Below are positions 1-64,000 of a DNA stretch of 64,000 nt, one piece after another; positions within the stretch are counted from its first letter, which is position 1, and the number at the start of each line of letters is the position of its first letter. The stretch spans positions 174,411 to 238,410 of the forward strand of contig JAPOWQ010000006.1 of NCBI GenBank assembly GCA_026707585.1. Reading direction: 5' to 3'. Made by a program: the position numbers and the translations under genes. The DNA is from Chloroflexota bacterium (GTDB taxonomy: Bacteria > Chloroflexota > UBA11872). The notes below the pieces were generated by a model. That model was not told the DNA's origin. It searched no databases and was given only the letters and a program-made list of their open reading frames with translations.

Positions 1-865
1 TTCGCTGGGCCAGCTCTTCGCCCGTGGCGCCCTGCGCGCTACGCGGAACGTGCAGTTGCTGCTGATGCCCGCGGCGCCCGACCACGGCAGCGAACCCCCG
101 GCGCGGGTCGCCGAGGCGATGGCCGAAGCCGATGTGTGCTTCCTGCCCACCAGCAAGTCCCTCAGCCACACGCACGCGCGCCGGAACGCCAGCGCCGCCG
201 GCGCCCGCGTCGCCAGCATGCCCTCCATCACCTACGAAATGGCCATGCGCACCCTACGGGTCGACTACGCCGCCATTGCCCGCACCTCCCAGGCGCTGGC
301 CGACCTGCTCTCCGCCGCATCCGCCGTGCGCCTCACCGCCCCCGGTGGGACCGACCTCTACCTGGACCTGAACGGTCGCCAGGGCTTCGCCGACACCGGC
401 GTCTTCACCGCCTCCGGCGCGTTCGGCAACCTGCCGGCCGGCGAGGCCTTCGTCGCACCGCTCGAGGGCCGTGCGCATGGAACCCTCGTATTTGACGCCG
501 CCCTGCCGGTGGACGACCCCGACGACGCCGTGGCCAGCGCGCCAATGCTGATCGAAGTGCGCGACGGCCTCGCCCACAACGTCACCGGCCCCGGTGCCCG
601 GGACCTGCAAGCTGTCTTCGACCGCCTGGGCAAGGACGCCCGCAACATCGCTGAACTCGGCATCGGCACCAACCCCGCCACCCGCATCAGCGGCAACGTC
701 CTCGAATGCGAAAAGGTCGTCGGGACGGCCCACGTGGCGCTCGGCAACAGCCTCCACATCGGCGGCGCCACCGATGTTCCGTTCCACAGCGACGGCGTCC
801 TCAACCGGCCCACGATCATGGCCGGCGACACGCCGCTCATCGAGGACGGGCGACTGGCGGTGTGA
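1..865 (+). CDS. Aminopeptidase, M29 (AmpS/PepS/aminopeptidase T-like) family; 5' end lies outside the window (frame open to position 2)
   Basis: Motifs 'VVGTAHVALGNSLHIGG' and 'GEAFVAPLEG' resemble the M29 thermophilic aminopeptidase family. The frame is open from the window edge. Confidence 0.55.
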   Translation, partial: SLGQLFARGALRATRNVQLLLMPAAPDHGSEPPARVAEAMAEADVCFLPTSKSLSHTHARRNASAAGARVASMPSITYEMAMRTLRVDYAAIARTSQALADLLSAASAVRLTAPGGTDLYLDLNGRQGFADTGVFTASGAFGNLPAGEAFVAPLEGRAHGTLVFDAALPVDDPDDAVASAPMLIEVRDGLAHNVTGPGARDLQAVFDRLGKDARNIAELGIGTNPATRISGNVLECEKVVGTAHVALGNSLHIGGATDVPFHSDGVLNRPTIMAGDTPLIEDGRLAV

Positions 866-875
866 CCGAATCTGG

Positions 876-1722
876 CATGCGCCTCGCCCGTACGGCCGCC
901 GCCGCTGTGATTGCCCTGGCGCTGGCCGCCGCCACCTGCGCCGCGCCCCGCAGCGTCGCTCCCGCCGCGCCCCCCACGCCGACACCGTCCCCTACCTGGA
1001 CGCCCATTCCCCTTGCCACCGCCACGCCCCGTCCGACGCCCACCCCCACGCAGGCGCCGACCGTCGTGGCCGTGGCCACGGCCGTGGCGCCACAGCCCTC
1101 GCCGCCGACCGACGCGCCCGCGACGAGCCCAACGCCGCCCCCGCCCACCGCCTCGCCCGAGGAACTGGCGCGCTACAGCACCGAAGAACTACAGGCGCGC
1201 CTGCCTGATCCCACCGTGCTATCGGACCGTCTCGGTGTGCCCGTGGTCCGTGGCGCCGACGAAGACATCACCGCGGCCAACTTCGGCCTTCAGGGCCAGT
1301 TTCTTGATCCGCTCATCATCCGCCGTCCTGATCCGTTTCTGTTCGCACTTCTGTTCGTGGGCCAGACGGCCTCCAGCGCGGAAGAGTTCCTGGCCGACAA
1401 CCTCCTCGACGCGCCCGGTCCTTTCTTGGAGACCGTGGCCAGCGGCCTTGTCGAAGGGTTTCAAACCTCGGAGCGTCCAGCTGATGTGGTGGCCCTGGTT
1501 GTGCAGGCGCCTCCGCCCGTTGGCGAGCGCTCCGCCGCCGCCCGCACCCGCGTAGTCAGCGGGACCGACGCCTTTGAAGCCCGCCTGCTGATTACCGAGC
1601 AGTCGGACATCCTCGTGCTGGTCCTGCAGATCGCGCGCGCCGACCAGGACACCACTGTTGACCTGCTGGACGATGTCGACCTCGCCTCTGCGGTTCTGAC
1701 CTCGGAAATCCCACGTGGGTAA
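876..1722 (+). CDS. Hypothetical secreted Pro/Thr/Ala-rich lipoprotein
   Basis: ATG at 876 gives MRLARTAAAAVIALALAAATCAAP (signal peptide with a lipobox-like A-T-C). A long PT-rich linker is followed by a globular C-domain, and GC3-rich codon usage supports it. The upstream part of track ORF 706..1722 overlaps the aminopeptidase. Confidence 0.45.
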
Positions 1723-2013
1723 CCCAGGCCTCGCGGCTTGCCTGCGAACCTCGCGCCGGCGCCGAAGGTGCGACCCCTGGTCCCGCCACTCACTGGCTTC
1801 GCCGGCAGGCGCGGCCTCCAACGCAGGGTCTCACCTGCTCAGGAACCCACCAAAACCCGCCATGCTCCCGGCAAGCTTCGCCGCGTCGGCAGTCTCGGCC
1901 TGACGCGGGCAGGCGCGGGATCTATTGAGGAATCTAACCGGGTTTCAGGTTTGGCCAGCCCTGGATTCCGGGGGTTGGCAGGCGCAGCGCGCCGCCCCGC
2001 GGTCCGAGGAGCC

Positions 2014-2538
2014 CTAGGTTCCGGCTGCAGGGGTCGGCGTCTCCTCCGCCGGCAACTCCAGCTCCAGCGGCGACGCGTCCGTGTAACGCAGTTCCAACCG
2101 GCCCACCTGGACCAGTCGCAAGAAGTGATGCCCTGGAGCGAATTCGAACACGTCGAAATGCACCGGGATGGCATACGGCCCCAGCGTCCCATTGGGCTCC
2201 GGCAGCAACGTCGCGATCAGCGTTTCGTCGATGTAGGCGCGGATCCAGCACGTCTCTGGCTGGAACTCCGTCCCCAATACCTCGGGGCACGGATCCCACC
2301 CGGACGACCGTGTAATCCACAGTTCTTGCCGTCCCGCAATCTGGACCTTGGTCGTGGCGAACTCGGCCTCGATCGTCACCTGGGCCTTGTCGGCCACGTC
2401 AAGCACAAACGGCTCGTCGGATTCCGGCTCGCCCGGCCCGCAGGCAACCAGGACCAGCGCCAGCGCCACACCGGCCATCGGCGCCAAGGCGCGCAGCCGC
2501 GTCCGGATTGGTAAACGGTGTCTTGCAAACATCTCCAA
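2014..2538 (-). CDS. Hypothetical lipoprotein
   Basis: N-terminus MAGVALALVLVACGPG carries a lipobox LVAC. No recognisable domain. Divergent from the two-component operon. Confidence 0.45.
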   Translation of the reverse strand: MEMFARHRLPIRTRLRALAPMAGVALALVLVACGPGEPESDEPFVLDVADKAQVTIEAEFATTKVQIAGRQELWITRSSGWDPCPEVLGTEFQPETCWIRAYIDETLIATLLPEPNGTLGPYAIPVHFDVFEFAPGHHFLRLVQVGRLELRYTDASPLELELPAEETPTPAAGT

Positions 2539-2587
2539 TGTTCAATCTACCGCGAAAAACGACCCCTGCCGCATGTAGGCTCCCGTC

Positions 2588-3289
2588 ATGGCGCTTGACC
2601 AGCCTGTCGCGAAGCCGCGTTTGCTCGCCGTCGACGACGATCCCGAGATCCTGGACCTTCTGGATCGCGGCCTCAAGATCGAGGGCTTCGACGTTCGCGT
2701 CGCATCCAGTGGCGACGCCGCCCTCAAGGCGCTCGCGGAGCATCCCACCGACGTCGTCGTGCTCGACGTCATGATGCCCGGCCTCGATGGGCTCGCCGTC
2801 ATACAGCGCATTCGCGAGACGAGCGATGTCCCCGTCCTGTTCCTCAGCGCCCGTGAGCGTGTCCGCGACCGCATCGCTGGTCTTGACGCCGGCGGCGACG
2901 ACTACTTGCCCAAACCCTTCGCCTTTGGCGAGCTTGTCGCCCGCATCCGCGCCCTCCTCCGCCGCCCCGGCACGCCGGAATCCGAGCGGCTCGTCTTCGC
3001 CGACCTCCAACTGGATGAATCCGCTCGCCAGGCCACTCGCGCCGGCATCGTCGTCCCGCTGACCACGACCGAGTTCGACCTGCTGCGCGTCTTCTTGCGC
3101 GAACCCCGGCGCGTCCTATCCCGCGAGCGCCTGCTGGAGGCCGCCTGGGGTTTCGCGCCCGACACCATCTCCAACGTTGTGGACGTCTACGTTGGCTACC
3201 TGCGCCGCAAGCTGGAAGCCGACGGTCGTCGCCGCCTCATCTGGACGGTCCGCGGTGCCGGCTACGTGCTGCGTGAGGACGGCGCATGA
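2588..3289 (+). CDS. Two-component response regulator, OmpR/PhoB family (receiver + winged-helix)
   Basis: Receiver motifs 'LLAVDDDPEILDLL', 'VLDVMMPGLDG' and 'DDYLPKPF'. The C-terminal 'TTTEFDLLRVFLREPRRVLSRERLL...YVGYLRRKLE' is an OmpR-type wHTH. Confidence 0.9.
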   Translation: MALDQPVAKPRLLAVDDDPEILDLLDRGLKIEGFDVRVASSGDAALKALAEHPTDVVVLDVMMPGLDGLAVIQRIRETSDVPVLFLSARERVRDRIAGLDAGGDDYLPKPFAFGELVARIRALLRRPGTPESERLVFADLQLDESARQATRAGIVVPLTTTEFDLLRVFLREPRRVLSRERLLEAAWGFAPDTISNVVDVYVGYLRRKLEADGRRRLIWTVRGAGYVLREDGA

Positions 3290-4710
3290 GCATCCGGCTC
3301 AAGCTGCGGCTTCTCTACCTCGCCTGCATCGCGGTCACCATTACCGTCTTCGGCATCGGGCTCCAACTCCTCCTCATGGCGCACGTCGATACGGAAGTCG
3401 ACGAGACCCTCCGCGCTCGTTCCCGCGAAGTCGTACGCATTGCCCAGGTCAGCGGTGGTCTCACCGGCGTCCGTCCCGAGGTCGGCATGCTCATCGAGCT
3501 TCCCGTCGATGAGCTCCGCGAACGCGAGGTCTACCTCCAGGTGCTCGATCCGCAGGGTCGACCCGTTGTCGCGTCCGTCAACCTGCGTGGACAGTCGCTG
3601 CCCGTCACCGATGGCGCCAGGCACGTGATCGACACCCACGAGGAAGCCATCGAGACCATCAACGTCGCCGGTCGCTTCCGCCTGCGTCTGCTCAGCGTCC
3701 CGATCCTGCGCGGCGACGATCTGGTCGGCGTCCTGCAAAGCGCCCAGTCGCTCCAGCTCGCCGACAGCACCACCGAACGCTCGCGCAATCTCCTCATCGG
3801 TGGGGCGGCCGTCGTCTTCGTCGTCGCCTCCCTCAGCGCCCTCTATCTCACGCGCACGGCCGTCAATCCCGTGGCTGAAATCACCCGCACCGCCGAAGCC
3901 ATCTATCGCCAGGGCGACCTCAGTCGCCGCATCAACATCGGCGCCGGCAAGGACGACCTCAGCGCCTTGGGCCGAACCTTCAACCGTATGCTCGACCATA
4001 TCGAGGACAGCGTGGAGGCCCAACGCCGCTTCGTCGGCGACGCGTCCCACGAACTCAAGACCCCCCTCACCGTCATCCGCGGCAACGCCGAACTCCTCGG
4101 CCGCGATCCCGCCGGAGTCGACGCCCCCGCCGCCGCCGCCATCACCCGCGAGGCCGACCGCATGCAGCGCATCGTCAACGACTTGCTCGCCGTCGCCGAG
4201 CTCGATGCGCCCGGCGAGCTCAAGTTCGAACTCGTCAACCTCCGCGCGCTGGTCGTGAGTGTCCTCGCCGACTTAGGCCCCGTGGCCGCCGGCCGCTCCC
4301 TCGTTCTCGTCGGCTCCGACGCCGCCTGGGTCTTCGGCGACGCCGACAAACTGGAACGCGCCCTCCGTAACCTCGTCCAGAACGCCATTACCGCTACGCC
4401 GGACGACGGCGCCATTCAGGTCAGACTCACGGTCCGCGACCGCACCGCGTCCCTCACCGTCAGCGACAACGGCCCAGGCATCCCCACCCAGCATCTCCCA
4501 CACGTCTTCGACCGGTTCTATCGGGCGGACCCCGCCCGCTCGCGCGCCGGCGGCGGCACCGGTCTCGGCCTTACCATCGTGCGCAGCGTCGCCGAAACCC
4601 ACGGCGGCAGCGTCCAGGCCCGCGGCGCCGACCTCGGCGGCGCCGAGTTTGAAATCCGCCTCCCCGCCGGCCGCCCACCCGCTCAGGGAGAACCACGAAC
4701 CGGTTCGTAG
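3286..4710 (+). CDS. Sensor histidine kinase (TM - HAMP - HisKA - HATPase_c)
   Basis: H-box 'FVGDASHELKTPLT', N-box 'LRNLVQNAITAT', 'DNGPGIP' and 'GGTGLGLTIV'. It overlaps the response regulator by 4 nt, indicating an operon. Confidence 0.9.
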   Translation: MSIRLKLRLLYLACIAVTITVFGIGLQLLLMAHVDTEVDETLRARSREVVRIAQVSGGLTGVRPEVGMLIELPVDELREREVYLQVLDPQGRPVVASVNLRGQSLPVTDGARHVIDTHEEAIETINVAGRFRLRLLSVPILRGDDLVGVLQSAQSLQLADSTTERSRNLLIGGAAVVFVVASLSALYLTRTAVNPVAEITRTAEAIYRQGDLSRRINIGAGKDDLSALGRTFNRMLDHIEDSVEAQRRFVGDASHELKTPLTVIRGNAELLGRDPAGVDAPAAAAITREADRMQRIVNDLLAVAELDAPGELKFELVNLRALVVSVLADLGPVAAGRSLVLVGSDAAWVFGDADKLERALRNLVQNAITATPDDGAIQVRLTVRDRTASLTVSDNGPGIPTQHLPHVFDRFYRADPARSRAGGGTGLGLTIVRSVAETHGGSVQARGADLGGAEFEIRLPAGRPPAQGEPRTGS

Positions 4711-5025
4711 AGACCCACTCCACCTACGAACGCGCGGCAGCTCACCGGCCCCGCGCGGCCCTCAATCCCCCGAAGACTCTCTCCGTGTAGCCGGCTCGGC
4801 GTAACCCGGCTGGCGCTTGGCGCCTCTCCCCTAACCCCGGGCTGAGTCTGTGGCAGGCTCCAGCCCTCTCGCCCGCGAAGAGAGAGCAAGCGCGGCGGGG
4901 CCATTGGCGCCGCACACCGTCGACCATTGCCTGCCGGCCAACGAAGGCGGCCTCGGCCGTTCCCGCTCGGAGCGGCGAGCGGGCGCCCTGGCCCTCGATG
5001 ATCGGCGCGGGTGACGAACCAGGAG

Positions 5026-5466
5026 CTACTGGCGGCCGCCCAGCGGCACGTCGCGGCCTTCGTCCAGGTCCAGGCGGTCGAACTGGCGGCTGACGTCGGT
5101 GCGGTGGGACTGGCCGATGTCGGCCATGAATTGCCAGAAGCGCTGGCGGGCCGCGTCGTCGTCGGGGGTCCTGGTCATCATTTCGTGGTTGAAGGCCATG
5201 ATCTCGGTGGCGGAGCGGGGCCGCATGCGCGCCTTGATCCAGGCCCAGACGTCCTCGTCGCTGTCGCGCGCGGCGACGGCGTCCACGAAGTCCTGCGGTT
5301 CGATTCCCAGGAATTCCAGCAGCATTCCGGAAAAGAAGGTACGCGAGATGTACTCCCCGAGCGCACCGGCGAGCTCGGCGCGCACCTTGTCGATGGCCCG
5401 CGGTAGAAACACGATCCCGTGCATGGATTCGTACGGACTGCGCGGGACGCCATTTACCAGATCCAT
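5026..5466 (-). CDS. Hypothetical protein (resembles DUF5069-type small proteins)
   Basis: 146-aa ORF with coding-like codon bias. The DUF5069 resemblance comes from recalled motifs only, so it is uncertain. Confidence 0.45.
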   Translation of the reverse strand: MDLVNGVPRSPYESMHGIVFLPRAIDKVRAELAGALGEYISRTFFSGMLLEFLGIEPQDFVDAVAARDSDEDVWAWIKARMRPRSATEIMAFNHEMMTRTPDDDAARQRFWQFMADIGQSHRTDVSRQFDRLDLDEGRDVPLGGRQ

Positions 5467-5693
5467 TGGGTGTCTCCCTCAACAGAGCCTATATCTCGAC
5501 CGGCCGGACTGTGATAGTGGTTCGCCGTCCGGCGTCCGGCAACCCGGCCGGGGGTCCCGCGATGCCCTACGAGGAGCGCGCGGAGGTTGCGGCTCGAGTC
5601 AGGGGCGTCATCGAGTAGGCGCGGGCGGCGGTCATTGCGGGTGGCCGGCTGGCACCATGCGGTTGGTTGTTCGCTCCCGTGCCAGGCGCTGCC

Positions 5694-6845
5694 ATGAAGA
5701 TTGCCGATATCCAGTTTTATTCGTTCAATCCGGGCCGTCGGAACCTGGAGGTGGTGCGGATCGAGTCGGACAACGGGTACTACGGCTGGGGTGAGATTGG
5801 CCTGACCTCGCGGGACCGGGCGGTGCGCGGGGCCGTGTCACACTTTCGCGACTTCCTGATCGGGCAGGACCCGCGGCGGATCGGGCGGATCTGGCAGGAG
5901 ACCTACCGCAGCCAGTACTTCGAGGGCGGGCGCGTGCTGACCAGCGCCATGTCGGCCATCGACATTGCCCTGCACGACCTGGTGGCCAAGAGCCTCGGAG
6001 TGCCCGTCTACCAGCTGCTGGGCGGCAAGCAGCGCGACTTCGTGCCCTGCTTCGTCACCACAAACTCACGGAACCAGGACGACCTGGTCGAGGAGGTGAA
6101 GGGCCTGGTGGCGGAGGGCTGGGAGTGCATCCGCACCCTGGTCTGGGGTCTCTGGGAGACCGAGGGGCAGGTCTTTGCGCCGCGCGAGTCCGTGGCCATC
6201 ACCGCTGAGTGGCATACGGCGGTGCGCGAGGCCGTGGGGCCGGGTCCCGTGATTGGGCCCGACTACCACCACCGGCTGAGCGTGGCCGAGGCCGCCTCCT
6301 ACTGCCAGCGCATGCCGCCGGGCACCATCGACTTCCTGGAGGAGCCGATCCGCGACGAAACGCCGGCGGCCTACGCCACCCTGCGGTCAATGACCGACAT
6401 CCCGTTCGCCATTGGTGAGGAGTTCTCCAGCAAGTGGCAGTTCGCGCCGTACGTCGAGCAGGGGCTGACCAACTTCGCCCGGCTGGACATTTGCAACGTG
6501 GGCGGCTTCACCGAAGCCATGAAGGTGGCGGGTTGGTGCGAGACGCACTACATCGACCTGATGCCGCATAACCCATTGGGGCCGGTCTGCACCGCCGCGA
6601 GCGTACAGCTGGGCGCGGCCGTGCCCAACTGGGCGTGGCTGGAAGACCGGACCGTTGACCTGGGCCGGCTGTACTCGGACGAGATCTTTCCCGTGCAACC
6701 GAAGCTGGACGGGGTCTGGTATCCGGTGCCCGACACTCCCGGCCTGGGCGTGGAGATCGACCTGGATGTCATCAAGGAGATTCCCTCCCGCCAGACCGAA
6801 ACCCCGCATACGGTTCGACCGGACGGGTCCGTTACGAACTTCTGA
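5694..6845 (+). CDS. Enolase-superfamily dehydratase (D-mannonate/D-galactonate dehydratase-like, MR/MLE family), copy 1
   Basis: 'MKIADIQF...VVRIESDNGYYGWGE' N-terminal capping domain, 'FVPCF', and C-terminal barrel motifs typical of ManD/GalD-like enolases. Confidence 0.8.
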   Translation: MKIADIQFYSFNPGRRNLEVVRIESDNGYYGWGEIGLTSRDRAVRGAVSHFRDFLIGQDPRRIGRIWQETYRSQYFEGGRVLTSAMSAIDIALHDLVAKSLGVPVYQLLGGKQRDFVPCFVTTNSRNQDDLVEEVKGLVAEGWECIRTLVWGLWETEGQVFAPRESVAITAEWHTAVREAVGPGPVIGPDYHHRLSVAEAASYCQRMPPGTIDFLEEPIRDETPAAYATLRSMTDIPFAIGEEFSSKWQFAPYVEQGLTNFARLDICNVGGFTEAMKVAGWCETHYIDLMPHNPLGPVCTAASVQLGAAVPNWAWLEDRTVDLGRLYSDEIFPVQPKLDGVWYPVPDTPGLGVEIDLDVIKEIPSRQTETPHTVRPDGSVTNF

Positions 6846-6958
6846 GCGTCGTGGGCAGGATGCACAAGACTTTCCACGGCTATATGAACCTCTGCGCAAC
6901 CCGAGCGCGGGTGCCCGGAAGACCCCTCACCGATTTCGGCCGAAGACGCCCGAATCTG

Positions 6959-6976
6959 CCTCTCCCCGTGGAGAGG
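6959..6976 (+). terminator. Candidate stem-loop (CCTCTCC-ccgt-GGAGAGG) downstream of dehydratase copy 1
   Basis: 7-bp perfect stem seen in the sequence. No U-tract follows, so terminator function is uncertain. Confidence 0.25.
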
Positions 6977-7107
6977 GTGAAGAACGGCGTCCCCTTGATT
7001 GGATTGAGACCAAACACATTTGCTATCCCCCGGGGCGGGAGTAGGAGCGGTCGCACCTGGGAAGACGAGGGGCGTATTGCAGAAGTCTCTCTCGGGAGCG
7101 AACGGGC

Positions 7108-7305
7108 GTGAGAGTGACCTATGATCCCGAGGCGGACACGGTGGTCGTTAGCCTGCGGGATTCGGCTATTGAAGAGAGCGACGAGGTTCGGCCGGGTGTG
7201 ATCGCGGACTTTGATTCGGCCGGTGAGGTCGTGCGCTTTGAGGTCCTTGACGCATCGCGCGTTGTTGAGAATCCGCGTGAGATGCGGTTCGTCGCAACCG
7301 AATAG
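7108..7305 (+). CDS. DUF2283-family small protein (putative antitoxin-like partner; orphan)
   Basis: 'MRVTYDPEADTVVVSL...FDSAGEVVRFEVLDAS' matches the DUF2283 pattern (MKIxYDxEADALYIxL ... GxIVGIEILNAS). It lies in the lower-GC spacer between the duplicated dehydratase genes. Confidence 0.6.
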   Translation: MRVTYDPEADTVVVSLRDSAIEESDEVRPGVIADFDSAGEVVRFEVLDASRVVENPREMRFVATE

Positions 7306-7378
7306 CGACTCACGCGCCGGACGGCGCCGCCGGCTGGCACCATGAGGTGTGCCGTCCGCCACCGTGCCAGGCGCCGTC

Positions 7379-8533
7379 ATGAAAATCGCCGACATCCAGT
7401 TTCACGCCTTCAACCCGGGCTTTCGCAACGTGCAGACCGTGCGGATCGAGTCCGATAACGGCTACTACGGCTGGGGCGAGGCCGGCCTGAGCACCCGCGA
7501 CCTGGCGGTGGGCGGCGCGGTGTCCCACTTTCGGGACTTCCTGATCGGCCAGGACCCGCGCCAGATCGGGCGTATCTGGCAGGAGGTCTATCGCAGCCAG
7601 TACTTCGAGGGTGGGCGGGTGCTGACCTCGGCGATGTCGGCCATCGACATCGCCCTACACGACTTGGTGGCCAAGAGTCTCGGCGTGCCGGTCTACCAGC
7701 TGCTGGGCGGCAAGCAGCGCGACTTCGTGCCCTGTTTCGTGACCACGCGCTCCAGCGACCTGGACGAGCTGATCGCGGAAGTCAAGGGCCTGGTGGCGGA
7801 CGGCTGGGAGTGCATCCGCACCTCAATGTACGGTCCCGGGATCAGCGACGGGAGTAACCGCTTCGAGCCGCGCGAGTCCGTGGCCGTGACCGCGGAATGG
7901 CATACGGCGCTGCGCGAGGCCGTGGGACCGGGCCCGGTGCTGGGCCCCGACTACCACCACCGGCTGAGCGTGGCCGAGGCGGCCTCCTACTGCCAGCGCA
8001 TGCCGCCGGGCACGATCGACTTCCTGGAAGAACCGATCCGCGACGAGAGCCCCAACGCCTACGCCACCCTGCGCACGATGACCGACGTGCCCTTCGCGAT
8101 CGGCGAGGAGTTCTCCAGCAAGTGGCAGTTCGCGCCCTATATCGAGCAGGGCCTGACCAACTTCGCTCGCGTTGACATCTGCAACGTGGGCGGTTTCACG
8201 GAGGCCATGAAGGTGGCGGGCTGGTGCGAGGTCCATTACATCGACCTGATGCCGCACAACCCGCTGGGTCCGGTCTGCACGGCGGCCAGCGTGCACATGG
8301 GCGCGGCCGTGCCGAACTGGGCCTGGCTTGAAGATCGCGGCCCGGACCTGGGACGGCTCTATTCCGATGAGCTCTTCCCGGTCCAGCACAAGCTGGACGG
8401 CGTCTGGTACCCCGTGCCCGACACGCCCGGCCTGGGCGTGGACATCGACCTGGACGTCGTCAAGGAACTCCCGGTCAGCCACTGGGAGGCCCCGCACCTC
8501 ACCCGGCCCGACGGGTCGGTTACGAATTGGTAA
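7379..8533 (+). CDS. Enolase-superfamily dehydratase (ManD/GalD-like), copy 2 (tandem paralogue)
   Basis: Nearly identical to copy 1 at protein and DNA level, including ~55 bp of upstream leader. Confidence 0.8.
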   Translation: MKIADIQFHAFNPGFRNVQTVRIESDNGYYGWGEAGLSTRDLAVGGAVSHFRDFLIGQDPRQIGRIWQEVYRSQYFEGGRVLTSAMSAIDIALHDLVAKSLGVPVYQLLGGKQRDFVPCFVTTRSSDLDELIAEVKGLVADGWECIRTSMYGPGISDGSNRFEPRESVAVTAEWHTALREAVGPGPVLGPDYHHRLSVAEAASYCQRMPPGTIDFLEEPIRDESPNAYATLRTMTDVPFAIGEEFSSKWQFAPYIEQGLTNFARVDICNVGGFTEAMKVAGWCEVHYIDLMPHNPLGPVCTAASVHMGAAVPNWAWLEDRGPDLGRLYSDELFPVQHKLDGVWYPVPDTPGLGVDIDLDVVKELPVSHWEAPHLTRPDGSVTNW

Positions 8534-8578
8534 TGGGGGACTGACCATGGTGTCCTGTGCGTCAACGGCGCTTGCGAG

Positions 8579-10324
8579 ATGACGCACAGAATCCCGGCCG
8601 GGGCTCGCCTTCTTGCCGGCTACATGTTCAAGCGCTGGCGGATGTACGCGCTGCTGTGGGCGATCTCCACGGCCGGCGTGGCCGTGCAGACGGCAGTTCC
8701 GTTCCTGGTCCGCGCCCTGCTGGACGACGCGCTGCCTACCCGGGAAATCGGACTTGTCGTGGTCCTGGTGCTGGCCATCGGCTGCGCCCACGGCTTCCAT
8801 CGTTTCACCGTCATCGCGAACCGGATTGGCCGGGAGCGCGGACTGGTGCGCACGAACCAGGATCTGCGCACCGACATCTTTGCCCGGACGATTCGCCGCG
8901 ATGGGCGCTTTTTCGACCGGCAGACCAGCGGGGAGTTGACCGACCGTCTGATTCGAGATACGCAGGCGGCGAGTCACTGGGCTCAGCACCTGGTCATGAA
9001 GGGGTTCCTGGGGTCGATCGAGCTTGCCGGTCCCCTGATTGCGGCCTTTCTGCTGAACTGGCGGATGGCGGCGGCGATGCTGGCGCTGGCGCCGGTCCTG
9101 CTGGTGATCCGGCGCTTCATCACGCCGCGCGAACAGGCCGCGCTGCAAACGGAGCGACAGCTCTCCGGCGCCGTCCGCTCGTTCGCGCAGGAGGCCATCG
9201 CGGGCCGCCGATTTATCCGCGCCTCGCAGACCCAAGAGCATGCCCGGGGGCGCCTGCGCGAACTGAACGAGCGGCTGTTGACCGAGGGCTCGTATCGGGT
9301 CACGACGCTGGCGAGCTACCAGCACAACATGTGGATGACGGCGCGCGGAATCGGCCTCCTGCTGGTATTTGCCGTGGGTATCGCCGAAACCGCCAGTGGC
9401 CGCACCACGCCGGGCACGCTGGCCGCCTTTGTGCTGACGGCCATGCACTTCTACTCGGCGCTGGGGTTCATGCTGGACTTCTATACGATGCTGCACCGGC
9501 TGCTGGCGCCGTGGCGGCGGGTGGCGCCGCTGTTGGAGGATCCGCCGGATGCGCCGGCCGGTCGCCAGCCAGTCCGCTCGGGCGCTCCGGGTGTGGTCTT
9601 CAGCAGCGTGTCTTTCGCCTACACCGACGACCGTGAGGCGCCGCTGCGCGATGTGAGCTTTGAAGTGGACCCGGGCGAATTCCTGGCCGTCGTCGGCGCC
9701 ACAGGATCCGGCAAGACCACGATTGCCGATTTGCTGATGCGCTTCTACACGCCGCAGTCGGGCACGGTCGCCGTGAACGGCCTGGACGTCTCGGACTTGC
9801 CGGCGCACGAGCTCCGGCGCGTGGTCGGCATCGTGCCGCAGGACACGGCGCTGCTGAACGAGAGCATCCGGGAGAACCTGCTGATCGCCGCGCCGGACGC
9901 TGACGACCAGACGCTGGCCGAGGCCATGCGCGCCGCCGAGCTTCACGAATTCGCGGCCTCGCTGCCGGACGGCTACGACACGGTGATCGGCGACCGCGGC
10001 GTTCGGCTCAGCGGCGGGCAGCGTCAGCGCCTGGCGATCGCCCGCGTGCTGCTGCAAGACCCGCCGCTGCTGATCCTGGATGAAGCGACGTCCTCGCTGG
10101 ACAGCCTGACCGAGCGGCGCATCCAGGCCGCGCTGGATCGGGCCAGCCAGGGTCGCACCGTCATTGCCATCGCCCACCGGCTGGCGACCATCATCAATGC
10201 CGACCGGGTGCTGGTGCTGGACGGCGGCCGCATCGTCGATCAAGGAACCGTCCGCGAACTTCGAGAGCGAGACGGGCTATTCCGCGCGATGTACGACACG
10301 CAGTTCGCGGCGGCGGGGGCCTAG
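8579..10324 (+). CDS. ABC transporter, fused permease/ATP-binding protein (type I exporter half-transporter)
   Basis: Six TM helices then Walker A 'GATGSGKTT', signature 'LSGGQRQRLAIAR', Walker B 'LLILDEATSSLD' and H-loop 'IAHRL'. Confidence 0.85.
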   Translation: MTHRIPAGARLLAGYMFKRWRMYALLWAISTAGVAVQTAVPFLVRALLDDALPTREIGLVVVLVLAIGCAHGFHRFTVIANRIGRERGLVRTNQDLRTDIFARTIRRDGRFFDRQTSGELTDRLIRDTQAASHWAQHLVMKGFLGSIELAGPLIAAFLLNWRMAAAMLALAPVLLVIRRFITPREQAALQTERQLSGAVRSFAQEAIAGRRFIRASQTQEHARGRLRELNERLLTEGSYRVTTLASYQHNMWMTARGIGLLLVFAVGIAETASGRTTPGTLAAFVLTAMHFYSALGFMLDFYTMLHRLLAPWRRVAPLLEDPPDAPAGRQPVRSGAPGVVFSSVSFAYTDDREAPLRDVSFEVDPGEFLAVVGATGSGKTTIADLLMRFYTPQSGTVAVNGLDVSDLPAHELRRVVGIVPQDTALLNESIRENLLIAAPDADDQTLAEAMRAAELHEFAASLPDGYDTVIGDRGVRLSGGQRQRLAIARVLLQDPPLLILDEATSSLDSLTERRIQAALDRASQGRTVIAIAHRLATIINADRVLVLDGGRIVDQGTVRELRERDGLFRAMYDTQFAAAGA

Positions 10325-10325
10325 C

Positions 10326-12092
10326 GTGGCCGGCAAGAACTCGGCCGAAGCTGGCGGCTGGCGCGAACTGCGGCAGGCAATAGGCGCCGCACCGCCAACG
10401 CGTACGACGATTGCCATTACGGTGCTGCTCGCGTCGTTGACGATTGCACTTGCAGTTGCCGGCGCCCTGGCAATGCGCGATCTCGTGAACGAGGGCGTGT
10501 ACGCAGGTTTCCCAGACGCGCTCGGAGCGCTGGTCCTGACCGCGGCCGGCCCCACGCTGGCGGTAGGGACCGGCTGGGTGCTGGTCGCGCGCGCGGAACG
10601 CCTGGGCTTCCGAGCCAGCGCACGGCTGACAGAGAGGGTCTTCGCGCACGTCCAGCGGGTGCGGATGGATGTGCTGGACGGCATGCGCTCCGGTGAACTG
10701 ACCGCGCGGGTCATCGACGATCCGAGCGAACTGGCCTGGCAGGCACGCTGGGGCGCCGGCGCCGGCGTGTTCGCCCTGGCGTTTGGGCTGGCGACGGTCA
10801 TAACTGGCGCCATCATCAACTGGCGCCTGCTGGGGCTTGTGGTGATCGTTACGCCGCTCTACTTCGTGCTGACCCGGCGGTTCGGCTATGGCCTGCGCCG
10901 CCTGGCCGCCTACGACCGGCTGGTCTCGCAGGCCGACCTGGCGGCCTTCGCCCAGGAGCGTTTAGGCGCCGCCCGCCTGGTGCAGGCGAGCCGGGCCGAG
11001 GACCGCGAGGCGGGACGGTTCTCGGACCTGGCGGAGCGGCTGAGCCGCGACCACCTGCGCGAGTTCCTGGCCGGCCGTACCTCGGGCGACGTCGGCATTG
11101 CGCTCGCCTGGCTGACGGCGCCGATCCTGGTGTTCGGCCTGGGCAGCATTGAATACCTCAACGGGCGGCTGACGACGGGGGATATCACCGCGCTGATCAG
11201 CCTGCTGCTGGCTCTGGTCAAGATCAGCATGGTGGCCAGCGTCTATTGGTTTGAGTTGGCGCCTATCTTCGCCGCGTCGCGCCGGCTCAACGAGACGCTG
11301 AGCCTGCCGACTGAGGATGAGACCGAGTCGGAACATCGCGACCTGGCGCGTCCGCCCGCGGTGGAATTTGACGGCGTCGCATTCCGTCACCGCTCGACCG
11401 ATGTGCAGCCGCTGGCTGACTTCAGTCTCGAAGCGGAGGCTGGACAGGTCACCGCTCTGGTTGGGGAAAGCGGCTCGGGCAAGTCAACCGCGGCGGAGTT
11501 GCTCGCCAGGTTCTTCGATGTCGACGCGGGCCAGATCGAACTTGATGGTGGTCCGATTCAGTCGCTGAGCCGCGCCAGGGTTCGGCGGTCGATGGCGCTG
11601 GTTGCGCAGGATCCGTCTTTCTTCAGCGCGAGCATCCGAGAGAACCTGACGTTCGGGCTCGCCGACGTCGACGATCGCGACCTCGAGCGGGTGTGCCGGA
11701 TCGCGCGGATTCACGACTTCATCCAGTCGCTGCCCGAGGGTTACGACACGGAGATTGGCGAGCGGGCCTCGCACCTCTCCGGCGGCGAGCGCCAGCGCCT
11801 GGCGATCGCTCGTGCGCTACTGACCGATCCGGACGTCCTGATCCTGGACGAGGCGACCTCCGCCCTGGACTCGGTGACCGAGCGCGAGGTCTACGACGGC
11901 GTGCTGGCCGACTCGGACAGCCGCACGGTGCTGGTTATCGCCCACCGCCTGTCCACCGTGCGCAACGCCGACCGCATCTTCGTTCTCGAAGCCGGTCGGA
12001 TTGCGGAAGCCGGAACGCACGACCAACTCATGGCAGCCGACGGCCCCTATCAACGACTCTACGCCGCCCAGGCTACGCCTGGAGGGGCCTAG
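10326..12092 (+). CDS. ABC transporter, fused permease/ATP-binding protein (second half of a heterodimeric exporter)
   Basis: In-frame GTG at 10326 directly after the upstream stop. Walker A 'GESGSGKST', 'LSGGERQRLAIARAL', 'VLILDEATSALD' and 'IAHRL'. Adjacent and co-directional with the first ABC gene. Confidence 0.8.
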   Translation: MAGKNSAEAGGWRELRQAIGAAPPTRTTIAITVLLASLTIALAVAGALAMRDLVNEGVYAGFPDALGALVLTAAGPTLAVGTGWVLVARAERLGFRASARLTERVFAHVQRVRMDVLDGMRSGELTARVIDDPSELAWQARWGAGAGVFALAFGLATVITGAIINWRLLGLVVIVTPLYFVLTRRFGYGLRRLAAYDRLVSQADLAAFAQERLGAARLVQASRAEDREAGRFSDLAERLSRDHLREFLAGRTSGDVGIALAWLTAPILVFGLGSIEYLNGRLTTGDITALISLLLALVKISMVASVYWFELAPIFAASRRLNETLSLPTEDETESEHRDLARPPAVEFDGVAFRHRSTDVQPLADFSLEAEAGQVTALVGESGSGKSTAAELLARFFDVDAGQIELDGGPIQSLSRARVRRSMALVAQDPSFFSASIRENLTFGLADVDDRDLERVCRIARIHDFIQSLPEGYDTEIGERASHLSGGERQRLAIARALLTDPDVLILDEATSALDSVTEREVYDGVLADSDSRTVLVIAHRLSTVRNADRIFVLEAGRIAEAGTHDQLMAADGPYQRLYAAQATPGGA

Positions 12093-13123
12093 GGTCGCGG
12101 CGCGGGCGCCGCCATCAGGTGCGGCCCGTTGGTGGCGGAGGACTGGCGGGCCAGGTCGTAGACGGCGTCCTGGAGTTCCAGGACGCGGACGGCCTGGCGC
12201 AGGGGGATGGGCGGCGGGTCGCCGTTTTCCAGCGCCTGGATGGAGCGGCCCATGATGCTGGCCATCATGTCGGCCCGCGGCGTTTCGTCGTAGACCCGTA
12301 CACCCTGGCTAGTGTGGACCTGGACCTGACCGACGAGGTCGGCTGTGTACTGGCCGAGGATGATCGCGTTGGTGCCCACCGCGCGGATGACGTACTCGCC
12401 GGAGTGGACGCCCAGTGGGTAGGCGTAGCTGCATTCCACCAGCCCCGTTGATCCATCGGCGGCCCGGAACAGGCCGGCGGCGTAGTCGTCAAAGGGACGC
12501 TGGAACATGGCGTTTGAGATCACGCCGGCCACCGCTTGCACGGGTTGCCCGCCCATGGCGTCCAGCATGATGTCGATGCCGTGCTGGCACTCCACGGCCC
12601 AGCAGCCACCGCCGGAGATTGACGGGTCGTTATGCCAGGCGGAGGGCATGTTGTCGTAGCGCGCGGGCGTTGAAGTGCTGAGGCGGCTGTGAAAGTGCGC
12701 CAGGTCCCCGAGCGTGCCGTCCGCCAGCGACCGGCCGATCACCTCGAAGACTCTCAGCTCGCGCGTGGGCAGCGTGAGCGCGCCCCACAGGCCGGCGGCC
12801 TCAGCGGCGTCCACCGCAGGCCGCAGGCGGTCGGCGCAGTCGGCCCAGGGCTTGTCGAACAGAGAGGGCACGCCGGCGTCCACGCAGGCTTGCAGGTAGC
12901 TGGGCGCGAGGGTGTGGCGGCCCGAGACGAGCGCCACATCGGGCTTCACGGCTTCCAGGCACTCGGAGGCCGTGTCGAAGACCGGGCAGCCGAACGTCTC
13001 GGCCATGGTCGTGCGTTCGGACTCCAGCGGGTCGAACGCGCCGACCAACTCGTGCCCAAGCTGGATGGCGGTGCGGCCCATCCCAAACCCGTGATGACTG
13101 TAGGAAAGCACGACGGCGCGCAT
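12089..13123 (-). CDS. Gfo/Idh/MocA family NAD(P)-dependent oxidoreductase
   Basis: 'MRAVVLSYSHHGFG...' N-terminal Rossmann fold and a C-terminal GFO_IDH_MocA-like domain. Start taken as ATG at 13123. Confidence 0.7.
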   Translation of the reverse strand: MRAVVLSYSHHGFGMGRTAIQLGHELVGAFDPLESERTTMAETFGCPVFDTASECLEAVKPDVALVSGRHTLAPSYLQACVDAGVPSLFDKPWADCADRLRPAVDAAEAAGLWGALTLPTRELRVFEVIGRSLADGTLGDLAHFHSRLSTSTPARYDNMPSAWHNDPSISGGGCWAVECQHGIDIMLDAMGGQPVQAVAGVISNAMFQRPFDDYAAGLFRAADGSTGLVECSYAYPLGVHSGEYVIRAVGTNAIILGQYTADLVGQVQVHTSQGVRVYDETPRADMMASIMGRSIQALENGDPPPIPLRQAVRVLELQDAVYDLARQSSATNGPHLMAAPAPRP

Positions 13124-13261
13124 GGGGGTTGCTCCGGCAGGCAGGTGGGCGCGTGAGTGTACGGGGCGCCGCGAAGGCATTCAGAGGCCTGGCTGGAGTG
13201 GTTGACCGGGTCACTTTCGCTAACGGCCGCCGCTCCGAGCCGTCGGACGCGACTACGGTCT

Positions 13262-14257
13262 CTAGTCAGGCTGTGGGAAGTGTTCTTTCAGGAAGCCCTC
13301 GATTTGGTCGAGTCGGTCGTCGAGCTCCTTGCCGGTTAGGTACCCGCCGTCTTCGTACGTACCAAGCGCGGCGACAGCTTCGTCTTCGTTTATGGGTTGA
13401 AACCACTCGGCGAAGTGCCACGGACCGACCCAAATACCCAACTCTCCGCCGTTCGCACCGGCGCGCGGCGTCGCGTACATCAGGAAGCGGGTGCGGTTTG
13501 CCGGCGGCGCGATTCTCACAGATGCCCGTTGCGGCTGCACCGGAAGGCCCGCCTGCTCAGACATCTTGCAAAAGCGATCGAATTGCTCGCGAACGCCCGC
13601 CTGGCCAGCTAGATCACGAATCGCGTCAACCGTGTACCGTCGTTTAGGGGCAGGCGGCTTGACCGGTTCGTCAATTACCTCACGAACCAACAATCTCGCG
13701 CCGCCCTCCAACTCGAACACCTCGAAGCTGACGACGCTGATCGGGACGCCGAAGCGCGCGAGGAACTCATTCATGCGTTCCAGTCCAGCGTGAATTCCGA
13801 CGCCGACGAGCAACACGGCGATCTCCCGCTCCTCGGCCTCGCCGGCCAGTTGCTGCTTCACTCGCTCCGACAGCGTTTCCTCATCACCATCACCGAACTC
13901 GCCGAGGCGTCCTTTGAGCTTCTCGTAGACTTCATCCGCGTCGAGTCGGGCCAGCGACGCGGCGTAGTAGAGCGCCTGTCCCAGGGCGCCGGAGTCGAGC
14001 CTGCCGGGCTTGATCTCGATCACGATCCAGCGGTCCTGCGAGTCGATAGCCAACAGATCGAGACGTCCGTCATCGATTGACACCTGGCGGCCGACCAGGG
14101 TGTACCCCTCCCCGATCAGCGTCATGTCCTTTGCGATCCAGTCCTCGAGGTGTTGCTCAAGTTCAATATGAGAGCGCTCGAGGCCTTGCGGCTGCGAAGG
14201 CTGTAGGCCTTCCTCGCCGTGCTGCGCGTCGAAGCTCCAGGCCGCCAGTTTCGTCAT
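13262..14257 (-). CDS. Hypothetical protein with N-terminal PD-(D/E)xK nuclease-fold (NucS/DUF91-like) domain and an uncharacterised C-terminal domain
   Basis: 'DDGRLDLLAIDSQDRWIVIEIKPGR' is the classic D...(D/E)xK core. GC is visibly lower than the flanks. Confidence 0.55.
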   Translation of the reverse strand: MTKLAAWSFDAQHGEEGLQPSQPQGLERSHIELEQHLEDWIAKDMTLIGEGYTLVGRQVSIDDGRLDLLAIDSQDRWIVIEIKPGRLDSGALGQALYYAASLARLDADEVYEKLKGRLGEFGDGDEETLSERVKQQLAGEAEEREIAVLLVGVGIHAGLERMNEFLARFGVPISVVSFEVFELEGGARLLVREVIDEPVKPPAPKRRYTVDAIRDLAGQAGVREQFDRFCKMSEQAGLPVQPQRASVRIAPPANRTRFLMYATPRAGANGGELGIWVGPWHFAEWFQPINEDEAVAALGTYEDGGYLTGKELDDRLDQIEGFLKEHFPQPD

Positions 14258-14360
14258 TTACTCGCTCCCGGACTGTCGGTTTCCTGTGGGACTATTCGAC
14301 TATGTTGATCCGACGCGCAAACCGCTGTGGTGGGACTGTTCCTAGAGCACCGAGTCCACG

Positions 14361-15638
14361 TTAGGCAGTTTCTTCGGCTTGTTGCGTTTGGGCTTCGGCG
14401 AGGCCGGGCTGGGTGACCAGGATGGGGGCGCTGTTCGATTCCACGGTCTCGCGGGTCACCACGACCTTTTTCACACCCGTCTTTGACGGCAGCGTGAACA
14501 TGGTGTCCATCAGGAGGTCCTCGAGAGTGGTTCGCAGGCCGCGGGCGCCGGTGTTGGTCTCCTGGGAGCGGCGGGCAATGGCCTCCAGGCCGTCGTCGGT
14601 GATTTCCAGTTCCACGCCGTCCATTTCAAACAGCTTCTGGAACTGGCGCAGCAACGCGTTCTTGGGTTCGCAGATGATGCCGACGAGGGCCTCCACGTCC
14701 AGTTCGTCGAGGGCGGCCACTACCGGCAGGCGACCGACGAACTCGGGGATCAGGCCGTACTTCAGCAGGTCGTCCGAAGCGACTTCGTGCATCACGCTCT
14801 CGGCCTTCTCGCCGTGGGCGCGCTTGCCAAAGCCCACGCCGGCCGCGTGGCCAATGCGCCGGGCGATGATGCGATCCAGGCCCTCGAACGCGCCGCCGCA
14901 CACAAACAGGATGTCGCGCGTATCCATCTGGATGAAGTCCTGATGCGGGTGCTTGCGCCCGCCCTGGGGCGGTACGTTGACCTGCGCGCCCTCGATGATC
15001 TTCAGCAGCGCCTGCTGGACGCCTTCGCCTGAGACGTCGCGTGTGATTGAAGGGTTGTCGGCCTTGCGGGAGACCTTATCGATCTCGTCGATGAAGATGA
15101 TGCCGGTCTGGGCGCGTGGGACGTTGAAGTCGGCGGCCTGCAGCAGGCGTAGCAGAATGTTCTCCACGTCCTCGCCCACATACCCGGCCTCGGTGAGCGC
15201 CGTGGCGTCGGCAATGCAGAACGGCACGTTGAGAATGCGCGCCAGGGTGCGGGCGATCTCGCTCTTGCCCACGCCGGTGGGTCCCAGCAGCAGGATGTTG
15301 CTCTTGTGTAGCTCGAATTCGTCGTCCGACGCGCCGGCCGCGACGCGCTTGTAGTGGTTGTAAACGGCGACCGAGACGACTTTCTTGGCTCGGTCCTGCC
15401 CGATCACGTATTCGCTGAGAAGCTCAAAGAGGCGTTCCGGCGTGGGAATCTGGCCCGCGAAGGCCTGCGGACTTGGGGTGCGGGTCTGCTCCTCATCGAT
15501 GATGTCGCGGCAGAGGTTAACGCACTCGTTGCAGATGTAGACGCCGGCCGAGCCCGAGATCAGGCGGCGGACCTGGTCCTGGGTCTTTCCGCAAAACGAG
15601 CAGCGGTAACTCGCGCGGTTAGACCGACTACGCGCCAT
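14361..15638 (-). CDS. clpX: ATP-dependent Clp protease ATP-binding subunit ClpX
   Basis: N-terminal zinc ribbon 'CSFCGK...CNEC', Walker A 'GPTGVGKS', and high similarity to ClpX throughout. Confidence 0.95.
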
Positions 15639-15692
15639 GACGGCTCCAAGCGACGAAGGTCCGGGAAGCGTACCGAGGTCGGGCCATTTCGC

Positions 15693-16319
15693 CTAGTCCG
15701 TGTCGTGGCCGTCCTGTCCCACGGTGGCCGAGCGCGGCGTCACGATCTGGTCGATCAGGCCATACTCCTTAGCTTCCTGGGCCGTGAGGTAGAAGTCGCG
15801 GTCCGAGTCTGCGTGAATCCGGTCCTTCGCCTGGCCGGTCGCGTCCACAAAGATCTGTTCGATCCGGTCGCGGACCTTGCCGATCTCGCGGGCTCGAATC
15901 TGCAGGTCGGCGGCCTGCACAAAGCCTTCGAACCCCTGGGACGGCTGGTGCAGCAACACGGTGCTGTGGGGCAGGGCCGAGCGTTTGCCGCGCGCGCCGC
16001 CGGCCAGGATCACGCTGCCCATGCTGGCCGCCAGACCCACGCAGGTGGTGGCCACGTCGTTCGGCACATACTGCATGGTGTCGAAGATGGCCAGCCCCGC
16101 GCTCACGCTGCCGCCGGGCGAGTTGATGTACATGTTGATATCGGCTTCGGCGTCCTCGCTGGTCAGGAGCAACAGCTGGGCGATGACCGTATTGGCCACG
16201 GCGTCATCGATGGGCGTGCCCAGAAAGATGATCCGGTCGCGCAGCAGGCGCGAGTAAATGTCCATGCCGCGCTCACCGCGGTCCGTCTGCTCGATTACGT
16301 ACGGGACGAGAATGCCCAT
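15693..16319 (-). CDS. clpP: ATP-dependent Clp protease proteolytic subunit ClpP
   Basis: ClpP motifs 'GGSV' and 'GLAASMGSVIL' (active-site Ser). In the conserved tig-clpP-clpX order. Confidence 0.95.
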   Translation of the reverse strand: MGILVPYVIEQTDRGERGMDIYSRLLRDRIIFLGTPIDDAVANTVIAQLLLLTSEDAEADINMYINSPGGSVSAGLAIFDTMQYVPNDVATTCVGLAASMGSVILAGGARGKRSALPHSTVLLHQPSQGFEGFVQAADLQIRAREIGKVRDRIEQIFVDATGQAKDRIHADSDRDFYLTAQEAKEYGLIDQIVTPRSATVGQDGHDTD

Positions 16320-16346
16320 GCGAAAGTCCTTTCCCTGCCGGCGGCG

Positions 16347-17732
16347 CTAGGCCTGTTCGGCTTCCGGGTCGTCCTCCGGCTCGGCGGCGGCCGCCAGCTC
16401 GGGTGGGGGCTCGGAATGGCGATGGTCGTGGTCGTGCAACGGGGCCGCGCCGTCGGTGACGGCGGCTACCAGCGCCCGGATGGCCTTCCGTGAACGAACG
16501 CTCCGTGCGACGTGCTGGCCGGCCTCGTCGCGCATGAGGTTGGTGCGAATGATGTTGCGGCGCTCCTGCGGGTAGTACTCGGCCACGCGGTCGATCTCGG
16601 CCCGCATTTCCTCTACCTCGGCGGTGATGTCGTGCGCGTCCGCGTAGGCGTCCAGGACCAGGGCGCGATGAATGCGGTTGAGCGCCTCGCTACGCGCTTC
16701 CTCCTCCCACTCGTCGCGCGTCTGCTCGCGCATGGCCAGATAGGTGTCCACGGGAACACCCCGGCGCACCAGCAAGTCCGTGCGCTCGCGGAGCACCCCC
16801 TCGCTTTCGCGGTCGATCAGCACATCGGCAATCTCGAACGTGGCGCGCTGGATCAAGGCTTGCACTGCCTGCTCTTCGAGTTCGTGCTGCGCTTCGTGCG
16901 CCTTGCGTTCGCCCAGCGCCCCGGAAATGCGTTCGCGCATGCCTTCGAGGGTTTCGAAAGGCCCCACGCTGCGGGCGAACTCGTCGTCTAGGTCCGGTAA
17001 CTGCTGCTCGCTGACGCCGTCCACCTGGATCTCGAACGTCACGTTCTTGCCGCGCAGCGCCTCGTTGGGGTCGTTGGGCGGGATTCGGGCGTCGTACGAC
17101 ACCTGGTCGCCGGCCACCGCGCCGGTCACGGCGCCGTCAAAGCCCACGGGGAAGCCGTTATTGCCAACCAGCACGTTGTAGGCCTGGGGGTCTTCGGGCT
17201 CGATCTCGTCGCCGACGATCCGGATGCGGGTCTGCGCCATGTCCTCGGCAACTGCGGGACGCTCCACCGGTTCCCAGGAGGCCTGGGTCGTGCGCAACTG
17301 CTCGATTTCGGCCTCGATCTCGTCCTCGGAGACTTCGTCAACCGATACCTCAAGCGACACGTCGTCCATGTCGCCCAGTTCAACCGTCGGCGCGATGGCG
17401 ACTTCGGCCGAGAACAGGAAGGGCGCGTCCAGCGACGGGAGTTCGGGCACATCCAGTTCGGGCTGGTCGATCGGGGTGACCCCCGTCTCGTCCAGAGCCG
17501 AGGTGTAGGCCCGGGGCACCACGGCTTCCAGGAGGTCCTGCATCACCGTGGCCACGCCGGCGGCGTTTTCCACCAGGCGGCGCGGCGCCTTGCCGGGACG
17601 GAAGCCGGGAATCTTGACCCGGCGTCCGACGCGTTGAATCGCTCGTCCGTATTCCTTCTGCAAGTCCTCGGGCGGCACTTCAACCGCGAGCCGAACGCGG
17701 CTGCCGTCAAGCTTCTCAGCGGTCGCGGGCAT
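16347..17732 (-). CDS. tig: Trigger factor (ribosome-associated chaperone / PPIase)
   Basis: 'FRPGKAP' ribosome-binding signature, an FKBP-like middle domain and an acidic C-terminus. Start ATG (MPATAEKL) at 17732. Confidence 0.9.
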   Translation of the reverse strand: MPATAEKLDGSRVRLAVEVPPEDLQKEYGRAIQRVGRRVKIPGFRPGKAPRRLVENAAGVATVMQDLLEAVVPRAYTSALDETGVTPIDQPELDVPELPSLDAPFLFSAEVAIAPTVELGDMDDVSLEVSVDEVSEDEIEAEIEQLRTTQASWEPVERPAVAEDMAQTRIRIVGDEIEPEDPQAYNVLVGNNGFPVGFDGAVTGAVAGDQVSYDARIPPNDPNEALRGKNVTFEIQVDGVSEQQLPDLDDEFARSVGPFETLEGMRERISGALGERKAHEAQHELEEQAVQALIQRATFEIADVLIDRESEGVLRERTDLLVRRGVPVDTYLAMREQTRDEWEEEARSEALNRIHRALVLDAYADAHDITAEVEEMRAEIDRVAEYYPQERRNIIRTNLMRDEAGQHVARSVRSRKAIRALVAAVTDGAAPLHDHDHRHSEPPPELAAAAEPEDDPEAEQA

Positions 17733-17776
17733 ACCAATCCTCTGGGCGGAATCCACCAGCCAAGCTCGGGGCGGGT

Positions 17777-17859
17777 GGGGAAGGAGAGACTCGAACTCTC
17801 ACGGAGAAATCTCCACGTGATCCTAAGTCACGCTCGTCTACCAGTTCCGACACTTCCCC
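17777..17859 (-). tRNA. tRNA-Leu (anticodon UAG), class II with long variable arm
   Basis: The reverse complement folds by hand into a cloverleaf: acceptor GGGGAAG/CTTCCCC, anticodon stem CGTGA/TCACG, loop CTTAGGA (U33, anticodon TAG, G37), variable stem GGAGA/TCTCC, and T-arm GAGAG-TTCGAGT-CTCTC. CCA is not encoded. Confidence 0.85.
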
Positions 17860-18061
17860 CTGGAGTGCTCGAACGGACCGAACAGACAGACAACCGCCCG
17901 CGCGAGCGCGGGCGCCACCGATTATATGGCGGGCGGCGTCGTCTTCCGTCCCCTAAGTTCGGTCGGCCGCTTTAGCCCTGTCCCGCAACGGGCTAGGATT
18001 GAGCCAAGCCCTCGACCCGCCGGATCGTCGGCGGCGCCGACGCTAGCAAAGGACCTGCGGC

Positions 18062-18667
18062 ATGGCCTACGAAGTACCGGACCTTCCCTACGCCTTCGAC
18101 GCGCTGGAACCCACCATCGACGCGCGCACGATGGAGATCCACCACGACCGCCACCACGCGACGTACGTGATGAACCTGAACGCCGCGCTGGAAGGCCATG
18201 ACGATCTGGCCGCGCAGAGCATCGAAGACCTGATCAGCAACCTGGACGCCGTGCCCGAAGGCATCCGCACGGCGGTGCAGAACAACGGCGGCGGACACGC
18301 CAACCATTCGCTGTTCTGGACCGTGATCGGCGGCGACAGCCATCGGCACCCGCACGGCGCGCTGGCCGAAGCCGTGGACGCGGCCTTTGGCAGCTTGGAG
18401 GCCTTCCAGGCCGAGTTCGCCCAGGCCGCCACCACCCGCTTCGGTTCCGGCTGGGCCTGGCTGATCAAGCAGGCCGACGGCTCGCTGGCCGTTACCAGCA
18501 CGCCCAACCAGGACAGCCCGCTCATGGACGGCAGCGGCGTCCCGATCCTGGGACTGGACGTGTGGGAACACGCCTATTACCTGAACTACCAGAATCGCCG
18601 CCCGGACTACATCGCGGCCTTCTGGAACATCGTGAACTGGGAAGAGGTCGAGCGCCGCTTCGGCTAA
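18062..18667 (+). CDS. sodA: Superoxide dismutase (Fe/Mn family)
   Basis: '[25 protein letters not shown]', '[16 protein letters not shown]' and 'DVWEHAYY' are the Fe/Mn-SOD metal-binding signatures. Confidence 0.95.
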
Positions 18668-18760
18668 ACCGAACCCAACGCTGCGAAGAGCCGGCGGCCC
18701 GGTCGTGAGCCGCCGGCTCTTCGCACGAATGGTGTAGGTCAAACGGGCTAGGATTGACGC

Positions 18761-19600
18761 ATGTTTGCTTTGTACCGGCGCGCCCCCTGGCAGGCGCAGT
18801 TGCTGACGATCTTCACGATCGTCGCCATCCTGATCGTCATCGGCTTCCTGGCCCTGCGCCAGTTCCAGGCCGGCGATCCGAACGTCTCCGTGGAACCAAC
18901 GTCGGTCGACGTGGGTGGTGCGGCCACGCTGATCCCGCAGGGCGAGCGCCCCTTTGGCCTGCACGTCATCGGCGAGGGCGAGGTGGTGGTTCCGCCGGAC
19001 CGCGCAATCGTGACACTGGGCGTCGAGGCCTCGGCGGATACAGCGGCCCAGGCGGCCGACGAGGCCAACTCGACGGCCGAGAAGCTGATCGAAGCCATTC
19101 GCGGCGTCAGCTCAAACGAGAGCGAAGTCCTGATCCAGACGACCGGCCTCAGCCTGTCGCCGGTCTTCCCGCCGGCCGCGCCCGAACAGCGCACCGTGTC
19201 GGCCGACCCTGTGGGCTATCGCTCGGCCAATACCGTTACCGTCACGATCGACAAGATTGAACTAACGTCCAAGGTGCTGGACGCGGCGCTGAGCGCGGGC
19301 GCCAACAGCGTGCGCTCGATCAGCTTCACCCTGCAGGACGACGGCCCGGCCAAGGCCGAGGCGCTGCGTCTGGCCACGCTGGACGCCGCCGCCAAGGCGC
19401 GCGCGGTGGCCGACGCCCTGCGCGGCAGCGTGCGCGGCGTGATCTCGCTGCACGAAGACAGCATCTACGTGCCCGTGGCGCGCAGCGAGTTCGCCATGGC
19501 GCGCCCGATGGCAGCCGCGCCCGCCGCGGCCGCGGTCCCGGTGGAAGCCGGCGAGCTGCGTATCCGCGCCACCGTGCGCGCCAACTTCGCCTACGAGTAG
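18761..19600 (+). CDS. SIMPL/DUF541 domain protein (BP26/OMP28-like), N-terminal TM anchor
   Basis: N-terminal hydrophobic helix. The overall pattern ('...GEGEVVVPPDRA...LGVEA...', 'VRANFAY' C-terminus) matches SIMPL-family proteins. Confidence 0.7.
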   Translation: MFALYRRAPWQAQLLTIFTIVAILIVIGFLALRQFQAGDPNVSVEPTSVDVGGAATLIPQGERPFGLHVIGEGEVVVPPDRAIVTLGVEASADTAAQAADEANSTAEKLIEAIRGVSSNESEVLIQTTGLSLSPVFPPAAPEQRTVSADPVGYRSANTVTVTIDKIELTSKVLDAALSAGANSVRSISFTLQDDGPAKAEALRLATLDAAAKARAVADALRGSVRGVISLHEDSIYVPVARSEFAMARPMAAAPAAAAVPVEAGELRIRATVRANFAYE

Positions 19601-19635
19601 ACGACGCCCCCGGTAACTTCGACCGACCGCGTCCG

Positions 19636-20667
19636 TTAGCCCAAATCGGCGGGACGCACCGGAACTCCCGTGCGCGCGGACTCCTCAATGGCCAACGTGA
19701 CCCGCAGGGTCTGTACGGCGTCAGCGTAGGTCGAGCGGACGTTCGACGCGTCGCCTGACTGCACCGCCCGGACAAACGCCTCGTCCAGCAGGTACTTGCA
19801 GTCGGTGCTGTTGGTGAGTTCCCGGACCTCGCCGGGCTGCGCGATGCGTCCCCCTTCGTGCCATACCCACATCGACAGGTCGCGCGCCACGATCGTGACG
19901 CCGTGGTCCCAGGACTCACCCGGAACGCCATTGAGGCCGCAGGTGTTGAGCAGCGTGCCGACGGCGCCGTTCTCGAACTGAAAGGTAGCCGCGGACACGT
20001 CGTTGATGTTCAGGCTCGGCGCGTCGGTCATCAGCCGGGTCGCAGCCGCGGCGTGGACGCTCTCGATTTCGCCGACGAGGTAACGTTGCAAGTCGACAAC
20101 GTGCGTTGCCTGCTCCACAACCTGGCCGCCGGATTGCTCCTGAATGCGCCACCAGAGTGTGCGGGGCATGCCGCCCAGGTAGGTCCCGATGGCCATGCCC
20201 ACCGTTCGGTCTGCCAGCAGCTCTCGCGCCGTGTCGGCCGCCTCGCTGTAGCGCGTCTGGTAACCCACCGCGGTGATCAGGCCGCGCTCGGCGATGGCCC
20301 GCTCGATCCCGCGCACGGTTGGCATGTCCAGCCCCACCGGCTTCTGGACCAGCATGGGCACCCCGGCCTCGATGCACTGGTACTCCACCTCGCCATGCGC
20401 GAACGGCGGCAGCGTGATGAATACGCAGTCGGGCGCGGCTGCAGCCAGCATCCGACCTGCGTCGTCGAAGGTCTCGATTGCCGGCGGCTCGACCGGCGGT
20501 GACATCCTGGCCGTGGCTAGCCGCAGCGTGTCCGGGATACGCGCCAAATCGATGTCAGCCAGAGCGACCACGTCGGCTTCCGGCATGCACAGCAGATTGG
20601 CCAGGTGCATGGAGGCGATGCCACCCACGCCAATGAACGCGACTCGCACGGGGGTTTGCTTAGGCAT
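19636..20667 (-). CDS. Gfo/Idh/MocA family oxidoreductase
   Basis: 'VRVAFIGVGGIASMH' Rossmann N-terminus and a C-terminal GFO_IDH_MocA domain. Confidence 0.8.
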   Translation of the reverse strand: MPKQTPVRVAFIGVGGIASMHLANLLCMPEADVVALADIDLARIPDTLRLATARMSPPVEPPAIETFDDAGRMLAAAAPDCVFITLPPFAHGEVEYQCIEAGVPMLVQKPVGLDMPTVRGIERAIAERGLITAVGYQTRYSEAADTARELLADRTVGMAIGTYLGGMPRTLWWRIQEQSGGQVVEQATHVVDLQRYLVGEIESVHAAAATRLMTDAPSLNINDVSAATFQFENGAVGTLLNTCGLNGVPGESWDHGVTIVARDLSMWVWHEGGRIAQPGEVRELTNSTDCKYLLDEAFVRAVQSGDASNVRSTYADAVQTLRVTLAIEESARTGVPVRPADLG

Positions 20668-20916
20668 ACGTATTCAAGACCGGCAGCGGGTCGCCGAAGC
20701 CTAGGGGCCACCCCGCGGGAGCGTCAACGCGGGTCTACACTGCCCGGCTGTGATGCGGTGCAGGTTGACGCAACTGGAGCGCGCCGGGGCTCGCCCGGTC
20801 CGTGACGGCCTAAAGCCCGGGCGGGCCTGATGACCGCGGAGCGGCGCCGGCACCACGGCGCCCCACGCCCGCTTGGCGCTGGCGATCGCGTCGTGCGCGT
20901 GCCGAGACGCGTGTCC

Positions 20917-22278
20917 ATGAACCTGCAGGTGGAAACGACCCTGGCGCGTCGCGGTCCCTTCCGGCCGGGTCTCATCCTCATCACCGCATTCGCCAGCCTG
21001 ATTTTCCTGGGCACGGTCCTGCTGGCGCTGCCGCTCTCGCTGGCCGATGGCCAGGAGCCGGACCTGCTGGTTGCCTTGTTCACGGCGACCTCCGCCGTGT
21101 GCGTCACCGGTCTGACCGTCGTCTCCACCCACGACCATTGGTCGCTGTTCGGCCAGATCGTGATCCTGGCGCTGATCCAGGCTGGTGCCCTGGGCTTTAT
21201 CGTCGGCGCTATCGTCATCTTCTCGCTGGCCGGCCGGCGCACCTCAACCCGCGAACGCCTGATGTTCGGCCAGCACATTGGTCGTGGCGAACCCGGCGGC
21301 CTGAAGGGGTTGTTCTGGCGCATCGCCATCTTCACGCTGTTCCTGCAGGGTGTCGGCGCGGTGCTGCTGTTTCTCCGGGTCCGTGACGACTCAGCGGTGG
21401 AGAATCCGCACTGGTGGTCGATCTTTCACGCCGTCTCGGCGTTCACCAACGCCGGGTTCGACGTCGAGCCGGGTTCCGCCAGCTTCGCGCGGCTGGTCGA
21501 TGATCCGACGACATTGGGCATCCTGGCGGCATTGGCGATGATCGGCGCGATCGGGTTCATGGTCATATTCGACGTGATCCGCCGGCGGCTCTGGCGGCGC
21601 CTGGGGCTGGAATCTCGAATTGTCCTGACGGCCATGCCGGCGCTCCTGGTTGTGGGGTTCGTCCTGCTGATGGTGCTCTCGCCCGACTTTGGCGGTGCGG
21701 TGCCGGAGGACGACTTCGGACTGCGATCGAACGCCGCGTTGAATCACGCCGTCTGGCGCACCACCGGCTTTTCGACCATCGACATGGGTCGCCTGCACAC
21801 CGACACGCTGATCGTTCTGATCGTCCTGATGTTCATCGGGGGCGCCTCGGCGGCGGTCACCGGCGGAATCACCGTCAATACCTTCAGCGTGCTCTTCATT
21901 GCGATGGTGTCGCACATACGCGGTCGCCGTTATCCCGAGGCGTTTGGCCGACGCATCGCCCAGCACTCCGTCATGCGTGCGCTGGCCGTCGTGGGTCTGT
22001 CCGGTGTCGCGGTGCTCCTGGCCACGGTGCTCATGTCCATCGCGGAGCGCGGCTCCGAAACGGTGCTGTCGAACCTGTTGTTCGAGGCCGTGAGCGCCTT
22101 CGCCGTCGTTGGCTATTCGACGGGCATCACGGCCGATCTGACGGTGGCTTCTAAACTCGTGCTCATTGGAACCATGTTCGTGGGCCGTCTCGGGGCTTTG
22201 ACCCTTGCCCAGGCGCTCGTCACGCGCGAGCATCAGCCGGCGGTCCGCTACCCGGAGGAGGCCATCAAGGTCGGTTAA
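20917..22278 (+). CDS. trkH: TrkH/KtrB-family K+ transporter membrane subunit
   Basis: Repeated M-P-M pore units with 'TGF'/'GLS'-type selectivity signatures ('ALSAVCVTGLTVV', 'TTGFSTID', 'VVGYSTGIT'). Followed by trkA. Confidence 0.85.
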   Translation: MNLQVETTLARRGPFRPGLILITAFASLIFLGTVLLALPLSLADGQEPDLLVALFTATSAVCVTGLTVVSTHDHWSLFGQIVILALIQAGALGFIVGAIVIFSLAGRRTSTRERLMFGQHIGRGEPGGLKGLFWRIAIFTLFLQGVGAVLLFLRVRDDSAVENPHWWSIFHAVSAFTNAGFDVEPGSASFARLVDDPTTLGILAALAMIGAIGFMVIFDVIRRRLWRRLGLESRIVLTAMPALLVVGFVLLMVLSPDFGGAVPEDDFGLRSNAALNHAVWRTTGFSTIDMGRLHTDTLIVLIVLMFIGGASAAVTGGITVNTFSVLFIAMVSHIRGRRYPEAFGRRIAQHSVMRALAVVGLSGVAVLLATVLMSIAERGSETVLSNLLFEAVSAFAVVGYSTGITADLTVASKLVLIGTMFVGRLGALTLAQALVTREHQPAVRYPEEAIKVG

Positions 22279-22293
22279 CCGCCGACCCGACCC

Positions 22294-22938
22294 ATGCAGA
22301 TCCTGGTGACCGGTCTCGGCCGGTTCGGAAGCAGCTTGGCCCGCACGCTAGCGGAATCCGGACATGAAGTCATCGTGCTCGACACGTCGGAGCAGGCCGT
22401 CCAGATGGCCACCGACGTGGTCGACCAGGCTGTCGTGGGCGACGCCACCAACGAGGCCGTGCTGCGCGAGGTTGGGGCGAACGACGTGGACCTGGCCGTG
22501 GTGGCCATGGCCGAAGTGGAGGCCAGCGTGCTGATCACCACGCACCTGAAGAACCTGCGGGTGCCGCGCGTGTTCGCCAAGGCTTCCAGCGAGGTGCACC
22601 GCCTGATCCTGGAGCGCGTGGGGGCGGACCGCGTAGTGTTTCCCGAGCGCGACATGGCGTTGCGGCTGGCCCAGAGCGTGTCCACGCCCGGCATGCTCGA
22701 TTACCTGGAACTGCTGCCGCACCTCGGCATCACCGAGATCGACGGCACCCCCTTTGCCGGGCAGTCGCTGGCCAATTTGAACCTGGCCGCCCGGTACGGC
22801 GTCAACGTGCTGGTGATCAAGCGCGGCAATGAGTTGATCGTCACTCCCGGGCTCTCCGAGCGCGTGATGGAGGGCGACATGCTGATTGTGGTCGGTCGCG
22901 ACAGCCGCATCGCCGAACTGCAGACCGCCGCCGGCTGA
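22294..22938 (+). CDS. trkA: K+ uptake regulatory subunit TrkA/KtrA (RCK_N NAD-binding + RCK_C)
   Basis: 'MQILVTGLGRFGSSLARTL' GxGxxG Rossmann motif and a C-terminal TrkA_C. Starts 16 nt after trkH. Confidence 0.85.
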   Translation: MQILVTGLGRFGSSLARTLAESGHEVIVLDTSEQAVQMATDVVDQAVVGDATNEAVLREVGANDVDLAVVAMAEVEASVLITTHLKNLRVPRVFAKASSEVHRLILERVGADRVVFPERDMALRLAQSVSTPGMLDYLELLPHLGITEIDGTPFAGQSLANLNLAARYGVNVLVIKRGNELIVTPGLSERVMEGDMLIVVGRDSRIAELQTAAG

Positions 22939-23186
22939 GCCGCCGCTTCCAGGCACGTGTACGGCCTGTGGATGCGCTGTGGACTCGTTGTGTAACTCGT
23001 GAAGCGGGGCACCGGTTCACGTCGTCAAACCGAGAGCTCGCCCGGAATCTATTCGAGCGCCCGCTGCTCGGGGGACGCGAAATCGCGCGGCTATCGCGAA
23101 CCGAACGTCTAGCGAACGAGTTGTCCAGATGTTTGATAAGGGGGAAATTGACACGCAAGATAGGGGATGTCACCATGCTCCCCCAC

Positions 23187-23205
23187 CTACATGTAGTATG
23201 TAGGC
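23187..23205. promoter_or_regulatory. AT-rich 19-bp palindrome CCTACAT-gtagt-ATGTAGG (overlapping the perfect palindrome CTACATGTAG) in the nrdJ leader; candidate NrdR-type operator
   Basis: Inverted repeat seen directly in the sequence, in an AT-rich patch of a 70% GC genome just upstream of an RNR gene. A TTGACA hexamer lies at ~23148. Confidence 0.3.
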
Positions 23206-23290
23206 CCATTGGTCGCCCTCGCCGCTGATCTTCCAGTCAATGCCTTCGGCGGCGGTGGGCTGGGGCGATGCGGAATGGGGGAGTTGCGGT

Positions 23291-23630
23291 GATCAGACTG
23301 CTCGGCGAACTGCACCGCACGCGCGACGGTCGGCAGTTCGCCATAGATTTCGCGCAGGTCATTCCGTCGACCGGGGCCTATGACCTCGTCCTCTTCGGCC
23401 TGCGGCACGCGGAAACGGAGTTCTCAATGGGCGTGGCCTTCCCGCACGACTCCGCCAGCACCTGGGGCGCGCACGACGCGCTGGTGCGCGAGGGTCTGGG
23501 GCAAATCCGCACCGAACTCGAGCGTGGTAATACTGAGGACGGGTCTCTGGTCGAGATTCCTTCCGCCACGTGGGGAGGGTGGCGACCGAGCTACAGGTTC
23601 TCGGTCCCAACAAAGACGCGTTATGCATAA
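23291..23630 (+). CDS. Small hypothetical protein, stop overlaps nrdJ start (ATGCATAA); possibly co-translated leader ORF
   Basis: GGGGGAG RBS-like sequence 7 nt before GTG at ~23291. The frame stays open to TAA at 23628-23630, 8 nt into nrdJ. No recognisable domain; it could be non-coding leader. Confidence 0.3.
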
Positions 23631-26229
23631 GAGCGGCAGAACGTATCCGGACCTGTCCGATAACGCGCTGGCCGTGCTGCGCAAGCGCTACTTCCTGAAG
23701 GATCGCGTCGACCACCCCATCGAAGACACGGACGAGTTCTTTGACCGCGTGGTTCGCGGCGTCGTTGACGTCGAACGCGAACGCGGCTGGGTGGACGCCG
23801 ACGGCCACGCCGAGATCGTCGACTCGATGTACGACCTGCTGCGCGGTCTGCGCTTCGTGCCCAATAGCCCCTGCCTGATGAACGCGGGCAAGCCCCAGGG
23901 CTACGCGCAGATGGCGGCCTGCTTCGTGCTGCCCATCGACGATGACCTGCTCAGCATCAAGACCACCGACATGCACGCGGCCATCATTCACCAGAGCGGC
24001 GGCGGCACCGGGTTCAACTTCTCGCGCATCCGGCCGCGCGGCGACTTCGTGCGCAGCTCGGGCGGCGTGGCCAGCGGCCCGATCAGCTTCATGTCGATGA
24101 TCGACTACTCCTGTGGCGAGATTAAGCAGGGCGGCACCCGTCGCGGCGCCAACATGGGCATCCTTAACGTCGACCACCCGGACATCCTCGACTTCATCGA
24201 GTGCAAGACCGAGGACGGCCGCATCGCCAACTTCAACATCTCCGTCGGCATCACGGACGCCTTTATGCAGGCCGTGCGCGACGACACCGATTACGACCTG
24301 GTCAACCCGCGCACCGGTGAAGTGACGAAGCGGATGCGAGCTCGGGATGTCTGGGACCGTCTGGTCGACGGCGCCTGGCTGAACGGCGAACCGGGCATGA
24401 TCTTCCTGGACCGCCTGGAGCGCACCAACCCGACGCCGGACGTGGCGCTACAGGACACGACCAATCCCTGCGGCGAGCAGCCGCTGCTGCCCTATGAGGC
24501 CTGCGTGCTCGGCAGCCTGAATCTGAACTGGCACCTGACCGAAGACCGCACGCGGATCGACTGGAAGGCGCTGCGGCGGGACGTGCACCTGTCCGTCCGC
24601 TTCCTGGACGACATGGTCGAGGCCTCCAACTTCCCGCTCAAGGAAATCGACGACATCGTCAAGCACGGCAACCGCCGGGTTGGGCTGGGCGTGATGGGCT
24701 GGGCCGACGTGCTGTTCCACCTGAGCCTGCCCTACGACAGCCCGGAAGCCGAAGCGCTGGCCAGCGACGTGATGCAGTTCATCAACGACGAAGGCCGGCG
24801 CGCCTCCGAGGAACTGGCCGCCTCACGCGGCGCGTTCCCCAACTTCACCAACTCGGCCTGGGACCGCAAGGGCCATGCGGAGCGGCGCAACGCCACGGTC
24901 ACCACCATCGCGCCGACTGGCACGATCAGCATGATCGCCGACGCCTCCAGCGGCATCGAACCGCTGTTCGCGCTGATCTTCTGGAAGAACGTGATGCGCG
25001 ACAGCGACGACAACGCCGCCACCACGCTGCGCTACGTGAACCCGATCTTCGAAACCTACGCGCGCCGCCGCGGCTTCTTCAGCGAAGCGCTGGTGGACGC
25101 CATCGAGGCCAACCACGGCAGCCTGCGGATCACCGACGAGACGCCAGATGACGCCCGCCAGGTGTTGGACGGCGTGCCGGAGTCGGCGCGTTGCATCTTC
25201 GTGACGGCTCATGACGTGTCGCCCGAGTGGCACATCCGCATCCAGAGCGCCTTCCAGGCGCACACCGAGAACGCGGTGTCCAAGACCATTAACTTCCCGC
25301 ACGAGGCCACCCGCAAGGACGTGGAGCGCGGCTACTGGCGGGCCTACGAACTCGGCTGCAAGGGCGTCACGGTTTACCGCGACGGCAGCCGTGACTTCCA
25401 GGTGCTGACCACCAGCGACTCCGGCGACAATACGCGGCGCGACGAGTCCGATGAGCCGCAGGCCGCCGAGGCTCCGGCCCCGGTTGACGAGGCTCCCGCG
25501 CCCGCGGCGGCCGCCTCCGTCAGCGGCCACAGCAGCGGCCATACGCCCGAGCTCACGCCGACGCCGGCGCCCAACGGCGCCTCGAACGGACACGCCGACC
25601 AGACGCCGCTGCCGATCGTGGCGGCGGTCGAACGCGAGCGGCCAGACCAGATTCACGGCACCACCACCCGCATCCGCACGGGCTGCGGTCCGCTCTTCGT
25701 CACGATCAACGACGACGAGCGCGGGCTGCCGTTCGAGACCTTCGCGACGCTCGGCAAGGCTGGCGGCTGCGCGGCCGCGCAGACCGAGGCCATCGGCCGG
25801 CTGGCGTCGCTGGCGCTGCGTTCAGGCGTACCGGTGGAAGAGGTGCACAAGACGTTGCGCGGTATCACCTGCCATCGGCCCGCAGGGTTCGGCTCCGACC
25901 GAGTGCTCTCCTGCGGCGACGGGATCGCGCAGGCCATGGCCAAGCGGATCGACGTCGAGAACGGCGACTTTGTCCCCATGGTGGACCTGCAGGGCGAGGG
26001 AACGTATACGCCCCCCGCCGAGCAGCCCGCTGCTACGACCGCATCCGCGACCCGGCAGTCCGCGCCGACCTTCGGCAGCGGGTCGGCGCCGGCGGCCGAG
26101 ACCTATGTCGAAGGCGCCGCGCGCGACCAGGGCTTCGTGGGCGCCTGCCCCTCCTGCGGCGGCAGCCAGCTTCACTACGCCGAAGGCTGCATGAAGTGCG
26201 TGTCCTGCGGCTACAGCGACTGCGGGTAG
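23623..26229 (+). CDS. nrdJ: Ribonucleoside-diphosphate/triphosphate reductase, class II (adenosylcobalamin-dependent), NrdJ
   Basis: Start '[27 protein letters not shown]'. Active-site region 'NPCGEQPL...' and the C-terminal Cys cluster '[22 protein letters not shown]' are typical of NrdJ. Confidence 0.9.
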
Positions 26230-26276
26230 CCGCGAACTAGACCACGGGGCGAAGCTCAGTAGGGCGCGCAGGCATC

Positions 26277-26298
26277 GTCGCGCGTCGCGGTGCGCGAC
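26277..26298. terminator. Stem-loop GTCGCGC-(8 nt)-GCGCGAC between the convergent nrdJ and hydrolase genes (candidate bidirectional terminator)
   Basis: 7-bp GC stem seen in the sequence between two convergent stops. No clear U-tract. Confidence 0.25.
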
Positions 26299-26301
26299 CG
26301 T

Positions 26302-27113
26302 CTAGAGCCCCTGTGCCAGCCAGGCGACGAAGTCGCGGCGGGGGGCGGGGTGCTTGAGGAGTTCGATGCCGTGGCCGGGGGTGTCGTAGACGGATACCTT
26401 GCGCGGCTCGGCGGTGCGGCTGTAGAGGGCTTGCGATTGCAGGGCCTCTTCCCGGTCGGACTGGAAGAGTACGCCGCGGGGCTGGAAGTTGGGGATGTCC
26501 TCGCCCATCAGCAGGCGGCCGGGTTCGAAGCGTCCGCTGACGGCCACCGCCCGCCGCACCTCGGGCAGCACCGCTGACGCGATCCAGGCCGTGTTGGCGC
26601 CTACGCTGGCGCCGCCGACGCCCAGGTGCCCAGAGTCAATGTCACCGCGAGCCGTGAGCCAGGCGACGGCGGCGGCCACGTCGTCCGGCCAGCCATCGAG
26701 GGTGTTGGCCCGGTCGGTCTCGAAGTCGTAGCCGCCGTCTTCGCGGACGCGTCGCAGGCTCTCGCCGTGGGCGCGCGCGTCGGGCGCCAGCACCGCCAGT
26801 CCGGCCGCCAGCAGGTCGGGCGTCAGGTCGTCCCACTGGGCGCGCGTGCCCTGGTATTGGTGCATCAGGACAACCGCCGGCCAGGGAGGCGTGGTGCCCG
26901 GGGGCGTGAAGGTGGCGACGACCTGGATGCCGTCGGCGGTGCGATAGGTCACATTGCCGCGATCAGCTCCCGCGAGCGGCAGCGGCGGCGGGGCCGGCGG
27001 ATCGGCGCAGCCCGGCAGCGCGGCGGCGCCAAGCGCCAGCCCGGACGCCAGCACCGCGCGCCGACTCAGGCGCGGACGCACGATGGGTTGGTGGCGGAGA
27101 TCATCACCCTGCA
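26302..27113 (-). CDS. Secreted alpha/beta hydrolase (dienelactone hydrolase-like) lipoprotein
   Basis: Start 'MQGDDLRHQPIVRPRLSRRAVLASGLALGAAALPGCADP' looks like a Tat/lipoprotein signal. 'GGASVGANTA' is a nucleophile elbow-like motif. The upstream 230 codons of the track ORF are antisense to the next gene and were not counted. Confidence 0.65.
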
Positions 27114-27204
27114 TCGTAAGCGCCACCGAAGCCCGAGACACACGGGCAACTCCAAGTGACGTACGGTGCACTTGGAAATCGGCCGCGCGGATAGCGAGGA
27201 CTGC

Positions 27205-28107
27205 ATGCGGCTGGCCTTGTCTGGGCTGCTCTTTGACCACACCTCGGCCGCCGAGTTCGCCGCCGCGGCGCGGGAGATCGGCTACAGCAACGTGGAGCTC
27301 CGCGGCACGCGGCACCAGCTGCCGCCCGATGCGGATGCCGCGCGCCTCGATCTCCTGAGGGAGCTCTTCGAGGGGCTGGAAATAGCCAACATTGCCTCCC
27401 ACGCCGGTAACTTCGCGCTGCTGAGCGAGGCAGAAGCGCTCGAAGCCCGACAGACCGCGCACCGCTTCATGAAATGGGCCGCCGTGCTGGGGGCTCGCAG
27501 CGTGCGGGTCTGGCCGGGCTGGGTGGCGGCCCCGGAAGCGGAGCCCGAGCACTGGGTGCGGGCGGCGCGTCACCTGCGCTGGTGCGCCGAGGCGGCGGCC
27601 GACCTGGGCGTGATGGTGGCCCTTGAAATGCACCACGGTTCGTTGACCGAGTCGGCGGCCGGCGCCAACCGGCTGCTGGACGAGATCGATCGGCTGGCCG
27701 TTGGGCTGATTCTCGATCCGGCCAACCTGATGCAGACGCCCACGCCGTTCGGGCCTCGATGCGTTGGGCCGGTGTGGGACCGGCTGCTGCACGTGCACGT
27801 CAAGGATCACTCAATCGTCGGCTCCAATGAGTTGGGGGCCTACCCGTTTCGCCTCTATCTCGATCACATCGGCAGCTGGATCGAGCGCATGGAACCGCCG
27901 CGCCGCCGACTGGGTCCCGGCTGGTTTGCCAAGCGGGCGCTGGGTGAAGGCCACGTGCCCTGGCCGTCGATGCTGGCCGAGTTGAAGCGTCGCGGCTATA
28001 CCGGCCACCTGATTGTTGAGACGGAAGTCGGACCCGGCGTGCCGACGGGGCGTACCCTGGCTGAACGGGAGTTCGAGACTATGAGCCGCTGGATCGAGGC
28101 GCTGTGA
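27205..28107 (+). CDS. Sugar phosphate isomerase/epimerase (xylose isomerase-like TIM barrel)
   Basis: 'MRLALSGLLF...' and 'VALEMHHGSLTES ... ILDPANL ... HVHVKD' are AP-endonuclease-2/xylose-isomerase-like TIM signatures. Confidence 0.7.
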   Translation: MRLALSGLLFDHTSAAEFAAAAREIGYSNVELRGTRHQLPPDADAARLDLLRELFEGLEIANIASHAGNFALLSEAEALEARQTAHRFMKWAAVLGARSVRVWPGWVAAPEAEPEHWVRAARHLRWCAEAAADLGVMVALEMHHGSLTESAAGANRLLDEIDRLAVGLILDPANLMQTPTPFGPRCVGPVWDRLLHVHVKDHSIVGSNELGAYPFRLYLDHIGSWIERMEPPRRRLGPGWFAKRALGEGHVPWPSMLAELKRRGYTGHLIVETEVGPGVPTGRTLAEREFETMSRWIEAL

Positions 28108-29048
28108 CGGACCTGGAGACGCGCCCCCTCGAAGCTCGGCACTTGCCCGCCGCGGCGGCGCTCTGCCGGCGCGAGATCGCCTACCTGCCGTTCTCGGAGG
28201 CCATCCTCCAGGACCGCATCCTCGACGATCCCGACTTCGACCCGGACCTCAATCCGACGGTCTGGCAGGGCGAGCGGCTGGTTGCCATGGCCTGCGGCGC
28301 GCCGCCGAGCGAGGAGTTGCAGACGGCCGGCGGGGTCAAGCTGTTTGCCGTCGCGAGTGACGTTCGCCGCCGGGGCATCGCGACCGGGCTGTTCGACCAC
28401 ATCGAGGACCGGCTGACCGGCCTGGGCGCCGGCGAATCCGTGGCGATCATCGCCGGCAATAACCGCTTCATGCAGGGCCTGGACCTGCGCTACACGGAGG
28501 CGCTGTGCTTCCTGGAGGCGCGGGGCTACGAACGCGCGGGCGACGGCATGGACATGGACGTGGATCTGCGCAACACGCCGCTGGACACCGCGGCGAAGGA
28601 AGCGGAACTGGCGTGCGACCACGGCCTGCGGGTGCGTCGGCTGACGATGGACGACTACCAGCAAGCCTGGGATTACGTGGCGCGCGAGTTCGAGTACCCC
28701 AGCGCCCTGGCAACGGAACCCGTCGGACGGCGCTGGGCCTACCTGACGACTTCTGGCTTGAAGCTCGACCCGCCGACGCTTTGGATGGCCGAGAAGGACG
28801 GTGACTTCTGTGGCTTCGCCGTCACTGACGTGGCCGCGCCCGAACGGCTGGGACCGATGGGGGTCTCGCCGGAGGTTCGGAAGTTGGGCGTGGGGACTGT
28901 CCTTCTGAAGCGTGCGTTGGCCGACCTGCGGGCGCGGGGCGTGGATGTCGGCGTAATCTACGGGGCCGGCCCGTACGCCTTCTACGCCCGCACCGTTAAC
29001 GCAACCATCAACGCCGTCTTCTGGCGCCTGCGCAAGCCGCTGCCGTAG
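28104..29048 (+). CDS. GNAT family N-acetyltransferase (tandem GNAT domains)
   Basis: Two acetyl-CoA-binding motif-A-like stretches ('RRRGIATGLFDHI', 'RKLGVGTVLLKRAL'). Confidence 0.65.
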   Translation: MTDLETRPLEARHLPAAAALCRREIAYLPFSEAILQDRILDDPDFDPDLNPTVWQGERLVAMACGAPPSEELQTAGGVKLFAVASDVRRRGIATGLFDHIEDRLTGLGAGESVAIIAGNNRFMQGLDLRYTEALCFLEARGYERAGDGMDMDVDLRNTPLDTAAKEAELACDHGLRVRRLTMDDYQQAWDYVAREFEYPSALATEPVGRRWAYLTTSGLKLDPPTLWMAEKDGDFCGFAVTDVAAPERLGPMGVSPEVRKLGVGTVLLKRALADLRARGVDVGVIYGAGPYAFYARTVNATINAVFWRLRKPLP

Positions 29049-29141
29049 ATCCGCTGCTCGCAATGTTTCACGTGGAGCATCGGGCCAGATTCAGCCGGTG
29101 CTAGGCTCCCTCGCGCGAGTCGCCGGTAGGGATTCCTCGAT

Positions 29142-30065
29142 ATGAGCGCGAGCACCTGGGCCTATTCGAACGGTGAGATCGTCCCGCTGGAGCAGGCCCG
29201 CTACTGGCCGAACGACCTGGCCATCATCTACGGCGAGATCGTCTACGAAGCCACGCGCACCTTCGGCGGCCAGCCCTTCAAGCTCAAGGAGCACATCGAT
29301 CGGCTCTACCGCTCGCTGCTCTACTGCCGCCTGGACCCGGGGCTGACGCCCGAAGAGTTGACCGAGGTCACGCTGCAGGTCGTGGAACGCAACAGCCCGG
29401 ACCTGCCGGAGGGCAGCGACACCTGGATCTTCCACAACATAACCCGTGGTACGCACCCGCAGTTCCCGAGCGTGGGGCGCGGCGACGCCGGGCCCTCGGT
29501 ACTGGTGTGGACGCACGAGCTGGGCTTCAAGTACTGGTACCGCTACTACCAGGAGGGCGCGCACTGCGTGACGCCCTCGATCCGCCAGGTCAGCATCGCC
29601 ACCCAGGATCCGCGCATGAAGACGCGCAGCCGCATGTTCCTGGCGCTGGCGGAGCAGGAAGTCAACGCCCTGGCGCCGGGCGCCTACACGCTGCTGCTGG
29701 ACGACGAAGGGCGTATCGCCGAGGGCACCGGCGCCAACTTCATGCTGGTGTCCGACGGCGCCATCCTGACCCCGCGCACCGGCACCGGCCTGGCCGGCGT
29801 AAGCCTCGCCACCGTCCGCGAGCTGAGCCTGGACCTGGGCGTGGAAGTCCGCGAGGCCGACCTGACTCTTTACGACGTCTTCAACGCCGAGGAGGCCTTC
29901 CTCAGCAGCACCCCCTACTGCCTGCTGCCCGTCACCCGCGTCAACGGCACCCAGGTCGGCACCGGCCACCCCGGCGACCTCTTCGCCCGCCTCATCGACG
30001 CCTGGAGCGAAACGGTTGGCGTAAACATCATTGAGCAGGCTCGGAGGCTGGGCGAGGCGGCCTAA
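29142..30065 (+). CDS. Class IV aminotransferase (branched-chain/D-amino-acid aminotransferase or aminodeoxychorismate lyase family)
   Basis: The fold-type IV PLP pattern is recognisable ('...IVYEATRTFGGQPFKLKEHIDRL...', 'EAFLSST' near the C-terminus). Confidence 0.8.
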   Translation: MSASTWAYSNGEIVPLEQARYWPNDLAIIYGEIVYEATRTFGGQPFKLKEHIDRLYRSLLYCRLDPGLTPEELTEVTLQVVERNSPDLPEGSDTWIFHNITRGTHPQFPSVGRGDAGPSVLVWTHELGFKYWYRYYQEGAHCVTPSIRQVSIATQDPRMKTRSRMFLALAEQEVNALAPGAYTLLLDDEGRIAEGTGANFMLVSDGAILTPRTGTGLAGVSLATVRELSLDLGVEVREADLTLYDVFNAEEAFLSSTPYCLLPVTRVNGTQVGTGHPGDLFARLIDAWSETVGVNIIEQARRLGEAA

Positions 30066-30128
30066 CGCTCTGAGGCGGCTCGTGTCAGACTGACGGCCAG
30101 AGGCGGCGCGGGAGCGAGGCCGGCAACC

Positions 30129-30797
30129 ATGGGTAGCGGCTTCATCAACCGGATGCTCCGCGCCCTGCGGCTGGATGCGAGCCTCTACCGCGAGGTGTCG
30201 GCCGCTGACGGCGATACCCGGCAGGCAGCACTGGTGGTTCTGCTTACGGCCGCGGCCGCCGGCACCGAGGGCCTTTGGGTGAGTGCTAGCGGCGCTGGAC
30301 TCATAGCCCTAACGCACGTGGCCGCTTGGCCGGCCTGGGCCTTAGGGATCTGGTTAATTGGCGCGCGACTGAAAGCGCCAAATGGCGAGGCGTCGGGATT
30401 CTGGCAAGTCGCTCGCGCTATCGCGGTTGCACAGGCGCCGGGCGTGTTCTTCGCGCTCGGCCCCGTCCTCTTTGTGACCCTGGGACCTCTCGCGGGCACG
30501 GTTCGGTCTCTGGTCTTCGTCTGGGTGCTAGTCGGGACCTTCCTCGCCGTTCGCGAGTCGGTAGGGCTGAGCAACGGTCGGACGCTGGGCGTGCTGATCG
30601 CTGTGGGTGCGGCCATTGCGGTGCTGTTGGGACCCGCAATCATATTCGTATCCGTCTGGGCACTGTGGCCCCAGGTGACGATGGGCCCCATGGTTGCGCT
30701 GACCTCGTATGGGTTGTTTGATTTCAACCTCGGCCTGGGTCTGATCGACATGGTGATGCGCCTCGTCCTGCCCGCCGCGTTCGAGATCGTCGCGTAG
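30129..30797 (+). CDS. Yip1-domain integral membrane protein, paralogue 1
   Basis: 'MGSGFINRMLRALRLDASLYREVSA...' followed by 5 TM helices, which matches the Yip1/YIF1 family. Confidence 0.65.
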   Translation: MGSGFINRMLRALRLDASLYREVSAADGDTRQAALVVLLTAAAAGTEGLWVSASGAGLIALTHVAAWPAWALGIWLIGARLKAPNGEASGFWQVARAIAVAQAPGVFFALGPVLFVTLGPLAGTVRSLVFVWVLVGTFLAVRESVGLSNGRTLGVLIAVGAAIAVLLGPAIIFVSVWALWPQVTMGPMVALTSYGLFDFNLGLGLIDMVMRLVLPAAFEIVA

Positions 30798-30812
30798 CAA
30801 GGAGCGGCGGCG

Positions 30813-31703
30813 ATGGGCCACGGTCTGATCAGCCGGATGCTCCGCGCCCTGCGGCTGGACGTGAGCCTCTACCGCGAGGTCGCAACGTCCGACGCGGGCA
30901 ATGGGCAGGCGGCGCTTGTGGTGCTGCTCGTGGCTACCGGGTCCAGCCTTGCTTGGATCGCCAGCTTCATCCTGTACTGGGTCGACATTCCCGAGTTACG
31001 CCGGGCGTGGAGACTGCAAGACGGCTGGGACGGATGGATACACACGGCGGACTTGGGCGCGATCCTTCAGTCAGCGATTCCGCTGGCCGGCTATAGGACT
31101 GCCGCTCTTGTGGTTGCCTGGCCGGTCTGGGCGGCTGGGCTCTGGCTGCTAGGTACTCGCTGGTCGAAGCCAAACCACTCGCCGCCGTGGTTCGGACATG
31201 TCACGCGCGCCTTGGCGTTCGCACAAGTGCCGGCTCTGATTCCTGTAATCGCTATAGCTTTGCTGATGGCGACTTGGTTTGCCGTGGGCAGCCAAGCCAT
31301 CTACGTGCTGAAGCCAAACGACGTTCAACATCTCACGTCGCTTCTTAAAGAGACGGTAAACGTCACCTACACCGTCACACCTGCCTGGGTATCGGTAGCC
31401 ACGTTTCTTGCCATGCGCCAGGCGCTGGGATTAAGTGCTGGACGCACACTGGTGGCGTTGGGGGCGGTCGGGGCCGCCACCGCCGTGTTGCTTGGACTGA
31501 TTGCGACCGCTGCGGCCATCGCCGCCGGCGGCGAGCCGTGGGCTCAGTCTGGCAGTCCCAGCAGCGAGCGTGCGTCCGAGGCGGTGTTCGCTGTCGCATA
31601 TCCCATTGCGGAAGGCTTCAGTTTCAACTTTGTTGTCGAACTCAGTGAGCGAGTCGTTGTGGAGTTGGCATCCGTATTTGGAACCGAGCCCTGGGATCCG
31701 TAG
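30813..31703 (+). CDS. Yip1-domain integral membrane protein, paralogue 2 (with extra C-terminal ~70 aa)
   Basis: The N-terminal 40 aa are almost identical to paralogue 1 ('MGHGLISRMLRALRLDVSLYREVAT'). Tandem arrangement. Confidence 0.65.
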   Translation: MGHGLISRMLRALRLDVSLYREVATSDAGNGQAALVVLLVATGSSLAWIASFILYWVDIPELRRAWRLQDGWDGWIHTADLGAILQSAIPLAGYRTAALVVAWPVWAAGLWLLGTRWSKPNHSPPWFGHVTRALAFAQVPALIPVIAIALLMATWFAVGSQAIYVLKPNDVQHLTSLLKETVNVTYTVTPAWVSVATFLAMRQALGLSAGRTLVALGAVGAATAVLLGLIATAAAIAAGGEPWAQSGSPSSERASEAVFAVAYPIAEGFSFNFVVELSERVVVELASVFGTEPWDP

Positions 31704-31749
31704 GGCAAGGCAGGCAACCGCCGCTCCCAGTCCGATTCGCTGAAGCCAG

Positions 31750-32817
31750 CTAGGGATTGACCGGCAGCAGCTTGATGCAGACGGGATTGGGGACTTGGGT
31801 TGTGTGGCTGGTGGGGTGGAGGTGGCCGGTTTGGGGGTCGATGCGGAAGGTGACGATGGTGTTGGTGTCCTGGTTGGCGGCCAGCAGCCAGGTTCCCGAG
31901 GGGTCGATGGCGAAGTTGCGGGGGGTCTGGCCCTGGGTGGATTGGTTGCCCAGGCTGGTGAGGCGGCCGGTAGCTTGGTCGATGGCGAACATGGCGATGC
32001 TGTCGTGGCCGCGGTTGGAGCCGTAGACGAACTTGCCCGACGGCGCGACGTGGATATCTGCGCAGGTGCTCTCACCGTCGAAGTCGTCGGGCAGGGTGCT
32101 GACGGTCTCGACTTCGCCAAAGATTCCCTGGTCGGCCACGTAGTGCAGCACGGTGATTGACGAGGCCAGCTCGTTGATCAGGTAGGCGAATTGGCCGTTG
32201 GGGTGGAAATCGAAGTGGCGCGGCCCCGCGCCGGCCGGAGTGCGCACCCAGGGCACGTGGTGGGGCGCGAACGTGCCGTTCTTCAGGTCGAGGTCGTAGA
32301 CCAGCAGCTTGTCGATGCCCAGATCGGGAGCAAAGGCCAGGCGGTTGGTGGCGTCCAGGATGATCGAGTGGGCGTGCGGTCCCAGCTGCCGCACGGGATG
32401 GATGCTGGTTCCCTCGTGCTGAACGAAGCTGGTGTGCGGGCCCAGGCTTCCGTCGGCCTGAATCGGCAGCATGGCCACGCTGCCGCTGCCGTAGTTGGCC
32501 AGCAGCACATACGACTCGGTGGCATCCACGCTGATGTGGCAGGGGACTTCACCGCCCGTGAGCTGCTCGTTCAGGTAGGTCAACTCGCCGGTGGCGCCGT
32601 CGATGGCGTAAGACTTGATAACGCCGTGCGACTCCTCGCCGACGGCGTAGAGGTTCCGTCCTGACGGCGACACTTCCACCCACGACGGATTGGAAATGCC
32701 GCCGATAACGCTCAGACGTTCCAGTTCGCCGGTGCCCGCATCGAACCGGTACGTATAGATGCCCTCGCTGGCGCCCGTCGTGTAAGTGCCGATGAAGGCG
32801 AAGTACTGGTTGCTCAT
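31750..32817 (-). CDS. 6-phosphogluconolactonase-type lactonase (7-bladed beta-propeller, 3-carboxymuconate cyclase-like)
   Basis: 'MSNQYFAFIGTYT...GIYTYRFD' start and repeated 'P..V..SPSG..LY..N' blades. Confidence 0.8.
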   Translation of the reverse strand: MSNQYFAFIGTYTTGASEGIYTYRFDAGTGELERLSVIGGISNPSWVEVSPSGRNLYAVGEESHGVIKSYAIDGATGELTYLNEQLTGGEVPCHISVDATESYVLLANYGSGSVAMLPIQADGSLGPHTSFVQHEGTSIHPVRQLGPHAHSIILDATNRLAFAPDLGIDKLLVYDLDLKNGTFAPHHVPWVRTPAGAGPRHFDFHPNGQFAYLINELASSITVLHYVADQGIFGEVETVSTLPDDFDGESTCADIHVAPSGKFVYGSNRGHDSIAMFAIDQATGRLTSLGNQSTQGQTPRNFAIDPSGTWLLAANQDTNTIVTFRIDPQTGHLHPTSHTTQVPNPVCIKLLPVNP

Positions 32818-32842
32818 CGGGCCGTCCTCCGATCCAACTCCC

Positions 32843-34432
<1,590 letters not shown>

Positions 34433-34567
34433 GGCGGTCGTGTGGCTCCCTTGGTCGGTGTGGACAGTGCGGCGCGCGGCTAGAGCGGGCCGGTGGGTTC
34501 GGGTCGGTACGTAGTCGCCTCTTGGGGCGGCCCTATCTTATTCGACGAAACCGGCTCGTGGGCGAAG

Positions 34568-35506
34568 TCAGACGATGCGTTCGCCGTCGAAGCCGGCGGG
34601 GCGGCGGCCGGCGGTGGCCTGGCGGGCGGCCTCGATCGACTTGCTGCCGGCCTGCAGGGCGCGGTCGTAGTCGCCCAGGCGGAAAGCCTCCAGATGCTCG
34701 TCCCAGGAAGCATCCGGTGTTTTGCCGGGCGCATCGGCCGAGGCCAAATGTGCGCGTCCGAAGACCACCATGTCGTCCAAGGCGACCTGCTGCGCCACGC
34801 ACTGGCGATGCTTGCGGCGTTCGATGGGGTCGTCCAGCGCCACGAGGCGACGTGCGGCGGCGGCTACGCGGTCGATCAGGGTCGCGGCGTAGTGCTCGCC
34901 TTTTTTGCGGCTGGCATGGGTACGCGGGTCCTCGCCGCCGACCCCTTCGGGCCACCTGTCGGGTGCGGGGTCCAGGGCGTCCAGGTCAACCGTCTCAGGT
35001 TCGAGGTACATCATGATTGAGGTCTCGATGGCGGCCGCGTGGTCCATCGGCTTCTCGAAGTCGGTCAGGAGATGCGCGTCGACGGCGGCGAGCACCAGGA
35101 TGTCCGACTGCCGCATGGCTTGCAGCGCGGCGCGGCGATAGGCCAGGTAGTCCTCGCTGCCGCCGTGTCCGCCCAGCCAGATCACGACCTTGGCGCCGTT
35201 ACGCGCCAGGTAGTCGAGGACGGTCTGGGTGTTGGACTGGATGAGGTCAGGCGCGGCCGGCATGCCCAGCGGCGACGGCACTTCCCACGCGCCCAGGAAG
35301 ACGGTGGGATAGACCAGCCCGCCGATGCGTTCAGCGGCTAGGCGGCAGATGGCGGTGGACTTCACGGCATCCAGACCCACCGCGTTCTGGCGACCGTGCC
35401 ACTCCAGGGGGCCGGAGGGCACGTAGACGCAGGGAAAGTCGGCGAGCGCGTCCCAGATCTGTTGGGGACGGCAGCGTTCCCAGCGACGCTCGATCGGTGC
35501 GTCCAT
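34568..35506 (-). CDS. Creatininase/creatinine amidohydrolase family protein
   Basis: 'LEWHGRQNAVGLD', 'GGHGGS' and 'AAIETS' are the creatininase-fold metal-binding signatures. Confidence 0.75.
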   Translation of the reverse strand: MDAPIERRWERCRPQQIWDALADFPCVYVPSGPLEWHGRQNAVGLDAVKSTAICRLAAERIGGLVYPTVFLGAWEVPSPLGMPAAPDLIQSNTQTVLDYLARNGAKVVIWLGGHGGSEDYLAYRRAALQAMRQSDILVLAAVDAHLLTDFEKPMDHAAAIETSIMMYLEPETVDLDALDPAPDRWPEGVGGEDPRTHASRKKGEHYAATLIDRVAAAARRLVALDDPIERRKHRQCVAQQVALDDMVVFGRAHLASADAPGKTPDASWDEHLEAFRLGDYDRALQAGSKSIEAARQATAGRRPAGFDGERIV

Positions 35507-35507
35507 G

Positions 35508-36374
35508 TTATGGGGCCTTGCCGACCCGACCGAGCACGCCCTTCGACGTGAGGTTGTCGTACACCTCCCGGGCCCAGGACACCTCGGAGTCGTCCTCCGG
35601 CGCGTAGCCGATGACGCGGCGGGCGTTCTCCAGGCCCCAGAAGGAGCGGGTGTTGTCGGAGATGCCGTAGAAGACCTGCCAGGGGATGCCCCACTCGTTG
35701 TCGATGTTCTCGGTCTCGATTGACTTGACGAAGAGCTGGGTCAGGTCGCGCGGGCTGATGTAGGCGCCCAGGTTGCGGCGGACGGGATAGCCCTGGATGT
35801 CGCCCGAAAGCGCGGTGGGATCGAGCTGGCGCGGGGCGCCGATGCGGATATGCACGTTCTCGAGCTTGCGGCCCAGCGTGCCGGTGGCAAAGACGAAGCC
35901 CAGGTGCTCGTAGGACTCCTTGGCCCAGCCGTAGTAGTTGTCGGAGAGCGGGCGGATGTCGTTGGTGGCTTGCAGCATGTCCATCTCGCGGCTGCGCAGC
36001 AGGTGTTCGTAGAAGTCGGCCGCGTGGTTGGAGCTGGCCATCACGACGCGGCGCACGTTCTCTTCCAGTGACAGCCGGAAGACGTTGTAGGCCATGCGGA
36101 TGTTGTCCATCTCGCCGTCGAAGTGCTCGCGGACGTCCTCGGTGCGACGAATAAAGGCCAGGTGGATGACCGCATCACAGCCGGTGAAGAGCGGGCGCAG
36201 CGTCTCGCGGTCGTCGAGCAGGCTCTGGACCTGGACGCCGGGGACCTCGGAGCCGCCGCGGCCGGTGGTGGTGACGTCGATGAGGGTGTAGTCGTAGCGT
36301 TCGCGCAGGGTGGGCAGCATCTGGGCCGCCACGTAGCCGGCGGCGCCGGTGACGAGAACCTTGGGACGGGCCAT
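35508..36374 (-). CDS. NAD-dependent epimerase/dehydratase (extended SDR)
   Basis: 'MARPKVLVTGAAGYVA' is the GxxGxxG Rossmann motif, and 'YGWAKE' is the YxxxK catalytic dyad. Start ATG per the track frame. Confidence 0.8.
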   Translation of the reverse strand: MARPKVLVTGAAGYVAAQMLPTLRERYDYTLIDVTTTGRGGSEVPGVQVQSLLDDRETLRPLFTGCDAVIHLAFIRRTEDVREHFDGEMDNIRMAYNVFRLSLEENVRRVVMASSNHAADFYEHLLRSREMDMLQATNDIRPLSDNYYGWAKESYEHLGFVFATGTLGRKLENVHIRIGAPRQLDPTALSGDIQGYPVRRNLGAYISPRDLTQLFVKSIETENIDNEWGIPWQVFYGISDNTRSFWGLENARRVIGYAPEDDSEVSWAREVYDNLTSKGVLGRVGKAP

Positions 36375-36767
36375 GGGGTTCACCTTGAAGCTGGTGCCGC
36401 ATCGTAGCAATGGAGGGACAGGTGCGGCTTTCGATCTTGACGTTCGCTTTTTGTACGGTATATTGAACCGACCGTGTGAGGAAGGTTCCGACGGCGCGGC
36501 ATCCCCACAAGCCGGCAAGCCGAGCCCTCGCTCCCCGCGGACGGCCAGTAGCCGTCCCAAGTCTCGCGGCCGCGCGAATCCCCCTGCCGCGGCGGCCGAT
36601 GAGACCGATAGGCGAGTGGTTGAGCAGCCGGCGGCTGTTCCTCCTTCGCGCCGTCGGGACCTCCTCCGCGCGGTTCACGGGGCGCCGGCGTGGAGTGGCA
36701 GCTGCCGGACCCGCCGCGCAGCCGGTGTCTAGCATTGGGGCTCGCCGATGGGAGGAAGCGGAACGCA

Positions 36768-37598
36768 ATGTCCAACGCGAGCGTCGGTCGCATCACTGTC
36801 GGCACGGCCAATTGGTCGGACCACACGGGTTTCTATCCGCGGGGCACCAAGCCTGGCGAGCGGCTGGCGTACTACGCGTCGCGGCTGGGGGTTGTCGAGG
36901 TCAATGCCAGCTTTTACCGGCGAATCGACCCCGGCGTCTATGCGCAGTGGGCGAGGCAGACGCCGGAGGCGTTCACGTTCCTGGTCAAGGCGCACCGCGC
37001 AGTGGCGAACCCGCCGCGAGACCCGCAGTTGGCCGCCGAGTACATCGCGAACCAGTTCAAGGACGTACAGCCACTCCGGGATGCGGGGAAGTTCGGCGGG
37101 TTCCTGGTGCAGTTGGGCGCAAATGTGCGACCGAAGCCGCAGACACTTGAGCACTTGGCCTTGCTGCGCGCCGGAATGGGTGACGATCCGATTGCCATCG
37201 AGCTTCGGCACTTGGCCTGGCTGGACGAGATGCGAGCAGAGACGCTGGAGCGGCTGCGTGCGCTTGGGCTAGGCGCCGTGATTGCCGACGAGCCGCGGGC
37301 GGCGGCGGTCGGCTTGCCGGAGCCCGTGGATGAGCTGACGGCGCCCGCGCTGGCGTACTACCGCATCATGGGACGCGACAACGCGGGCGAGGTGTCAGCT
37401 CGCGAGCGCCGGGCGTTGCGAGCGGAGCACGCCTACACGGACGCGGAAATTGCAGAACTGGCCGATCTGGTGACCGCCCGACACGAGCCCGCCACCGCCA
37501 GCTACGTGATCTTCTACAACAAGAAGGGTCCGAATCGGGTTGAGGCGGCGATGCGAATGGCCGCGGAGCTTGAGCGGCGGGGCTACTCGACCGGTTAG
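36768..37598 (+). CDS. DUF72 (YecE-like) family protein
   Basis: 'GTANWSDHTGFYP...YYASRLGVVEVNASFYR' is the canonical DUF72 N-terminus. Confidence 0.75.
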   Translation: MSNASVGRITVGTANWSDHTGFYPRGTKPGERLAYYASRLGVVEVNASFYRRIDPGVYAQWARQTPEAFTFLVKAHRAVANPPRDPQLAAEYIANQFKDVQPLRDAGKFGGFLVQLGANVRPKPQTLEHLALLRAGMGDDPIAIELRHLAWLDEMRAETLERLRALGLGAVIADEPRAAAVGLPEPVDELTAPALAYYRIMGRDNAGEVSARERRALRAEHAYTDAEIAELADLVTARHEPATASYVIFYNKKGPNRVEAAMRMAAELERRGYSTG

Positions 37599-38743
37599 GG
37601 AGCGGTCGACGCCGACGCGTCGGCGACCTCTTGCAGGACACTCAGCAAACTTTCGGCGGCGCGGGGCCAGGTGAAGTCGCGGGCACGTTGTCTGCCGCGA
37701 GCCACAAGTTCGGCGCGGCGCTGTGGCTGAGTGACAACCCTCTCGATGGCTGACGCGATGGCCTGGACATCAGTCGGATCGACAAGCTGTGCCGCCCCGC
37801 CGGTGATTTCGGGCAGGGAAGTCGTGTTGGAAGCGATGACGGGGCAGCCGAGAGCCATGGCTTCGAGAGGTGGGTGGCCGAAAGTCTCGGCCAGCGAGAC
37901 GTAGACCAGGGCGTCGGCCTGCTGGTAGTGGGGACCGATCTGGTCGTGGGGAACGGGGCCGAGCAGCGACACGGAGTCGCCTACTCCAAGCTCGGTCGCC
38001 ACGCGCCTTAGGTCGGCGGCGGTGTGGTCGGCGTCCGCGCCGACTATGCGCAGGTGATGAGGAATCGCATTGCGGCGCCGAAGCGACGCGAATGCCTGGA
38101 GCAGGCGCGGGTAGTTCTTGTGGCCGTAGAAGGTGGAGACGGCCAAGAGATAGGGGCGCTCGGTTCGACGGGCGGGTGGCGGCTTGTGCAGCGCGCTTGC
38201 GATGTGCGGGGCCAGACCGTGGTGAACTACGCGGAGGCGGCCTGGAGCTAAGCCCAGCAAGCGCTGCGCGTCGCGGGCGGCCGCCGTCGTGCCCGCTACG
38301 ACTCGGTCGGCGCCGAGCAGCGAGCGACGCAACGCGAACTGGAGGTACATGCGTCGCAGCCAGCCAAACTGGCGCGGGTGGGTGAAGCACTGCAAGGAGC
38401 GCAGCATGACGACGCGCGGTTGCGGGCCGAACGGCGGTGCGACGTTGACGGTGTGGAGGGAGACGTGCGGGCGAAGACGTCGAAGAGCGAGCGCGTAGCC
38501 GGAGTTCTGGTAGAGGACGCGAACCGGGCGCATCCGAGCCGCGAAGCGTACCGAGTGAACGCTGGTGCTGGGCCTATTGGAAAGTTCGTGCAGCGGCGCG
38601 AACGCGGGACAGAGAACATGCCATGAGCAGTGCGGTGCCAGGTCGGCCAGCGCGCCGACGAGGTTGACGGTGGTGTGGCGCAACGGGCCGGCTCCGGGCA
38701 GCAGTCCGGCGCCGGCGGCAACAGCATCCACGGCGACACGCAT
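37595..38743 (-). CDS. Glycosyltransferase family 4 (GT-B, group 1)
   Basis: C-terminal 'ADALVYVSLAETFGHPPLEAMALGCPVIASN' is the GT4 E-x7-E region. The N-terminal 'MRVAVDA' is a typical GT4 start. Confidence 0.75.
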   Translation of the reverse strand: MRVAVDAVAAGAGLLPGAGPLRHTTVNLVGALADLAPHCSWHVLCPAFAPLHELSNRPSTSVHSVRFAARMRPVRVLYQNSGYALALRRLRPHVSLHTVNVAPPFGPQPRVVMLRSLQCFTHPRQFGWLRRMYLQFALRRSLLGADRVVAGTTAAARDAQRLLGLAPGRLRVVHHGLAPHIASALHKPPPARRTERPYLLAVSTFYGHKNYPRLLQAFASLRRRNAIPHHLRIVGADADHTAADLRRVATELGVGDSVSLLGPVPHDQIGPHYQQADALVYVSLAETFGHPPLEAMALGCPVIASNTTSLPEITGGAAQLVDPTDVQAIASAIERVVTQPQRRAELVARGRQRARDFTWPRAAESLLSVLQEVADASASTAP

Positions 38744-38827
38744 GCCGACCGCCTGGGCAGAGCCCACGGCGTCGCCAGCGCCCGTGCCTGTCGGCTCGGC
38801 GGGCGCCACGGCGGGGGTGCCGCGGCG

Positions 38828-39514
38828 CTACAAGCCGAGCAGCTTGCGGTAGCCCTCGAGCGTGAATTCGGGCGAAGCCGCGAACTCCTTGCGCCGGGTT
38901 TCGTCGGCAATCACCTCGCGGGCGGCATCGGCCACCTCGGCGGCGATTTCGGAGGGGATGACCACCAGCCCGTTCACGTCGCCGTGCAGCAGGTCGCCGG
39001 TCTGGATGGGGACGCCGTCAATGACCACCGGCTCGCCGGCGTCGTAAATCACGGCCGTCCCATGCGCGACCACGGGGCCGCGGGCGAAGTAATGGAGGCC
39101 CAGGTCCTCGACCTCGGGAAGGTCGCGCACGCCGCCGTCGGTCACCAGCCCGATCCCGCCCAGCGCCCGGATTAATGTGCCCATCACGTCGCCGCAATGA
39201 CAGGACTTGGACGGGTTGTTGCCGGCGTCCTGGACGACGACCACGGAAGGCCGGGGCGACCGGTCCATCGCTTCCCAGAGGCCGAATTGGAGGGCCGGGT
39301 CGCGCCGACGCGCGTGGGTGGTGCTGTCGCCCTTGGCGGTGACGGCGTAGCCGACCATTGGCTCCGTCTTGTTGGGAAACAGGGCGCGGACGTTGGAGCC
39401 CACGTAGCCGAGGGTCTGGTCGCGAACCTTGAAGGGCTCTATGGCGTTGGCGATGGTGGCCGAGTCGAAGGTCTTGAGTTCCTCAAGTTGGGCGTCGGTC
39501 AGGGTGGCGGCCAT
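38828..39514 (-). CDS. RraA family protein (RNase E regulator RraA / 4-hydroxy-4-methyl-2-oxoglutarate aldolase-like)
   Basis: 'GDVMGTLIRALGGIGLVTDGGVRD' and 'HGDVNGLVVIP' match the RraA/MenG-like family. Confidence 0.8.
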   Translation of the reverse strand: MAATLTDAQLEELKTFDSATIANAIEPFKVRDQTLGYVGSNVRALFPNKTEPMVGYAVTAKGDSTTHARRRDPALQFGLWEAMDRSPRPSVVVVQDAGNNPSKSCHCGDVMGTLIRALGGIGLVTDGGVRDLPEVEDLGLHYFARGPVVAHGTAVIYDAGEPVVIDGVPIQTGDLLHGDVNGLVVIPSEIAAEVADAAREVIADETRRKEFAASPEFTLEGYRKLLGL

Positions 39515-39572
39515 GGGGCAGGGTCTCCGGATGCGTTCGAGCGCACGCTAGCAGAGGCGTGCCGGGCCGCGC

Positions 39573-40370
39573 CTAGGCCAGTTCCCGAGCCCTTCGGGTT
39601 GCGGCGTCGATAGCGGCGCGCATGGCGGCGGGAAAGTCGAAGTCTTCAAGCGCCGCCAGGGCGGCCGCCGTTGTGCCGCCGGGCGACGTGACGGCTTCGC
39701 GCAGGGCGGCCGGCTGGCTGCGGGTGGCCTGCCAGAGGGCGGCCGATCCGGCGATGGTCTCCCGCACCAGTTCTGTGGCCATGTCGCGGTCGAGCCCCTG
39801 CACGGCGGCGGCATCGATCCAGGCTTCGGCCAGTAGGTAGACGTAGGCGGGGCCGCTGCCGTGGACGGCGGTGGCGACGTCGATCAGCAACTCGTCTTGG
39901 AGTTCAACTTCCATTCCCAGCGCACCCAGCACGGCGCGCGTGCGGTTGCGATCGGCGGACGTAACGCCGCTGTCGGCCGTCCAGACGGAGGCGCCGCGAC
40001 CGACCTGGGCGGCGATGTTGGGCATGACACGCACTACGCGGTCGGTTCCCAGGCCGTTGCGCAGCGTCTCGAGCGTGACGCCGGCCATGATCGATATGAC
40101 CAGCGCCGAGTCGTCAAGGGACGGGCGGAGCGTGGGGGCGAGGTCCTGAAAGTTCTGGGGCTTGACGGCCAGGATGATCAGGGACGCCCCAGACACGGCG
40201 GTGTCGGCTTCGCCGGTGACGCCGATGCCGTAGTCCTGGGCGAGCGCCGCGCGGCGTTCTGCGACGACTTCCGCCGCGATAAGGTCGGCCGGCTCGAGTC
40301 CGCCCCGCGCGATCAGGCCACGAATGATGGCCGCACCCATGGCCCCGCCGCCGACTACCGCTGTATGCAC
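39573..40370 (-). CDS. proC: Pyrroline-5-carboxylate reductase
   Basis: 'VVGGGAMGAAI' NADP Rossmann motif and a C-terminal 'TSPGGTTAAAL' P5CR dimerisation signature. Confidence 0.9.
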   Translation of the reverse strand: MHTAVVGGGAMGAAIIRGLIARGGLEPADLIAAEVVAERRAALAQDYGIGVTGEADTAVSGASLIILAVKPQNFQDLAPTLRPSLDDSALVISIMAGVTLETLRNGLGTDRVVRVMPNIAAQVGRGASVWTADSGVTSADRNRTRAVLGALGMEVELQDELLIDVATAVHGSGPAYVYLLAEAWIDAAAVQGLDRDMATELVRETIAGSAALWQATRSQPAALREAVTSPGGTTAAALAALEDFDFPAAMRAAIDAATRRARELA

Positions 40371-40424
40371 TGGTGCGCTCTTCTTCGTGGCTGGACTGGG
40401 AAGGATCGTACCCCGTGCGAGGTG

Positions 40425-42464
40425 TCAGCCTGGCCGGCGGACCTCGATGTCGCCTGCCTCCGCTCGGATCGATGCCAGCGTGCCCTCCACGACTTCGCGA
40501 ATGGCGGGCCGTCCCGCTGGGTCAAGGGCAGCGGCAGCGAATTGGGCGCGGGTTGGGTGGGGGACCAGCAGCAGGCGGATGCCTGCCGCGCCGAGGACTT
40601 CGAAGTCGGACGGGCCGAGGGTGCTGCGTCGGGTAAGCACCAGGACGTCGGCCTGCGAGCCGGACGGTGGCGGGGAGGCGACAGGGGGCGCCAGCAGGAC
40701 TCTGAGGTCGTCCGTTGCAATGTGCGTCCAGGTGCCGGATGCGTCGTGTAGAAACCCCATGGTGAGCCCTGGGTGCGAGACCGTATTCGTCGCCTCAACT
40801 GGTGCACGGCGTGCGGCGTCGCGTGAAACGAGGGCCTGTCCTAATCCGTGCTGGACTGGCGCCGTTACGAGCGTCACCGGCCGCTCCCGCAGCAGGCCAA
40901 GAGCCGTCGCGCTGGCGCGGCCGTCACTGCTTGGCACGGCAAGAAGGGCGACCGTTGGGTCCCAGGCGGGAAGGGCGGCGTCGAGGACATACGGCCGCAG
41001 GCGGTCGCCCGCGACGACGTGGCTTGCGTCCGCGTGGCGGACGTAGACCGTGGGTGTGGCACCGGCGAAGTCAACGGTGAGCCGGGTTGCGGCGTCGTGG
41101 AATAGGCGCGGCGCGACGACCACGGCCAGGACGGGCGGCAGCGCGAAGGCGGCGACGCCCAGCCCGACGGCGAGAGATCTGATGCGGCGCGTGGGAACCT
41201 GCGGAATTCGCCACGACTGGCGTCCGCCGACCAGGACCAGCAGCGCGATTGCGGCGTAGACGGCGGCGGCGTGTCCGAGGCTGAATCCGGGGATCGGGAC
41301 GGATGCACCGGGCAGCGTGGCGGCCAGGCGGGCGGCCTGGATCAGGTATTCCAAAGGAACCCAGGCGGCCCAGGCCAGCACGTCGCCGAACGGCCAGCCG
41401 GCGGCCGCCCAGACGGCCACGGGTGCGCCCGTGGCCATGATCCAGACCGGCGCGGCCAGGGCCAGCAGGTTGGCCGGGATGCCGGCCAGCTGCAGGCGCT
41501 CGAAGGTGTGAGCGATGATCGGGGTGACCATCAGGCTGGCGGTGGCGGTGACAGCCAGCGGCTCGGCGGCGAGGCGCGGGAGGCGCGCCTTGCCGGCAAG
41601 CCACTCGGAGAGACCCGGCGCAATGACGACCAGGCCCAGCGTGCCGGCGAAGGACAGTTGGAATCCCACGTCAGCTAGGGCTGATGGATCCACGAGGACG
41701 ATTGCGAGCGCCGCCACGGCCAACGCGACGAGGGCGTCGCTGTCGCGGCCAAGCAGCCAGGCCAAGAGGATCAGTTCGCCCATCAGCGTGGCTCGCACGA
41801 CGCTGGGTTCGCCGCCGGCCAGGGCCGCGTAGAGGGGTAGGGCGAGCATGGCCAGCAGGACGCTGTAGCGGCCGATCAGCCAGCCGGCCATGCGGCGCAC
41901 GGCCAGGGCGACGAGCGTGATGTTGAAGCCGGAGATCGCGACGACGTGGATCAGGCCGGAGGCCAGGAAGTCGTTGCGCAGGTCGCCCGGCAGGCTGGAG
42001 CGCTTGCCGACCAGGATGGCCGAGAGCAGTGCCCCATGCGGCTCGGGCAGGACGCCGCGCACGCTGCGGTCGATGTGCTCGCGCAGCCGAGTCAACCAGG
42101 GCTCGTCGGCGTGAGGAGGCGGCGAGAGAATGCGGACCTGTTGGGTGTCGATGCGCCCGGCGAAGGTCTCGTCGGTCTGCCGGAGCCCTGACGCACCGCG
42201 GGGCCGGGTCGGTTCGAACGCACCGGTTACAGCCACGCGGGCGCCGGGTGGGGCTGCGCCGCCGGGGGCGAAGAACTCCACGCGGCCGGCAGCCGCTCTG
42301 GACTCGGTTCCGACCGGCCCTGCGCTTTCGACGTGCAGCGTTCGGCGTGAGCCGGGGTGTGCGTCGACGACGGTGCCCTCGAGACGAAGCTCAACGCCGG
42401 GCGGCGCTAGCACGAGGGGCGCCTGGGACTGCTGGTGGTGAGCCGCACGGACCAGCCCGAGCAC
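40425..42464 (-). CDS. comEC: DNA internalisation-related competence protein ComEC/Rec2 (N-terminus may extend to ~42671)
   Basis: DUF4131-like OB region, then the polytopic competence domain ('LASGLIHVVAISGFNITLV', 'GFQLSFAGTLGL'). Upstream of the GTG the same frame is open, GC3-rich and hydrophobic for ~69 codons but holds no ATG/GTG/TTG. Confidence 0.8.
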   Translation of the reverse strand: MLGLVRAAHHQQSQAPLVLAPPGVELRLEGTVVDAHPGSRRTLHVESAGPVGTESRAAAGRVEFFAPGGAAPPGARVAVTGAFEPTRPRGASGLRQTDETFAGRIDTQQVRILSPPPHADEPWLTRLREHIDRSVRGVLPEPHGALLSAILVGKRSSLPGDLRNDFLASGLIHVVAISGFNITLVALAVRRMAGWLIGRYSVLLAMLALPLYAALAGGEPSVVRATLMGELILLAWLLGRDSDALVALAVAALAIVLVDPSALADVGFQLSFAGTLGLVVIAPGLSEWLAGKARLPRLAAEPLAVTATASLMVTPIIAHTFERLQLAGIPANLLALAAPVWIMATGAPVAVWAAAGWPFGDVLAWAAWVPLEYLIQAARLAATLPGASVPIPGFSLGHAAAVYAAIALLVLVGGRQSWRIPQVPTRRIRSLAVGLGVAAFALPPVLAVVVAPRLFHDAATRLTVDFAGATPTVYVRHADASHVVAGDRLRPYVLDAALPAWDPTVALLAVPSSDGRASATALGLLRERPVTLVTAPVQHGLGQALVSRDAARRAPVEATNTVSHPGLTMGFLHDASGTWTHIATDDLRVLLAPPVASPPPSGSQADVLVLTRRSTLGPSDFEVLGAAGIRLLLVPHPTRAQFAAAALDPAGRPAIREVVEGTLASIRAEAGDIEVRRPG

Positions 42465-42674
42465 CAGGGCAGCCGGGATCAGCAGGGCGGCCAGCCACTT
42501 TGGGCGGGCCAGGCCGACCGCAAGCAGTGCAACGGCCAGAAGGGCCGTGAACCAGGCAGGAGCCGGATCCCACCAGGCGGTCGCGGCGACACCGAAGAGC
42601 AGCGCGGCGCCCGCGCCGGCGATCAGGGCGCCTGGCCCCAGCCCCGCCCCGTATGATTTGCGACGCCAGCCTCA

Positions 42675-43046
42675 ATGCCGGAAGACGCCATGGACCGACG
42701 CCGCCAACGCGCCCTGTTTGCCGCACTCTTCTCCATCTTCTTCATCACGCTCATCGTCTTTGTTTGGTCGCTGCAGTCGGGGCCGGCGCCAATCCTCGTC
42801 GAGGGGATCCTGGTTGGCACGATGGCGCTGCTGGCGCTGCGCGGTCGGCGACTGACGCCAACGCTGCGACGCAACCTGCGCCGGGTCTTCTGGCTGTTCT
42901 TCGTCGCCATCACCATCAGCGTCATTGCCTGGGTGCGCGAGGTCGGCCCGTTGCTACCGATCGTGATCGAGGCGGTGCTGTTGATCGTCGCGCTGCTTGT
43001 CATGCGGGCGACGCGATCCCCGGACGATCCGGTGCTCGAAAGCTGA
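42675..43046 (+). CDS. Hypothetical small membrane protein (3 predicted TM helices) on the strand opposite comEA/comEC
   Basis: ATG starts immediately after the stop (tca) that closes the comEC-frame open region. Coding-like GC3 bias, three hydrophobic helices. The 3' 47 nt overlap the comEA 3' end on the other strand. Confidence 0.4.
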   Translation: MPEDAMDRRRQRALFAALFSIFFITLIVFVWSLQSGPAPILVEGILVGTMALLALRGRRLTPTLRRNLRRVFWLFFVAITISVIAWVREVGPLLPIVIEAVLLIVALLVMRATRSPDDPVLES

Positions 43047-43443
43047 TACGCGGCAGGACGCGTTCGACCGTTCCGCCTGGAATGCCCAGCGCGCGGAGGT
43101 CGGCGGCGGTACCCAGCGGGCCGAAGAACGTGCGGGCGTGGACGATTCGGGCGGCGTAGGCGGGGCCGACTCCTGGTAGCCGGGCGGCCAGGTCGTCCGC
43201 AGCGAGCGTGTTGACGGCGACGGTTCCGGTGGCTTCGGAAACGGGCGACGTGCCAAGGGTCGTTGCGGACGTCGGGGCCGGCTCGGGCGTGGCTCGCGTG
43301 CCCGCCAACATGATGCTGAAGACGAGAGCGGCGGCAGCCGCCGTGACCGCCAGCAGGCCCAGACCTCGACGGCTGTCGGCGCGTTCGGCGGTGGCCGACG
43401 GAAACCCGGCGGGCTGTGTGGCCTGGGGATCCGGCAGGGCCAC
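43000..43443 (-). CDS. comEA: Competence protein ComEA (membrane-anchored tandem HhH DNA-binding)
   Basis: TM anchor then 'VNTLAADDLAARLPGVGPAYAARIVHAR...ADLRALGIPGGTVERV' HhH repeats. Confidence 0.8.
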   Translation of the reverse strand: MALPDPQATQPAGFPSATAERADSRRGLGLLAVTAAAAALVFSIMLAGTRATPEPAPTSATTLGTSPVSEATGTVAVNTLAADDLAARLPGVGPAYAARIVHARTFFGPLGTAADLRALGIPGGTVERVLPRISFRAPDRPGIASPA

Positions 43444-43448
43444 GGGGA

Positions 43449-45407
43449 CTAGCGATCTCCGCCGAGTTCGGCCATGACTTCGCCCATGCGCGCGGTGTCG
43501 TAACCGCCCATGGCGTGGACGGCCTTGGCGAAGGTCGGGTCGCGGAGGATTTCCAGGAGGGCGGCGACAGGCGGGTGCTTCAAGTGCTCGTTGGGAACGA
43601 CGAGGTCGTATTGCTCCGTGCCGACGGGGATGAAGTCGGTGCCGAGGGCGCGGGCGGCGGCGCGGATGCCCAGGGCGGCGTCGGCCATGCCGCTGTCCAC
43701 GTCGGCGGCCACGGCCAGGTGGGTGTACTGTTCGCGGTCGTAGCCCTCGATTGCTGCGGGGTCGATGCCCTCGGTAGCCAGCAGGTGGTCAAGCAGCATG
43801 CGGGTGCCGGCGCCGCGCTGGCGGTTGACGAAGCGAACGTCGGGGCGGGTCAGGTCTTGCAGCGTGCCGAGGCCCCTGGGATTGCCGCGCGGGACGATCA
43901 GGCCCTGCTCGCGTTGGGCGAAGTGGATCAGGGTGACGGCGTGGCCGGGTAGGACGCGCTGCACGTCGGTCTCGTTGTAGATGCCGGTCGTTGGGTCCAG
44001 CAGGTGGCAGCCGGCCAGGTGGGCCTCGCTGCGGCGCAGCGCAACCAGGCCGCCGTAGCTGCCCGCGTTAGTGGAGGCCAGCCGCATGGGTGGCGAGCGG
44101 CGGGAGAGCTCGCTGGCCAGCAGGTCCAGGGCGGGGTCGTGGCTACCGATGGCGACGGCCGTGTGTTCGATGCCCTCGGCTTCGCCCAGGAGTTCCACCT
44201 CGACCTCGGATCCGGCCGCGATTCCTTCGGAAAAGCGCGGGATGGTGACCAAGCCGTCGGCCCGCACGAGCGACATGATCACGCCGGCGGCGCGCTCCAG
44301 CGGGGCGGCGACGATGCGGCTGCCGACGCGGCCGACACGCACGCGGATGAATTCGTCGTCACCAGCATGGGAGACGAGCGGTCGCGGCGTGACGGCCTTG
44401 ACGGTCCGGCGCGGCGGGACGGGACGTCCCAGGCATTGCTCGATTAGCGGGCGGACGAAGAGTTCGAACGTGAGGGCGGCGGAGACCGGGTAGCCGGGGA
44501 TTCCGAGGACAGGCTTGCCGCGGGCGACGCCAAGGACCACGGGGTGGCCCGGGCGGACGGCGACACCGTGCACGAATACGCGGCCCAGGTCGGCGATGAC
44601 GCGGGCGCTGTAGTCCTCGCGGCCCGCGGACGAGCCGGCGTTGATGACGACGATGTCGGCGGATTCGAGCGCGGCCTCGGTGGCGTCGCCGATGGCGTGG
44701 AAGTCGTCGGCCACGATGTCGCCGCGCAGCGTTTCCGCGCCCCAGGTCTCGGCCAGGGCGCCGAGCATCAGGCCGTTGAATTCGATGAGTTCGCCGGGCT
44801 GAGGGTTGCGGCCTACGGGGACGAGTTCGCTGCCGGTCGGAATCACGGCCACGCGGGGCGGCTCGACCACGTCCACTTCCGCGCGCCCGGCGGCGGCCAG
44901 GGCGCCGAGGTCGCGCGGCTCCAGGCGGCGGCCCTGGGGCAGCACGAGCTCAGAGGCCACGATGTCTTCGCCCATGGGCCGCACGTGCTGCCAGGGCGCC
45001 GCGGCGGCGGTGATCTCGATGGTGCCGTCGCGATGGTCGTGAATGTCCTCGATCATGATCACGGCGTCGGTGTCTGGCGGCATGGCGTCGCCCGTGTCGA
45101 TCCAGATGGCCTGGGTGTCCAGCTCGAGCCGGCGCGGGGAGGTCTCGGCGGCACCGACGGTGCTGGCGGCGGCTACGGCTACACCGTCCATGGCGGCGGC
45201 GGGGAAGTGCGGGCTGGAGAGGGCTGCCCAGACGGGTGCGGCGGTGACGTGGCCGAGGGCCTGGTCCAGCGGTAGCCGGAGGGTGCGGCGGGGCGGCCAG
45301 CCGGGGAGTTCGGCCAGCGCCGTCGCCAGGCGTTCGCGCGCGTTGGCCAGGGGCACGTCGGTCAGGTAGACGGCGCGCTGGTGGGAGCTAGAAGGGTTCA
45401 ACGTCAA
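43449..45407 (-). CDS. moeA: Molybdopterin molybdotransferase MoeA fused to a C-terminal periplasmic-binding-protein-like (PBP2-type) domain
   Basis: The MoeA core ('AAMDGVAV', 'GDIVADD...ADIVVINAGSSAG', 'GIPGYPVSA') is followed by ~250 aa resembling a type-2 PBP/LysR-substrate-like fold. Confidence 0.8.
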   Translation of the reverse strand: MTLNPSSSHQRAVYLTDVPLANARERLATALAELPGWPPRRTLRLPLDQALGHVTAAPVWAALSSPHFPAAAMDGVAVAAASTVGAAETSPRRLELDTQAIWIDTGDAMPPDTDAVIMIEDIHDHRDGTIEITAAAAPWQHVRPMGEDIVASELVLPQGRRLEPRDLGALAAAGRAEVDVVEPPRVAVIPTGSELVPVGRNPQPGELIEFNGLMLGALAETWGAETLRGDIVADDFHAIGDATEAALESADIVVINAGSSAGREDYSARVIADLGRVFVHGVAVRPGHPVVLGVARGKPVLGIPGYPVSAALTFELFVRPLIEQCLGRPVPPRRTVKAVTPRPLVSHAGDDEFIRVRVGRVGSRIVAAPLERAAGVIMSLVRADGLVTIPRFSEGIAAGSEVEVELLGEAEGIEHTAVAIGSHDPALDLLASELSRRSPPMRLASTNAGSYGGLVALRRSEAHLAGCHLLDPTTGIYNETDVQRVLPGHAVTLIHFAQREQGLIVPRGNPRGLGTLQDLTRPDVRFVNRQRGAGTRMLLDHLLATEGIDPAAIEGYDREQYTHLAVAADVDSGMADAALGIRAAARALGTDFIPVGTEQYDLVVPNEHLKHPPVAALLEILRDPTFAKAVHAMGGYDTARMGEVMAELGGDR

Positions 45408-46626
45408 CCCAGGCGCCTTCCGCCAGCCCGCCGGCGTCCAGAGGAATGCGTATGAGACCTGCGGCCCGAACCAGCGTGGCGATCAGGTTTGAGGGACCGA
45501 GGACTGGGGTTGCCCACCACTCGCCATCGCGCTCCTGCAGCGCCGTTGGCACGAAGTCGATGCGTCCGGTCTGGGAGGCGAGGCTGCGTGCCAGTCGCGC
45601 CCGACGGCGCGGTGGATCGTCGGCTGGGCCCGCGCCGAGCAGTCGTCGAATGGTCGGTGCGACCACTAGCCCAAACACGACCATGGCGGACACCGGGTTG
45701 CCCGGCAGGCCGAAGACGGGTATGCCGTCGGCCACCGCGACGATGGTGGGTTTGCCGGGTTTGACGGCGATGCCGTGGACCAGCACACCGGGATGGCCCA
45801 GACCGCCGATCACTTCGGCGGTCATGTCGCGGGTGCTGACGGAGCTGCCGGCCGAGATGATGACCAGGTCGCAGGCGGCGAGGGCGGCGCGAGTGAGCCG
45901 TTCCAGTTTCGCGCGGTCGTCGGGCGCCACGCCGAACTCGCGCACGTCTGCACCAGCCTGGCGGGCCAGGGCGGACAGCGTGGTGGCATTGACGTCGCGA
46001 ACCTGGCCGGGGGCGGGTTGGGCGTCCGCGGGAACGATCTCGTCGCCCGAGGAGAGCACTCCGATTACCGGAGGTACCGCCGCTTGGATCTCCGTGATGC
46101 CCAGAGCGGCTAGAACGCCAAGATCCTGCGCGCGCAGACGATGACCGGCCGGCAGCAGCGGGTCGCCGGCGGCCAGGTCATCGCCGGCCTTGATGATGTG
46201 CTGGCCGGGGGCCGCTGGGCGCAGGACTTCGACGGAGGTTTCGTCGACCGGCTGGGTGTACTCCACCATCACAACGGCGTCGGCGCGGGGCGGCAGCATG
46301 CCGCCGGTGTGGATGAGTTGGGCGGTACCTGGCTGCACGGGCCGCGTGGCGGCAGCGCCCATCGGGACCTCGCCGTCCACGGTGAGAAAGGCGGGCAGCG
46401 CTTCGGAGGCGCCGTAGGTGTCGGCGGCGCGGACGGCGTAGCCGTCCATGGCGGAGCGGGCAAAGGCCGGGCTGTCTTCAGGCGAGATGAGCGGCGTGGC
46501 GGTGACTCGACCCAAGGCAGCGTCCAAGCCGATGCGTTCGCTGCTCGGGGTGAAGGGCAGATGCTTGAACAGGCGCGCCAGCGCCTCAGCCGGCGTCGCG
46601 ATTTGGAAAAAGATGTCTGTCGTCAT
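45388..46626 (-). CDS. moeA: Molybdopterin molybdotransferase MoeA (stand-alone)
   Basis: 'SAMDGYAV', 'DLVIISAGSSVSTRD' and 'GLPGNPVSAMV'. Start 'MTTDIFFQ' at 46626, overlapping the 3' end of the fused moeA by 20 nt. Confidence 0.85.
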   Translation of the reverse strand: MTTDIFFQIATPAEALARLFKHLPFTPSSERIGLDAALGRVTATPLISPEDSPAFARSAMDGYAVRAADTYGASEALPAFLTVDGEVPMGAAATRPVQPGTAQLIHTGGMLPPRADAVVMVEYTQPVDETSVEVLRPAAPGQHIIKAGDDLAAGDPLLPAGHRLRAQDLGVLAALGITEIQAAVPPVIGVLSSGDEIVPADAQPAPGQVRDVNATTLSALARQAGADVREFGVAPDDRAKLERLTRAALAACDLVIISAGSSVSTRDMTAEVIGGLGHPGVLVHGIAVKPGKPTIVAVADGIPVFGLPGNPVSAMVVFGLVVAPTIRRLLGAGPADDPPRRRARLARSLASQTGRIDFVPTALQERDGEWWATPVLGPSNLIATLVRAAGLIRIPLDAGGLAEGAWVDVEPF

Positions 46627-46745
46627 GGGGCAGGCCGCGCGGATCGGCTCGTCCGCATTGTCACGCTCGCCGGTGTGGCCGGTCCACGCCTCAGCGGTGG
46701 GAGTCCGCCAGCCGGGGCGAGGTTGGGTGGGGGGTGAAGGGGGGA

Positions 46746-46798
46746 GCTGTCTCTGGCCAGCGCCGCCCCCAAAGGGGGCGGCGCTGGCCAGAGACAGC
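46746..46798. repeat. Perfect inverted repeat / hairpin: 25-bp stem (AGCTGTCTCTGGCCAGCGCCGCCCCC) with 3-nt loop (AAA)
   Basis: Arms checked base by base and perfectly complementary. Lies ~120 bp upstream of the moeA start, in the divergent moeA/groEL intergenic region. 'ATTTTGG' follows on the plus strand. Confidence 0.6.
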
Positions 46799-47190
46799 TT
46801 GGGCCGGATTTTGGCGGAGGATAGGGACGAATCGGTGGGCGAGGCGATAGGACGACCCGGGGCCCTTGCACCTGGCGTGGCGCGCCGGGGCTGTGGGTGG
46901 CCGAGGCGCGGGCGGCGCGGGGACCACGAACCGAGCCAGGGCATGAGACGAGACACCAGGCGGACAAGGGAGACAGGAATGGACGGCTCCGGGGCTGGAC
47001 GCGCATAAACAAGGGTCGATTGTACTCCCGTCGCTTACACCAGGCAAGTCCGAGGCCCAGGGGCGGAATGCGCAGGGTCTGCCAGGGCGGGTCGTCGAGG
47101 CGGCTGGCGGAATGGCTGGTCAGCAGGGCGCCGAAGTCGGGGGAAGCGCGGGCCCTTGTCGGGCAGGCAGATGCTCAGCGTGTTTCCGAC

Positions 47191-47297
47191 GATGTGTCCA
47201 CCTCGCACCCCGATAGTGTCCAGTGTTCGGCCCGAATCCGTCCGAACGCGTTCACTTTTCGGACCAATGTGTCCACTTTCCGAGTCGATGTGTCCAG
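47191..47297. repeat. Four direct repeats of (c)gAT(g/a)TGTCCA(c/g) in two pairs spaced 21-22 bp, flanking a GTCCGAA-N11-TTCGGAC hairpin with core palindrome GAACGCGTTC
   Basis: Repeats at ~47191, 47212, 47266 and 47287 read directly from the sequence. They are weakly DnaA-box-like (TTGTCCACA), 7/9 at best. They sit upstream of a small ORF and groEL. Confidence 0.5.
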
Positions 47298-47416
47298 CGT
47301 GAGGCGGCGAGGCGCTGGTCTGGCCGCCGCCTCCGGCACGAACTGAGCCGGAGCGACTGCGGGCCCAGGCGCGTCCGTATAATCGCGCGACCAATCCGCC
47401 ACCCCCCTGGACTGCC

Positions 47417-47692
47417 GTGTCATCCGAACCGACCACAAGCGACGACCGCGAGGTCACGTATATCGAGTTTGACGACGTCGAGATTGAGGTCAGCGTCTGG
47501 GAAGGCATGGCCGGCTGGAATGCCAACGCCGTGATCGATGGGCGCGATTACCGGGCCATGGGGGCGGCGAGCCGCGAGGACGCGTTGACGCGGCTGACGT
47601 CGTCGATCCGGTTCAGCACGGAGGCGACGTTTGCGCTGGGGATCAAGAACCGGCGCTACTGGTCGCCGAACCCCTATTGGAAGGGGCGCTAG
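47417..47692 (+). CDS. Small hypothetical protein (91 aa) upstream of groEL
   Basis: GTG start, strong GC3 codon bias, acidic N-terminus, no recognisable domain. It occupies the position where groES would normally sit. Confidence 0.4.
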   Translation: MSSEPTTSDDREVTYIEFDDVEIEVSVWEGMAGWNANAVIDGRDYRAMGAASREDALTRLTSSIRFSTEATFALGIKNRRYWSPNPYWKGR

Positions 47693-47876
47693 GCCAGCGA
47701 CCGGCGTTCGCGGTCGGCGTCTCGGTAGACCGACGCGCCAAGAGCAGTTGGCGCAGTCGATTAGTCGCTGGCCGGGTATTCACGCCCACTTTGGAGCGTT
47801 GCTGGGTTACAATTGCGCACCGATTGTCGGCACGCGGTAGCGTGCCGCTTGGCGCACCGCGCCTAATCCCACCTAA

Positions 47877-49607
<1,731 letters not shown>

Positions 49608-49690
49608 CTCTCACCCTTCGAGAAACACTCAAGCCCCGCCGGTCGGTCGCCGGCGGGGCTTGTTGCGTCGGTCGGCGATTTCGCCGACGG

Positions 49691-50806
49691 CTAGGTCAGG
49701 AAGTCTTTGAGCTTGCGGGCGAGGCGGGGGTGGCGGAGGCGGCGGAGGGCCTGGGACTCGATCTGGCGAATGCGCTCGCGGGTCAAGCCGAACTCCTGGC
49801 CGACCTGGTCCAGCGTGCGCGGCGTGTCGTCGTCGAGACCGTGGCGCATGCGCAGGATCTTCTGCTCGCGCGGGTCCAGCATCTCCAGCACGCCCTCAAG
49901 ATGCTCGGTGAGCATCTGGGATGTGGCGGCCTCGACCGGCTCCACGGCGTCGTCGTCGGGGATGAGGTGCCCGATTTCGGTGTCGCCGTCCTCGCCGATG
50001 GGGGTCTCGAGGGAGATGGGCAGGCGGGCGGCGAGCTTGAGTTCGCCGATCTGTTCCTCGCTCATCTCCATTTCGTGGGCAATCTCGTCGTCGGTCGGCT
50101 CGCGCCCCAGGCGCAACTGCAGGTCGCGTTGCACCCGGTAGGACTTGGTGAGCTTCTCGTGCACGTGCACGGGCAGCCGGATGGTGCGGCTCTGCTCGGC
50201 GATGGCGCGCGTGACGGCCTGCCGAATCCACCAGGTGGCATAGGTGCTGAACTTGTAACCGCGGCGCCAGTCGAACTTCTCGGCGGCGCGCATGAGCCCG
50301 GCGTTGCCTTCCTGCACCAGGTCCAGCAACGGGATGCCGTGGCCGGTGTACTTCTTGGCGACGCTGACCACCAGGCGCAGATTGGCCGTGATGAGGTGCT
50401 CGCGGGCGGACTCGTCGCCGCGCTCGATGCGCTGCGCCAGGTCGACCTCTTCCTTGGCCGTGAGCAGCGAGATGCGGCCGATCTCGTTGAGGTAGCTGCG
50501 AACGGTGTCCTGGCTGGCGGACTCGAGCTCCAGGTCACGCTCGCGACGGGACTGGATGGTGGTGACCTTGGAGGCGTCGCCGCCTTCCGTGTCTTCCGGT
50601 TCCTCGTCGCGCAGCTCGATCTCTTCCTCAGCCAGCTGCATGCGGAACCAGGTCTCGACTTCCGTCGTGATCTGCGCCTCATCGGGCAGGACTTTCTTGA
50701 GCTCGGACTTGTTGAGAAAGCCGGGATCCGAGCCCAGGGCGACAAGCTCGGCCAGGGCGTTTTCTAGCGTTTCCTCGTTCAGATGTAGTGCGACTTCAAC
50801 CGCCAC
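49691..50806 (-). CDS. rpoD: RNA polymerase primary sigma factor (sigma-70 family, RpoD/SigA)
   Basis: Regions 1.2, 2.1-2.4 ('[15 protein letters not shown]'), 3, and the 4.2 HTH ('[20 protein letters not shown]'). GTG start preceded by GGGGGATGG at 50806. Confidence 0.9.
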
Positions 50807-51237
50807 GGATCGTTCACCATCCCCCTGCTGCGGCAATGCCTGACGGGCTTGCGGCCCGCCTGGTGCCTGGCGCTCCCCGAATCTAACCCTCATCCCCGTC
50901 GGATTTCCACCGCTGAAGGCACACGCGCACCCGCCACGCGGGCTACGCGTTCCCCAACGGCCTGATGTCGCGCGGCTGCGTCTGCAAAGTGGACAGGGAT
51001 GGTTCGCCTGTCGAAGCGGTAGGCGCTTGTGCCGAGAACGCCCGCGCGTCGCATCGTCCGACCCAGCGGTGCGCAAGTCACCGCCTACCCGAGTATACGC
51101 CGATCCGGCGGGCAGGTAGCAGGCAAGTTCAGAGGGTAGAGCCAGGGGCGACCTGGCGACGGTCGCTTCACATTGCGAGCGGTGACACCGGCTGCAACAA
51201 TCAAAGAAATCGGGGCGGTCTCCGGGCGGGAGTGGGG

Positions 51238-51477
51238 ATGGAGGCTATGACCGCCGACAGCGGGCCGCTAACACTGGAAGATCTGCGGCGCGAACTGCGC
51301 GACGAGCGGAGCGAATTGCGCCGCGAATTCGATCGGACCTTGCAGCACTACGCGACAAGGGCCGATCTGGCGAATCTCAAGGCCGAGATGGTTAAGTGGT
51401 TTGCCGGCGTGCTGGTTCTCATCCTGATCAATGTGATCGGTACGCTGGTGACCCTCGTTGTGGCGTTGGGGGCATGA
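51238..51477 (+). CDS. Small hypothetical protein (79 aa) with C-terminal TM helix
   Basis: GGAGTGGGGATGG RBS-like sequence. A charged coiled-coil-like N-terminus precedes a C-terminal hydrophobic helix (tail-anchored topology). Confidence 0.35.
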
Positions 51478-51697
51478 CTGACCGCAGCCTGGCCATTTGA
51501 ACGAGACGGCATTCCGCATTGTCGAGGCCGCGGCGGCCTAGGGCATGAAGTATCCGTGCCAGGACTGACCCGAGCCGTTTTTCCCGAACGGACGCCCATC
51601 TACGTTGCCCACTATCTGTTGCCGGGGGCTTCCCCAATCCTTGAGCTTGTCCCGAAACTCACGGACGTCGAGAGGAACACGCTCACCCCTCAGCCGC

Positions 51698-53047
51698 TTA
51701 CTCGAGCATTCCTCTACTTGCCCACTCCAGAATCTCATCGGACGTTGCCCTCTCGCGGGCAACCTCCTTGTCCATCCCGGGAAAGGGCGAGGTTGGCCGC
51801 AGATCCTCGTCTTTGGGAAGGGGCGAATCCTGGGCACCCTGTAGAGCGCGCAAGAGCGCGACGAGCCGGACGAAGGCGTTGTGAACGGCATTGTGGAGTC
51901 CTGCCAGATACACAACATCAATCCTGGGCAGTTCCGCAGTGGGAAACTGCCCGTTAGAGAGAGGGGCTAGAGCCGAGATCACACGTGTTGGCCCCTCTTC
52001 CAAATCGCTGGCATTCGACTGCATCTTCTGGAGGGCACGCTGGGCGTGGTCTACTGCACGCTGCAGATCAGTCGCCACGGTGGTGCGCGACTTCGCATCG
52101 TAGCGACGAAAAACCCCGATTCGGGACGCCTCATCCAGGCGAGGGAAATCGACTGCACCGTACGCACGCGCCACCATTGAGAACGACGCAATTCGATTTG
52201 CCACGCCGCTATCGGCCAGAGTTACTGAGCCCATCTGATCAGCGTCTAGATTGACCAGTGGTCCAAATAGATCATCTGCGACTCTGTGGCGGATATCTGG
52301 AAATCTAATCTCCTGGTTCAACAGCGCTTCTGGAATCGGACCACCCACCGTTTCCTCGATGCGCTTGCGTTTTCCGGGCACCGTGTCGACGCCTTCCTGA
52401 AGTCTCAGAGTGCGCACTCCGACGAACTTCTGAAGGATCTCTGCGAGTTCTTCCCGGATTAGGTCTCGCTGTCGGGCTTCCCTGACGGTTCCAGTTATCC
52501 CGAGTGCGCTATCGATCTCGGTCGCAATATCAGCGAATTCCTTGAAGCAGTGTAGCCAATTGTCGGCCGGAGGATCATTCTTTCCCTCGCGAGAGGCATT
52601 CGTCTCGGCAACACGCTCCACCTTGTCGATGAAGGCTCGGGTGTGCCCAAAGTCCTGGTATTTGAGCTCTGGATTGCAGCGCCTGATGTCACCGGCAACC
52701 TCGTCACGAACGAAGAACAGTAGCTTTGGACGTCCAGTTTTCCTACGCGATTGGTAGGCGACGTCGTATTCAGCCTCGGTGATGCTACGCTTCGGTTCTT
52801 CGCTGATGAGAGACCCCCGGCGGATCCCGATGAGCAGAACATAGAGATCGGCCCGGTGAATCGCTTCAAAGCAAGCGTCGTAGGTTCCGGGTCCGAGGAT
52901 CTTTTCGGACCCACTGAATTCGCTCATGAACCGGCGATAGCCCAGAGAGTCGAGCCAGAATCGAAGCGCCGAGCGGAGGTCTCGAAAGTCCTCTACCGTC
53001 GAACTCACAAAGACGAGGGGGGCTGACGAGTCGCCAGTGCTTGCCAT
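51698..53047 (-). CDS. Hypothetical protein with a DUF4062-like N-terminal domain (TIR/SLOG-like fold, as often fused to STAND NTPases/effectors) plus ~340 aa of unknown sequence
   Basis: N-terminus 'PLVFVSSTVEDFRDLRSALRFWLDSLGYRRFMSEF' fits the DUF4062 pattern (FISST..DL..ER...). The rest has no recognisable motif. GC is roughly 55% by eye against a ~70% background. Confidence 0.55.
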   Translation of the reverse strand: MASTGDSSAPLVFVSSTVEDFRDLRSALRFWLDSLGYRRFMSEFSGSEKILGPGTYDACFEAIHRADLYVLLIGIRRGSLISEEPKRSITEAEYDVAYQSRRKTGRPKLLFFVRDEVAGDIRRCNPELKYQDFGHTRAFIDKVERVAETNASREGKNDPPADNWLHCFKEFADIATEIDSALGITGTVREARQRDLIREELAEILQKFVGVRTLRLQEGVDTVPGKRKRIEETVGGPIPEALLNQEIRFPDIRHRVADDLFGPLVNLDADQMGSVTLADSGVANRIASFSMVARAYGAVDFPRLDEASRIGVFRRYDAKSRTTVATDLQRAVDHAQRALQKMQSNASDLEEGPTRVISALAPLSNGQFPTAELPRIDVVYLAGLHNAVHNAFVRLVALLRALQGAQDSPLPKDEDLRPTSPFPGMDKEVARERATSDEILEWASRGMLE

Positions 53048-53328
53048 CGCATCTCACCAGGCCGCGTGCAGGTGTCACAGGCTACCGATCGGACGCCCAA
53101 GCATTTCAAACCAACCAGCCGTCCGTATGTCCTTTGTGAGAGTTTCGGTTCGGCCAGTCCAGCACCCGTTGAACGTAGGGCCCATCCGCTCTCCGCTTGC
53201 CCACCGCGACTTGGATGCCCGTGACAGAGTTCGTGAACTCTTGCTCGCTTCCGCAATGTCGCGCTCAGCGTCATTGGCATCGACGCGAGGTGGCTTGGGG
53301 TACTCTGCGGTGACTTCGGTTTCCTAGC

Positions 53329-53583
53329 GTGGCTGCCGTGAGTAAGTACCAACCACTGCGCCGGTTCCTGGCAGACCGCCGCGAGGGTAAGTGGCGGGCA
53401 ACATTCGCCGACGTCGAGGATGTCCTTGGACTCACGCTGTGCACTTCGGCCCGTAAGCATCGGGCATGGTGGGCGAACAGCACCAGCCATCCTGAGGCAC
53501 GTTCCGGCTGGCTGGCAGCAGGGTGGGAGACCAGGAATGTCGACATGGGCAGGGAACGCCTCGTGTTCCTGCGGCAGCGATGA
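53329..53583 (+). CDS. Small hypothetical protein (84 aa) with 'KHRAWWAN...HPEARSGWLAAGWE' motif, translationally coupled (ATGA) to the downstream methyltransferase
   Basis: Its stop TGA overlaps the MTase ATG (cgATGAcc at 53580-53583). The motif resembles small proteins often encoded next to DNA methyltransferases, from memory only. Lower GC. Confidence 0.5.
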   Translation: MAAVSKYQPLRRFLADRREGKWRATFADVEDVLGLTLCTSARKHRAWWANSTSHPEARSGWLAAGWETRNVDMGRERLVFLRQR

Positions 53584-55028
53584 CCGCCGAGGGCCAGCCC
53601 AACTTCGCCAACAAGACGCTTTGGACGGCGGACAACCTCAACATTCTTCGGGGCATAAACTCGGCCTGCGTGGATCTGATCTACCTCGACCCGCCGTTCA
53701 ATTCCAACCGCACCTACGAGGCGCCGGTGGGATCACAGGCAGCCGGCGCGGCCTTCAAAGACGCCTGGACCCTCTCGGACCTAGACGTGGCTTGGATGGG
53801 CCTGATCGCCGACGAGCAACCGGGCATGTACGCGGTGATCGAGGCCGCGGGCCGAGCCCACGGGAAGGGCATGCAGTCCTATCTCTGCATGATTGCGGTG
53901 CGCTTGCTTGAAATGCACCGCGTTCTTAAAGAGACCGGAAGCGTCTATCTCCATTGCGACCCGACTGCCGGACACTATTTGAAATCTATCATGGATGCGA
54001 TTTTCGATCCTGACTCGTTCAGGAGCGAGATTATCTGGAAGCGTTCCAGTGCGCATAGCGACGCGCGACAAGGTCGGAGATAACACGGACGAATACACGA
54101 CATTCTTCTCTTTTACACCAAATCAGATCGTTGGACATGGAATATGATTCATACACCGTATGATCAAGACTATATCGACCGATTCTATCGTTACATCGAG
54201 CCTGGGACGGGGAGACGATATCGCCTTGGCGACCTGACTGGTCCAGGTGGAGCGTCAAAAGGCAATCCGCAATACGAAGTTATGGGCGTAACTCGGTATT
54301 GGCGGTACAGCGAAAAGCGAATGGCCGAGCTAATTGCCGAAGGTCGAGTCGTGCAGTCAAAGCCAGGTGCGGTTCCAGCATACAAAAGATATCTCGATGA
54401 AATGCCAGGTGTGCCTTTGCAGGACATTTGGACCGATATCCGGCCTATTGGTTCGCGCGCGAAGGAGCGTGTAGGTTATCCGACCCAAAAGCCCCTCGCT
54501 TTGCTCGATCGAATCATCAAGGCTTCCAGCAACGAAGGCGATCTGGTGCTCGATCCCTTTTGCGGTTGCGCCACGGCGTGCGTGGCCGCTGAGCTTCTCG
54601 AACGCCGATGGGCGGGAATCGACATTTCGCCGAAAGCAGTGCAACTCGTAAACCATCGTCTGCAGGAAGCGCCGCCATTGGGCATCGGTCCAATGTTTCA
54701 TCACGGCTACGTCACCGTTCGCACAGACATTCCACGGCGGACGGACATCGATGCACCTGGACCCTACCGGAAGCGCGTCCACGAGCTGTTTGGGAAACAG
54801 GAAGGCCGCTGCAACGGCTGCCAGGTTGACTTCCCCTTCCGCATGTTTGAGGTCGACCACATCGTTCCGCGGTCACGCGGTGGCACAGACCACCTTGAGA
54901 ACCTGCAATTGCTCTGCTCGCACTGCAACCGCATCAAGGGTGACCGCGAACAGGCCTACCTGGTCAGCCGCCTAGTCGAGCAAGGCACGCTCAAGCGCGA
55001 CGGTCGCCGTCTCAAGCCGTTTGCATGA
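53580..55028 (+). pseudogene. Beta-class N6-adenine/N4-cytosine DNA methyltransferase (DNA methylase N-4/N-6 family; motif IV 'DPPF' precedes motif I 'DPFCGCATAC') fused to a C-terminal HNH endonuclease; reading frame interrupted by a single in-frame TAA at 54081-54083
   Basis: 'VDLIYLDPPFNSNRTYE' is the catalytic motif IV. 'EIIWKRSSAHSDARQGRR*HGRIHDILLFYTKSD' continues in the same frame across the TAA. 'GDLVLDPFCGCATACVAAELLERRWAGIDIS' is the AdoMet motif I. 'CNGCQ...VDHIVPRSRGGTDHLENLQLLCSHCNRIKGD' is an HNH. Tracks 53523..54083 and 54144..55028 share one frame. Confidence 0.7.
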
Positions 55029-55391
55029 AGTTCGTGCACGGGGGCCGACGGACACCAAGAAAGTCCGGCGGCAGCGGTTCATCTCCGCGGGCGAGTAGCG
55101 CCCCTCAGGGAATCAATCCGTCTGGTTCAGCGACCCGCAGCCGCGCTTCAACACCAAGGCGTCGACAATCTGCCCCTAGGTTGCATGGCTCTCGGCGTAG
55201 GCTAGCCTGAGTAACCGCGGCGACGAGCCGGTTCTCTGATACTCAGACCGCAAGCTCTTTGGGCTGAGACACATCCCCCATGAGACGACGGCGGGATGAT
55301 GCTGTCGGCCGATTAGTTTCGAGACGCTGCGCAATGTGAATGCGTGAGGCGCGGGGAGGTTGTCAATCCGCGTCGCTTATGGGAGGCCGTT

Positions 55392-55628
55392 ATGCCACTT
55401 TGGGTAGATGAGGCAGAGAGGCTTGCAGGTGCTGAAGTCTGGGAATTGGTTGGCACCTCGCCAGGACCGTACCAGTGCGACTTGAGTCGCGGTTGGATTC
55501 CGGAGCACTCGCGCGCTGTGCGTATTCGCGGCAGGCAGTCTGGTACGCGGCTTGTCGTTGGACAAGGCGTCGCGCGCAAATATTTCGGCGTTCGGCTGAA
55601 TCGCGCGGGCGAGCTTATTGACCACTAG
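55392..55628 (+). CDS. Small hypothetical protein (78 aa) at the right edge of the low-GC island
   Basis: ATG 'MPLWVDEAERLAGAEVWELVGTSPGPYQCDL...'. Lower GC and no recognisable domain, so coding status is uncertain. Confidence 0.3.
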   Translation: MPLWVDEAERLAGAEVWELVGTSPGPYQCDLSRGWIPEHSRAVRIRGRQSGTRLVVGQGVARKYFGVRLNRAGELIDH

Positions 55629-55708
55629 CGACCTTTGGTGTTGCGGCGGGGTGGCGGGCTTTTCTAAGCTTTGGGCCAGTCCCGAAAGTCACGGATCGCC
55701 GCTACCGC

Positions 55709-56149
55709 ATGTCCCGAGTCCGTCTGCATGCCCCGCGCCTGGCCGCGCTGGTTGCCGCCGCCGTGATACTGGCCGGCTGTGAGGTCGGCGCGATGCAGAC
55801 GGCTATCGATAACCCGACGCCGGATCCGGCGACGGCACTGCCGACCACCTGCACACCGCCGAGTTGCGAGGAGCTGGCGGTGCAGATTGGGGACTTCGCG
55901 ATCCTGCCGCCGGTGATTCGGACGAGCGCACCGCGCGTGCGGTTCGCAATTACCAACATCGGCGCGTACACGCACAGCCTGGAGATCCGACTGCCAGGCG
56001 GCGTGGTCAACTCGCCGCGGATCGGGCCAGGACAGACCGGGTACCTGGAAGCGGACCTGGAACCGGGCACGTATGAAGCGCTGGATCCGACGCCGGGCCA
56101 CGCGGTGCGCGGCGCGCGGGCCAGCATCGTGGCGGGGTCCGGGAGCTAG
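55709..56149 (+). CDS. Cupredoxin-fold-like lipoprotein (apparently lacking the Cu-ligand Cys)
   Basis: Signal and lipobox 'LAALVAAAVILAGCEV'. 'FAITNIGAYTHSLEI...PGQTGYLEADLEPGTYEALDPTPGHAVRGARASIVAG' follows the cupredoxin H...C..PGH..M layout but has A where the Cys should be. Confidence 0.5.
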   Translation: MSRVRLHAPRLAALVAAAVILAGCEVGAMQTAIDNPTPDPATALPTTCTPPSCEELAVQIGDFAILPPVIRTSAPRVRFAITNIGAYTHSLEIRLPGGVVNSPRIGPGQTGYLEADLEPGTYEALDPTPGHAVRGARASIVAGSGS

Positions 56150-56895
56150 CCGCCTCTGGGGGCGCGACCCAGCAGTTCGCGTTCGCCCGGCGTCTCCGAG
56201 ACCCAGCGGAAGAATTTGACAGTGATGACGGTCCACAGGAGGGCGGTGCCGCCGAGTTTCATGATGAGGCCACCGATCCGCTGATCCTCCAGCGCCGAGA
56301 GTCCGCCCGGGTCGGCGGCCAGCAGGTAGGCCGGATAGAGCGGCTCTCCGGCAAAGACAAAGAGCGAACTCAAGAGCCCGGACGGCAAGGTCAACAGGAA
56401 CAAGTAGAACATCTGGATGGGCACGCTGGCGGCGGGGGCGGCCGGCACGCGACTGACCACGGGCCACCACATCAGCAACGCCGAGCCCACCATGGTCACG
56501 TGCGCGGTGTCATGCAGGATGCGGTCGTTCAGCGCGCCCTCGTAGAGCGTCGGCAGGTGCCAGCCCCAGAACACGGCCACTCCAATGAGCCCGGCGACCA
56601 GCGGACGGGTGATCCAGCGGAAGGCGACGCGCACCATGGGCCAGCGGAGCAGGGGCGTCACCATCCAGGCGGGGATGCCCAACAGCAGCAGCGGCGGCGC
56701 CATGAAGGTCACCATCAGGTGCTGGACCATGTGGATGCTGAAGAATTCGGCGCTGAGCGTGTCGATGGGTGGGTGTAGAGCGGTGAAGACGAGCGCCGCC
56801 CCGATAACGAAGAGGCTGATGCGCCAGGGGCTGACCCGTCCGGGCCGATCGGGGTTCCAGGGGCTGACCGCGTAGGCGTAGGCGCCGACCAGCAC
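56146..56895 (-). CDS. ctaG: Cytochrome c oxidase assembly factor CtaG (Bacillus/caa3-type, Caa3_CtaG family)
   Basis: Polytopic membrane protein. 'FSIHMVQHLMVTFMAPPLLLLGIP' matches CtaG. Lies immediately downstream of the oxidase genes. Confidence 0.75.
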   Translation of the reverse strand: MLVGAYAYAVSPWNPDRPGRVSPWRISLFVIGAALVFTALHPPIDTLSAEFFSIHMVQHLMVTFMAPPLLLLGIPAWMVTPLLRWPMVRVAFRWITRPLVAGLIGVAVFWGWHLPTLYEGALNDRILHDTAHVTMVGSALLMWWPVVSRVPAAPAASVPIQMFYLFLLTLPSGLLSSLFVFAGEPLYPAYLLAADPGGLSALEDQRIGGLIMKLGGTALLWTVITVKFFRWVSETPGERELLGRAPRGG

Positions 56896-57026
56896 GACGA
56901 CGCCAAGGGTGATTTCAGGGACGAGGTAGAAGGTCAGTTCAGCGCCTCCTCACCTGTCGTGTCCGCTGATCGCAACACCGCGCTTGCCATCGTTCCGGCA
57001 GCGTCTGCTAGTTCCTACCTTCCAGC

Positions 57027-57377
57027 CTAGCCGCCCGTGAGGCTGAAGAAGAGGAAGAGGATCAGCACGATCATGGAGGCGATGGAGAAGGGGAACATGA
57101 AGAGGGCGGTGAACAGGCGGTTGTCGTCCCGCAGGTGCATGTAGTAGGCGACGACGCCGGCACCCTTGGCGAACGAGAGGATGAGCAGCGAGGCCACTAC
57201 CCCGGGACGGGTGAAGGCATCGGCGATGGCCGGGACGCTGGGGATCGCAATTTCGACGATGGTGATGATGGTAAGGATGACGCCGACGACGACGTACTTG
57301 GAGTAGCCGTGGCGATGCTCGGCGTCGTGCGCCATGTCGCCGCCGTGGTCGGCGTGCGCAGTGTGCGAGTCGCTCAT
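57027..57377 (-). CDS. ctaF: Cytochrome c oxidase subunit IV (caa3-type small subunit)
   Basis: Start 'MSDSHTAHADHGG...', two TM helices, position after ctaE. The upstream part of the track ORF is antisense overlap. Confidence 0.7.
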   Translation of the reverse strand: MSDSHTAHADHGGDMAHDAEHRHGYSKYVVVGVILTIITIVEIAIPSVPAIADAFTRPGVVASLLILSFAKGAGVVAYYMHLRDDNRLFTALFMFPFSIASMIVLILFLFFSLTGG

Positions 57378-57969
57378 CAGATCAGGTAGATGAGGGTGAA
57401 GATGGCGACCCAGACGAGGTCCACAAAGTGCCAGTAGAGGCCGACCAACTCGATGCCCCACATGTCCATGCCGGGCTGAAAGCGGCCGCGCCAGGAGTAG
57501 GCCAGCACGGTGCCGAGCCAGAGGACCCCGATGCCGACGTGCGCGCCGTGGAAGCCGACCAGGGTGTAGAAGGACGCGCCGAACAGGTTGGTGGAGGGCG
57601 TGAGGTCCTTGTGCGTGACGAACTCGGTGAACTCATAGACCTGCCCGCCGAGGAAGACCAACCCCATCAGCATGACCATGCCGAGCCAGATGCGACCCCA
57701 GAGCAGCGAGCCGTTTCGAAACGCCGCCAGCGAGAGCACCATGGCGAGACTGCTGGTCAGCAGCACGAAGGTGGTGAACGAGGTCAGGACCAGGTCCAGG
57801 ACTTCCTGCCCCGGTCCGCCCAGCGTGTTGTGCTTGTTGATCAGCATGACCAGGATGAGGCTGCCGAAGAACATGGTCTCGGAGCCCAGGAAGGCCCACA
57901 TGCCGAGCTTGCGGTTATCGAGGCCGGTGGAGCTGTGGTGTTCCTCGTGGTGGGCGTGAGCGTCCGCGG

Positions 57970-57973
<4 letters not shown>
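57377..57973 (-). CDS. ctaE: Cytochrome c oxidase subunit III
   Basis: 'LGMWAFLGSETMFFGSLI' and 'WHFVDLVWV' subunit III signatures. Confidence 0.9.
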
Positions 57974-59802
<1,829 letters not shown>

Positions 59803-59850
59803 CCGATCACCCTCCGTCCGGCACTGCCGCGCCGCGTCGCGCGCGCATGC

Positions 59851-60942
59851 TTATTTTAGGCCCTCGAGGTAGGCAACCAAGGCGTCGAGCTGTTCGGTGG
59901 TCAACTCGGGAATCACCATGGTGTTGCCGGGTTTGACGCCCTGCGGATCGCTGAGCCAGGCACGCATGTTCTCCGGCGTGTTCGGCAGGAGTCCGGCGGC
60001 GATGTACTGGCGGCTACCCATGTGGGTCAGATCCGGTCCCAGGATGCCCGCCGAATCGGTGCCGCGAATGGTGTGGCAGGCCACGCAGCCGCCGAGGGTG
60101 AGGTTGGCTTCGCCTTCCCTGGCCAGAGCGGTGGCGGGCGGAACGCGGTCGGTGCGTTCGTTTTGGACCCAGGCGTCGAACTCCGCCTGGGTCTCGACGA
60201 CCACGTGAAACTTCATGAGGGCGTGGGCGGTGCCGCAGAACTCGGCGCACTGGCCGGGGAAGATGCCGGTGACTTCGGGCTTGATGGTGAATTTGTTCTC
60301 GCGGCCCGGCACCATGTCCAGCTTGCCGCGCAGGCTGGGGACCCAGAAGCTGTGCAGCACATCGTTGCTCTCGAGCTGGATTTCCACTTCGCGGTCGACC
60401 GGCAGATGCAACTCGTTGGCGGTCACTACCCCAAGGTCGGGGTATTGGAACTCGAACCACCACTGGTGGCCGATGGCCCGAACCTTCAGGGCGTCGGGGC
60501 CGGCGGCGCGGGCGTTGGAGAAGATCGCGGGGACGGTGAGGACGACGATGACCACGACCAGAATGGCTGGTGCGATGGTCCAGCCGATTTCAAGGGGCGT
60601 GTTGCCGTGGGTCTGGGCGGGGATTCCGTCGCCGCTGCGCCGTCGGAATCGAATGAGGCAGTAGAGCAGCGCGCCTTCCACGAGCACGAAGGTGACGACC
60701 ATGGCCCAGAAGACGAACATGAGGAGGTCGCGCGCGGTACGAGCCGCTTCCGTGGTCGGTTCCAGCGTGGTCTGTGGCGTTACGCCGCAGGCGGCCAAAG
60801 CCAAGACGGCCACGGCCAATGCGGGGGCCAGAAGCGCGGCGGAGAAGCGGCGGTTGCGGGTCAATGGTGTGCTGCGTCGCCCTTGAATGGGACGGCTCTC
60901 GTCCCTGTCTGCGCGAGTCACGCGTCGCCGGGCTTTGTGCAC
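59851..60942 (-). CDS. ctaC: Cytochrome c oxidase subunit II, caa3-type (CuA domain fused to C-terminal cytochrome c)
   Basis: CuA motif 'CAEFCGTAHALM' and C-terminal heme-c site 'CVACH'. The exact start is uncertain (a signal/lipobox 'LALAACG' lies downstream of the track start). Confidence 0.85.
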   Translation of the reverse strand: MHKARRRVTRADRDESRPIQGRRSTPLTRNRRFSAALLAPALAVAVLALAACGVTPQTTLEPTTEAARTARDLLMFVFWAMVVTFVLVEGALLYCLIRFRRRSGDGIPAQTHGNTPLEIGWTIAPAILVVVIVVLTVPAIFSNARAAGPDALKVRAIGHQWWFEFQYPDLGVVTANELHLPVDREVEIQLESNDVLHSFWVPSLRGKLDMVPGRENKFTIKPEVTGIFPGQCAEFCGTAHALMKFHVVVETQAEFDAWVQNERTDRVPPATALAREGEANLTLGGCVACHTIRGTDSAGILGPDLTHMGSRQYIAAGLLPNTPENMRAWLSDPQGVKPGNTMVIPELTTEQLDALVAYLEGLK

Positions 60943-61023
60943 CGTTTCACAATCTCGTGAGCGGCGGCAAGCGTAGCACGAGGGCCCGTGTGCGCCCTTG
61001 TCGAGCGGTCGTGCCGGCGGTGG

Positions 61024-61827
61024 TCAGGATGGCGTGGAAACGTCCAGCACGTGAGCGCGCGCGGCGGCGACGGCGGCCACGGTTTGCTGGGCGGGGACGT
61101 TCTCCGTGCTGCCCCAGATGAAGGTAAACATGCCAAAGTAATTGCGCTCATCGAGCATGGACGTGAGCGCGCGGAAGTCCACGGTGCCGCGACCCGGCGC
61201 CTGGTCCTCGGCCGGCCCGAGGTTGTCGGCATCGCGCATGGCCGGGCTGACGCTCCACAGGCAGGTATGGCCGACGCGGCCGTCGGCGGCGTCGGCCACG
61301 GCGCGAAGGGTGGTGCTTGCTAAACGCGCGTGCGGCGGCGTGAGACTCAGTTGCACGCGCGGGTGTCCAACATCATCCAGAAAGCTGGCGATCTCGGCGG
61401 GCTCGTCCAGCCAGGTGCCCACCTGGTTGGCCAGGGCCAGGGTGACGCCGAGGTCCTGGGCGGCGCGGCCCAGCGCGCGCACGTCGTCGGCCGCTTCGCG
61501 CCGTTCGTATTCGCGCTCGGGCGCCGTGCCGATGACCAGCGGGGCGCCGATGGCGGCCGCGAACTCCAGCCGCGCCACCAGGTCGTTGCCAAAGGTGGCG
61601 TAGGCCGAAATCGAAGAGGGCCGGAGGTTGTGGTGCTCGACCCGAGCCTGGACGTCGGCCGGCGAGTCGCGCAGGGGGTCCACGTGCTCAAGCACGCCCG
61701 GCGTGGCCCAGAGGTCCACGTACGTCAGCTCGGTCCGCGCCAGTGAACTGAGCGCATCGTCCAAGGACAGCGAGCGGAAGAGCAGGCTGGAGCCCGCGAA
61801 TCGAGTTGAGATGTCAAAGGCGAACAT
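61024..61827 (-). CDS. Sugar phosphate isomerase/epimerase family protein (xylose isomerase-like TIM barrel)
   Basis: 'LTYVDLW', 'APLVIGTAPE' and 'GHPRVQLSL' follow the AP_endonuc_2/TIM barrel pattern. Weaker match than the 27205 paralogue. Confidence 0.6.
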   Translation of the reverse strand: MFAFDISTRFAGSSLLFRSLSLDDALSSLARTELTYVDLWATPGVLEHVDPLRDSPADVQARVEHHNLRPSSISAYATFGNDLVARLEFAAAIGAPLVIGTAPEREYERREAADDVRALGRAAQDLGVTLALANQVGTWLDEPAEIASFLDDVGHPRVQLSLTPPHARLASTTLRAVADAADGRVGHTCLWSVSPAMRDADNLGPAEDQAPGRGTVDFRALTSMLDERNYFGMFTFIWGSTENVPAQQTVAAVAAARAHVLDVSTPS

Positions 61828-61911
61828 ACAGGGCTCGTGGTCGCAGGCAGGCCGTCGCTGAAGAACTCCCCCTATTCTCGCCTATTTGGGTGAGCTTCGG
61901 CTATTCGCGGC

Positions 61912-62754
61912 TCAGGCTGCGAAGAATGGATTGTTGGCCAACTCTTCGCCAACCGTTGTCGGCGGCCCGTGACCGGCGAACAGGCGCGTGGCCGCCGGCA
62001 AGGACAGGATCTGGGAACGAACGGCTGCCAAGTGCTCGGCGTAGTAGGCCGGACCCAAGGCCGTGCGGCCCAGCGATCCGGCAAAGATTGCGTCGCCCAC
62101 CAGCACGAGGTCGCGTAGCACCAATGAACTGTGTCCCGGCGCGTGTCCGGGCGTTCGGCGAGCCTGGACCTGGAACGGACCGGCCCGGAAGTGCTGGCCG
62201 TGGTCAAAGGTGCGAATGTCGGCCCCTGCGAGTGCCGGCAGCCGGGGCTGTTCGTTTGGGTGGAGCCAGATGGGGACGCTGAGCGCCGCGTGAATCGCTG
62301 GCAATGCGTCGATGTGGTCGGCGTCGGCATGGGTGACGAGGACGGCGACCGCCGTCCACTGCTCGTCGGCCAGCACGCCGAGAATCTGGTCCGGCACGGC
62401 GCCGGGATCCACGACCACGGCCTGGCCGGTTTCAACGTCGCCAATGACGTATTGGTAGACGCGCATGGGCGGATAGGGGATCACGCGGATGCGTACGCCG
62501 CCCTGGTCCAGCGCCACCGGATCGGGCACGTAGGCGTCCTGGGCAACGGCCAGCAGTCGTTCCGGATCAAGGTTCAGCACCGCCGCCAGGGCGTCGCTCT
62601 CGGCCTTGGTGGGGCTGCGGGCGCAGTCCTCAAGCGCCGCGAGATCGTCGGTGGAGATGCCGAGCCGGCCGGCGACGTCGCGCGCCGAGAGGTTCAGCCC
62701 GAACCGGGCCTTGCCGATGATGTCGCCGAATTCGTCTTCCAGCAGGTCGGTCAT
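61912..62754 (-). CDS. Fusion of N-terminal XRE-type HTH with MBL-fold metallo-hydrolase (glyoxalase II/hydroxyacylglutathione hydrolase-like)
   Basis: N-terminal 'IGKARFGLNLSARDVAGRLGISTDDLAALE' is an HTH_3. The MBL motif 'HADADHID' (HxHxDH) and downstream His/Asp ligands follow. Confidence 0.7.
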   Translation of the reverse strand: MTDLLEDEFGDIIGKARFGLNLSARDVAGRLGISTDDLAALEDCARSPTKAESDALAAVLNLDPERLLAVAQDAYVPDPVALDQGGVRIRVIPYPPMRVYQYVIGDVETGQAVVVDPGAVPDQILGVLADEQWTAVAVLVTHADADHIDALPAIHAALSVPIWLHPNEQPRLPALAGADIRTFDHGQHFRAGPFQVQARRTPGHAPGHSSLVLRDLVLVGDAIFAGSLGRTALGPAYYAEHLAAVRSQILSLPAATRLFAGHGPPTTVGEELANNPFFAA

Positions 62755-62819
62755 GGGGTCGTCAACCGGGGCGGCGGGGTGTCCACCCTGAGCTTCGCAC
62801 GAATGGCGGATGCCGTGCG

Positions 62820-64000
62820 TCAGGGCGGCGGGACATCGGCACTCGGACCGGATTCCGGCGGACTCTGCCGACGTTGCTGGTCCAGCCAGGCACGCACGAG
62901 CCGCAGTTCCTCGTAGGCGTAGTCGTCGCCGAGTAGCTGCCTGACCGGCGCGAGGGCCGGGGACTGCGTTCGCGCAAATGCCTCCGAGATCCGCGTCACT
63001 CGTTCCGGGGCCGGCAGTTCGCGGTCGAGCGGGAGCGTTTCGCCGGCGGCGATCAGGTGCTCCAGGTGGGACATGATGGTGGCCTCGGCCAGGCCGCGCC
63101 GCCGGCTGACGTCGGAGATTGAAAGCCCGCTGCGAAGGAGGTCCAACGTCTGGCGGTGGGTGGGACCTGCGCGGGTGGTCGAACGGGTGCGCCTCGTTCG
63201 ACGCTGTGGCCGCGGACGTTCGGCCAGGCCGCGCGAATCGGCGTAGTCTCCGATGACCTGGAGGAAGTCGTCCGCGAAGTCGTGCAATTTCACACGGCCG
63301 ACACCGGAGATGTGGGAAAAGCTCTGCCGGGTCTGTGGCAGGTAATGCGCCATTTCCTGTAGCGACCGGTCGCCGAATATCACGTAGGGCGGCACGCTGC
63401 GAGCTTGAGCCAGGCGGAACCGCAGGTCGCGCAGGCGGGCAAACAGGTCGCGGTCGAAGTCAAGGTCGACGACAGCGGGCTGCGGTTGGGGCGGGTCGAC
63501 GTCCTCGCGCTTGACGCGCGTGAGCGTCAGCGGCTCGCGCCGGCGCAGAAAGTCGCGGCCCTGGCGTGTCACGACGAGGGACCGGTAGCGGTCACCGCTG
63601 TGCCGCACCAGCCCGGCGTCTTCGAGCAGACTCACAATGTCGTAGAGCTCGACCCGATCATGGTCGCGGGCGATGCCGTGGACCGACAGGCGGTCGTGAC
63701 CCTGATCCCGCAGGCGGCGGGCGCGGCTGCCGCGCAGCACCTGGATCACGTGCGCGGCACCGAAGCGTTCGCCGGTGCGGATGATGGCCGAGAGGATTTT
63801 CTGGGCGATCTCGGTAGCGTCAAAGTCTTCGCGCTCGCTCAGACAGACGTCGCAACCGCCACAAGCTGTTTGGTCGTAGTCCTCGCCAAAGTATTCGAGC
63901 AGAAAGGCGCGACGACAGGTTTGCAGCTGGCCGTATTTGACCATCTGCTGCAGTTTCTGCCTCGCGCGGACACGCTCAGACTCGTCCTCCGTCCGCTCGA
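62820..64000 (-). CDS. recQ: ATP-dependent DNA helicase RecQ, C-terminal part (Zn-binding/RQC winged helix + HRDC + extra C-terminal HTH-like region); 5' part lies beyond the window
   Basis: 'MVKYGQLQTCRRAFLLEYFGE...CGGCDVC' is the RecQ zinc-binding signature, and 'VPPYVIFGDRSLQEMA' is the HRDC. Hand translation shows the frame stays open past 63944 to the window edge ('...ERVRARQKLQQMVKY'). Confidence 0.8.
   Translation of the reverse strand, partial: ERTEDESERVRARQKLQQMVKYGQLQTCRRAFLLEYFGEDYDQTACGGCDVCLSEREDFDATEIAQKILSAIIRTGERFGAAHVIQVLRGSRARRLRDQGHDRLSVHGIARDHDRVELYDIVSLLEDAGLVRHSGDRYRSLVVTRQGRDFLRRREPLTLTRVKREDVDPPQPQPAVVDLDFDRDLFARLRDLRFRLAQARSVPPYVIFGDRSLQEMAHYLPQTRQSFSHISGVGRVKLHDFADDFLQVIGDYADSRGLAERPRPQRRTRRTRSTTRAGPTHRQTLDLLRSGLSISDVSRRRGLAEATIMSHLEHLIAAGETLPLDRELPAPERVTRISEAFARTQSPALAPVRQLLGDDYAYEELRLVRAWLDQQRRQSPPESGPSADVPPP

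Follow-up and report, generated by a model that had tools for sequence, protein, structure and literature searches.

A chromosomal islet in a Chloroflexota bacterium pairs a candidate DUF4062 defence gene with a separable DUF7662 and methyltransferase–HNH operon

Introduction

A Chloroflexota chromosome carries an islet of ~4 kb (51.6–55.7 kb of the 64-kb window, by which we mean the whole stretch of DNA analysed), bordered on one side by rpoD with a small TM gene and on the other by the caa3 oxidase cluster. It encodes a 449-aa DUF4062 protein, an 84-aa DUF7662 protein, a 482-codon fusion of a methyltransferase (MTase) to an HNH nuclease that is interrupted by a TAA, and a 78-aa ORF (Table 1). 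We asked whether these genes form one defence system, how they came to this site and when. Our preferred reading, which we think likely, is that two separable modules, together with some hitch-hiking debris, make up a chromosomal defence islet whose insertion dates from an ancestor of the present Chloroflexota lineage.

Table 1. Features of the islet and its edges, in window coordinates.
Feature	Coordinates	Strand	Remarks
D1 left copy, imperfect 40-nt direct repeat	51626..51665	.	just outside islet
449-aa ORF	51698-53047	-	Pfam DUF4062 at aa 12-97, E 1.3e-14
AUX half, aa 206-449, putative sensor region	51698..52432	-	hypervariable, mosaic
N-terminal DUF4062 (NIR / TIR-like NADase) domain and conserved linker	52433..53047	-	putative catalytic Glu93 codon 52769-52771
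Divergent intergenic region, DUF4062 gene versus DUF7662/MTase-HNH operon	53048..53328	.	from gene coordinates
84-aa DUF7662 protein, GTG start	53329..53583	+	Pfam DUF7662 E 3.7e-17
Beta-class N6/N4 MTase with C-terminal zinc-finger HNH, 482 codons	53580..55028	+	Pfam N6_N4_Mtase E 3.9e-37; HNH E 1.8e-14
Inner features of MTase-HNH	DPPF from 53688; motif I 54546-54587; HNH 54810-54947; TAA 54081-54083	+	TAA is codon 168
Degraded BNR_2 (Asp-box beta-propeller) 3' end relic, aa 375-463	55036..55296	+	tblastn with L010 BNR_2
78-aa ORF	ATG 55392..55628	+	conserved in three relatives
D1 right copy, 40-nt	55656..55695	.	within upstream region of 146-aa cupredoxin-like gene

Composition, Origin and Age of the Islet

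The stretch is compositionally foreign and inserted. Along the window, GC runs at 0.50–0.62 over 51400–55600 against 0.65–0.72 on either side; it is 0.589 for 51480–55650 and 0.677 for the remainder. GC3 is 0.60–0.75 in the islet genes against 0.82–0.93 in groEL, rpoD, ctaG, cox3, cox4 and the 146-aa gene, and the contrast is repeated in every relative examined. Both measures agree with the initial annotation, made by eye, in placing an abrupt change between rpoD plus the small TM gene and the caa3 cluster. The drop itself stands, but the values need correction: the background is ~68% rather than ~70%, and the islet is ~59% overall. The direct repeats that were to be sought at the islet ends are there, as the imperfect 40-nt D1 pair. 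Its copies agree at 31/40 positions; in shuffled flanking zones the best match averaged 20.5 and peaked at 25 (300 shuffles). In one relative, L001, the orthologous 146-aa gene likewise has a D1-related copy (28/40) in front of it.

The right end of the islet holds debris. By tblastn, the BNR_2 relic is 47% identical over 89 aa (E 3.6e-16) to an intact BNR_2 protein at locus L010, and it contains in-frame stops. An intact BNR_2 gene adjoins the MTase-HNH gene at L010, L011, L083 and L084. Because the relic travelled along, the previous genomic context of the islet was this GH42/BNR_2 context. The 78-aa ORF, which has no Pfam or NCBIfam match, is real: it is open and 74–81% identical in three relatives (L001–L003), where a stop closely precedes the ATG, and its substitutions are richest at third codon positions (8, 8, 17; 8, 13, 19; 8, 12, 19). 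In L083 the intact BNR_2 gene is followed by a homologue at 59% identity. The 78-aa ORF is probably a hitch-hiker, outside both defence modules.

The GC3 contrast in all relatives, the flanking D1 and the relic and 78-aa ORF from another context together argue for insertion. That there is no island, only native ORFs whose composition dips through gene-specific constraint or by chance, is scarcely credible. Synteny of the islet in several relatives and purifying selection on its genes would suit such a reading, but it runs against the low GC3 in every genome examined, the same cassette in a second, unrelated context, a pseudogene relic of that other context inside the islet, and a D1 repeat that exceeds all shuffles.

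The islet occupies an identical rpoD/caa3 site in four genomes, the window and L001–L003, and the dS of the MTase-HNH gene (0.5–0.9) is about that of the housekeeping genes (0.4–0.7). Since the same site is occupied in relatives at that housekeeping dS, the islet is old and not recently acquired. The proposed horizontal acquisition thus holds as to foreign origin and insertion, and fails as to recent arrival.

The DUF4062 Protein

The leftward gene is a single-gene abortive-infection candidate in which an auxiliary (AUX) domain comes after a DUF4062 domain of the NIR / TIR-like NADase type. The DUF4062-type, TIR-like N-terminus that had been read from the sequence is confirmed by the Pfam match and by alignment of E93 with the catalytic E97 of KpSwz (PDB 10wc). 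Glu93 is invariant in 51/51 family members compared, and F13, E93-Y94 and W164 are the counterparts of Eva01 motifs F11, E87-Y88 and W162.

The AUX half has no match in Pfam, PADLOC or PDB. A phmmer search with it against 1.8e9 representatives gave 59 matches, ~55 of which are proteins with the architecture of the query protein and are 25–35% identical; the family amounts to ~59 clusters at the 50% identity level, from several phyla. In the orthologue alignment, identity falls sharply at ~aa 200, from 76–98% in the N-terminal half to 40–65% in AUX, where the blocks are mosaic. The AUX dN/dS of 0.16–0.33 is higher than that of the N-terminal half, and its dS is 1.5–2.3 between the window allele and L001–L003 versus 0.3–0.7 among L001–L003 themselves. 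The identity drop, mosaic blocks, higher dN/dS and excess synonymous divergence make AUX a putative sensor. A model of the full-length protein is only moderate (pLDDT 71). Around 34 distant loci of the AUX family, the neighbouring genes include those of Type III and Type I restriction-modification (R-M), MADS, Lamassu LmuB, PLD and HNH.

We infer both the NADase activity and the nature of its trigger: the variable C-terminal AUX would sense a phage-derived signal, the protein would then oligomerise, and the N-terminal domain would hydrolyse NAD+ via Glu93, halting the infected cell.

The DUF7662 and MTase–HNH Operon

The order of its motifs, with IV (DPPF) ahead of I (DPFCGCATA), places the methylase in the beta class. 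With the Pfam matches, this bears out the initial annotation of a beta-class amino-methyltransferase fused to an HNH nuclease, and the HNH looks intact. Intact 482-aa orthologues are 91–94% identical to the window protein. Among 118 family members, DPPF, DPFCGCATA, the two CxxC pairs and the D-H/N motifs show no variation or almost none, and dN/dS is 0.04–0.05. The family has >120 clusters at 71–79% identity, single among housekeeping genes at differing places; in five different housekeeping contexts the gene is solitary, with no conserved partner, the pattern expected of a self-contained enzyme. PADLOC 2023 returned only generic MTase matches on the islet. The family is very large, strongly constrained, usually solitary and apparently uncharacterised.

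The 84-aa protein directly upstream had been noted for a conserved-looking WWAN/GWLAAGW motif, which turns out to be the invariant core of DUF7662 (W48, N50, W61, G65). Its predicted fold is a winged helix. As first described, its TGA overlaps the MTase-HNH start (ATGA, 53580-53583). In the divergent intergenic region, 53105-53293 had no blastn match in relatives, indicating poor conservation, and a search of the whole region for a sigma-70 consensus promoter found none. Full-text literature searches returned nothing on DUF7662 or under naming variants of the MTase-HNH fusion.

We propose that the rightward module couples DUF7662 translationally to a one-polypeptide enzyme resembling R-M: the MTase domain would recognise and methylate host sites, the zinc-finger HNH would nick or cut unmodified DNA, and DUF7662 would act as a DNA-binding operon regulator in a role analogous to that of a C protein. 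That the HNH domain performs restriction is our conjecture. An epigenetic or repair role in housekeeping would also account for the very strong conservation and for the solitary settings among housekeeping genes.

The gene might then be an orphan epigenetic or repair methylase, its HNH for example nicking for repair, or a selfish homing-like gene, with the DUF4062 gene a mere neighbour. Such a role draws on the housekeeping-like dN/dS, on the single occurrences among housekeeping genes, which suit either a conserved role in the cell or a selfish gene that moves, and on the MTase moiety, whose nearest relatives are stand-alone phage/plasmid methylases and CcrM/MboIIA/DpnA-type enzymes. We nevertheless consider it unlikely: low GC3 in all hosts examined speaks against an old core gene, the distribution is patchy with differing insertion sites, one homologue adjoins a STAND NTPase, and a single nonsense mutation is tolerated in the window genome.

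We give still less credit to a toxin–antitoxin-like addiction pair in which DUF7662 neutralises or represses an HNH toxin and the TAA marks an escape. Its model is locus L004, where a 128-aa DUF7662 protein directly precedes a PIN-domain protein with a 4-nt overlap, the classic antitoxin–toxin layout, and the islet has the same ATGA coupling. The 84-aa form, however, lacks the C-terminal ~55 aa by which the PIN-associated forms are longer, the part that in antitoxins would bind the toxin, and DUF7662 is also found alone or after recA. Most MTase-HNH family members have no upstream DUF7662, so the nuclease would be independent of it.

At the codon of the TAA, relatives carry CAA or CAG (Gln), and constraint downstream is not relaxed. 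The stop is best read as a single recent CAA-to-TAA transition, and it could also be a MAG consensus error. The suggestion of a recently inactivated, possibly toxic system is supported as to inactivation; the data give no sign of toxicity. In our favoured reading, this change would have just inactivated the rightward module here, both activities being lost together, with the DUF4062 module intact.

Separability of the Modules

Judged from gene content across loci, the islet genes are not an obligate single system, contrary to the initial grouping of the three genes as one module. In the GH42/BNR_2 context, L083 and L084 carry DUF7662 and MTase-HNH at 93.5% identity to the window but no DUF4062 gene, which L010 and L011 have at that same place; the L083 locus is otherwise near-identical. 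Nor do distant DUF4062 homologues recur beside MTase-HNH genes, a point that was to be checked: the 34 distant DUF4062-AUX loci lack the islet partners, at least 27 of them having no adjacent MTase, and five other MTase-HNH loci have neither DUF4062 nor DUF7662.

The divergent layout is nevertheless kept both at rpoD/caa3 (window, L001–L003) and in GH42/BNR_2 (L010, L011), and a shared move of three genes between two contexts makes some functional coupling possible. In a fully integrated system the MTase would mark host DNA, the DUF4062-AUX NADase would respond to something produced from the mark, for instance methylated mononucleotides from the phage-degraded host genome, as in Metis and its predicted MTase-containing 'type III', or HNH-made DNA ends, and DUF7662 would regulate. 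In two Bacillota MAGs, members of the same AUX family do lie between the Type III genes mod, whose product is likewise a beta-class MTase, and res. There is precedent in m6dAMP-activated NAD+-degrading effectors with predicted methylase-encoding variants (10.1101/2025.11.05.686725), and Vesta VstA is a proposed sensor of a degradation product (10.64898/2026.09.04.749371). We hold such a system to be improbable given the partnerless loci above, L083/L084 keeping their pair under the same constraint. Moreover, the window MTase is knocked out with the NADase gene still intact, and published DUF4062+AUX proteins act as single genes. The two Chloroflexota contexts count as one event because both descend from one cassette.

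Comparison with Known Systems

The remark that no named defence system matches has been overtaken by 2026 preprints (Swarozyc, Evangelion, NIR/Vulcan), which describe DUF4062 as a TIR-like NADase defence effector and have the architecture of DUF4062 plus auxiliary region. Single DUF4062+AUX genes defend via NAD+ depletion (10.64898/2026.05.01.722283; 10.64898/2026.06.25.731849; 10.64898/2026.09.04.749371). Swarozyc KpSwz is a DUF4062 TIR-like NADase activated by phage portal (10.64898/2026.05.01.722283; PDB 10wc, 11cq, 11cv). Like it, the 449-aa protein is one polypeptide with an N-terminal DUF4062 of TIR-like fold, an aligned Glu (E93/E97) and then an auxiliary region. Unlike it, the protein is ~110 aa longer and from another host phylum, and its AUX has no detectable similarity to KpSwz, the profile match covering only aa 12-98 (E 0.04). 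Evangelion Eva01-04 combine a DUF4062 core with diversified AUX (10.64898/2026.06.25.731849). They share the single gene, the F, E-Y and W motifs, a fast-evolving AUX and halves that appear to co-evolve, but reside on resistance plasmids, whereas ours is chromosomal between Chloroflexota core genes. Compared with the NIR-domain systems (10.64898/2026.09.04.749371), the protein lacks the HEAT repeats of Vulcan, and the islet has neither the alkaline-phosphatase partner of Vesta nor the STAND NTPase of Avs2-NIR.

The rightward module resembles Type IIC-like R-M in that a single chain holds both MTase and nuclease and keeps every catalytic motif, and C-protein-controlled R-M operons in its small, translationally coupled upstream protein of DNA-binding-like character. 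To our knowledge, characterised Type IIC/IIG enzymes pair a PD-(D/E)XK nuclease with a gamma-class MTase. The islet enzyme differs in being a beta-class MTase with a C-terminal HNH, and DUF7662 is winged-helix-like where the C protein is Xre-type. In Metis, MisA is an NAD+ diphosphatase, and a methylase-containing 'type III' is predicted (10.1101/2025.11.05.686725). There too an NAD+-destroying effector adjoins a DNA methylase, but the effector family is another, no homology is expected, and coupling in the islet is contradicted by L083. We regard the islet as a new example of already known kinds rather than a new defence system.

The Islet Holds Two Modules

The initial annotation placed a lower-GC islet between rpoD and the caa3 oxidase cluster, and the compositional break is borne out. 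In 400-nt windows, the GC content is 0.50–0.62 at ~51.4–55.6 kb and 0.65–0.72 around it; taken as a whole, 51480–55650 has a GC content of 0.589 and the remaining window 0.677. Third-position GC (GC3) is 0.60–0.75 in the islet genes and 0.89–0.93 in groEL, rpoD, ctaG, cox3 and cox4, with the 146-aa gene on the right flank at 0.82. The low GC3 of the islet is kept in every relative examined. The four ORFs (449-aa, 84-aa, the methyltransferase (MTase)–HNH frame and 78-aa) are as first described, and they are listed in the table together with the decayed 3′ end of a BNR_2 gene. Two further ORFs were rejected as genes. The 88-aa ORF at 55313–55579 (minus strand) overlaps orf78 in antisense and shows less third-position bias, and the 61-aa ORF at 55025–55210 sits inside the BNR_2 relic. 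Scans for tRNAs, Rfam families and promoters/terminators yielded nothing useful on the boundaries or regulation of the island.

Features of the islet and its junctions, in window coordinates
Feature	Position	Strand	Remarks
Small TM-helix gene	51244–51477		left of islet
D1 direct repeat, left copy	51626–51665		
449-aa ORF	51698–53047	-	Pfam DUF4062 aa 12–97, E 1.3e-14
E93 codon (GAA)	52769–52771		in 449-aa ORF
84-aa ORF	53329–53583	+	Pfam DUF7662, E 3.7e-17
MTase–HNH, 482 codons	53580–55028		entered via ATGA overlap with 84-aa ORF; N6_N4_Mtase E 3.9e-37, HNH E 1.8e-14
DPPF motif	from 53688		in MTase–HNH
Premature TAA	54081–54083		codon 168 of MTase–HNH frame
DPFCGCATA motif	within 54546–54587		in MTase–HNH
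BNR_2 relic	55036–55296		last 89 codons, stop-ridden; tblastn E 3.6e-16
orf78	ATG at 55392		78 aa
D1 direct repeat, right copy	55656–55695		
146-aa gene	55709–56149		lipoprotein-like; adjoins ctaG

The proposal that these genes make up an unrecognised multi-gene system did not survive the analysis. The islet is composed of two separable modules of known kinds and two hitch-hikers, the BNR_2 relic and orf78. The first module, the 449-aa protein, is predicted to represent, within the DUF4062 NADase defence family, a new lineage of auxiliary domain. The second is an uncharacterised but abundant one-polypeptide restriction–modification-like (R-M-like) fusion, accompanied by a protein modelled as a winged helix.

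The MTase–HNH Fusion and Its Stop Codon

DPPF lies N-terminal to DPFCGCATA, which is the order of the beta class, and the model match together with this order assigns the methylase to PF01555 (N6A/N4C), beta class. The HNH signature, CNGC...VDHIVP...ENLQLLCSHCN, contains the catalytic D-H...N...H/N residues and two CxxC zinc ligand pairs. Across 118 aligned members, DPPF, PTQKP, DPFCGCATA, both CxxC pairs and the D-H, N and H-C-N of the HNH domain are invariant or nearly so, and dN/dS is 0.04–0.05. The family is very large, with at least 8000 matches; the best 120 clusters among them are all fusions, ~433–509 aa and mostly 460–470 aa in length, at 71–91% identity. As a stand-alone protein, the MTase moiety is found in Streptomyces phages and rhizobial plasmids at 53% identity or less, and its nearest solved relatives are MboIIA, CcrM, DpnA, RsrI and N4C methylases. 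At five other loci, the fusion gene is solitary amid unrelated housekeeping genes, with neither a DUF7662 nor a DUF4062 neighbour. The most economical reading is of a self-contained enzyme that would both methylate and cut, and it may be a one-gene restriction–modification enzyme. A full-text literature search, including name variants, found no papers on MTase–HNH fusions. We draw attention to this fusion as very abundant, tightly constrained, apparently unstudied and usually solitary.

At one of these five (L078/L079:6001–11691), a fusion 76% identical is followed 160 nt on by a STAND NTPase of 1366 aa (NPHP3_N/NACHT-like) whose N-terminus is weakly REase-like; this is likely an NLR/Avs-type defence gene. 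A DUF4062 domain in this neighbour was considered and rejected, as Pfam gave no match for DUF4062.

Codon 168 is CAA or CAG (Gln) in the relatives, and a single C-to-T transition therefore accounts for the stop. Synonymous changes exceed nonsynonymous ones by 4–5:1 both before and after it, just as between intact orthologues, and therefore the TAA is not a sign of long-standing decay; the inactivation is very recent or polymorphic, or an assembly error. The stop had been suggested to mark the recent inactivation of a possibly toxic system. The recent stop stands with that proviso, but toxicity need not be invoked, because nuclease and methylase share one chain and a nonsense mutation abolishes both.

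The DUF7662 Protein

The WWAN...GWLAAGW motif that had been singled out in the 84-aa protein is the invariant core of the DUF7662 family, which is its sole Pfam match; there is no match to HTH_3. The structure model is winged-helix-like. This short form is without the C-terminal extension of the PIN-linked DUF7662 proteins of 128–140 aa. A profile search of PDB sequences returned only VopV, which was rejected as spurious, and no papers on DUF7662 were found in a full-text literature search.

The commonest form of the family is ~130–140 aa long with a conserved C-terminal 'DLT.P' tail. At L004:6001–6797, the gene for a 128-aa DUF7662 protein runs 4 nt into that of a 137-aa PIN-domain protein, and the two form an unannotated toxin–antitoxin-like pair. 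At L005:4951–6282, recA is followed after 13 nt by a 93-aa DUF7662 gene, at the usual site of recX, and a BrxR/WYL regulator is encoded just upstream. We flag DUF7662 as a small domain, winged-helix-like, whose partner is either a PIN toxin or the MTase–HNH fusion.

The Predicted Effector Half of the DUF4062 Protein

Three preprints of 2026 establish DUF4062 as a TIR-like NADase, the effector of single-gene abortive infection, with an auxiliary region needed for sensing in each case (10.64898/2026.05.01.722283, 10.64898/2026.06.25.731849, 10.64898/2026.09.04.749371). Swarozyc is activated by the phage portal and has the catalytic residue E97 (10.64898/2026.05.01.722283); the motifs of Evangelion are F11, E87-Y88 and W162 (10.64898/2026.06.25.731849); and the family, under the name NIR, has been taken to include Vulcan, Vesta and Avs2 (10.64898/2026.09.04.749371). 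The catalytic Glu in published members is E97 in KpSwz, E87 in Eva01, E98 in Vulcan and E108 in PsAvs2.

The 449-aa protein scores 54.6 bits with the DUF4062 model (PF13271), whose curated cut-off is 24.7, and the domain is of the TIR-like/nucleoside 2-deoxyribosyltransferase-like fold. F13, E93-Y94 and W164 are all present. E93 aligns with the position mutated in the deposited KpSwz chain (E97A, PDB 10wc). Among 51 family sequences, E93 is invariant and Y94 and W164 are nearly so; F13 is nearly invariant in a 12-sequence alignment. [quoted passage not shown] That these NADases are immune effectors has been known only since 2026. The members tested so far are, to our knowledge, proteobacterial and staphylococcal only.

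The Auxiliary Half and Its Family

The C-terminal 240–340 residues have no relative in Pfam, PADLOC or the PDB. They do have a family of their own. With phmmer, 59 clusters sharing this auxiliary half (AUX) were found among 1.8 billion representatives, most at 25–35% identity, in proteins of 400–530 aa with the same layout as the 449-aa protein. A genome scan located ~34 AUX-family loci outside the orthologous group. The spread is patchy, taking in Chloroflexota, Bacillota, Myxococcota and other deltaproteobacteria, Planctomycetota, Acidobacteriota, Latescibacterota and Pandoraea.

Between orthologues, identity is 76–98% to about aa 200 and then drops abruptly to 40–65% with mosaic blocks. The dN/dS is 0.06–0.13 in the effector half and 0.16–0.33 in AUX. 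The dS of AUX is 1.5–2.3 between the window allele and those of three relatives (L001–L003) and 0.3–0.7 among the latter. The drop in identity, the mosaic blocks and the excess dS point to a replacement of the putative sensor half by recombination.

At the 34 distant loci, the two genes closest to the AUX-family gene on either side include Type III R-M, Type I MTases, MADS mad2/mad3, LmuB, PLD and HNH genes, along with many housekeeping genes, and none recurs as a partner. Such neighbourhoods agree with what has been published, namely a stand-alone defence gene with a tendency to reside in defence islands. In two Bacillota MAGs (L027:7041–14365 and L037:6899–13453), the AUX-family gene is inserted between Type III mod and res, on the same strand and with its ends overlapping both.

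We take the 449-aa protein to define a distinct auxiliary-domain lineage of ~59 clusters. It is a good test case for sensor diversification, with a very clear effector/sensor boundary and natural gain and loss between sister genomes.

Placement and Origin of the Islet

In L001–L003, the gene order is the caa3 cluster, the 146-aa gene, an intact 482-aa MTase–HNH, DUF7662, the DUF4062 protein, rpoD and groEL. Identity to the window is 91–98% for the housekeeping proteins, 91–94% for MTase–HNH and 68–71% for the DUF4062 protein. The dS of MTase–HNH (0.5–0.9) is much like the values for rpoD, ctaG and the 146-aa gene (0.4–0.9), so the islet was already there when the window genome and those of L001–L003 diverged, and it is not a recent arrival at the rpoD/caa3 site.

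A genome scan with the 12-sequence family alignment and one further look-up revealed a second context. L010 (chromosome OZ253558.1) and L011 carry, in order, GH42, the DUF4062 gene, DUF7662–MTase–HNH, a 146-aa ORF and BNR_2, with neither rpoD nor caa3 near the cassette. Two more loci, L083 and L084, share this context (GH42 95% and BNR_2 94% identical to L010) and have an MTase–HNH 93.5% identical to that of the window. These two are without the DUF4062 gene, and the gap between GH42 and DUF7662 is only 211 bp; the gain or loss of this gene is thus independent of the genes around it.

In L083, an orf78 homologue directly follows the intact BNR_2 gene. Together with the BNR_2 relic, this shows that the islet was transplanted from a locus of the GH42/BNR_2 type. 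The segment DUF4062–DUF7662–MTase–HNH–BNR_2–orf78 moved from there into the rpoD/caa3 site, where BNR_2 then decayed. The imperfect 40-nt direct repeat D1 has its copies no more than 35 nt from the ends of the transplanted DNA; they agree at 31/40 positions, and 300 shuffles gave 25 at most. The right copy corresponds to the conserved stretch that precedes the 146-aa gene. D1 is consistent with a target duplication. A search for the empty insertion site in metagenome contigs with the 146-aa flanking protein did not find one and returned one irrelevant locus.

The small TM-helix gene has its only detectable homologue among the relatives in L002 (53% identity, reverse-complement coordinates 10216–10416). 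There, it is to the right of the islet, adjoining the 146-aa gene, whereas the window copy is on the left; L001 has an unrelated 55-aa ORF in the left position. The islet junctions have evidently been reshuffled among relatives. The 146-aa gene of the window, 81–89% conserved in relatives, has a weak EfeO/cupredoxin-like match (NCBIfam E 2.6e-4) and probably encodes a caa3-associated copper protein. The 146-aa ORF at L010:6643–7083 has no family match and overlaps the MTase–HNH stop by 4 nt; it is absent from the window and L083, which makes it another optional cassette gene. A few hundred bp from BNR_2 in the same chromosome (~0.67 GC), L010:2592–4631 has ORFs of 146 and 471 aa with GC 0.48–0.60 and GC3 of ~0.47–0.48. 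Neither has a Pfam match, and the 471-aa ORF has none in PADLOC. This looks like a second foreign insert beside the cassette, much more AT-rich.

Are the Modules Coupled?

The movement of the cassette as a unit and its conservation in two genomic contexts invite a coupled reading, as does the embedding of the same AUX family within Type III R-M operons. The adjacent beta-class methylase would mark host DNA, and AUX would sense phage attack through a freed methylated mononucleotide or through DNA damage made by the HNH nuclease. If so, this would be a Metis-like (10.1101/2025.11.05.686725) 'own-methylase' alarm for genome degradation on a TIR-like effector, and both the two-context conservation and the Type III placements would be functional rather than incidental. 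Two independent cases of a methylase beside an AUX-family gene were counted. Against it, L083 and L084 are natural loci without the DUF4062 gene, and recurrence of the DUF4062 family beside MTase–HNH genes outside the cassette itself was not seen, either at the five other MTase–HNH loci or, as a shared partner, at the 34 distant AUX loci. We consider coupling very improbable and favour two separable modules. As such, the findings extend the catalogues and give clean experimental candidates, leaving concepts unchanged.

Comparison with Known Systems

The DUF7662 protein differs from an R-M C protein, which is of the Xre-type HTH_3 kind, ~80 aa, encoded upstream of the nuclease gene and accompanied by C-boxes, in being of a different family and, as modelled, winged-helix-like. 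It also differs from the antitoxins of Type II (VapBC-like) toxin–antitoxin pairs, small proteins encoded upstream of a PIN or other toxin, which have a toxin-binding C-terminal tail. The second module as a functional R-M system, which would cut unmodified DNA and be blocked by its cognate methylation, is putative, and the window gene bears a premature stop.

The DUF4062 protein is not a Swarozyc in the strict sense. The auxiliary domain of KpSwz consists of a stalk and a portal-binding region with no counterpart in AUX by sequence; a profile of 18 orthologues searched against PDB chains matched KpSwz only at aa 12–98 (E 0.04) and left AUX unmatched. Vulcan has C-terminal HEAT repeats, whereas Pfam gives neither HEAT nor any other repeat here and the AF2 model of AUX is mixed alpha/beta with no solenoid. 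Vesta is an operon of a small NIR protein and an alkaline phosphatase; the window locus has no phosphatase, and the neighbours are DUF7662 and MTase–HNH. The architecture is that of Evangelion, a single gene with a DUF4062 core, an auxiliary half and the F, E-Y and W motifs, but Evangelion is associated with plasmids and mobile genetic elements, and the window copy is chromosomal.

Follow-up and report, generated by a model that had tools for sequence, protein, structure and literature searches.

A putative single-gene, NAD+-depleting phage defence protein of a Chloroflexota bacterium, composed of a DUF4062 domain and an unprecedented auxiliary domain

The window analysed here, a 64,000-nucleotide stretch of DNA from a Chloroflexota bacterium, contains at 51698..53047 (-) a gene whose product joins a DUF4062-like N-terminus to a large C-terminal region. 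This raises the question of what such a protein does, and a sequence-only reading had suggested that it could be a novel effector or sensor. By analogy to recently characterised proteins, it is probably both: a single-protein phage defence system that acts by abortive infection through NAD depletion and belongs to the DUF4062-plus-auxiliary-domain (AUX) type, which was first described in 2026.

The reading frame is real. According to the ORF list it is intact, starts with ATG, ends with the stop codon at 51698-51700, and encodes 449 amino acids with the N-terminal sequence quoted in the earlier reading. An exact database match was found to a 'DUF4062 domain-containing protein [Chloroflexi bacterium]' from a Chloroflexi MAG, and 17 homologues were retrieved, 16 of them from relatives of the Chloroflexi clade (65-88% identity) and one with 30% identity. 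Comparison with the orthologues gave a dN/dS of 0.17-0.19 for the whole gene, which is thus under purifying selection overall. Apart from DUF4062, no NTPase, nuclease or other family was identified in the protein with Pfam, NCBIfam and PADLOC; PADLOC v2 contained no model matching it, and matches in a PHROGs scan were confined to the DUF4062 part. A match to JetC (E=0.022) was spurious.

The HMMER search for DUF4062 gave a significant match, as the sequence-only reading had expected: PF13271 covers residues 12-97 (profile positions 2-82 of 82, E=1.3e-14) with 54.6 bits at a gathering cut-off of 24.7. The Pfam model ends halfway through the catalytic domain, and the fold predicted with AF2 reaches to about residue 185. 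A TIR-like NADase domain is assigned to residues ~10-185 (52493..53020 (-)) on the basis of Pfam, AF2, Foldseek and the family profile. In the AF2 model, five strands (E11-15, E38-41, E68-73, E108-114 and E165-168) alternate with helices; the full-length model reaches only a moderate confidence (pLDDT 71), with block values mostly between 62 and 88 over residues 11-181. The best Foldseek matches of the N-terminal domain were the plant TIR domains of RUN1, RPS4 and Roq1 and the SPARTA TIR-APAZ protein (probability 0.95-1.0, with weak E-values of 0.01-0.1), and the proposed TIR-like fold was borne out.

In an alignment of 34 diverse sequences (A2), the residues S42, C59, G74, G78, E93 and R114 were invariant. 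The codon of Glu93 (52769..52771 (-)) lies in the motif S-I-T-E-A-E93-Y, and translation of 52757-52786(-) yields SITEAEYDVA. This residue is the predicted catalytic glutamate. A PDB search with the 449-aa protein as a single sequence gave no match; only the family profile found the DUF4062 domain of the Klebsiella protein KpSwz (PDB 10wc_A, E=2.2e-5). In the alignment, E93 stands opposite the alanine at the mutated E97A position of this deposited chain. KpSwz (E97), Eva01 (E87), PsAvs2 (E108), Vulcan (E98) and VstA (E103) all depend on the equivalent glutamate for defence or NADase activity.

DUF4062, also termed NIR, was described as a TIR-like NADase effector (10.64898/2026.05.01.722283, 10.64898/2026.06.25.731849, 10.64898/2026.09.04.749371), and these three preprints from 2026 identify it as the module responsible for killing in the Swarozyc, Evangelion, Vulcan, Vesta and Avs2 defence systems. 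Its products from NAD+ are ADPR and nicotinamide. The single-gene DUF4062+AUX proteins KpSwz, Eva01 and Vulcan cause abortive infection, for which the catalytic glutamate and the AUX are both required. Since these preprints show that DUF4062 is an NADase effector, the N-terminus of the 449-aa protein is most probably the effector; the C-terminus would, by analogy, be the sensor. However, the eukaryotic DUF4062 domains of NWD1, NWD2 and NPHP3 have the fold and showed no NADase activity in vitro, and NADase activity can therefore not be assumed from the domain alone. A TIR-like domain could also be active without depleting bulk NAD+, by producing a cADPR-isomer signal as in Thoeris, by using a substrate like those of NDT- or CMP-hydrolases, or by ADP-ribosylating a target. 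This is unlikely. Every bacterial DUF4062 protein assayed to date depletes NAD+ and yields ADPR and nicotinamide, cyclic products were absent from the reactions of KpSwz and TEP1 in the literature, and no Thoeris-type partner (SLOG or Macro) was located near the Chloroflexi gene or the homologues examined.

The NADase domain is linked to the AUX by a helical stalk (residues 186-208; 52424..52492 (-)), which both AF2 models show as one long helix (H188-208 in the full-length model, H3-20 in the C-terminal model). It is kept among the orthologues, with an identity of 0.89 over residues 176-200 and a sharp fall after residue 200. The remaining residues 209-449 (51701..52423 (-)) form the AUX, a predicted mixed alpha/beta domain and putative sensor. 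With a 36-sequence alignment covering stalk and AUX, residues 186-449 were modelled at a pLDDT of 94.0 and a pTM of 0.86. Foldseek searches with the AUX model gave no match in the PDB (best E 0.37, TM <= 0.31) or among the viral folds of BFVD (best E 0.43), the AUX profile matched no PDB sequence, and Pfam identified no family in the AUX of 36 members. Thus, structure prediction and Foldseek connected the C-terminus with no metabolic enzyme family. The sequence-only reading had described about 340 residues as uncharacterised, and this holds for the C-terminal part; about 110 of these residues belong to the TIR-like domain and the stalk. As the predicted TIR-like fold extends to ~185 and the stalk helix to 208, the truly uncharacterised part is about 240 residues (209-449).

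The AUX is common to the whole full-length family and mildly acidic throughout (median net charge -4). G311 was its sole invariant residue in the diverse alignment, and invariant polar residues were absent; consequently, no catalytic constellation is evident. Residue pattern and charge are more in keeping with a binding module than with an enzyme or a generic DNA binder. When metagenomes were scanned with an AUX-only pattern, all 13 complete ORFs found also possessed a DUF4062 N-terminus. Short metagenome matches (L034 and L040), considered as possible fusions of the AUX to other effectors, proved to be frameshifted or truncated copies and not other architectures.

The two halves of the protein evolve at different rates. 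Between orthologues, the dN of the AUX (0.31-0.34) is about six times that of the TIR part (0.05-0.06) and 5- to 30-fold above that of the flanking genes (0.01-0.11). The amino acid identity is 0.56-0.57 in the AUX and 0.89-0.91 in the TIR part, and the drop starts directly C-terminal of the stalk. With a dN/dS of ~0.2 (TIR part 0.06-0.11), the AUX is still constrained. The raised dS of 1.4-2.0, compared to 0.5-0.8, suggests that the sensor half may have been renewed faster by recombination. These dN/dS values also argue against an inactive relic, that is, a defence gene decaying like its neighbour, a methyltransferase-HNH fusion gene that carries a premature stop in the genome of the window. 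The frameshifted or truncated family members in metagenomes would likewise fit decay. Yet the ORF has its full length and every invariant residue of the family, including E93, is intact, so that such a relic is hardly credible.

The gene is located in a 4-kb islet of low GC content (0.56-0.62 across 51-55 kb vs 0.64-0.73 in the flanks). As previously noted from the sequence, it is transcribed divergently from an operon encoding a methyltransferase-HNH fusion: the two starts face each other at 53047 (-) and 53329 (+), with an intergenic region of 281 bp (53048..53328) between them. No consensus promoter of the sigma-70 type and no Rfam element was identified in this region, and scanning the islet for promoters, terminators and Rfam elements gave nothing informative. 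The operon consists of a gene for a small DUF7662 protein (53329..53583 (+); PF24698, E=3.7e-17), which was called in the orthologous locus L002 as well, and of the fusion gene (53580..55028 (+), 482 codons), whose start overlaps the stop of the former (ATGA). Pfam identified N6_N4_Mtase and HNH on two half-ORFs of the same frame, because in the window the gene is broken by an in-frame TAA at 54081-54083. The orthologous methyltransferase-HNH gene is intact (482 aa) and has CAA or CAG (Gln) at this codon.

A 40-nt imperfect direct repeat brackets the islet, with the left copy at 51626..51665 (+) and the right copy at 55656..55695 (+), just upstream of a gene for a 146-aa protein. The copies agree at 31/40 positions (best of 20 shuffles 29/40); the repeat is a weak lead, because only a single copy is recognisable in the orthologous locus L001. 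ORF annotation placed no mobile-element genes in the islet. Two possible downstream partners, a 78-aa ORF (51241-51477) for which a transmembrane segment is predicted and a gene for a 55-aa protein called in L001, were rejected as neither is conserved across the orthologous loci.

It could be assumed that the DUF4062 gene forms a composite system with the DUF7662/methyltransferase-HNH operon, for example as an abortive back-up upon failure of restriction or upon loss or inhibition of the methyltransferase. The three genes are adjacent and divergent in every orthologous Chloroflexi locus examined, they share one islet within the bracketing repeat, and a BREX-like cluster in Rubripirellula, with an N6_N4 methyltransferase among its genes, is overlapped at its last gene by a family member. 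In contrast, the neighbours outside the Chloroflexi are wholly different (Gabija-like, Abi, IS, nuclease/ATPase with AbiH, or nothing defence-like), the DUF4062 gene of the window is intact although the methyltransferase-HNH gene has a nonsense codon, and the DUF4062+AUX proteins tested in the literature act as single genes. A composite system is therefore quite unlikely. Since the neighbourhood is not conserved beyond the Chloroflexi orthologues, it reads as co-residence in an island and not as a functional unit.

The wider family helps to decide whether the protein serves defence at all. End-to-end matches to the profile were obtained for 212/258 fetched homologues (median length 430 aa), and these define a broad and unnamed DUF4062-AUX family of ~420-470 aa from many phyla. 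It comprises hundreds of clusters from at least five phyla, ranging from Chloroflexi to Enterobacteriaceae, with members in Chloroflexi, Planctomycetes, Acidobacteria, Myxococcota and Alpha-, Beta- and Gammaproteobacteria. A single-protein genome scan revealed two loci only. The gene neighbourhoods of homologues, whose analysis had been recommended in the earlier reading, did not keep the methyltransferase-HNH operon outside the Chloroflexi; in six of eight independent contexts, members are placed in defence islands or mobile elements. In Kosakonia, an integrative element carries the member next to a pair formed by a Gabija-like ATPase and UvrD. In Morganella, the gene order is smpB, integrase, family member, Abi_alpha and Abi_C. 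Besides the Rubripirellula member, one from Rhodospirillales sits between IS66 and a recombinase, one from Pseudoxanthomonas lies among mobile-element genes, and one on an Agrobacterium pAt plasmid has a nuclease/ATPase pair on one side and AbiH on the other, with a CBASS phospholipase close by. The member from Enterobacter asburiae has ordinary chromosomal surroundings with no recognisable defence neighbours.

Some observations count against a role in defence. At least three related genomes have the Chloroflexi gene at one and the same chromosomal position, between sigma-70/GroEL genes and a cytochrome oxidase operon, at a synonymous divergence of 0.3-0.9, and defence genes are expected to be patchy. 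Furthermore, no relatives were detected on the viral contigs of IMG/VR with the Kosakonia protein and alignment A4 as queries, and full-length members occur on only 3 of 72,556 plasmids (PLSDB, tblastn). The surroundings of the Enterobacter asburiae member point in the same direction. The kept synteny and the lack of mobile-element genes in the islet would suit a protein of NAD metabolism with a housekeeping or regulatory role in the Chloroflexi lineage, unrelated to phage defence. Against this speak the foreign GC content of the islet, the adjoining gene resembling restriction-modification genes, the fast evolution of the AUX in comparison to the flanking genes, and the placement of most distant members in defence islands or mobile elements. 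Such a housekeeping function is very unlikely.

The preferred reading of a single-protein, NAD-depleting defence implies the following course of events, in which NADase activity and autoinhibition, as well as the phage trigger for activation and the abortive outcome, are modelled on Swarozyc, Evangelion and Vulcan. In uninfected cells, the N-terminal TIR-like domain with Glu93, an NAD+ glycohydrolase in this model, would be inactive. Upon infection, the AUX would recognise a cue of phage origin, for which a protein is likelier than a nucleic acid, and binding of this cue would rearrange or oligomerise the 449-aa protein and thereby activate the NADase sites. NAD+ would then be split into ADP-ribose and nicotinamide, so that growth of the infected cell ceases and the spread of the phage fails.

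Only since 2026 has DUF4062 been known as an immune NADase, and the known single-gene DUF4062 systems differ mainly in the AUX, which sets what each of them senses. The locus described here points to a large and phylogenetically wide DUF4062 family with a confidently predicted, unprecedented AUX. Because this AUX has no precedent in structure or sequence, a different infection cue is probably recognised. As Enterobacter, Kosakonia and Morganella contribute members, the family can be tested directly in E. coli, for which phage collections already exist. In addition, the Chloroflexi, a phylum with almost unstudied phage defence, provide with their orthologues a clean example of modular evolution of effector and sensor: a conserved effector is separated by a sharp boundary at the stalk from a sensor that evolves about six times faster.

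Among the known systems, Swarozyc KpSwz from Klebsiella pneumoniae (Osinski et al., 10.64898/2026.05.01.722283; PDB 10wc/11cq/11cv) is likewise one polypeptide composed of DUF4062, stalk and AUX, and the expected logic would be the same, with sensing by the AUX and depletion of NAD+. Its stalk ends near residue 205 (here 186-208), its catalytic E97 aligns to E93, and both proteins share the motifs VF(V/I)SST, D.Y.LLIG.R.G and S.TE.E. KpSwz forms its dimer through an AB interface and not through the canonical AE interface (10.64898/2026.05.01.722283). The near-invariant W164 of the family, near the junction of core and AUX, is a candidate counterpart of W162 in Eva01 and W176 in KpSwz. The Q-W-E of KpSwz aligns with T55-Y56-D57, which are different residues that retain the aromatic and acidic character. 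With about 100 aa less, KpSwz is the shorter protein, and only residues 7-91 of its chain align to the family profile, as a second stretch had an i-Evalue of 2200. The KpSwz AUX is built on an HTH/winged-helix core and carries a portal-binding hairpin, whereas the AUX of the Chloroflexi protein is predicted to be mixed alpha/beta. A PDB search with Foldseek gave no winged-helix match for the AUX model, in a library that probably does not contain KpSwz, which was missing for the TIR domain too. An assignment to Swarozyc was rejected because stalk and AUX do not align to KpSwz and the predicted AUX is not of the winged-helix type.

Vulcan from Enterobacter roggenkampii (WP_050009967.1; Le Mouellic et al., 10.64898/2026.09.04.749371) also combines an NIR/DUF4062 NADase with a C-terminal domain in one protein, and its hosts, the Enterobacteriaceae, also harbour the Enterobacter, Kosakonia and Morganella members of the family described here. 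The C-terminus of Vulcan is mostly helical, non-enzymatic and described as HEAT repeats. In contrast, the AUX model (pLDDT 94) contains six beta-strand elements, shows no repeat organisation and is not a solenoid; HEAT/ARM repeats were identified by Pfam in 0/36 members and were not found by Foldseek in the PDB. The catalytic residue is E98 in Vulcan and E87 in the Enterobacter member, for which an 11-residue N-terminal extension is ruled out by an in-frame stop five codons upstream. Judged by the description of Vulcan, which sets the two apart, the family is probably not identical with it.

Evangelion (Eva01 of S. aureus pMW2 and the lineages Eva02-04; Ibarra-Chavez et al., 10.64898/2026.06.25.731849) shares the concept of a single-gene abortive system with a DUF4062 core and a diversified AUX, as well as the catalytic E-Y motif (here E93-Y94) and an N-terminal aromatic residue (here F13). 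Eva01 is compact, with a short AUX, and occurs on plasmids of Staphylococcus and Enterococcus. With hmmsearch, the match to a 392-aa DUF4062 protein encoded on an Enterococcus plasmid was restricted to profile positions 5-153, and in tblastn searches of PLSDB the Enterococcus plasmid proteins shared only residues 3-112. Identity with Evangelion type 01 was therefore rejected, since the match stops in the N-terminal part and the AUX of Eva01 is short. As a proxy for Eva03, the enterobacterial clade was searched in 5,426 E. coli genomes, with no match at blastn sensitivity.

An Avs- or NLR-like protein with an NIR effector is untenable, as Pfam, NCBIfam and PADLOC identified no STAND NTPase (NACHT/NB-ARC) or repeat family and 449 aa are too short. 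Vesta, an operon of a small NIR protein and an alkaline phosphatase, was also rejected; the neighbours here are DUF7662, methyltransferase-HNH and sigma-70 genes, with no phosphatase among them. The nearest structural neighbours of the N-terminal domain are the TIR NADase effectors (SPARTA TIR-APAZ, type I Thoeris and plant TIR-NLRs), which likewise possess a flavodoxin-like fold of the TIR type and a catalytic glutamate; DUF4062 is a separate sequence family, and the protein has no Pfam TIR match. With the chances evenly balanced, it can be proposed that the AUX represents a new fold and phage sensor, and that the family is a separate single-gene lineage of NAD+ depletion, distinct from Swarozyc, Vulcan and Evangelion 01-04, whose Chloroflexi copy became fixed in the chromosome while its sensor half was renewed faster.

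The open reading frame at 51698–53047 (minus strand) starts with ATG and encodes a protein of 449 aa, the DUF4062-AUX protein, with the N-terminal sequence quoted in the sequence-only reading. The resemblance to DUF4062 proposed there is significant: residues 12–97 matched PF13271 over nearly all of the 82-position model (E=1.3e-14; 54.6 bits, gathering cut-off 24.7 bits). No other family of Pfam, NCBIfam or PADLOC matched. In a first AlphaFold2 model, calculated from an alignment of 18 close homologues (mean pLDDT 71), strands 11–15, 38–41, 68–73, 108–114 and 165–168 alternate with helices and are followed by a long helix (188–208). The top PDB folds found with Foldseek for this model were the plant TIR domains of RUN1, RPS4 and Roq1 and the TIR-APAZ protein of SPARTA (probability 0.95–1.0; E-values weak at 0.01–0.1). 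Furthermore, a diverse profile of 34 homologues aligned with Klebsiella pneumoniae Swarozyc (KpSwz, chain 10wc_A; E=2.2e-5), only with the first ~90 chain residues. From the first model, the Foldseek matches and this profile alignment, the catalytic domain is predicted to span residues ~10–185 and the stalk residues 186–208, which leaves residues 209–449 (auxiliary domain, AUX) as the unexplained part. Of the ~340 aa formerly regarded as uncharacterised, only this last part remains so, the rest being TIR-like domain and stalk.

E93 aligns with the Ala which replaces the catalytic E97 in the deposited KpSwz mutant 10wc_A. Together with S42, C59, G74, G78 and R114 it is invariant in the diverse alignment of 34 sequences, and W164, F168 and F171, close to the last strand, vary little or not at all. 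It is very improbable that a protein with these residues is an inactive relic. The Q-W-E motif of KpSwz and of Evangelion Eva01 aligns with T55-Y56-D57 in the protein studied here. A chemistry that does not deplete NAD+, be it production of a signal or conversion of another substrate, is conceivable but unlikely; DUF4062 proteins were described as TIR-like NADases, which form ADP-ribose and nicotinamide (Osinski et al., 10.64898/2026.05.01.722283).

For residues 186–449, a second model was obtained from an alignment of 36 diverse family members (pLDDT 94.0, pTM 0.86). AUX is predicted to have a mixed alpha/beta architecture, in which several long helices are combined with six short strands. 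Foldseek gave no match of this model in the PDB (best E 0.37, TM ≤ 0.31) or in predicted structures of viral proteins (best E 0.43), and the AUX profile matched no PDB sequence. Pfam yielded no consistent match in the 36 AUX-bearing members, and no HEAT or ARM family. The earlier statement that the C-terminal region carries no recognisable motif is in agreement with these results.

A word-indexed search returned 18 homologues, 16 of them with 65–88% identity and one with 30%, and an exhaustive search of representatives gave 794 matches at E ≤ 1e-3 (349 at E ≤ 1e-10), most of them 400–490 aa long. Of 258 fetched proteins, 212 cover the family profile (422 positions) nearly end to end, their matches starting at position ≤ 30 and ending at ≥ 400; their median length is 430 aa. 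Named members occur in Chloroflexi, Planctomycetes (Rubripirellula, Gemmata), Acidobacteria, Myxococcota and Alpha-, Beta- and Gammaproteobacteria, including Enterobacter, Kosakonia, Morganella, Rahnella, Pseudoxanthomonas, Ralstonia and Methylomonas. When metagenome contigs were scanned with an AUX-only pattern, 23 loci were obtained. The DUF4062 N-terminus is present in each of the 13 complete ORFs, and the short ORFs are frameshifted or truncated copies. No fusion of AUX to another effector was observed among them and, judged from these sequences, AUX seems to be tied to the DUF4062 effector and not shuffled among effectors. Two decayed copies were observed on metagenome contigs: one (L034, 2475–3624), 5'-truncated and frameshifted, adjoins a large helicase-like gene, and the other (L040, 449–685), consisting of the last ~60–70 residues, has a LexA-like gene as neighbour. 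The intact copy of Pseudoxanthomonas (L007) is likewise preceded by a LexA/ImuB/DnaE2 cassette.

Nei-Gojobori estimates between the window and its two best orthologous loci differ strongly between the two halves. The TIR part (1–185) shows amino-acid identities of 0.89–0.91 (dN 0.047–0.059, dS 0.52–0.77), stalk plus AUX (186–449) only 0.56–0.57 (dN 0.31–0.34, dS 1.4–2.0). AUX changes far faster than all its surroundings, namely MTase-HNH, sigma-70, GroEL, COX1, COX3 and CtaG (dN 0.01–0.06, dS 0.34–0.92) and the 146-aa gene (identity 0.81–0.89, dN 0.06–0.11, dS 0.46–0.92), and is nevertheless constrained, as its dN/dS is ~0.2. Mean identity to 11 orthologues is 0.75–0.92 up to residue 200 and 0.39–0.71 beyond, so that identity drops where the stalk ends. 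Recombination may have replaced the AUX-coding half, as its raised dS suggests; alternatively, the raised dS reflects saturation. Conservation of the effector together with rapid diversification of the C-terminal half is the pattern expected of an immune sensor.

At the loci examined, the close homologues are syntenic orthologues, with the order cox operon, CtaG, 146-aa gene, (DUF7662) MTase-HNH, divergent DUF4062-AUX, sigma-70, GroEL and MoeA. Within the window, two MoeA-type molybdopterin molybdenumtransferase genes lie in tandem and overlap each other at 43449–46956 (minus strand); for the downstream one (43449–45407, 652 aa), the annotation of the orthologous locus L001 indicates an additional PBP-like domain at the C-terminus. 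Distant members have other neighbours. In Kosakonia, the gene adjoins a Gabija-like AAA_15/21 ATPase and a UvrD helicase within an element that also carries antirestriction, RadC and CbtA/CbeA genes; in Morganella, the order is smpB, integrase, family gene, Abi_alpha and Abi_C; in Pseudoxanthomonas, it lies amid DUF932, RadC and ImuB/DnaE2 genes. The Rhodospirillales member is situated between IS66 and a serine recombinase and adjoins a mer operon. On an Agrobacterium pAt plasmid, a nuclease/ATPase pair and AbiH flank the gene, with a CBASS phospholipase nearby. In Rubripirellula, a BREX-like cluster (N6_N4 methyltransferase, SNF2 helicase, PglZ) precedes the gene. The R. reticaptiva member (L009, 10001–11281) overlaps the end of HATPase_c_4, the last gene of this cluster, by 8 nt and may therefore be co-transcribed with it. 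In Enterobacter asburiae, the chromosomal neighbourhood is ordinary. A housekeeping role is quite improbable; six of eight independent contexts, the window's own islet counted, are defence islands or mobile elements. The family is rare on plasmids (3 records) and was not found in IMG/VR contigs with the patterns used.

The low-GC island and the divergent transcription noted earlier were both confirmed, with a GC content of 0.56–0.62 over 51–55 kb (flanks 0.64–0.73) and a plus-strand operon of DUF7662 and an N6_N4 DNA methyltransferase-HNH fusion. The small DUF7662 protein (53329–53583, plus strand; Pfam E=3.7e-17), on which no paper was found, could act as a controller-like partner to the MTase-HNH gene (53580–55028, plus strand; Pfam). 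Translational coupling is suggested by the overlap (ATGA) between the DUF7662 stop codon and the start codon of the methyltransferase. Codon 168 of the fusion gene is an in-frame TAA (54081–54083), either a genuine nonsense mutation or an assembly error; at this codon, the two orthologous loci encode Gln (CAA or CAG), and their product of 482 aa is intact (92–94% identical). If genuine, the TAA would inactivate the methyltransferase, and a C-terminal fragment of 294 aa that contains the HNH domain would perhaps remain. That this operon and the DUF4062-AUX protein form a composite system is improbable: they are neighbours in the Chloroflexi orthologues, and the pairing is absent from the contexts of distant members outside Chloroflexi.

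The islet is almost exactly bracketed by a 40-nt imperfect direct repeat (51626–51665, just past the DUF4062 stop, and 55656–55695, just before the 146-aa gene) with 31/40 identical positions (best of 20 shuffles 29/40). In L001, only one copy is recognisable. The repeat could be an att-like remnant of islet insertion. The ~620 bp between the sigma-70 gene and the DUF4062 3' end (51077–51697) are poorly conserved, only ~200 bp beside sigma-70 being alignable between orthologous loci, and gave no Rfam match. A 78-aa ORF therein (51241–51477) with a predicted C-terminal transmembrane segment was discarded for lack of conservation, as was a different 55-aa gene called downstream of the DUF4062 gene in L001. 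The ~680 bp from the MTase-HNH stop to the 146-aa gene (55029–55708) contain only short unsupported ORFs, for example 55344–55628 (94 aa, no Pfam match); the orthologous locus L002 has a different 71-aa gene call at this position.

A TIR-like DUF4062 domain with its catalytic Glu intact, a stalk and AUX kept as a unit across a broad family, the frequent location in defence islands or mobile elements and the fast evolution of AUX are established here. By analogy with KpSwz, Eva01 and Vulcan, the protein probably provides single-protein abortive-infection defence by NAD+ depletion. At rest it would be autoinhibited, probably as stalk-mediated oligomers; binding of a phage component by AUX would re-arrange or assemble the NADase domains, NAD+ would be cleaved to ADPR and nicotinamide, and the infected cell would arrest before phage release. 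The sequence-only reading, in which the protein could be a novel effector or sensor, described a real finding and interpreted it rightly.

Three preprints of 2026 report that DUF4062 genes are enriched near defence genes (10.64898/2026.05.01.722283, 10.64898/2026.06.25.731849, 10.64898/2026.09.04.749371). Swarozyc proteins such as KpSwz are single-gene DUF4062+AUX proteins conferring abortive-infection defence (Osinski et al., 10.64898/2026.05.01.722283). KpSwz requires E97 and its AUX, which binds the phage portal; its structure combines a TIR-like core with a small intertwined sheet and a helical stalk, the latter ending close to residue 205 (10.64898/2026.05.01.722283). Membership in Swarozyc was rejected, since homology is confined to the DUF4062 half, and the AUX studied here is longer and has no winged-helix match (Foldseek). 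Eva01 has a catalytic E87, a junction W162 and a short, required AUX (Ibarra-Chavez et al., 10.64898/2026.06.25.731849); Eva02-04 are further Evangelion lineages (10.64898/2026.06.25.731849). Type 01 was likewise rejected, as DUF4062 proteins of Enterococcus plasmids match the family profile at positions 5–153 only. In 5,426 complete E. coli genomes, no relatives of the enterobacterial clade were found at blastn sensitivity. DUF4062 was also renamed NIR and described as effector of an Avs2 protein (Le Mouellic et al., 10.64898/2026.09.04.749371), in Vulcan with HEAT repeats (E98) and in Vesta as a NIR protein plus alkaline phosphatase (10.64898/2026.09.04.749371). Avs and Vesta architectures are excluded by domain and gene content. 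Judged from the published description of Vulcan, the family is probably distinct from it, as AUX is not HEAT-like according to model, Foldseek and Pfam; in the Enterobacter member, the catalytic Glu is at position 87 and cannot be numbered E98, because an in-frame stop lies five codons upstream of the start. The effector half is of a kind known since 2026; AUX is new, as apparently is the wide family defined by it.

Follow-up and report, generated by a model that had tools for sequence, protein, structure and literature searches.

Proteins that have both restriction (R) and modification (M) activities are classified as Type IIC. HNH Type II restriction enzymes such as KpnI, MnlI, Hpy99I, and PacI have other targeting modules and are not known to be fused to a methyltransferase (MTase). 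Most Type IIC enzymes consist of an N-terminal PD-(D/E)XK nuclease and a gamma-class MTase, the named exception being BtgZI (PMC4081073), in which an N-terminal alpha-class methylase is followed by a C-terminal PD-(D/Q)XK nuclease (Pingoud et al. 2014, PMC4081073). In MmeI, BpuSI, and Eco57I both activities are located in one chain and share one recognition module (PMC4081073), the order being N-terminal PD-(D/E)XK nuclease, gamma-class (NPPY/F/W) MTase, and C-terminal specificity domain. Several mainstream Type IIC/IIG enzymes work without a separate methylase (PMC4081073; PMC2582602).

The gene analyzed here belongs to a Chloroflexota bacterium and lies in a 64,000-nt window, i.e., the whole stretch of DNA under analysis. 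Like BtgZI, members of its family are single chains with an N-terminal MTase and a C-terminal nuclease. The MTase, however, is beta-class instead of alpha-class, and the nuclease is HNH (Mrr-like in sister proteins) instead of PD-(D/Q)XK; in addition, the window copy is truncated. In comparison with MmeI, BpuSI, and Eco57I, the order is reversed, with a beta-class DPPF MTase preceding an HNH nuclease, and the window protein therefore does not fit the Type IIG / MmeI-Eco57I type. As for the single-polypeptide definition of Type IIC, it covers the intact homologues and the conceptual read-through product but not the actual window products (167 aa; at most 294 aa).

Regarding the individual domains, the best matches among solved structures are 9c3u/8urk, CcrM (6pbd), M.MboIIA (1g60), Mod (6k0w), and M.RsrI. 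M.MboIIA, M.RsrI, CcrM, and Type III Mod are likewise beta-class MTases (Pfam PF01555). They have, however, no fused nuclease, and the similarity to them falls mostly in the motif I region (residues ~280–365). The HNH region matches Pfam HNH and HNH_5, NCBIfam IscB and Cas9d HNH, and a maturase PDB chain. It has the complete CxxC...DH...N...CxxC set in common with the HNH domains of IscB, Cas9, and group II intron maturases, whereas those proteins use other DNA-targeting modules and contain no fused methyltransferase. A literature search for MTase-HNH fusions and related terms found no description of them.

Reading frame and domain content

The forward-strand ORFs 53523..54083 and 54144..55028 share one frame, and translation of the sequence gives TAA at 54081–54083 as the sole interruption. 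Reading through from ATG 53580 to TGA 55026–55028 yields 482 codons, and no other break occurs over 53580–55028, in agreement with the first-pass annotation, which had proposed one gene split by a single in-frame TAA. It had also suggested alignment to intact homologues as a check: intact 482-aa proteins align with the conceptual product from end to end at 91% identity, and for this reason the split pattern is judged not to be due to chance. The true start is ATG 53580 and not GTG 53523, since the homologues begin with MTAEGQPNF and the ATG overlaps the upstream TGA as ATGA.

The stop divides the gene into an N-terminal fragment (53580..54083, forward strand) of 167 codons plus the premature TAA, and a remainder (54084..55028, forward strand) that comprises the HGRIHDILLFYTKSD segment, the target-recognition region, motif I, and the HNH domain. 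All motifs quoted earlier were located: motif IV (DPPF) at 53688–53699 in the first fragment, and both motif I (DPFCGCATAC, 54552–54581) and the HNH domain (CNGC...DH...N...CSHCN, 54810–54947) downstream of the stop. The continuous MTase core is also confirmed, as Pfam N6_N4_Mtase (PF01555) spans the stop as a single match to the read-through product, covering residues 31–357 and profile positions 1–219 of 221 (E-value 3.9e-37, 128.8 bits vs a cut-off of 26.7). The same holds for the C-terminal HNH nuclease, matched by Pfam HNH (PF01844) at residues 411–456 with an E-value of 1.8e-14 and 54 bits (cut-off 21.4).

The order of DPPF (residues 37–40), recognition region, and DPFCGCAT (residues 325–332) is the beta-class arrangement, and the protein is accordingly classed as a beta-class N6/N4 DNA methyltransferase. 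By the general motif rule, (D/N)PP(Y/F) stands for N6-adenine and SPP(Y/F) for N4-cytosine, so DPPF suggests N6-adenine rather than N4-cytosine as the putative target. Both DPPF and DPFCGCAT are invariant in the two family alignments (A1 and A2), and the catalytic motifs of the MTase and HNH domains alike are invariant across the family alignments; the window sequence keeps all family-invariant HNH residues (C411, C414, D426, H427, N441, C446, C449, and N450). PADLOC reports generic matches to its MTase_II and MTase_III models and no named defence system for this locus. The AlphaFold2 model of an intact homologue (P0001) has a pLDDT of 53 and a pTM of 0.51 and is too poor for structural conclusions, with an input alignment of 26 sequences that was too shallow, all of them being at least 71% identical. 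A promoter and terminator scan gave nothing informative.

According to the gene callers, the ORF after the stop begins only at ATG 54144 (294 aa); its exact product, like that of the first fragment, has been recorded from several contigs. The 167-aa stub, called as an exact product on 4 contigs, keeps motif IV and has no recognition region, AdoMet-binding motif I, or nuclease. The window copy has no uninterrupted coding sequence for an active methyltransferase, as motifs IV and I lie on opposite sides of the TAA at codon 168. In NCBI, the only feature annotated at this site of the same metagenome-assembled genome (MAG; Chloroflexota; MCY3957028, MCY3957029, and MCY3957034) is a 111-aa HNH piece (MCY3957029.1, adjoining MCY3957028.1). 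Annotations of this kind call for caution, as what was formerly one gene appears in gene calls as a "methylase" of 167 aa and an "HNH endonuclease" of 294 or 111 aa.

Origin of the premature stop

The premature TAA (54081..54083, forward strand) takes the place of a glutamine codon, Gln168, which is CAA or CAG in relatives. This Gln is near-invariant within RQGRRQHGRIHD in alignments A1 and A2. Codon 168 reads CAA in the related loci L085, L087, and L088 and CAG in L001 and L173, so that a single C>T transition accounts for TAA. The protein search produced at least 8000 scored matches, and homologue details come from the 120 matches listed, which are MTase+HNH proteins of 400–509 aa with 71–91% identity. 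The 90% cluster has 47 members, and the 11 listed at full length (482 aa) are all intact and carry Gln at the site.

In the syntenic locus L173 (metagenome contig LXNI01001014.1), the 482-aa gene is intact and codon 168 reads CAG. Its gene order (sigma-70, DUF4062, DUF7662, MTase-HNH, BNR remnant, 146-aa ORF, CtaG, and COX) is that of the window, and its flanks are 86–88% identical. Homologues split at the stop position were found neither among the 120 matches listed nor in the 80 GTDB loci, and the sole 167-aa and 294-aa products found are the window's own sequence. Homologues that are naturally two proteins, which would have spoken against a broken gene, are therefore absent from both sets. 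Among the explanations offered by the first-pass annotation, these results favor a point-mutation pseudogene: the stop replaces a near-invariant Gln, and orthologues with a sense codon and an intact frame exist, including one in a syntenic sister genome.

Another explanation offered there was a sequencing error, and the window indeed derives from a metagenome-assembled genome. A sequencing or assembly error, with CAA in the real genome, is nevertheless very unlikely. Two contigs built independently by different assemblers have the same sequence at the site, namely MEGAHIT contig k141_160046 (ERZ27276919), which shows 100% identity with the window across 20 kb, and the 1.2-kb Logan contig ERR5004219_40302 of run ERR5004219, 100% identical over 53282–54495 with TAA included. 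The same sequence is present in a 246,864-bp ENA contig and a 255,565-bp NCBI contig, where the annotation is broken as well; the TAA is identical in L002/L091 (ENA MEGAHIT contig) and L092 (Logan contig). Moreover, the lesion is a substitution and not a homopolymer indel, and the adjacent genes are intact. It is this agreement between assemblers and records that makes an assembly error unlikely, although the agreeing contigs may share source libraries and may represent the same or related samples.

The best explanation, and a likely one, is a recent loss-of-function allele specific to the window lineage. A C>T change converted the conserved CAA of Gln168 into TAA in the gene for one 482-aa MTase-HNH protein, and with termination at codon 168 the methylase and nuclease activities would go together. 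Such a joint loss should be harmless, because no nuclease would stay active without its protecting methylase. Judging by its sequence, the window gene appears to be an ordinary young point-mutation pseudogene in an uncharacterized family. The stop itself would then be unremarkable, a nonsense mutation of recent date in a defence-type gene that can be dispensed with. If the family does consist of single-chain R-M enzymes, the allele would be a snapshot of how such an enzyme is shed.

As for other broken copies, recurrent nonsense alleles were considered for L016, L025, and L041 on the basis of stops in tblastn HSPs, but these stops are the natural ends of the genes, past which the alignments had run on. 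That inactivation has recurred within the clade is unproven, as the broken copies in L089 and L090 sit on low-coverage long-read contigs in which neighboring genes are also fragmented. Two further copies, those of L003 and L004, carry single-base insertions (codons ~48 and ~82) at non-homopolymer sites, and their neighbors are intact.

Age of the lesion and possible residual function

The dN/dS values of the window copy against five relatives range from 0.043 to 0.052, and are about 0.045 on either side of the stop. By parsimony, 13 amino-acid changes plus the stop are assigned to the window branch vs 11 amino-acid changes to the L173 branch, and the numbers of nucleotide changes are 68 and 57, respectively. 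No relaxed selection, in the form of raised dN/dS or excess branch changes, is seen on the window copy. These values imply strong purifying selection until very recently, and hence a recent lesion. The absence of relaxed selection fits a very young lesion, and taken alone it would be no proof of lost function.

Downstream, at 55036..55296 (forward strand), lies the degenerate 3'-end remnant of a BNR_2 (sialidase-like) gene, which in relatives comes directly after MTase-HNH; it was detected by tblastn with the L085 BNR_2 protein, of which residues 340–428 are matched at 46% identity (E-value 7e-15). About 340 codons of the 5' end are deleted, and the last ~90 codons that are left contain several in-frame stops, a sign of decay at the locus. 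L173 has this remnant as well, so the BNR_2 deletion predates the nonsense mutation.

The low dN/dS on both sides of the stop, together with the lack of a second lesion in the window gene beyond it, would also be expected if the gene still worked, either as two fragments or with a low output; a recent mutation, however, equally accounts for the absence of further decay, and continued function is considered unlikely. One form of it would be rare read-through of UAA, giving a little full-length enzyme (attenuation). C is the weakest fourth-base context for termination, and the base following TAA is C. The stop also falls within residues 146–173, a stretch that appears unstructured in the model of the homologue, itself a poor one (pLDDT 53). 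The other form would be a restart at ATG 54144, giving a 294-aa protein with the target-recognition domain (TRD), motif I, and HNH that acts alone or with the 167-aa stub. The Met codon at 54144 is peculiar to the window lineage, with Pro, Leu, or Thr in relatives, so this downstream start is new; it is the single hint that speaks for a restart.

A restart at 54144, however, loses 20 residues, including the family-invariant G170, D174, W187, and N188, and the skipped interval (54084–54143) has no in-frame ATG, GTG, or TTG. Ahead of 54144 there are just GGA triplets, and thus no real Shine-Dalgarno sequence. None of the 120 matches listed and none of the 80 genome loci are split at this point, and a fragment that kept the nuclease but no functional methylase would presumably do harm.

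Programmed recoding or an altered code, with TAA read as an amino acid, is extremely improbable. It would explain the otherwise perfect reading frame, and nothing more; against it, 12 of the 53 other long ORFs in the window end in TAA at their expected ends, so that TAA is a normal stop codon in this organism. In addition, the stop is conserved in no relative, the site has no slippery sequence, and tRNA-Leu(tag) is the sole tRNA that the window was found to contain. The suggestion of deliberate attenuation made in the first-pass annotation is unsupported, since TAA is an ordinary terminator in the window, no homologue among the 120 listed or the 80 genome loci has a stop or split at this site, and there is no recoding signal.

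Upstream gene and chromosomal setting

The gene directly upstream (53329..53583, forward strand) encodes an 84-aa DUF7662 protein (Pfam PF24698, E-value 3.7e-17). Its TGA and the start codon of MTase-HNH overlap as ATGA at 53580–53583, which suggests that the two genes are translationally coupled. The pairing of DUF7662 with MTase-HNH occurs only in a close clade (L001, L003, L004, L085–L088, and L173), and tblastn found no DUF7662 ORF in the 80 GTDB loci. DUF7662 has no match in PADLOC or NCBIfam, a literature search returned no paper on it, and its homologues occur as small stand-alone proteins, none of them in a fusion that would be informative.

In the Chloroflexota clade the DUF7662/MTase-HNH pair is located in a stable neighborhood (GH42, BNR_2, HicB, and GH116) across genomes with a dS of 0.3–0.9. 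Such a stable context, combined with strong purifying selection, seems less typical of fast-turnover R-M genes. Because of these two features, a long-term housekeeping role in epigenetic methylation would also be possible for the intact gene.

Distribution of the family and exchange of its nuclease

The first-pass annotation had described a methylase and nuclease in a single chain as an unusual architecture. With respect to abundance this does not hold: intact MTase-HNH fusions make up at least 8000 protein clusters, mostly from sponge-symbiont MAGs, and among 79 related loci in GTDB species genomes 58 end in HNH. What stands is the difference from the characterized Type IIC/IIG enzymes. Thus, the architecture is common in metagenomes and absent among characterized Type IIC enzymes, and the moderate interest of the locus lies in the family rather than in the stop.

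Other GTDB loci reveal an alternative C-terminal domain. In 18 of the 79 loci the protein ends in an Mrr-like domain, and in none are both nucleases present. This domain of ~170 aa is Mrr_cat/NA-iREase1 by Pfam (PD-(D/E)xK). The Mrr-type proteins of L040 and L081 have 60–64% identity to the window protein and the same recognition region. Since the same MTase core and TRD come with either HNH or the Mrr-like domain, the nuclease module has been exchanged on a constant methylase.

No conserved partner gene was found across the 80 loci, save an IS1595 transposase in 7 of them. Some MTase-HNH copies ride in IS1595 transposons, and at least 1 transposon-borne copy is flanked by inverted repeats and a target-site duplication. 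Streptomyces phages carry the methylase core without the nuclease (52% identity over residues 14–362), and so do 78 of 80 loci in IMG/VR. Phages may thereby borrow the protective half of an MTase-nuclease enzyme.

The swapped nuclease, the lack of a partner gene, the phage methylase on its own, and the invariant catalytic residues together point to a self-contained R-M enzyme. Intact members would then be single-chain R-M enzymes in the Type IIC sense, in which the methylase and recognition region would locate a site, with two possible outcomes: its methylation, or the cutting of unmodified DNA by the tethered HNH nuclease. The restriction function of the family is here deduced from domain content and should be read as putative. 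Tentatively, and with somewhat less than even confidence, the family may represent an unrecognized single-chain R-M class that joins an N-terminal beta-class methylase to an exchangeable HNH or Mrr-like nuclease and is in part IS1595-borne. If its proteins are active, they could prove to be novel restriction enzymes and could carry R-M functions from one symbiont to another; as one branch is the passenger of an IS1595-family insertion sequence, transposition could then transfer an entire R-M function.

The 80 GTDB loci come overwhelmingly from MAGs of sponge-typical lineages, namely Dehalococcoidia and other Chloroflexota, Poribacteria, Latescibacterota, Poriferihabitaceae, Acidobacteriota, and Alpha- and Gammaproteobacteria. 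The uncharacterized MTase-HNH family is thus, as far as its homologues indicate, very common in sponge-symbiont bacteria of many phyla, and R-M genes in general have been reported to be enriched in sponge symbionts (PMC5649159). From the lineage names of the related loci, the window host is probably a sponge-associated Chloroflexota bacterium as well. In NCBI, members of the family are named simply "DNA methyltransferase".

Lower-GC island around the MTase-HNH gene

The MTase-HNH gene (53580-55028) lies in a stretch of lower GC content at approximately 51.5-55.6 kb, where GC is about 0.55-0.62 compared with 0.67 for the window. This island contains the genes for a DUF4062 protein, DUF7662, and the MTase-HNH protein, as well as the decayed 3' end of a BNR_2 (sialidase-like) gene, and the deepest dip (0.45-0.47 at 54000-54300) falls within the MTase-HNH gene itself. 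According to GC3, the copies of this gene in the window (0.65) and in the syntenic sister locus L173, where it is intact (0.68), are both below the expectation for a 67% GC genome and are exceeded by those of the relatives with a GH42-context neighbourhood (0.74-0.80). The island is flanked on either side by a 40-nt direct repeat (51626-51665 and 55656-55695), whose copies are 78% identical. In L173 the counterpart of window segment 51213-51368 sits on the opposite side of the island, so the island edges may have been duplicated or rearranged.

The DUF4062 gene (51698-53047, minus strand) is divergent from DUF7662 and located upstream of it; it is partly kept in L173 and missing from the loci of other relatives. 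It encodes a protein of 449 aa with an N-terminal DUF4062 domain, outside of which nothing matched. The protein has no PADLOC or NCBIfam match, and its 90% cluster consists of a single member.

The DUF7662 ORF (53329-53583, with its equivalent at 7750-8004 in the close relative L085) is 84 aa long, which is also the commonest length among close homologues (69-87% identity, 81-120 aa). Among more distant homologues, lengths of ~125-140 aa predominate, although some measure 82-93 aa. One homologue is fused to transposase-type HTH domains and the rest are stand-alone; a literature search on DUF7662 found no paper. Its stop codon overlaps the start of the MTase-HNH gene as ATGA, which suggests that the two genes are co-translated.

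Carriage by an IS1595-family element

Among the 80 related loci from GTDB species genomes, 7 have an IS1595-family transposase, identified by the Pfam domains DDE_Tnp_IS1595 and Zn_ribbon_IS1595, directly upstream of the MTase-HNH homologue and on the same strand (L071:2831-5467, L030:2939-5419, L027, L043, L044, L047, and L057). In L071, perfect 58-nt terminal inverted repeats flank the transposase and the MTase-HNH gene together, accompanied by an 8-bp target-site duplication (TATTTTTT). The L071 element is a 2.6-kb insertion sequence with the MTase-HNH gene as passenger. The motifs of this copy deviate, having DPPC for DPPF and DPFCACAT for DPFCGCAT.

Exchange of the nuclease domain

In relatives sharing the methylase core, a Mrr_cat/NA-iREase1 PD-(D/E)xK domain replaces HNH at the C-terminus, and the recognition region is also common to some of them (60-64% identity). 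The HNH type accounts for 58 of 79 GTDB loci versus 18 for the Mrr type (L040, L045, L055 from Actinomadura, L081, L084 from Streptomyces, and 13 others), while no locus has both domains together.

Other broken family members

In the close relatives L003 (5992-6005) and L004 (~5999), the reading frame of the MTase-HNH gene is shifted by single-base insertions, located at codons ~48 and ~82. Neither insertion is in a homopolymer, and the adjoining genes are intact; these frameshifts could represent either independent inactivation or long-read consensus error. Further broken copies, L089 and L090, belong to low-coverage contigs with fragmented adjoining genes. Two more family members, L036 (5128-6671) and L067 (5208-8651), are interrupted by insertions of about 1.5 kb and 3.4 kb that either separate the MTase part from the HNH part or lie inside one of them; the L067 copy also has a frameshift.
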